A stretch of DNA of 17,236 nt from Calditrichia bacterium (GCA_037381445.1 JARRQT010000034.1:1-17236), one strand, 5' to 3'. Numbered from the stretch's first letter, positions 1-17,236 are shown. The notes: generated from the letters alone by a model not told the origin. Program-made: numbers and translations.

Positions 1-54
1 GAGAATTCTCTGATAATTATTTCTGAACCGGTTTCGGGCCGGAACAGAGGGATA

Positions 55-1269
55 TCAGATACGGGCTTTCAATTTGGGCAGATCCGGCTCCGCTCCCAGA
101 TCAGCGGCGATTTCCTGCGTTTTCCTGCGGCTCAGGTTCAGCAGATCATCCTGAGAAAACAGCCTGCGGCCGGAAGCCGATTTGGCGGACATCATCCGTT
201 CCGTGCAGCTATAGCAAGGGTCCACGGCCGCCAGGGTGATGGCGACGTCGGCCACCTGCTGACCGATACAGGAGGCGTGAAAAGACGGAATATTGATGTA
301 GCTGGGTGCCCGTACCTTCACTCTCTCCGGGTAATTGGTGCCGTTGGAGCGCACGTAGTGGATATCCTCTCCCCGCGGTGCTTCGTAGCGCCCGATTCCC
401 TCGCCGGGCGGGACTTCCTTCACTTTCAGGAGAAAATCGCCTTTAGGAATCAGATCAATAGCCTGCCGCAGAATTTTTATGGATTCCAGGACTTCCAGCA
501 CCCGCACCAGAAATTTGGCGTAGACATCGCCGCTGTTTAACGTTACAACGCTCCAGTCGAGATACGGGTAAGCGGCATATGGCTCATCCCGCCGCACGTC
601 GATATCCACACCGGAAGCCCGGGCGGTTGGTCCCACCACGCAATAATCGATGGCATCCTTTTTCTTCAATATTCCCACGCCGCCCAGTCGCGCTTTGAGG
701 ACCGGGTCGTCCTGTACGGCCTCCGCGAGCATTTTTATTTTGGGTTCCAGTTCATCAAGGGTTTTGCGGAGGGCAGGAAAATTTCTGTCATCCAGATCCC
801 TTCGGACGCCGCCAACTTTCAGCATGCCGCAGCTCTGGCGATTGCCGGTGAGCAGTTCCATCATATCCAGGATTGGCTCCCGGTACTTCCAGGCCCACAT
901 AAAAACCGTGTTATACCCGATAAAATGGCCTGCCAGACCTGCCCATAACAGATGGCTGTGAATGCGTTCAATCTCGCCCAAAATGGTGCGGATGTATTTC
1001 GCACGTTCCGGAATATCAATCTGCAGGATGTCTTCCACCGCATGGCAAAAACATACCGTATGGGTGATGGAACAAATGCCGCAGATTCGCTCCACCAGAA
1101 AAACAATCTGGTCATAGGTTTTTTGCTGGGCAAGCAGTTCAATACCTTTATGGATATATCCTATATTGACATCAATATCCACAACAGTTTCGCCTTCCAC
1201 CGTCAGAAGAAAATTTTCCGGTTCATCCTGCAGCGGGTGGAATGGTCCAATGGGAATAACTGAACGCAT
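55..1269 (-). CDS. Group 4 [NiFe]-hydrogenase large subunit (NuoD/EchE/MbhL/HycE-like)
   Basis: N-terminal IPIGPFHP...GYIHKGIE (NuoD family). L1 motif ERICGICSITH and L2 motif DPCYSCTER carry all four Ni-ligating Cys. YEAPRGE motif; 46-aa C-terminal extension after the L2 Arg; RBS AAGGAG upstream. Confidence 0.93.
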   Translation of the reverse strand: MRSVIPIGPFHPLQDEPENFLLTVEGETVVDIDVNIGYIHKGIELLAQQKTYDQIVFLVERICGICSITHTVCFCHAVEDILQIDIPERAKYIRTILGEIERIHSHLLWAGLAGHFIGYNTVFMWAWKYREPILDMMELLTGNRQSCGMLKVGGVRRDLDDRNFPALRKTLDELEPKIKMLAEAVQDDPVLKARLGGVGILKKKDAIDYCVVGPTARASGVDIDVRRDEPYAAYPYLDWSVVTLNSGDVYAKFLVRVLEVLESIKILRQAIDLIPKGDFLLKVKEVPPGEGIGRYEAPRGEDIHYVRSNGTNYPERVKVRAPSYINIPSFHASCIGQQVADVAITLAAVDPCYSCTERMMSAKSASGRRLFSQDDLLNLSRRKTQEIAADLGAEPDLPKLKARI

Positions 1270-1336
1270 TAAAAACTCCTTGAATTATAGATAGCTTACC
1301 TGTTTATGAAGACGAATATCATCAGGCTGATGAAGA

Positions 1337-1903
1337 TTATGTCTTCGCATCGCTTTTGGCGGGAGTTGTTTCGTTTGCTGATTCTTCCAGCTCGCCGAAG
1401 AAGCTGATTTTGGGAATCAGACCGTGCTTTTCCTTGAATTTCCGGATATCAAAGTCCTTGCGGAAAGGGAATTCGTTATCCTCCAGAAATTCAGCTTTTA
1501 CCAGGCGCTTCAGATTGGGATGGCCTTCAAAATGAACACCCAGAATGTCGTGAATCTCCCTTTCAATCCACAGGGTGCCGGGAATGATCGAAACCAGGGA
1601 ATCCAGTGTGGGGTCATCGCGCGGCGCAATGGTTTTCACGGTGCAGATGAATCCGTGGCGGTCGATGGTAAAATGATATAGAACCTCAAAACCTTCCCGC
1701 ACATCGATTCCGGTAGCGATGGAAAATTTGGCGCCCATTCCCCGGAACAGCGTGTGGGCAATTTCTTTCAGGTTTTCCCGCGGGACCCGGATATAAACCC
1801 GCCGTGGCGAGGCCTGCTGGATCTCGCAGGAAATTTTATAGAATTGTTTAAACTCTTCAATAAATTCGGGAATACTCATTTTTTCCATACTTTTTTTATC
1901 CAT
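1337..1903 (-). CDS. NuoC/EchD/MbhK-like subunit of the group 4 hydrogenase
   Basis: Complex I 30 kDa signature ATGID...FEVLYHF...WIEREIHDILGVHFEGHPNLKRL...FPFRKDF. The start could be a few codons downstream (Met at 1888 or 1879). Confidence 0.9.
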   Translation of the reverse strand: MDKKSMEKMSIPEFIEEFKQFYKISCEIQQASPRRVYIRVPRENLKEIAHTLFRGMGAKFSIATGIDVREGFEVLYHFTIDRHGFICTVKTIAPRDDPTLDSLVSIIPGTLWIEREIHDILGVHFEGHPNLKRLVKAEFLEDNEFPFRKDFDIRKFKEKHGLIPKISFFGELEESANETTPAKSDAKT

Positions 1904-1938
1904 GTGATTTTTTCGCGATTCTATAAAAAAATATGAAT

Positions 1939-2373
1939 TCAGATTTTCCCAAGCGCCTTCACCAGCGCCATAATCATGGTCTCCGGTTTGGGAGGGCAGC
2001 CCGGGACGTAGACAAACACGGCATTGGGATCAATCTCGCGGATGACCTTATCCACCGGCCCGGCAACGCTATAGGCATCTTTGAAAATGCCCATTGTGCA
2101 AGCGCAGGCGCCGATGCAGGCCACCACGCAGGGTTTGGGCACCTGCCTGTACACTTCCTGTAAGCGGGGCCTGATATGATATGTCACCGGACCGCTGACC
2201 AGAAGCACATCGGCATGCCGGGGGCTTACCACCAGCTTGATTCCGAACCGTTCCGCGTCAAAACGGGGCGTCAGGCAATCCAGTATCTCAATATCGCAAT
2301 TGTTGCAGCCGCCGGTGCCGACATGGTAAACCCAGGGGGATTTTTTAAGCCATCGCGTATTTAAACCTGGCAT
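1939..2373 (-). CDS. Group 4 hydrogenase small subunit (NuoB/EchC/MbhJ/HycG-like), one [4Fe-4S]
   Basis: GGCNNCDIE (CxxC, hydrogenase-type rather than the NuoB CC), SPRHADVLLVSGPV, IGACA, VPGCPPKPE. Confidence 0.93.
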   Translation of the reverse strand: MPGLNTRWLKKSPWVYHVGTGGCNNCDIEILDCLTPRFDAERFGIKLVVSPRHADVLLVSGPVTYHIRPRLQEVYRQVPKPCVVACIGACACTMGIFKDAYSVAGPVDKVIREIDPNAVFVYVPGCPPKPETMIMALVKALGKI

Positions 2374-2503
2374 AATAGGACTCCGTAACTTTCAGAAAAA
2401 AATCAGAGTTTAGTAAAGAATTTGGGGATGAAATCCAAATTGTATGGTGAACGACCATCAGAATTTTAAGTGACTTGTTCAGAAATTGGACCCTGATTTT
2501 AAA

Positions 2504-3439
2504 TCAATATCCCAAAAACATCAATACCATTCCCGCCGCTGCGATGAGGGTCACCCATCCCCAGAAAAATTTCACCGCCTGATCGATCCGCACGCGGGGG
2601 TTGGTGTTTTTGACCAGCACCACGACAGTGATAATCAACAGATATTTCAGGACCGACCAGAGAATCCCCCAGCCTTCCAGCCTTGTGCCGCTCCAGAAGA
2701 GACTGATGATAAACCACGGCACCACCACGTAAAGCATCGCATTCATGATCTTGTACAGACCTAGCGCCGGCCCGGAATATTCCAGAAAGGGACCTTCCAT
2801 GATCTCGCATTCCGCTTCACTGATGTCGAACGGCACCTGGGCCAGTTTGGCCTGCAGGCAGACCAGTGCAACCACAAATGCCGCCGTCATGGAAATATGA
2901 TTGATCAGAGCGCCGTGTATTTCCTGATACTGAATAATCTCTCCCAGCGACAGGCTGCCAACCTTGAACAGAACCGTCGCTACCGCAATAATAAAGGGCA
3001 GCTCATATCCCATCATTAATTTGATTTCGCGGCTGGCCCCCAGTGCGCTTATGGGATTACCGGAAGCAAAACCGCCCCACACAATGCTCAGCGGCGGCAG
3101 GACCATCAGGTAGATGATAACTATCACATCCCCCACAAAATGAATATCGGGATTCAGGTTTATGATGCCAAGCATGGTTGCGAGAAGTGTCGTGGCAGCC
3201 ACCCCAATCAGGGGCGCCAGCAGAAATCCGGCACGCCGGGCAGCGGAGGGAATGAGCAGCTCCTTGTTCCAGAGCTTAAAAATGTCGTAAAACGGCTGAA
3301 AGAAGGGAGGCCCGACCCGCCACTGAACCAGGGCGGTGACTTTCCGGTCTACCCAACTGGTGATGAGTCCGAACGCGGCCGTAAAAAGGAATCCCGGAAA
3401 AATCAGGAAAGCAATCAGGTATTGGGTAATATTTTCCAT
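2504..3439 (-). CDS. Membrane subunit NuoH/EchB/HycD/MbhM-like
   Basis: DRKVTALVQWRVGPP...QPFYDIFKL, GASRE, PFDISEAECEIMEGPFLEYSG and PRVRIDQ motifs; about 8 hydrophobic segments. Confidence 0.93.
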   Translation of the reverse strand: MENITQYLIAFLIFPGFLFTAAFGLITSWVDRKVTALVQWRVGPPFFQPFYDIFKLWNKELLIPSAARRAGFLLAPLIGVAATTLLATMLGIINLNPDIHFVGDVIVIIYLMVLPPLSIVWGGFASGNPISALGASREIKLMMGYELPFIIAVATVLFKVGSLSLGEIIQYQEIHGALINHISMTAAFVVALVCLQAKLAQVPFDISEAECEIMEGPFLEYSGPALGLYKIMNAMLYVVVPWFIISLFWSGTRLEGWGILWSVLKYLLIITVVVLVKNTNPRVRIDQAVKFFWGWVTLIAAAGMVLMFLGY

Positions 3440-3564
3440 TTAATCTTCCTTAAAAAATCCTGGATATTCTGTAAATGATGAAAGGAGCAATGCATGTTGT
3501 TTTGGATGCCTAATGAAGAGTGGCAGGGAAACATGATGTATCCGGACTGTTCACATCCGCGCTG

Positions 3565-4320
3565 TTAATAAAAATGATATCTCACATCCTCCAGCGCTTT
3601 CAGATTATGTTTGGCGCGGTCGTGCTCGGGATCCAGATTTAGTACATTTTTAAAGCTCTCGATGGCCTTGTCCAGTTCGCCTTTTTTATAATAGGCAACC
3701 CCCAACTGGAAATGTGCCGGCGCATCCGACGCGTTGTCAGCTACGACTTTTTCGAAATTGATAATGGTTGAATCAATATTTCCCAGTTGCGCGCATGCCT
3801 CACCCAGATGATAATAGGCGATTGTAAATTCAGGATTCATTTCCAGCAGCCGGCGAAAAGTGTCACAGGTCTCCTGCAACTGGCCGTGGTGATAGTAGCA
3901 GATGCCCAGCCAGTAGTAGGCCATCAGAAAATCATGATCGATGCGAAGGGTCCGCTGAAACTGTTCAATCGCTTCCGAAATCTGCGCCTTTCGGTACAGC
4001 GCCAGTCCCATGCCGTAATAGGCGCCGGCCTGATTTGGTTTCATCTCGATACTTCGCTGATACTGTTCGATGGCCTCATCCAGCTTGCCAAGCCGGTAAA
4101 ACAGGTTTCCGATATGCAGGGCGATTTCAGGCTTGCGGTTCATGGCATCGGCCTTCATAAATTCCTCAGCGGCCTCCTCAATCTGGCCTTCGCTTTCAAA
4201 AAGTGTGGCTTTCTCAAGCAATTTTTCGTAGTCCCTGACTCCCTCTTTGAGGGGGGTCCCGCATTCCTTGCAGAAATTATGGGTCTTGGGGTTACGGGTT
4301 TGACATACCGGACAGATCAT
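3565..4320 (-). CDS. Zinc-ribbon + tetratricopeptide repeat protein
   Basis: N-terminal CPVC-x10-CKECG, then about 6 repeats of ~34 aa with TPR consensus (e.g. AYYGMGLALYRKAQISEAIEQFQRTLRIDH, AHFQLGVAYYKKGELDKAIESFKNVLNLDP); RBS AAGGAG. Confidence 0.88.
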   Translation of the reverse strand: MICPVCQTRNPKTHNFCKECGTPLKEGVRDYEKLLEKATLFESEGQIEEAAEEFMKADAMNRKPEIALHIGNLFYRLGKLDEAIEQYQRSIEMKPNQAGAYYGMGLALYRKAQISEAIEQFQRTLRIDHDFLMAYYWLGICYYHHGQLQETCDTFRRLLEMNPEFTIAYYHLGEACAQLGNIDSTIINFEKVVADNASDAPAHFQLGVAYYKKGELDKAIESFKNVLNLDPEHDRAKHNLKALEDVRYHFY

Positions 4321-4414
4321 TTATCTCTCCTTCCTCATTTATTTGCCATCATCTTTTAAGACTCGGATTTGGGTTTAGCCTCATGGAAGCAAAGCATAGT
4401 TGATAATTAAAACC

Positions 4415-4900
4415 TTACATACGCCGTATTTTTGAATGGGCAACAATCCGGCTGCCGATAAAGGTGGCCGGAACCTCGGTCGGGGTCAGTTCCACAAATT
4501 GCAGGGCGCCGGCAGGGCAGGCCGATACGCAGCGCGGCTGTTTTCCCTGCTGCACGCGGTCAATGCACAAGTCACATTTTGGGGAAACATGCCGCGTGAA
4601 TTCATCTCCGATTACGCCAAACGGGCAGGCCAGGGAGCAGGACTGGCATCCAACGCAGAGCATGTTTGAGCGCGTGACATACCCGTCTTCATCCTGAAAT
4701 AACGCGCCGGTGGGGCAGGCTGCCATACACGCCGGATTCAGGCAGTGACGGCAGTTTGCCGGTACCAGCGCAATGCGTTCCACGGCACTGTGAACAAGGT
4801 TGCTCTGGTTATGATGTCCATAGTGGCAGGCTGCGGAGCAGCTCCGGCACCCAATACAAAGATCCAAATTGACAACAATTCTTTTTTCTATGTTTGGCAT
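4415..4900 (-). CDS. 4x[4Fe-4S] electron-transfer protein (HycB/CooF/DmsB family)
   Basis: 16 Cys in the DmsB/HycB arrangement (CIGCRSCSAAC; CRHCLNPACMAACP; CVGCQSCSLACP; CDLC...CVSACP). Start placed at ATG 4900 (MPNIEK), which has GGGGAG upstream, rather than 4930. Confidence 0.9.
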   Translation of the reverse strand: MPNIEKRIVVNLDLCIGCRSCSAACHYGHHNQSNLVHSAVERIALVPANCRHCLNPACMAACPTGALFQDEDGYVTRSNMLCVGCQSCSLACPFGVIGDEFTRHVSPKCDLCIDRVQQGKQPRCVSACPAGALQFVELTPTEVPATFIGSRIVAHSKIRRM

Positions 4901-4976
4901 GAACTTTACTCCCCGCAGGCAATTAATCATAGGGTTTGGTATGAATATCCCGGTTTATGCAGCCGGGCAGACATTC

Positions 4977-6776
4977 TTACTCATTGGTGCGGATTTTGGG
5001 ACACCAGAAGTAATATTCACGGTTATGCTCTGCGAACTCACCGGACATCATTCGACGGGCAGGAAGGTAGTGGGAGTTCGGAACCAGAACATTCGGAGGT
5101 AAATTCTCGTCGATTTGGCTTTTGAACACTATCCGCTTCCCATTATGGGTTATGTTAAAATATTGTTCGTTTTCTACCTTTAGCGCCGCGGCTTCTTCCG
5201 CTGAAAGCTTCATTTGCTTATTTTCATGTTCAACCGCGGCCCACGATGAAAACTGAGTCAACTGCCCATCGCCATAATGTATCTGATGATCGGCGGGAAT
5301 CAGCCATTTTCCGGGTGCGGCAGTCTGTCTCTCCAGTTGCTGACGGTAATATGAAAATTCCTCCTGTAAGGCCGTTGTCCAGTCCTTCCGGTACGGTTCC
5401 ACTCCGTTTCCGGCCAGCGTGATATTCTTTTCCGAAAGTTTCTGGTTGAGAAGGTAGGTTAAATGGGAAAGCGATTGGGCCGAACCGATGGGTGTTTTGA
5501 CTGCCGGAGACCCCTGGGACTGCCAGGGCAAAAAGCTTGTGCGGAGGTCCATCTGTTCGTACAAATATGCCTGCGCCAATAGGGCCTTTGTATTTTCCGG
5601 GAACTGGTCTTTGACCAGCGAGCTGATAATCCACGAAGATCCGTCGGGCCAGTCCATTACTCCCGGATAAGCGCTCTCCGGATTCCACCCGATTGCATAA
5701 ATATATTGATATTTATTCTGCAGAAGGTGGTAGAGCAGGGGCTTTCTTCCGATGTCAAGCTTCTTAAATGCGTCCCTGGATAACTCCTCGATTGCATACA
5801 GATTGCCGTCCGTGTACAAGGGGATAAAGGAACTGTCGCTAATCTGTGCTAGGGCCGCGCATGCCATGCCTGACAGATAGCTTCCGGCGGCATTATAAAG
5901 ATGGGTGGAATAAAAGATGGCGGATTTCTGATTGGAGGCTAGCACCTCTGCAATCCGTTTCAGCGAAACCAGTTGGGCCGGTGGAACGAATTCGGTAATA
6001 ATGGGAAGCACATCTTTCCGGATAAAGTCACCGAGCCAGATCTGTTCATCGCTCAGCCGGCTGCTTTTCTTTAATTCCAGTGCGGTATTCAGCAGGTAAA
6101 ACAGATGCAGCGGTTCATGATGCGGAGTATTCTGAATGTGTATATTGGAAAACCAGCTGGTTTTGCCGGGAATTGGATTTATGGTATAGAAACCGTTTTT
6201 CCGAAAAGCATATTTCGCTTTCAGCATGTGCCGGCTGAGGACCGGCTGTTTTGTGAAAACATCCCCCATGTATAATACATGATTCATATTTTTGAGCAGA
6301 CGGGCGTCGTCGCAGCGGGAGAAGGAGAAGGGAACATCGAGGAGCGCCCGGAACAGATGGCGGTCGGCCGGCATGATGAAATCGATGGCCTGCAGTTTCA
6401 TGTTTACGGCGAATTCCAGGATGGTACGGATATCGTGCAGTGACAGCAGGGGATTGGCAAGAATGGCCATTGGAGAAGGGAAGGATTCCTTTTTCAGATT
6501 GGCCGCAATATTCTCAAAAATAAGTTCCGTGATTTGCGGCTGGAGACTGCCGTTGGATTTGTAATACGACCGGCCCAGCCGCTGCGGGTGAGAGAGCAGT
6601 TCGTAGGCAAAATGTCCCCGCGGGCAGAGGGCACCTTCATTCACGGGATTCTCGTAATCGTAATCAATTGCGTCCCGGGTCCGCCCCGAAAAGACGACAT
6701 CATCCTGGCCCTTAAGTATTTTGAAGCGGCAGCCGACAGCACAGAAGGGACATGTGACCTGAAATTCTTGTTTCAT
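4977..6776 (-). CDS. Molybdopterin-oxidoreductase-family (FdhA/NuoG C-terminal-like) protein with N-terminal [4Fe-4S], probably non-catalytic
   Basis: TCPFCAVGC...VNEGALCPRG...HPQRL N-terminal FeS domain. Degenerate LAQAYLYEQ (cf. LPAAxxxEK) and C-terminal LSAEEAAALKVEN...IDENLPPNV (cf. bis-MGD-binding barrel). No Cys/Sec at the expected Mo-ligand position. Confidence 0.75.
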   Translation of the reverse strand: MKQEFQVTCPFCAVGCRFKILKGQDDVVFSGRTRDAIDYDYENPVNEGALCPRGHFAYELLSHPQRLGRSYYKSNGSLQPQITELIFENIAANLKKESFPSPMAILANPLLSLHDIRTILEFAVNMKLQAIDFIMPADRHLFRALLDVPFSFSRCDDARLLKNMNHVLYMGDVFTKQPVLSRHMLKAKYAFRKNGFYTINPIPGKTSWFSNIHIQNTPHHEPLHLFYLLNTALELKKSSRLSDEQIWLGDFIRKDVLPIITEFVPPAQLVSLKRIAEVLASNQKSAIFYSTHLYNAAGSYLSGMACAALAQISDSSFIPLYTDGNLYAIEELSRDAFKKLDIGRKPLLYHLLQNKYQYIYAIGWNPESAYPGVMDWPDGSSWIISSLVKDQFPENTKALLAQAYLYEQMDLRTSFLPWQSQGSPAVKTPIGSAQSLSHLTYLLNQKLSEKNITLAGNGVEPYRKDWTTALQEEFSYYRQQLERQTAAPGKWLIPADHQIHYGDGQLTQFSSWAAVEHENKQMKLSAEEAAALKVENEQYFNITHNGKRIVFKSQIDENLPPNVLVPNSHYLPARRMMSGEFAEHNREYYFWCPKIRTNE

Positions 6777-6922
6777 TATCTGTTACCTTGCCATTTTATT
6801 CGGTATGGGAAAACCAAATGCGGGAAAATCTTTTTTGTTGAATGGTATGAATATTTTTTTGACGGATTGATTGAAAAATTGTTCTTCATTCCGCTGGCAT
6901 CATAAAGGATTAAAATGCCATA

Positions 6923-7738
6923 TCAGCCGAAAACATCCGGATATTTCTGAATTTTTGCATAATTCATGTCAGGCCCGTCTTTGCACAGATAGTAAGGTCC
7001 GATATTACATCGCCCGCAGATTCCCATGCCGCAGCTCATATTCCGGTTCATGGAGAGATAGATTTGCTCCGGCTTAAATCCCACGCTGAGCAGTTTCATG
7101 GTGACAAATTTCAGCATGATTTCCGGGCCGCAGGAGACGACAAAGCTGTTGTCAAGATCAATATCAGTATGGTTGAGCAGTTCTGTTACAAGGCCGACGC
7201 GTCCTTCCCAGTTTCCGTTGGCGCTGTCTACGCTGACCTCCATATCAACTTTGGGCAGATTCCGCCACTCCTCATACTGACGGCGGAAACTTAACTCCGA
7301 AGGATTCCGGGCGCCGTATTTAATGGAAACCCGCTTGAATTTTTCCAGATTGTGGAAGAGAGCATACAGCAGGGCCCGCAAAGGCGCCAGACCGACGCCG
7401 CCCCCTACAACCAGAATTTCCCTGCCCTCAAATTTGTCAATCGGATAGCCTTTCCCGAAAGGCCCCCGCAGTCCCACCTTATCACCGGGATTTAAATCGT
7501 GAACCGCTTCGGTGACCCGGCCGGCCCGCAGGATAGTGATTTCCATATTTTCCGGTTTGTAAGGCGAGGAAGAGGGGGTGAAGGGCGCTTCTCCCACACC
7601 CGGAACGGTGAGCTGCATGAACTGCCCCGAGCGAAACAAAATCGGTTCCGGCGGCTGCAGCACCAGTGTCTTGATGGTCGGCGTTTCGGTAATTACATCC
7701 AGTACTCTGGTATCCAAAGGTTGATATACATTTTTCAT
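6923..7738 (-). CDS. FAD/NAD(P)-binding [2Fe-2S] oxidoreductase (AsrB/HyhG/FlxA/PyrK-like)
   Basis: GQFMQL...GVGEAPF, GLRGPFGKGYP, VGGGVGLAPLR, SCGPEIM, MSCGMGICGRC...LCKDGP. Confidence 0.92.
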   Translation of the reverse strand: MKNVYQPLDTRVLDVITETPTIKTLVLQPPEPILFRSGQFMQLTVPGVGEAPFTPSSSPYKPENMEITILRAGRVTEAVHDLNPGDKVGLRGPFGKGYPIDKFEGREILVVGGGVGLAPLRALLYALFHNLEKFKRVSIKYGARNPSELSFRRQYEEWRNLPKVDMEVSVDSANGNWEGRVGLVTELLNHTDIDLDNSFVVSCGPEIMLKFVTMKLLSVGFKPEQIYLSMNRNMSCGMGICGRCNIGPYYLCKDGPDMNYAKIQKYPDVFG

Positions 7739-7803
7739 GGAATGTCTCTTGTCTCTGTTTTGCTGAATTCTATTAGCTCAATTGTCCGCAACTTTATGGT
7801 GAA

Positions 7804-8856
7804 TTAGATAAGATCCGGAGTTTCCTTGAGGACAACCCGTTTTTCCAGTTCCATCAGTACATCGCGCAAATCAATGTTTCCCATGCACCCCTCCACGCAG
7901 CGCCCGCAGCCGGTGCAGGCCTGCAGACCGAAATTGGTAACGAAGGAATTGAACTTATGGTAAAAACGGTTTTTAAACCGTTCGGCCAGCCGCAAGCGAG
8001 GCGTCAATCCTCCCGCCATACGGGAATACCCCCCGAAGAAGCACGAATCCCACACTTTAATGCGTTCGAATTTATCCTCAACAGGCTGGTCATACATCAA
8101 AAAGCAGTGGCAGGTGGGGCAGATTTGCGTGCAGGTCCCGCATTCCACACAGGTTTTGCTCAGTTCTTCCCAGATTCCGGAATCGAGATGCCGTTCGATG
8201 GAATGTTTGTGATCTTCAAAATAGCTATATTTCTCATTTTGTTTTTCCACCTGCTCGGTAACCATTTCCCGCTGCCTCTCCCGTTCCAGTATCATGGAGT
8301 CCGGGGCCTCCTCCAAATTTATAAAACTGGATTCCAGAATTTTTTTCCCTTTTTCCGAACAGATTTCAATCAGAAGAAGCCCATTGATTTGAGACAGGTT
8401 CAGGTCAAAATCCGCTTTGGGATAAGGCTTATAATTCATCAGTGTGCAGTAGCAATGGGGTCCGGCGCTGCGGCAGTCGGTTGAAATGATGATATTCTTT
8501 TCCCTCGCTTCCACGTAATATGGCTCGGGGAATTCACCTTCCGCGTATACCTTGTCCATTATTTTCAGGGCGTGAATATCGCAGGCCTTGGGACCGATGA
8601 TGACCACCGGCTGCACCTCATCAGTTGTCTCGGGTCCGGGATATCGGCTGACTTGTTTCAGCGGCGGAGTATAGAAGGTCTTCAACGGCAGTGTTGTCCG
8701 TAAGGGAGGGTAAAACCATAATTCATCCTTCCATCCGTCGCGCGCCACAGGCTCGAAATAATAATGATTTTCAAATTCGATGGGAATGAACAGCGGATAC
8801 TCATGATTGAGTCTGGCAAGGCTGCGGAATAGATTCTCTCTGGAAATCTGATACAT
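7804..8856 (-). CDS. [4Fe-4S] protein (AsrA/HyhB/FlxB-like)
   Basis: IGPKACD, C...CYC, CVECGTCTQICPTCHCF, WDSC, RFKNRFYHKF, CTGCGRCVEGC; RBS GAGG. Confidence 0.9.
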   Translation of the reverse strand: MYQISRENLFRSLARLNHEYPLFIPIEFENHYYFEPVARDGWKDELWFYPPLRTTLPLKTFYTPPLKQVSRYPGPETTDEVQPVVIIGPKACDIHALKIMDKVYAEGEFPEPYYVEAREKNIIISTDCRSAGPHCYCTLMNYKPYPKADFDLNLSQINGLLLIEICSEKGKKILESSFINLEEAPDSMILERERQREMVTEQVEKQNEKYSYFEDHKHSIERHLDSGIWEELSKTCVECGTCTQICPTCHCFLMYDQPVEDKFERIKVWDSCFFGGYSRMAGGLTPRLRLAERFKNRFYHKFNSFVTNFGLQACTGCGRCVEGCMGNIDLRDVLMELEKRVVLKETPDLI

Positions 8857-8925
8857 TCTTACCTCTGATACATGATAAATGATATAATTTCTAATTTATA
8901 TGGAGGTAAAGAGATAAAACATCGT

Positions 8926-9381
8926 TCAGGCGAAATTCAGTCTTTCCAGCAGATACCAGAAATCGTGAATCATGATCGTCATAAGTTTGGAAACTTCCGG
9001 AGAAAGTTCATCTCCCCATTCATTCCATTTGATTCTGAATGCCAGAACTTTCAGGTCATATTGGCGCAGGACCGGGATTTCATGAAACAGCGTTTTGATT
9101 TCAATCCCGTTCATGCCGATAATTCTTATAGAATCATTTATTTCACTAACAGAAAGATAACAGTATTCACCTGCCGGGCAATCCATGAAACCGGAAGAGA
9201 TAAACAGTATTTTTTTCTCTCCTTGGTATAGCGGAATGAGATTCAATATATCGTTGCCGATAGAAATCAACCGGAACGGGAAATTCGAATAATTTTTTTC
9301 CAATTGGCTGACAATGTAAAGCCCTGCTGCTTCATCCTGGAAGCCTGCATTTCCCAAACCAGCAATAAGTGTTGGTCGCAT
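8926..9381 (-). CDS. Hydrogenase maturation endopeptidase-like protein (HycI/HybD family), divergent
   Basis: N-terminal LIAGLGNAGFQDEAAGLYIV motif and C-terminal WGDELSPEV motif; located between two hydrogenase operons. Start placed at ATG 9381 (MRPTL). The usual second Asp and His metal ligands are not recognisable. Confidence 0.75.
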   Translation of the reverse strand: MRPTLIAGLGNAGFQDEAAGLYIVSQLEKNYSNFPFRLISIGNDILNLIPLYQGEKKILFISSGFMDCPAGEYCYLSVSEINDSIRIIGMNGIEIKTLFHEIPVLRQYDLKVLAFRIKWNEWGDELSPEVSKLMTIMIHDFWYLLERLNFA

Positions 9382-9922
9382 GGGATTCTTCCATTTTGAT
9401 TGAATATAGCTCCGCCCCGTCACTTACAGGGGTAGTGAAAAAAGAAAAGAATACAATGAAATTCACAAGCCAGAAAAGATGCAGAGATTCCGGATGACCC
9501 GCTTGCAGCAAGCAACCGGTTTTTAAAAGCACACGACAAAAGACAACATTCTATAAATTCAATCGGATTCTCGGTGAATCCGGTGATTTTTCTTTAATTG
9601 CTTACATAATCGTAAAATGCCAGGTATCTGTATGCAAAACCAGGGTATCTTACATGATGAGGAGTGTGAAAGAGCGGGGAGTGCCGAAAACCGGTCGTGT
9701 TAGCATTATGCTGCCAATCCTTTACCAAATCAGCGGGGAGGGGTGCAGGAGATTCTTTTCGCGTATTTGATGTCGCTTTCTTATCCGATATCAAGAGAAA
9801 GTTCTCTATTTAATTATCTTATTTTATTCGGACAGCCAAGCTGCTTCGTAAAAAATCTCAACAAAATACATAATTCACAATGCAGAAAAAATTAACAATG
9901 CAATTTATTTAACTAAAAATAC

Positions 9923-9940
9923 TTGTTAATTATGTAACAA
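9923..9940. promoter_or_regulatory. Rex-like operator
   Basis: TTGTTAA-TTAT-GTAACAA versus Rex consensus TTGTGAA-N4-TTCACAA. It is near-palindromic and lies just downstream of the putative promoter at 9949-9976. Confidence 0.6.
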
Positions 9941-9948
9941 TTTCCGGT

Positions 9949-9976
9949 AATATATCATTTAAAACTTAAAAATCAA
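9949..9976 (-). promoter_or_regulatory. Putative sigma70 promoter for the protease/group 4 hydrogenase cluster
   Basis: Minus strand TTGATT-16 nt-TATATT with TG one base upstream of the -10 (extended -10). The region is AT-rich, so a chance match is possible. Confidence 0.4.
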
Positions 9977-10017
9977 CAGAAAAAATATTTTGTTAAATAT
10001 TTCATTTAATTTTAAAT

Positions 10018-10053
10018 ATTAGGTTCTGCATGTATAAACATGCAGAACCTAAT
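10018..10053 (-). terminator. Perfect 16-bp inverted repeat downstream of the group 3b operon, probable terminator or stabilising hairpin
   Basis: ATTAGGTTCTGCATGT-ataa-ACATGCAGAACCTAAT, about 30 nt after the large-subunit stop codon. It is followed by AT-rich sequence but has no clear poly-U tract. Confidence 0.65.
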
Positions 10054-10084
10054 CCGGTACATGCCGGAAAAATGAAGTTAATTT

Positions 10085-11386
10085 CTATTTAAATTCTATT
10101 TCCACAAGATGGACGGCGCAGGAGATACAGGGGTCATAAGCGCGGGCAACCATTTCCAGGTTGAGGCGAAGTTTCTCTTCCGGCAGCTTCATGGAGTTTT
10201 CCACTGCGGTACGGAGATCTTTTTCGGTGTTTGCCAGGTTCTGGGCGGTAGGGGTGATAACATCCGCTTCCACCAGAATTCCGTTATCATCATATTCATA
10301 GGAATGATACAATGTACCTCGCGGAACCTCAATGGCGCCGACGCCTTTGCCTGCTTTGGGCGTAATCTTGATGGGCGCTTCCTGCTCAACGCCCTCTTCC
10401 AGCAACTGGTCAATCAAAATGATCGCTCTTTCCAGGGAGTGGATAAGCTCTATCAGTTGAGCGGTATTGTTGTGAAGGATGTTGGTTTCCGGCATATTGG
10501 GCAGCAGCCGTTTCTGGACATCCTGGGCGGCTCCCCGGATATGCTGATAATTAAGGTTTAATCTTGCCAGTGAACCGGTCATGAAAGGCTCATTCGCGAA
10601 CAGGGACTGCTTTGCGTGGGAATGGGAGACGACCCGTTCATGGCAGACCTTTCGATAATCTTCCACGGGAAACTTATCGCCCAAAGAAGTCTGAATGACA
10701 TCACCGAGATAGCTGTAGCGAAGTTCGCGCGGTTCAAGCGCCGTATAGACAGTAGGTGTGGTAGCGAAGTCCGGCAACGGCAGCAGTTTCTCATAGACAT
10801 CCACAGTAACCAGGGCATCTTCAAGACCTTTCTCAATCTGGGATTTCAGATCGATGAGCTGCTGTCGGGTGGGCACCAGACCGAAGCCGCCGATGATGGG
10901 ATTGATGGGATGTACGGCACGTCCCCCAATTAATTCTTGAATGGTATTTCCAAGCTTTTTCAGGCTGAGGGCGATGGACACTTCCCTGGGATACTGGGAT
11001 GCCATGGAGATGACGCCGTCGAAACCCAGCAGGTCGGGCAGGGCAAGGGCATAGACATGAAGTGCATGGCTTTCAATCATGGAGCCGTGCAGCAGGAGGC
11101 CCCGCAGCAGGTAAGTCTGCCTTGACACCTGAACGCCGAATGCTTTCTCCGTGGCCATCTGGGAAGCCAGCAAATGATCGGCGGAACAAATAGCGCAGAT
11201 GCGGCTGACGATTCCGGCAACTTCTTCGTAATGCTTTCCCACCAGAAGTTCTTCATAGAAACGGGACCCCTCGTAGATATCCATGTTGACCTTGGAGATG
11301 GCTCCGTTTTCAATTTCCACATGAATGCCGCCGTGACCCTCAACCCTTCCGAGATGATCAATCGCGATTTTTTTATTTATTTTCAT
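10085..11386 (-). CDS. hyhL: Group 3b [NiFe]-hydrogenase large (alpha) subunit
   Basis: RVEGHG, L1 SRICAICSADH, EVPRGTLYH, TPTAQN, L2 DPCISCAVH plus a 7-aa tail. ATG at 11386 has GGAGG upstream (the ORF track start at 11392 is a TTG). Overlaps the small-subunit stop. Confidence 0.93.
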   Translation of the reverse strand: MKINKKIAIDHLGRVEGHGGIHVEIENGAISKVNMDIYEGSRFYEELLVGKHYEEVAGIVSRICAICSADHLLASQMATEKAFGVQVSRQTYLLRGLLLHGSMIESHALHVYALALPDLLGFDGVISMASQYPREVSIALSLKKLGNTIQELIGGRAVHPINPIIGGFGLVPTRQQLIDLKSQIEKGLEDALVTVDVYEKLLPLPDFATTPTVYTALEPRELRYSYLGDVIQTSLGDKFPVEDYRKVCHERVVSHSHAKQSLFANEPFMTGSLARLNLNYQHIRGAAQDVQKRLLPNMPETNILHNNTAQLIELIHSLERAIILIDQLLEEGVEQEAPIKITPKAGKGVGAIEVPRGTLYHSYEYDDNGILVEADVITPTAQNLANTEKDLRTAVENSMKLPEEKLRLNLEMVARAYDPCISCAVHLVEIEFK

Positions 11387-12155
11387 GCTCAATTTCCTCC
11401 ATTAGTTTTTCCGGCATCCACGCAGGTGCGGCATAAATCTGCATTTTCCTGATAATCTCCTCCGGCTTGATCCCTTTCCGCTCGAACATCTTGACTTCGG
11501 CATCATAATGAACTTCCTCAATGGGGCCATGGCAGCCCGTGCAGGGGACATTGTGCGAGGGACAGCGCGCGCCGCAGCCTGCAACTGTTAAGGGACCGCA
11601 GCAGACTTCATTTTTGTAGACGATCTGGCACACATTCTCTTTCATCTTGCACTCGGAGCATACGGAGAAATTGAGTATCTCCGGTATGTCCCCATGCAGG
11701 AAAGAGGCCATCATCTGCAGGAACTGCTCCTTCTCAATGGGGCACCCGGGCAGATTATAATCCACTTTCACGAAAGAGCTCAACGGCTGGGCCGCCTTGC
11801 TCTCAATGAAACGGACGTTATCGCCGTACACTTCTTCCAGCATTACTTCACGGGGAACCTCATTTTTCATGGCCGGGATGCCTCCCCAGACGGCACAGGT
11901 GCCTAGTGCGACTAATATTTTAGAACGTTGGCGTATCTTTTTCAATGCTTCTATATCACGAACCTGCGCAACGGACCCTTCAACCAGGGCAATATCAAGT
12001 CCTATCTCTTCATTATTCTGGCTTTTTGCCATCTCCCAGTCCTGAATATCTACTGCATTGGCTAAGTCCACCAGATGATCCTCACAATTCAGGATGACCA
12101 GTTGGTCCCCGGCGCAGGAGGTTAATCCGAAAATTCCGACTTTTGGTTTACTCAT
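11373..12155 (-). CDS. hyhS: Group 3b [NiFe]-hydrogenase small (delta) subunit
   Basis: GLTSCAGDQL, VEGSV, GTCAVWGG, LPGCP, VCSECK...C...CCGP...GCGARCP...CTGCHGP; no Tat signal; RBS AGGAGG. Confidence 0.92.
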   Translation of the reverse strand: MSKPKVGIFGLTSCAGDQLVILNCEDHLVDLANAVDIQDWEMAKSQNNEEIGLDIALVEGSVAQVRDIEALKKIRQRSKILVALGTCAVWGGIPAMKNEVPREVMLEEVYGDNVRFIESKAAQPLSSFVKVDYNLPGCPIEKEQFLQMMASFLHGDIPEILNFSVCSECKMKENVCQIVYKNEVCCGPLTVAGCGARCPSHNVPCTGCHGPIEEVHYDAEVKMFERKGIKPEEIIRKMQIYAAPAWMPEKLMEEIEHENK

Positions 12156-12167
12156 TCTCTAATCCTC

Positions 12168-13064
12168 CTAAATCATTTCGGGTAAATTCATCACATCCCA
12201 GTAAGTAAACACAGGACCGTCTGTGCAAACTTTTTTATTACCAATCTCGCAGTGCCCGCATTTTCCGATACCGCATTCCATGCGGCGCTCCAGAGACATC
12301 AGAATGCGGTCTTTCGAGAATCCCATATCCAGGCACTTGCTCAAGACAAATCTGTAGAAAATTGGGGGGCCGACGACCACTGCATGGGTCCTGCGCACGT
12401 CCAGCTCTTTGATATTATCAAACAGATCAGTCACCATGCCGAAATTGCCACGCCATTCCGGCGTTTTGGGTGACAGGGCCGGTTTTTCCACAATCAGATG
12501 GCATTCCGCATCCGAGCGCAGGGATAACGCTTCCAATTCACTGCGGAATAACAGAAAATCGGGATACCGCGTTCCGTACAGCAGGATGATGCGCTCATAG
12601 TCCTGCCGGTTATCCAGCGCGTACAGTAAGATGGAGCGTAACGGCACCATACCCAGACCACCGGCAACGATCAGCAGATTATCACCCTTCATTTCTTCCA
12701 CCGGAAAACCGTTTCCGAAAGGTCCGCGAAGGCCAATCAGGTCGTTGGGTTTCAGATGATAAAGGGCATTGGTGACGCGTCCCGCGCGGCGGATACACAT
12801 CTCGATGACGCCCCGGCGAGTGGGTGTGGAAGAGATGGAGATGGGCGATTCTCCGACGCCCAGCACCGAGACCTCCATAAATTGACCGGGTTTATATTGA
12901 AATTTAGTGTTCAGGTTTGCATCTTCGAAACGGAAACGGAACAGGTGATTGTCCTCCACCATCGGGTCCATGCTGATAATTCTTGCCAGCTCGGGCTTAT
13001 ATGGATTCGTTCCCATTTCGTATGGAAAACACGGCTGGTTCGACAACATTTTATTCGCTAACAT
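12168..13064 (-). CDS. hyhG: Group 3b hydrogenase gamma subunit (FAD/NAD(P)-binding, [2Fe-2S])
   Basis: PGQFM...GVGESPISISS, GLRGPFGNGFP, AGGLGMVPLRS, ERRMECGIGKCGHC...VCTDGPVF; GGGAGG RBS; overlaps the beta-subunit end. Confidence 0.92.
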   Translation of the reverse strand: MLANKMLSNQPCFPYEMGTNPYKPELARIISMDPMVEDNHLFRFRFEDANLNTKFQYKPGQFMEVSVLGVGESPISISSTPTRRGVIEMCIRRAGRVTNALYHLKPNDLIGLRGPFGNGFPVEEMKGDNLLIVAGGLGMVPLRSILLYALDNRQDYERIILLYGTRYPDFLLFRSELEALSLRSDAECHLIVEKPALSPKTPEWRGNFGMVTDLFDNIKELDVRRTHAVVVGPPIFYRFVLSKCLDMGFSKDRILMSLERRMECGIGKCGHCEIGNKKVCTDGPVFTYWDVMNLPEMI

Positions 13065-14091
13065 AGCTGCCCTCCCGTATTTTGGTTAATACTTCCACGA
13101 CATCGATTCCTGCCGGACAGGCATTTATGCAGCGTCCGCAGCCCACACAACTGGGTTCCCCGTACTGCTCAACCATTCTGAATTGTTTATGGTAGTAACG
13201 GTTTTTCACGCGTTCGGCTCGTTCCTCGCGGAAATTGTGACCGCCGGCGACCAGCGCATAATCTTTGAACAGACAGGCATCCCACTGCTTGATGCGACGT
13301 CCGCTTTTGGCATCCAGATTAAGTTCATCATAAATGTTGAAGCAATAGCAGGTGGGGCAGACCATTGAACAACTGCCGCAAGTCAGGCAGCGTTCTCCCA
13401 ACTCTTCCCATATGGGATTTGCCTGTTCCAGGTCGAGAATGTAAGGAAGATCATCAATATCCAGCTTGAGCTGGAAGCTTTCATTCCGCTTTTTCCGAAA
13501 ATCCAGATATTTCTTGCGATGTTCTTCTTCCACTTCTTCGAACAGATGCTGCCGCTCGGTGACAATATCATCACCCAGACTGGTTCCGATGGCCACAAGA
13601 TAATCATCGCCGATATCCGACAACGCCAGATCGAATCCGTCTTCCGTGTAATCCGTATGCATCGATTTGCAGAAACATTTCTCATCGGGCATACAGCTCA
13701 ATCCGATGATGGCGGTATTTCCGCGGCGTTTCGCATAGTACGGATCTTTATATTGTTGATTGAAGACGACATCCAGAATTTTTATTCCATGAATGTCACA
13801 AGGATGTAAACCAAAAAGAATGCGTTTCTTCTCGCCGTCTTCAATGACTTCTTCAAAGCCTTTTTCGACATGAAAATTAAAAATCACTTCTTTTGGTTTG
13901 GTAAGGTACTTTTTGGGGGGGATAATTGTGCGAAGATATTCCCAGGCCATTTCGCGGGGATCGGTCATTACATCGAAAACATACACCCCTTTTTGTTCAG
14001 GTTTTTCTTTGGGAATGATGACTTCGCCAAAATCCCGCAAGCTCGACAGGAATTCTTCCACATTCGCTTTTGGGAGTCTGGTTACTTTCAT
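13051..14091 (-). CDS. hyhB: Group 3b hydrogenase beta subunit ([4Fe-4S], AsrA-like)
   Basis: FGLHPCD, CFC, CLTCGSCSMVCPTCYCF, WDAC, CVGCGRCINACPAGID; first gene of the canonical beta-gamma-delta-alpha order. Confidence 0.92.
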   Translation of the reverse strand: MKVTRLPKANVEEFLSSLRDFGEVIIPKEKPEQKGVYVFDVMTDPREMAWEYLRTIIPPKKYLTKPKEVIFNFHVEKGFEEVIEDGEKKRILFGLHPCDIHGIKILDVVFNQQYKDPYYAKRRGNTAIIGLSCMPDEKCFCKSMHTDYTEDGFDLALSDIGDDYLVAIGTSLGDDIVTERQHLFEEVEEEHRKKYLDFRKKRNESFQLKLDIDDLPYILDLEQANPIWEELGERCLTCGSCSMVCPTCYCFNIYDELNLDAKSGRRIKQWDACLFKDYALVAGGHNFREERAERVKNRYYHKQFRMVEQYGEPSCVGCGRCINACPAGIDVVEVLTKIREGSYVSE

Positions 14092-14103
14092 GCCACTACC
14101 TTT

Positions 14104-14121
14104 CTGTTATAATTTTCACTA
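14104..14121. promoter_or_regulatory. Rex-like operator upstream of the group 3b operon
   Basis: Minus strand TAGTGAA-AATT-ATAACAG, ending 12 nt before the hyhB ATG. Confidence 0.5.
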
Positions 14122-14253
14122 ATTAACTCATGGATATAATCAACAAAATTTGTACCAAATATTTGATTCTTTAAATTCTTTTTAAGAAATAGCTTTGTTT
14201 ACTGAAAATGGTAGTCTTATGTAGAAAATTGTTTATTTGGGGAAGGGAGTAAT

Positions 14254-14271
14254 CGGTGAAATATTTCTCAA
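14254..14271. promoter_or_regulatory. Second Rex-like operator upstream of the group 3b operon
   Basis: Minus strand TTGAGAA-ATAT-TTCACCG. Confidence 0.45.
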
Positions 14272-14306
14272 AAATAAAAAATAAATTATGAATTCTTCTC
14301 TTATTT

Positions 14307-14343
14307 AAGAAAAGCGGAAAACCGGAATTCCGATCTCCCGCTT
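14307..14343 (-). terminator. Intrinsic terminator after the oxoacid oxidoreductase operon
   Basis: Minus strand AAGCGGGAGATCGG-AATT-CCGGTTTTCCGCTT stem (with G-U pairs) running into TTTTCTT, about 10 nt after the stop codon. Confidence 0.75.
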
Positions 14344-14352
14344 ATGTATCAT

Positions 14353-15807
14353 TTAATTTGTTTCTTTTGCCTGTAGCCTGGCCAGTTCCCGGCCGAATTC
14401 ATATCCTTTTTCAATCGCCTGTTTGTTGATTTCAATTAATCTCTGACGGCTGATAATAAAATTCAGGGTTTCGAAAAGTGTTTCTTTGTTGAGCACGTTT
14501 GCATAGCCAACGTACGCACCCAATATTATCATGTTGGCGATACGGGTATTTCCCAGTTCATCCGCCATTTTGGTGGCCGGAATCGCCATAATTTCCACAT
14601 CATTTCTCGACGGTTTAATATCGATCAGCGAAGAATCGTAGATGATCATTCCGCCTTCTTTAACGTCCTTCTCGAATTTTTCCAGTGAAGGACGGTTCAT
14701 CGCTATCAGCACGGAAGGGAATGAAACAACCGGTGATCCAACCGGGGTCTCGGAAATATGAACATGGCAATTGGCCGTCCCGCCGCGCATTTCCGGGCCG
14801 TAGGAAGGAATCCAGGAGACATTATAGCCTTCCATCATTCCCGCCTGCGCCAGGCCCACGCCCAGCAGCAGAATACCCTGGCCGCCGAATCCTGCCGCTT
14901 TGATGGCCGGATTCATATGACGGGCATCCGGAGCTGATTTGGGGAAATGCTTATCGGAGAGCATGGTCAGACCAAGCTGTTCTTTTACCATTTCCGCAGT
15001 GGCCTTTTCACTTTTTACCTGACGTGGCTCGATTTCTTTGGAACGGTCTCGGAAAACGCCCAGAGGAAATACCTTGGTCATTTCTTCTTCAATCCATTTC
15101 AGGGAATCCACAGGATCCATCTTCCAGCCGGAAGGGCAGGGGGAGAGGACTTCCACCAGCGAATACCCCTTGCCGTCGATCTGGTTCTGGATCGCTTTGC
15201 GGACTGCCATTCTCGCCTTGGCCCGATGCTTCACATCGTGCAGCGAAACCCGTTCCAGATAAACAGGGGCGTCCAGGCTGTTGAGCATTTCACAAACGCG
15301 AATCGGACTTCCTTCATTGTAGGGGTCGCGTCCGCGGGGACTGGTAGTGGTTTTTTGACCAACCAGCGTGGTAGGCGCCATTTGTCCGCCGGTCATTCCG
15401 TAAATCGCATTGTTGATAAAAATGACCGTCAGATTTTCGCCGCGGTTCGCCGCATGAATCAGCTCCGCCGTTCCGATCGCGGCCAGGTCGCCGTCGCCCT
15501 GGTAGCTGAGCACCACGCTGTGCGGATGCGCTCTTTTAATACCGGTTGCAACCGCAGAGGCCCGGCCGTGGGCAGCCTGAATGTTGCCCGTATCAAAATA
15601 GTAATATGCGAAAACACTGCAGCCCACCGGGCTGATGATGATCGAATTATCGACCACGCCAAAATCTTCAAGTGCTTCGGCAATAAATTTATGCACATTG
15701 CCGTGGCCGCAGCCCGGACAATAATGTGTGCTTTTTTTATCGGGATTGGGATTCCGAAAGTATTCATCATAAAATGCATTCGATTTTACCCATGATGTTT
15801 TTGCCAT
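14353..15807 (-). CDS. vorA: 2-oxoacid:ferredoxin oxidoreductase fused beta-gamma subunit (VorA-type)
   Basis: Beta domain: YCPGCGH, PVGC, TPP motif GDGDL...NNAIYGMTGGQ, SPCP. Gamma domain: AGFGGQG, SYGPEMRGG, NMIILGA. Confidence 0.9.
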   Translation of the reverse strand: MAKTSWVKSNAFYDEYFRNPNPDKKSTHYCPGCGHGNVHKFIAEALEDFGVVDNSIIISPVGCSVFAYYYFDTGNIQAAHGRASAVATGIKRAHPHSVVLSYQGDGDLAAIGTAELIHAANRGENLTVIFINNAIYGMTGGQMAPTTLVGQKTTTSPRGRDPYNEGSPIRVCEMLNSLDAPVYLERVSLHDVKHRAKARMAVRKAIQNQIDGKGYSLVEVLSPCPSGWKMDPVDSLKWIEEEMTKVFPLGVFRDRSKEIEPRQVKSEKATAEMVKEQLGLTMLSDKHFPKSAPDARHMNPAIKAAGFGGQGILLLGVGLAQAGMMEGYNVSWIPSYGPEMRGGTANCHVHISETPVGSPVVSFPSVLIAMNRPSLEKFEKDVKEGGMIIYDSSLIDIKPSRNDVEIMAIPATKMADELGNTRIANMIILGAYVGYANVLNKETLFETLNFIISRQRLIEINKQAIEKGYEFGRELARLQAKETN

Positions 15808-15828
15808 TCTATCACCTCTTTGCTGAAA

Positions 15829-16881
15829 TCATGATTTTTGATAATGAATTTTAATTTGCTCAATCAACTCTTCCGTGTTCGGCACATTGCCGCCCATCCG
15901 GCCGTAGAAATACACGGGAACCTTCATTTCGGTGGCCAGGCGCACATCGTCAATCATCTGTCCGTTGCTCATTTCGCTCACGAAAAATGCCGCGCCGCGG
16001 TCAGCCAGCTCTTTTATCTGTTTTTTGGGGAAGGGGAAGAGTGTGATCGGGCGAAGAAGGCCGACTTTCAGCCCTTCTTTGCGAAGCTGTTCCACCGCAG
16101 AGCGCAGCATCCGGGAAACAATACCATAGCCCATGATTACGAATTTTGCATCGTCCAGATAATACTCTTCATAACGCACTTCGTTTTCCTCAACCAATGC
16201 ATATTTCTTCTGCAGTTTGCGATTATGAGCTTCCAGCTCATCGGGATCCAGGGAAATGGAACTGATAAGATTCTTTTTGCTTTCCAGGTCACCATAAAGG
16301 GCCCAGTCTTCCCGCGGAAAATCAACGCGGGGTTCTTCATATTCTACCGGCTCCATCATTTGGCCGATAAAACCATCGGTCAGAATGAATGCCGGATTAC
16401 GATATTTGAACGCAAGGTCGAAAGACAAGCGCGTGAGATCGCACATTTCCTGGGCACTGTTCGGTGCTAACACGATATTTTTATAATTGCCGTGTCCGCC
16501 GCCTTTGACGATCTGGTTGTAATCGCTTTGTTCAGGAGCAATATTTCCCAATCCGGGGCCACCGCGGACCACATCCACTGCCACGATGGGTAGTTCCGCA
16601 CCGGCAGCGTACGAGATGCCTTCCTGTTTCAGGCTCATGCCCGGGCTGGACGAAGCAGTCATGGCCCTGAGTCCGCCGCTGACTGCGCCATAAAGCATGT
16701 TTACCGCGGCCACTTCGCTTTCCGCCTGAATGAATGTTCCGTTAATTATCGGTAAGTAATAGGCAGCAGCTTCCGCAATTTCGGATGCCGGTGTAATGGG
16801 ATAACCAAAATATAAGCGGCAACCGGCCAGGATCGCGCCCTTCACTACTGCGTAATTTCCTTTAAGAAGTTCTTTTGCCAT
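15829..16881 (-). CDS. vorB: 2-oxoacid:ferredoxin oxidoreductase alpha subunit (VorB-like, 3-methyl-2-oxobutanoate dehydrogenase type)
   Basis: [57 protein letters not shown]. Confidence 0.9.
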
Positions 16882-16883
16882 TT

Positions 16884-17144
16884 CTAAAATACCTCCTCAT
16901 TTTCTTGAAGCACATGGCCTTTTTTATAAACCGCCACTGCTTCCGGTTCGGGACAGGCATAAAAACAGACGTTGCAGCCCGTGCAGCCTTCCCCGATATA
17001 ATATGCATAATGGTAACCTTTAGAGTTGAATTTTTCATGAAATTTCAATACATCCTGCGGGCAGGCGTCAATACACAGGCCGCACCCTTTGCAAATTTCC
17101 GGAAGAATCTGTGTCCAGTTTTTATCCAGAATTTTTTCGTTCAT
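16884..17144 (-). CDS. 2x[4Fe-4S] ferredoxin-like delta subunit of the oxoacid oxidoreductase
   Basis: [12 protein letters not shown] and [14 protein letters not shown], with N.KGYH between them. Start placed at ATG 17144 (MNEKIL), which has AAGAGG 6 nt upstream. Confidence 0.88.
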
Positions 17145-17161
17145 GACTAACCTCTTATTAT

Positions 17162-17198
17162 TCGTTAAATGATTCACTAGTATATTCATCCAATTATA
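17162..17198 (-). promoter_or_regulatory. Putative -10 element and Rex-like operator of the vor operon
   Basis: Minus strand TATAAT at 17193-17198, followed by TAGTGAA-TCAT-TTAACGA at 17162-17179, upstream of the RBS. No -35 recognised. Confidence 0.5.
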
Positions 17199-17236
17199 CA
17201 TTGAATGAAGGAAAATTTTTTAGTTTCCTGAACAAA

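Follow-up and report, generated by a model that had tools for sequence, protein, structure and literature searches.

Gene organization of the locus

The window, the whole 17,236-nucleotide stretch analysed here (GCA_037381445.1 JARRQT010000034.1:1-17236, from a host that is likely a member of the Calditrichota), carries nine ORFs between positions 55 and 8856, all on the minus strand and separated by gaps of 35 to 146 bp. ORF calling, together with Pfam and NCBIfam assignments that agreed with each other, confirmed the nine co-directional genes and the two intact nickel motifs given in a preliminary description. Read along the minus strand, and with names taken from the cluster type discussed below, they encode HunA (7804..8856; 350 aa), an AsrA/HydB-like Fe-S protein matching PF17179, NF040833 and, below cut-off, TIGR02910; HunB (6923..7738; 271 aa), an AsrB/HydG-like FAD/NAD/[2Fe-2S] protein (PF00970, PF00175, PF10418); an FdhF-like molybdopterin-family Fe4S4 protein (4977..6776; 599 aa) matching PF04879 only; HunC (4415..4930; probable start 4900), a HycB/CooF-like 4x[4Fe-4S], 16-Cys ferredoxin-like protein; a TPR protein (3565..4320) with an N-terminal CxxC...CxxC pair; HunD (2504..3439), a NuoH-like membrane anchor (PF00146); HunE (1939..2373), a NuoB-like hydrogenase small subunit with C23, C26, C90 and C126 conserved; HunF (1337..1903), a NuoC-like subunit (PF00329); and HunG (55..1269), a NuoD-like group 4 [NiFe] large subunit with RICGIC and DPCYSC motifs and a C-terminal extension. 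The AsrAB-like pair heads the cluster, and no AsrC-like ORF was found among the window ORFs scanned. Since this gene order was repeated across the 80 best related loci, the arrangement is not a product of chance.

The cluster runs past position 55: window positions 1..595 matched the end of another contig of the same assembly, C2, with 95.6% nucleotide identity. Of the 26 mismatches in this overlap, 23 were intragenic and 20 of these fell at third codon positions; the join is between variants 4.4% apart. The remainder of C2 (locus L081, 17400-9418, minus strand) encodes an MrpA-like protein of 623 aa, MbhD/E, MnhB, MnhC, an MrpD-like protein of 490 aa, MnhE, F and G, a NuoI/HycF-like protein of 203 aa and two maturation proteases. 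Antiporter genes followed downstream in 75 of the 80 best related loci, the remaining 5 of which end within 260 bp, and the cluster was unbroken in two close relatives (L002 and G082). The window very probably holds the front half of a Hun-type cluster.

Upstream of hunA lies a gene for a hydrogenase maturation protease (8926..9423, minus strand; probable start 9381; TIGR00072 above cut-off), followed by a 661-bp AT-rich gap that is a likely promoter site and holds a Rex-operator-like palindrome at 9923..9940; a scan gave five sites resembling promoters (10038-9902, minus strand), and terminator-like matches were weak and near chance (21 versus 16.0 ± 4.5). Beyond the gap is a complete group 3b hydrogenase, hyhBGSL (14091-10085, minus strand), with a HydB/HydG pair of its own; neither this enzyme nor the continuation on C2 had been noticed in the preliminary description. 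The 3b cluster was adjacent in 3 of 7 family genomes. The protease gene occupied the same place in 2 of the 3 relatives keeping the 3b cluster and in 0 of the 4 lacking it, and by this co-occurrence probably serves the 3b enzyme.

Affiliation with Hun clusters and other group 4 hydrogenases

Both CxxC nickel motifs, a four-Cys small subunit, NuoH and antiporter subunits and a maturation protease place the enzyme among the group 4 [NiFe] hydrogenases, as had been proposed, and not with Ehr, Mbx or complex I. The best solved relatives of HunG were MbhL (E = 4e-89) and HycE (E = 4e-79). Mbh of Pyrococcus furiosus (group 4d, PDB 6cfw), the source of the closest solved large subunit, has Mrp-type MbhD/E and MnhB, C, E, F and G in common with the present cluster; it takes its electrons from ferredoxin, and two large antiporter-like subunits are present here. 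E. coli FHL (group 4a, PMC9474812) shares FdhF-, HycB- and HycF-like parts and the DPCYSC motif with the window, whereas here the FdhF-like protein is without Sec and His and probably without cofactor, NuoC and NuoD are split genes, and an AsrAB-type module and a full Mrp set are added. The extra Cys quartet of HycF type was kept in 54-55 of 57 HycF-like sequences. The formate-hydrogenlyase-like chassis suggested earlier is recognizable in the soluble arm (HycB-, HycF- and FdhF-like proteins) but not in the membrane arm, which sequence comparison indicates is Mrp/Mbh-like rather than FHL-like. A homologous pair of Fe-S and FAD/NAD(P)/[2Fe-2S] proteins occurs in the beta and gamma subunits of group 3b sulfhydrogenase (PDB 9nez) and in AsrAB, where it serves soluble enzymes.

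The cluster very probably belongs, judging from its genes and their order, to the Hun kind (hunA-P; Glass et al., bioRxiv 10.1101/536078). In that preprint, Hun has the AsrA/AsrB-like pair, the Fe-S protein, NuoH, small subunit, NuoC, large subunit, Mrp-type genes and NuoI-like last gene in common with the window, as well as an optional 4Fe-4S molybdopterin-domain protein between HunB and HunC, the place taken in the window by 6776-4977. The 16-gene Hun order was recovered with seven core genes in the window and nine on C2, the letters being mapped to genes by the text of the preprint. Glass et al. report hosts including Omnitrophota and Bacteroidota, the same kinds as those of the related loci here, and hun genes in cultured Kosmotoga; among the best 120 of 6585 HunG matches, compared with a view to the reference HunG (RXG63129), no name came from Atribacterota, Thermotogota or Kosmotoga. 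They also describe HunG as 4g yet far from other 4g enzymes. The window differs from the description available there in its CYSC signature (CYCC in Hun), in its additional TPR gene and in its likely Calditrichota host. Among the 80 relatives of the same gene order, the L2 motif was CYCC in 51, CYSC in 27 and cut in 2, and CYSC appeared in two separate branches amid CYCC sequences in a quick tree of large subunits that had no proper outgroup and from which the direction of gain or loss cannot be read. Because CYCC marks the majority and not the whole cluster type, we file the window as a CYSC variant of Hun.

Two further descriptions match. The 'enigmatic' group 4 hydrogenase of Saganbacteria RX5A (PMC6349859) combines hydrogenase and Mrp subunits, asrA, asrB, a cooF-like gene and a molybdopterin oxidoreductase that resists classification and has a single 4Fe-4S domain, as here, and the 'Mbh-Mrp-oxidoreductase type' of Elusimicrobia (bioRxiv 10.1101/765248) has the same parts. 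Both papers left the donor unassigned and considered that the molybdopterin protein might be an enzyme; the present copy is probably cofactor-less. Published work thus already covers the architecture, down to the molybdopterin-family gene, and the possible novelty raised in the preliminary description falls away. A literature search, with most subscription journals outside it, yielded no purification or structure of Hun.

Electron partner and direction of the reaction

The genes asrA and asrB were found upstream in 66 of the 80 best related loci; the asrB end lay at a contig edge in 2, 11 were cut off and 1 was an exception. The pair accordingly accompanied the Hun hydrogenase in 68 of 69 informative loci from many phyla, its place being immediately ahead of the gene for HunC or for the FdhF-like protein; this supports the preliminary description, which had counted the pair with the hydrogenase genes. 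In 64 HunA sequences 14 Cys were invariant and one nearly so. All 67 HunB sequences conserved the FAD, GGGxG and CGP motifs and the four [2Fe-2S] Cys, and all carried Asp171 at the predicted adenosine-ribose position (NAD versus NADP). Its aligned counterpart in PyrK and NqrF, both NAD-specific, is likewise Asp, in contrast to the Thr-Arg around the same place in sulfhydrogenase 1 gamma, the best solved relative of HunB (E = 2.9e-54); the solved structures nearest HunB are nicotinamide-binding subunits. We take Asp171 to be equivalent to the positions changed in the coenzyme switches D239T, S920D/R932S and S223D. These switches, made in the fold to which HunB belongs, are tabulated in PMC5817062.

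The palindrome at 9923..9940 has one mismatch against the Rex consensus, of the type TTGTGAA-N4-TTCACAA as quoted in PMC5317091. It is the sole intergenic one of two sites with ≤1 mismatch in 5.1 Mb, although the genome as a whole holds no surplus of such sites (2, against 4-7 in shuffles). The genome encodes Rex, and with an operator-like palindrome upstream of the cluster, Rex binding is predicted. Among related loci, a rex gene adjoined asrA in 12 of 80, and a box with ≤2 mismatches lay ≤400 bp from asrA in 23 of 57, the other 34 having no good box near asrA. Flanks of the box were of Rex type and not of CRP type (outer T in 24 of 24), and a CRP/FNR reading of the palindrome was disfavoured by the free flanking positions. 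According to PMC5317091, Rex represses NADH-oxidising genes when NADH is low; since a hydrogenase using both NADH and ferredoxin at once is also under Rex control, a Rex site is no proof of NADH as the substrate.

The synteny of the pair, the HunB motifs, the NAD-type Asp and the upstream Rex-type operator together lead us to favour NAD(H), with fair confidence, as the physiological partner over the published donor, ferredoxin. The nicotinamide link proposed earlier remains the best reading, and the HunB motifs and Asp171 narrow it from NAD(P)(H) to NAD(H).

In the model of Glass et al. (bioRxiv 10.1101/536078), whose main text nowhere mentions 'Rex', reduced ferredoxin would feed HunABC, and the formation of H2 from protons would be accompanied by outward ion pumping of the Mbh kind; PMC6349859 likewise takes an Mbh-like view. 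HydDB lists 4g as putatively ferredoxin-coupled, the best solved HunG relative is MbhL, and ferredoxin to H2 would yield -7 to -39 kJ/mol, sufficient to pump. In all 7 family genomes examined, moreover, genes for a 2-oxoacid:ferredoxin oxidoreductase (vor cluster) lie upstream, which fits a supply of ferredoxin. The model would, however, leave idle a FAD/NAD site that every HunB keeps and whose closest solved relatives bind nicotinamide. To our knowledge, Mbh has no flavoprotein arm and needs no AsrAB-type module. We regard ferredoxin as the donor, including a hybrid in which it docks at an Fe-S cluster of HunA, HunC or the FdhF-like protein and electrons pass to H+ or NAD+, as unlikely, if a serious contender.

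Given an NAD(H) partner, NADH oxidation is the reasonably probable main direction of an enzyme that is probably reversible. By calculation, NADH reaches an H2 pressure of ~2-66 Pa unaided, in agreement with the earlier statement that NAD(P)H to H2 is unfavourable except at very low H2, versus ~0.8-23 kPa with one inward ion at 150 mV. To spend the gradient on H2 is costly for an organism whose genome further encodes Rnf, the 3b enzyme and three more [NiFe] large subunits. The same parts could instead make an energy-conserving H2:NAD+ oxidoreductase that pumps ions out; with 1 kPa H2 and an NAD+/NADH ratio of 30, this reaction releases 15 kJ/mol (-15 kJ/mol), just one ion at 150 mV, but at 10-100 Pa H2 it gives <10 kJ/mol. 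A Rex-controlled cluster, moreover, would be derepressed at high NADH (PMC5317091), a signal ill suited to an enzyme that makes more of it, and we consider this direction quite unlikely.

It is improbable that HunA/B form a separate, merely co-regulated soluble diaphorase or serve the 3b hydrogenase, sulfite reductase or Hdr. The adjacency of the 3b cluster in the window and some relatives would suit such a role, but the 3b enzyme has its own pair, HunB and HyhG form separate branches in a tree, asrAB stay with Hun where the 3b cluster is absent (4 of the 7 family genomes with sufficient sequence), and the position of asrAB ahead of hunC or the FdhF-like gene is nearly invariant. No AsrC- or Hdr-like family was seen among the 40 largest recurrent neighbour clusters, as judged from their sequences. 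Descent of asrAB from the adjacent hyhBG by duplication was rejected, the identities being only 33% and 38% and the branches separate.

The probable FdhF-like side branch and the proposed mechanism

The FdhF-like gene was present in 20 and missing from 46 of 66 AsrAB-bearing loci. Its profile matches are formate dehydrogenases, and its predicted structure (pLDDT 93.7) has the full four domains of the FDH/Nap/NuoG fold. Alignments predict one [4Fe-4S] cluster with ligands C9, C12, C16 and C51 and revealed no Cys/Sec-His catalytic pair. A search of 12 family genomes (its own and 11 Hun-bearing ones, 62-99% complete, one of them a single contig) detected neither MoaA (C-terminal domain) nor MoaC in any of them. 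That the protein is an active Mo/W enzyme acting on formate or another substrate, making the complex an FHL with an NAD branch, is very improbable: the fold, the intact proximal cluster ligands, Asp138 conserved at or beside the metal-ligand position, and MoaA plus MoaC in 10 of the 18 genomes outside the family that carry the gene would agree with activity, but the catalytic residues are missing, the family genomes yielded no MoaA or MoaC, identity across lineages is only ~20%, Margulisbacteria-type copies are without the C-terminal domain, and the other PF00384 matches of the genome resemble NuoG-, ActB- or HydA-type proteins with no FDH motif in the compared stretches.

HunC retained all 16 Cys in the window and in 20 of 20 sequences from loci with the FdhF-like gene; in loci without the gene, and only there, one of its clusters had lost ligands (26 of 44 sequences), while two clusters were intact in 64 of 64. 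A Fisher p value for this association is overstated, because the HunB sequences from loci with the FdhF-like gene form one branch. Which HunC cluster faces the FdhF-like protein is presumably as in FdnH/HycB-type proteins. Among AsrAB loci the TPR gene occurred only where the FdhF-like gene was present, and its CxxC...CxxC pair in 5 of 22 aligned sequences; on these patterns the TPR protein appears accessory. The FdhF-like protein, too, is probably a cofactor-less accessory subunit on a side branch off the main wire; a serial wire through it, as first drawn, is probably wrong, since its gene is absent from most AsrAB loci.

We put at about even the chance that the whole best explanation holds, namely ion-driven disposal of NADH as H2 by a Hun complex with an FdhF-like side branch. 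The Hun products would likely form one membrane complex in which NADH is oxidised at the HunB flavin and H2 evolved at the NiFe site of HunG, the reaction probably being driven uphill by ions flowing inward via the Mrp arm. Electrons would pass from NADH to FAD and the [2Fe-2S] cluster of HunB, to the HunA clusters, the two never-lost HunC clusters, the HycF-like HunP, HunE and finally the NiFe site. At the opposite end of HunC, in the manner of FdhF on HycB, the FdhF-like protein would be bound, itself free of any Mo/W cofactor; together with the TPR protein it would be an optional structural part, possibly a second electron port. A bolder version, which we hold only tentatively and think rather doubtful, would make Hun a complex-I-like machine running uphill on the ion gradient to dispose of NADH as H2, with neither flavin bifurcation nor a ferredoxin detour. 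The present variant would then be an evolutionary intermediate: an FHL arm, next to a more recent NADH module, in which FdhF lost its cofactor but was kept, either as a NuoG-like scaffold or as a port for ferredoxin. The resulting ion-coupled enzyme would have three ports, for NADH, ferredoxin and H2.

With the gene cluster itself already described, its chemistry is what remains of interest. Among the group 4 subgroups compared in HydDB, the donors are formate, CO or ferredoxin. If the proposed reaction is true, an NADH-coupled group 4 enzyme would carry out a reaction new to bioenergetics, and would do so in a complex that is widespread among bacteria of sediment and groundwater; NADH as the donor would also correct the published ferredoxin model.

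Gene content, continuation and affiliation of the cluster

The nine open reading frames of the preliminary description, their order and both nickel motifs proved correct; the genes lie on the minus strand with intergenic gaps of 35-146 bp. On their 5' side the window carries a protease gene (9423-8926), a 661-bp gap, a complete group 3b hydrogenase cluster, hyhBGSL (14091-10085), and vor-type genes, the protease gene and the hydrogenase thus both lying between vor and hun. Contig C34, from an assembly of 5.1 Mb that is 92% complete, begins with the window, and window positions 1-595 overlap the end of a second contig of the same genome (G000:C2:36455-37049) at 95.6% identity. Because 20 of the 23 coding mismatches fall at third codon positions, this overlap suggests two strain variants of one locus in the bin. 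Contig C2 encodes MrpA-like (623 aa) and MrpD-like (490 aa) antiporter subunits with the charged antiporter motifs present, together with MbhD/E, MnhB, C, E, F and G, a NuoI/HycF-like protein and two maturation proteases, and the run from core to antiporter genes is unbroken in the close relatives L002 (a locus) and G082 (a genome). Past the hun proteases of C2, on the opposite strand (L081 2160-7467), lie genes that by sequence appear to encode a histidine kinase, a response regulator, a roadblock-like protein and a small GTPase, the latter two resembling MglB and MglA.

The gene content and order found here are those of Hun, a 16-subunit complex with AsrA/B-like HunAB and Mrp subunits, in which a molybdopterin-domain gene is optional between hunB and hunC and HunG is assigned to group 4g with a CGIC-CYCC signature (Glass et al., bioRxiv 10.1101/536078). 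Kosmotoga is reported there as a cultured carrier of hun. HunG of the window has CYSC instead of CYCC, as do 27 of the 80 closest relatives (CYCC in 51), and the CYSC rows form two branches among the CYCC rows of the tree. We therefore class the cluster with Hun, as a member that has CYSC and carries the FdhF-like and TPR genes. The same layout, including the molybdopterin protein, is described for Saganbacteria RX5A (PMC6349859), a probably related type, the Mbh-Mrp-oxidoreductase, is given as of unknown function in bioRxiv 10.1101/765248, and group 4g is listed as uncharacterised in HydDB (PMC5037454). Fig. 3A or Table S5 of Glass et al. may already include Calditrichota or the TPR gene. Thus, the architecture that had been put forward as unusual is a real, intact and widespread cluster, but one already described from genomes; no purification or structure of Hun was found in the literature searched, which covered few subscription journals. 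The closest large subunits (84% identity) occur in Calditrichia records, which makes a Calditrichota host likely, and the large subunit is present in 17 of 86 genomes of the phylum and in 11 of the 16 other genomes of the family. Caldithrix abyssi is described as having no group 4 enzyme (PMC5317091).

Association of asrAB with the group 4 core

Relatives of the large subunit numbered 553 after confirmation, and since synteny was counted in the best 80 of these (55-84% identity), the counts hold for the near clade only. Among these best 80 of 553, asrA and asrB both lie 5' of the core in 66 loci; the asrB end lies at the contig edge in two more, 11 are cut off earlier, and the single exception is L010, in which the FdhF-like gene is reduced to its C-terminal domain (2887-3699) before hunC and beside gyrA, and asrAB are absent, an arrangement that is either a rearrangement or a misassembly. 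Antiporter genes follow 3' of the core in 75 of the 80 loci, the remaining five ending within 260 bp. All seven family genomes with enough upstream DNA keep asrAB, while the group 3b cluster is kept in three of them and absent from four, and HunB and HyhG fall on separate tree branches. This conserved synteny, the retention of asrAB without the 3b cluster and the separate branches assign the AsrA/B pair, on comparative grounds, to the group 4 cluster, as the preliminary description had proposed.

Individual loci depart from the common plan. An insertion of ~4.6 kb splits off a partial small-subunit copy in L048 (4491-9129), one of 2.6 kb lies inside the cluster in L039 (7023-9601), asrA is in two pieces in L037 (6005-6842), and the cluster of L053 ends inside the first antiporter gene, after 12497. 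In L032, L055 and L078 a NuoI/HycF-like gene comes directly 3' of the large subunit, and these loci also have an additional antiporter-like gene; the Margulisbacteria-type copies L019, L060 and L071 have a reduced membrane arm with no matches to MnhE, F or G. PAS histidine kinases and response regulators lie 5' of asrA in six Planctomycetota records (L025, L030, L033, L044, L049, L057), three of which have a further hydrogenase large-subunit gene next to these regulators.

The FdhF-like protein and the clusters of HunC

Profile and fold searches group the FdhF-like protein with formate dehydrogenases, Nap and NuoG. It retains the cysteines of the proximal cluster and has other residues in place of the Cys/Sec-His pair, with a conserved Asp138 at or beside the metal-ligand position; the protein lacks its C-terminal domain in L020, L022, L024, L060 and L071. 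Searches for MoaC and the MoaA C-terminal domain detected neither in any of 12 genomes (the window's own and 11 Hun-bearing genomes of its family), including all seven of high quality, while controls matched, so the protein is most likely cofactor-less in this family; of 18 other genomes that carry the FdhF-like gene, 10 have both MoaA and MoaC. For the same reason, the Hun-bearing Calditrichota family may have no molybdoenzymes at all, unlike the nitrate-reducing Caldithrix abyssi.

The FdhF-like gene occurs in 20 of the 66 asrAB loci and the TPR gene in 17, always together with it. All 20 HunC rows from loci with the FdhF-like gene keep the full set of 16 cysteines. Among the 44 rows where that gene is missing, 26 have lost ligands of the C15/18/21/128 cluster and 7 have lost ligands of the C109/112/124/25 cluster; the other two clusters, bound by C50/53/58/92 and C82/85/88/62, are complete in all 64 rows. 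These losses fall in several separate branches of trees inspected by eye, kin not counting as independent, and HunC of six Bacteroidales loci (L051, L062, L068, L069, L072, L073) has lost the ligands of two clusters and retains two. The first-motif cluster of proteins of the HunC/HycB type presumably faces FdhF. In formate hydrogenlyase electrons pass from FdhF to HycB to HycF (PMC9474812). The serial path proposed earlier, from NAD(P)H through AsrB, AsrA and an FdhA-like scaffold to the HycB-like protein, is unlikely, because HunA/B persist where the C15/18/21/128 cluster has decayed and so cannot in general be wired through the FdhF-like subunit, whose placement on a branch appears likelier.

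Nicotinamide specificity, regulation and direction of the reaction

The FAD segment of HunB is retained, as are GGGxG, CGP and the four cysteines of the [2Fe-2S] cluster. Its relatives of solved structure are sulfhydrogenase 1 gamma, PyrK, NqrF and cytochrome b5 reductase. All 67 HunB sequences compared have Asp171, which lines up with the Asp of NAD-specific PyrK and, inside a small gap, with that of NqrF; we take it to be equivalent to the positions altered in D239T, S920D/R932S and S223D. These substitutions are tabulated in PMC5817062 as coenzyme switches in the HunB-type fold. HyhG of the window's group 3b cluster has Glu at the Asp171 position, so this enzyme may also prefer NAD(H).

A rex gene adjoins asrA in 12 of the 80 loci. 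Of 57 loci, 23 have a Rex-like box with at most two mismatches no more than 400 bp from asrA, frequently 24-39 bp ahead of its start; the other 34 lack one. When 24 sites were chosen on the CRP-type core alone, the free positions proved Rex-type (outer T in 24, outer A in 19, inner A in 18 and inner T in 19). In the window, there is a one-mismatch candidate at 9923-9940. Genome-wide there are two such sites, of which it alone is intergenic, a number to be read against the 4-7 given by a shuffled genome, and the corresponding gap carries a Rex-like site with 0-2 mismatches in 7/7 family genomes. A two-mismatch Rex-like site at 17162-17179, by the vor genes, recurs in the compared genomes G082 and G084. 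Bacteroidales loci of the L051, L062 and L064 type have rex in divergent orientation to asrA, the operator lying ~210 bp upstream, and then hyp maturation genes; L050, L063 and L065 have a putative Crp/Fnr-like regulator gene (about 4900-5660) in place of rex and no good Rex box. Together, the HunB motifs, the Asp171 alignment and the Rex evidence narrow the suggested nicotinamide link to NAD(H), which is probably the partner of Hun.

Calculation from textbook potentials upheld the earlier caveat that H2 evolution from NAD(P)H is unfavourable except at very low H2: at NAD+/NADH ratios of 1-30, H2 evolution from NADH would stop at about 2-66 Pa. At 150 mV, a single inward ion would raise this limit to about 0.8-23 kPa. 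Run in reverse, the reaction covers the cost of one ion only where H2 is near 1 kPa or above, and the step from ferredoxin to H2 pays easily. Ferredoxin is the donor proposed by Glass et al. (bioRxiv 10.1101/536078), and Mrp-linked 4g enzymes are taken as ferredoxin-coupled in PMC8542988. This model and a three-port hybrid both remain live, and both are favoured by a constant neighbour, the vorD/A/B-G-like 2-oxoacid:ferredoxin oxidoreductase genes (window 17201-14353; beta and gamma fused, 484 aa), which lie upstream in all seven family genomes. The present analysis adds arguments for NADH, in place of the published ferredoxin, as the donor and, further, evidence for the FdhF-like subunit as a cofactor-less side branch. 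NADH-oxidising genes are repressed by Rex at low NADH (PMC5317091, citing Ravcheev et al., also for the consensus). Since Rex points to induction at high NADH, we infer that the main role of Hun would be to oxidise NADH and evolve H2, driven by ions whose gradient would be recharged by Rnf, which is present in the genome, or by respiration.
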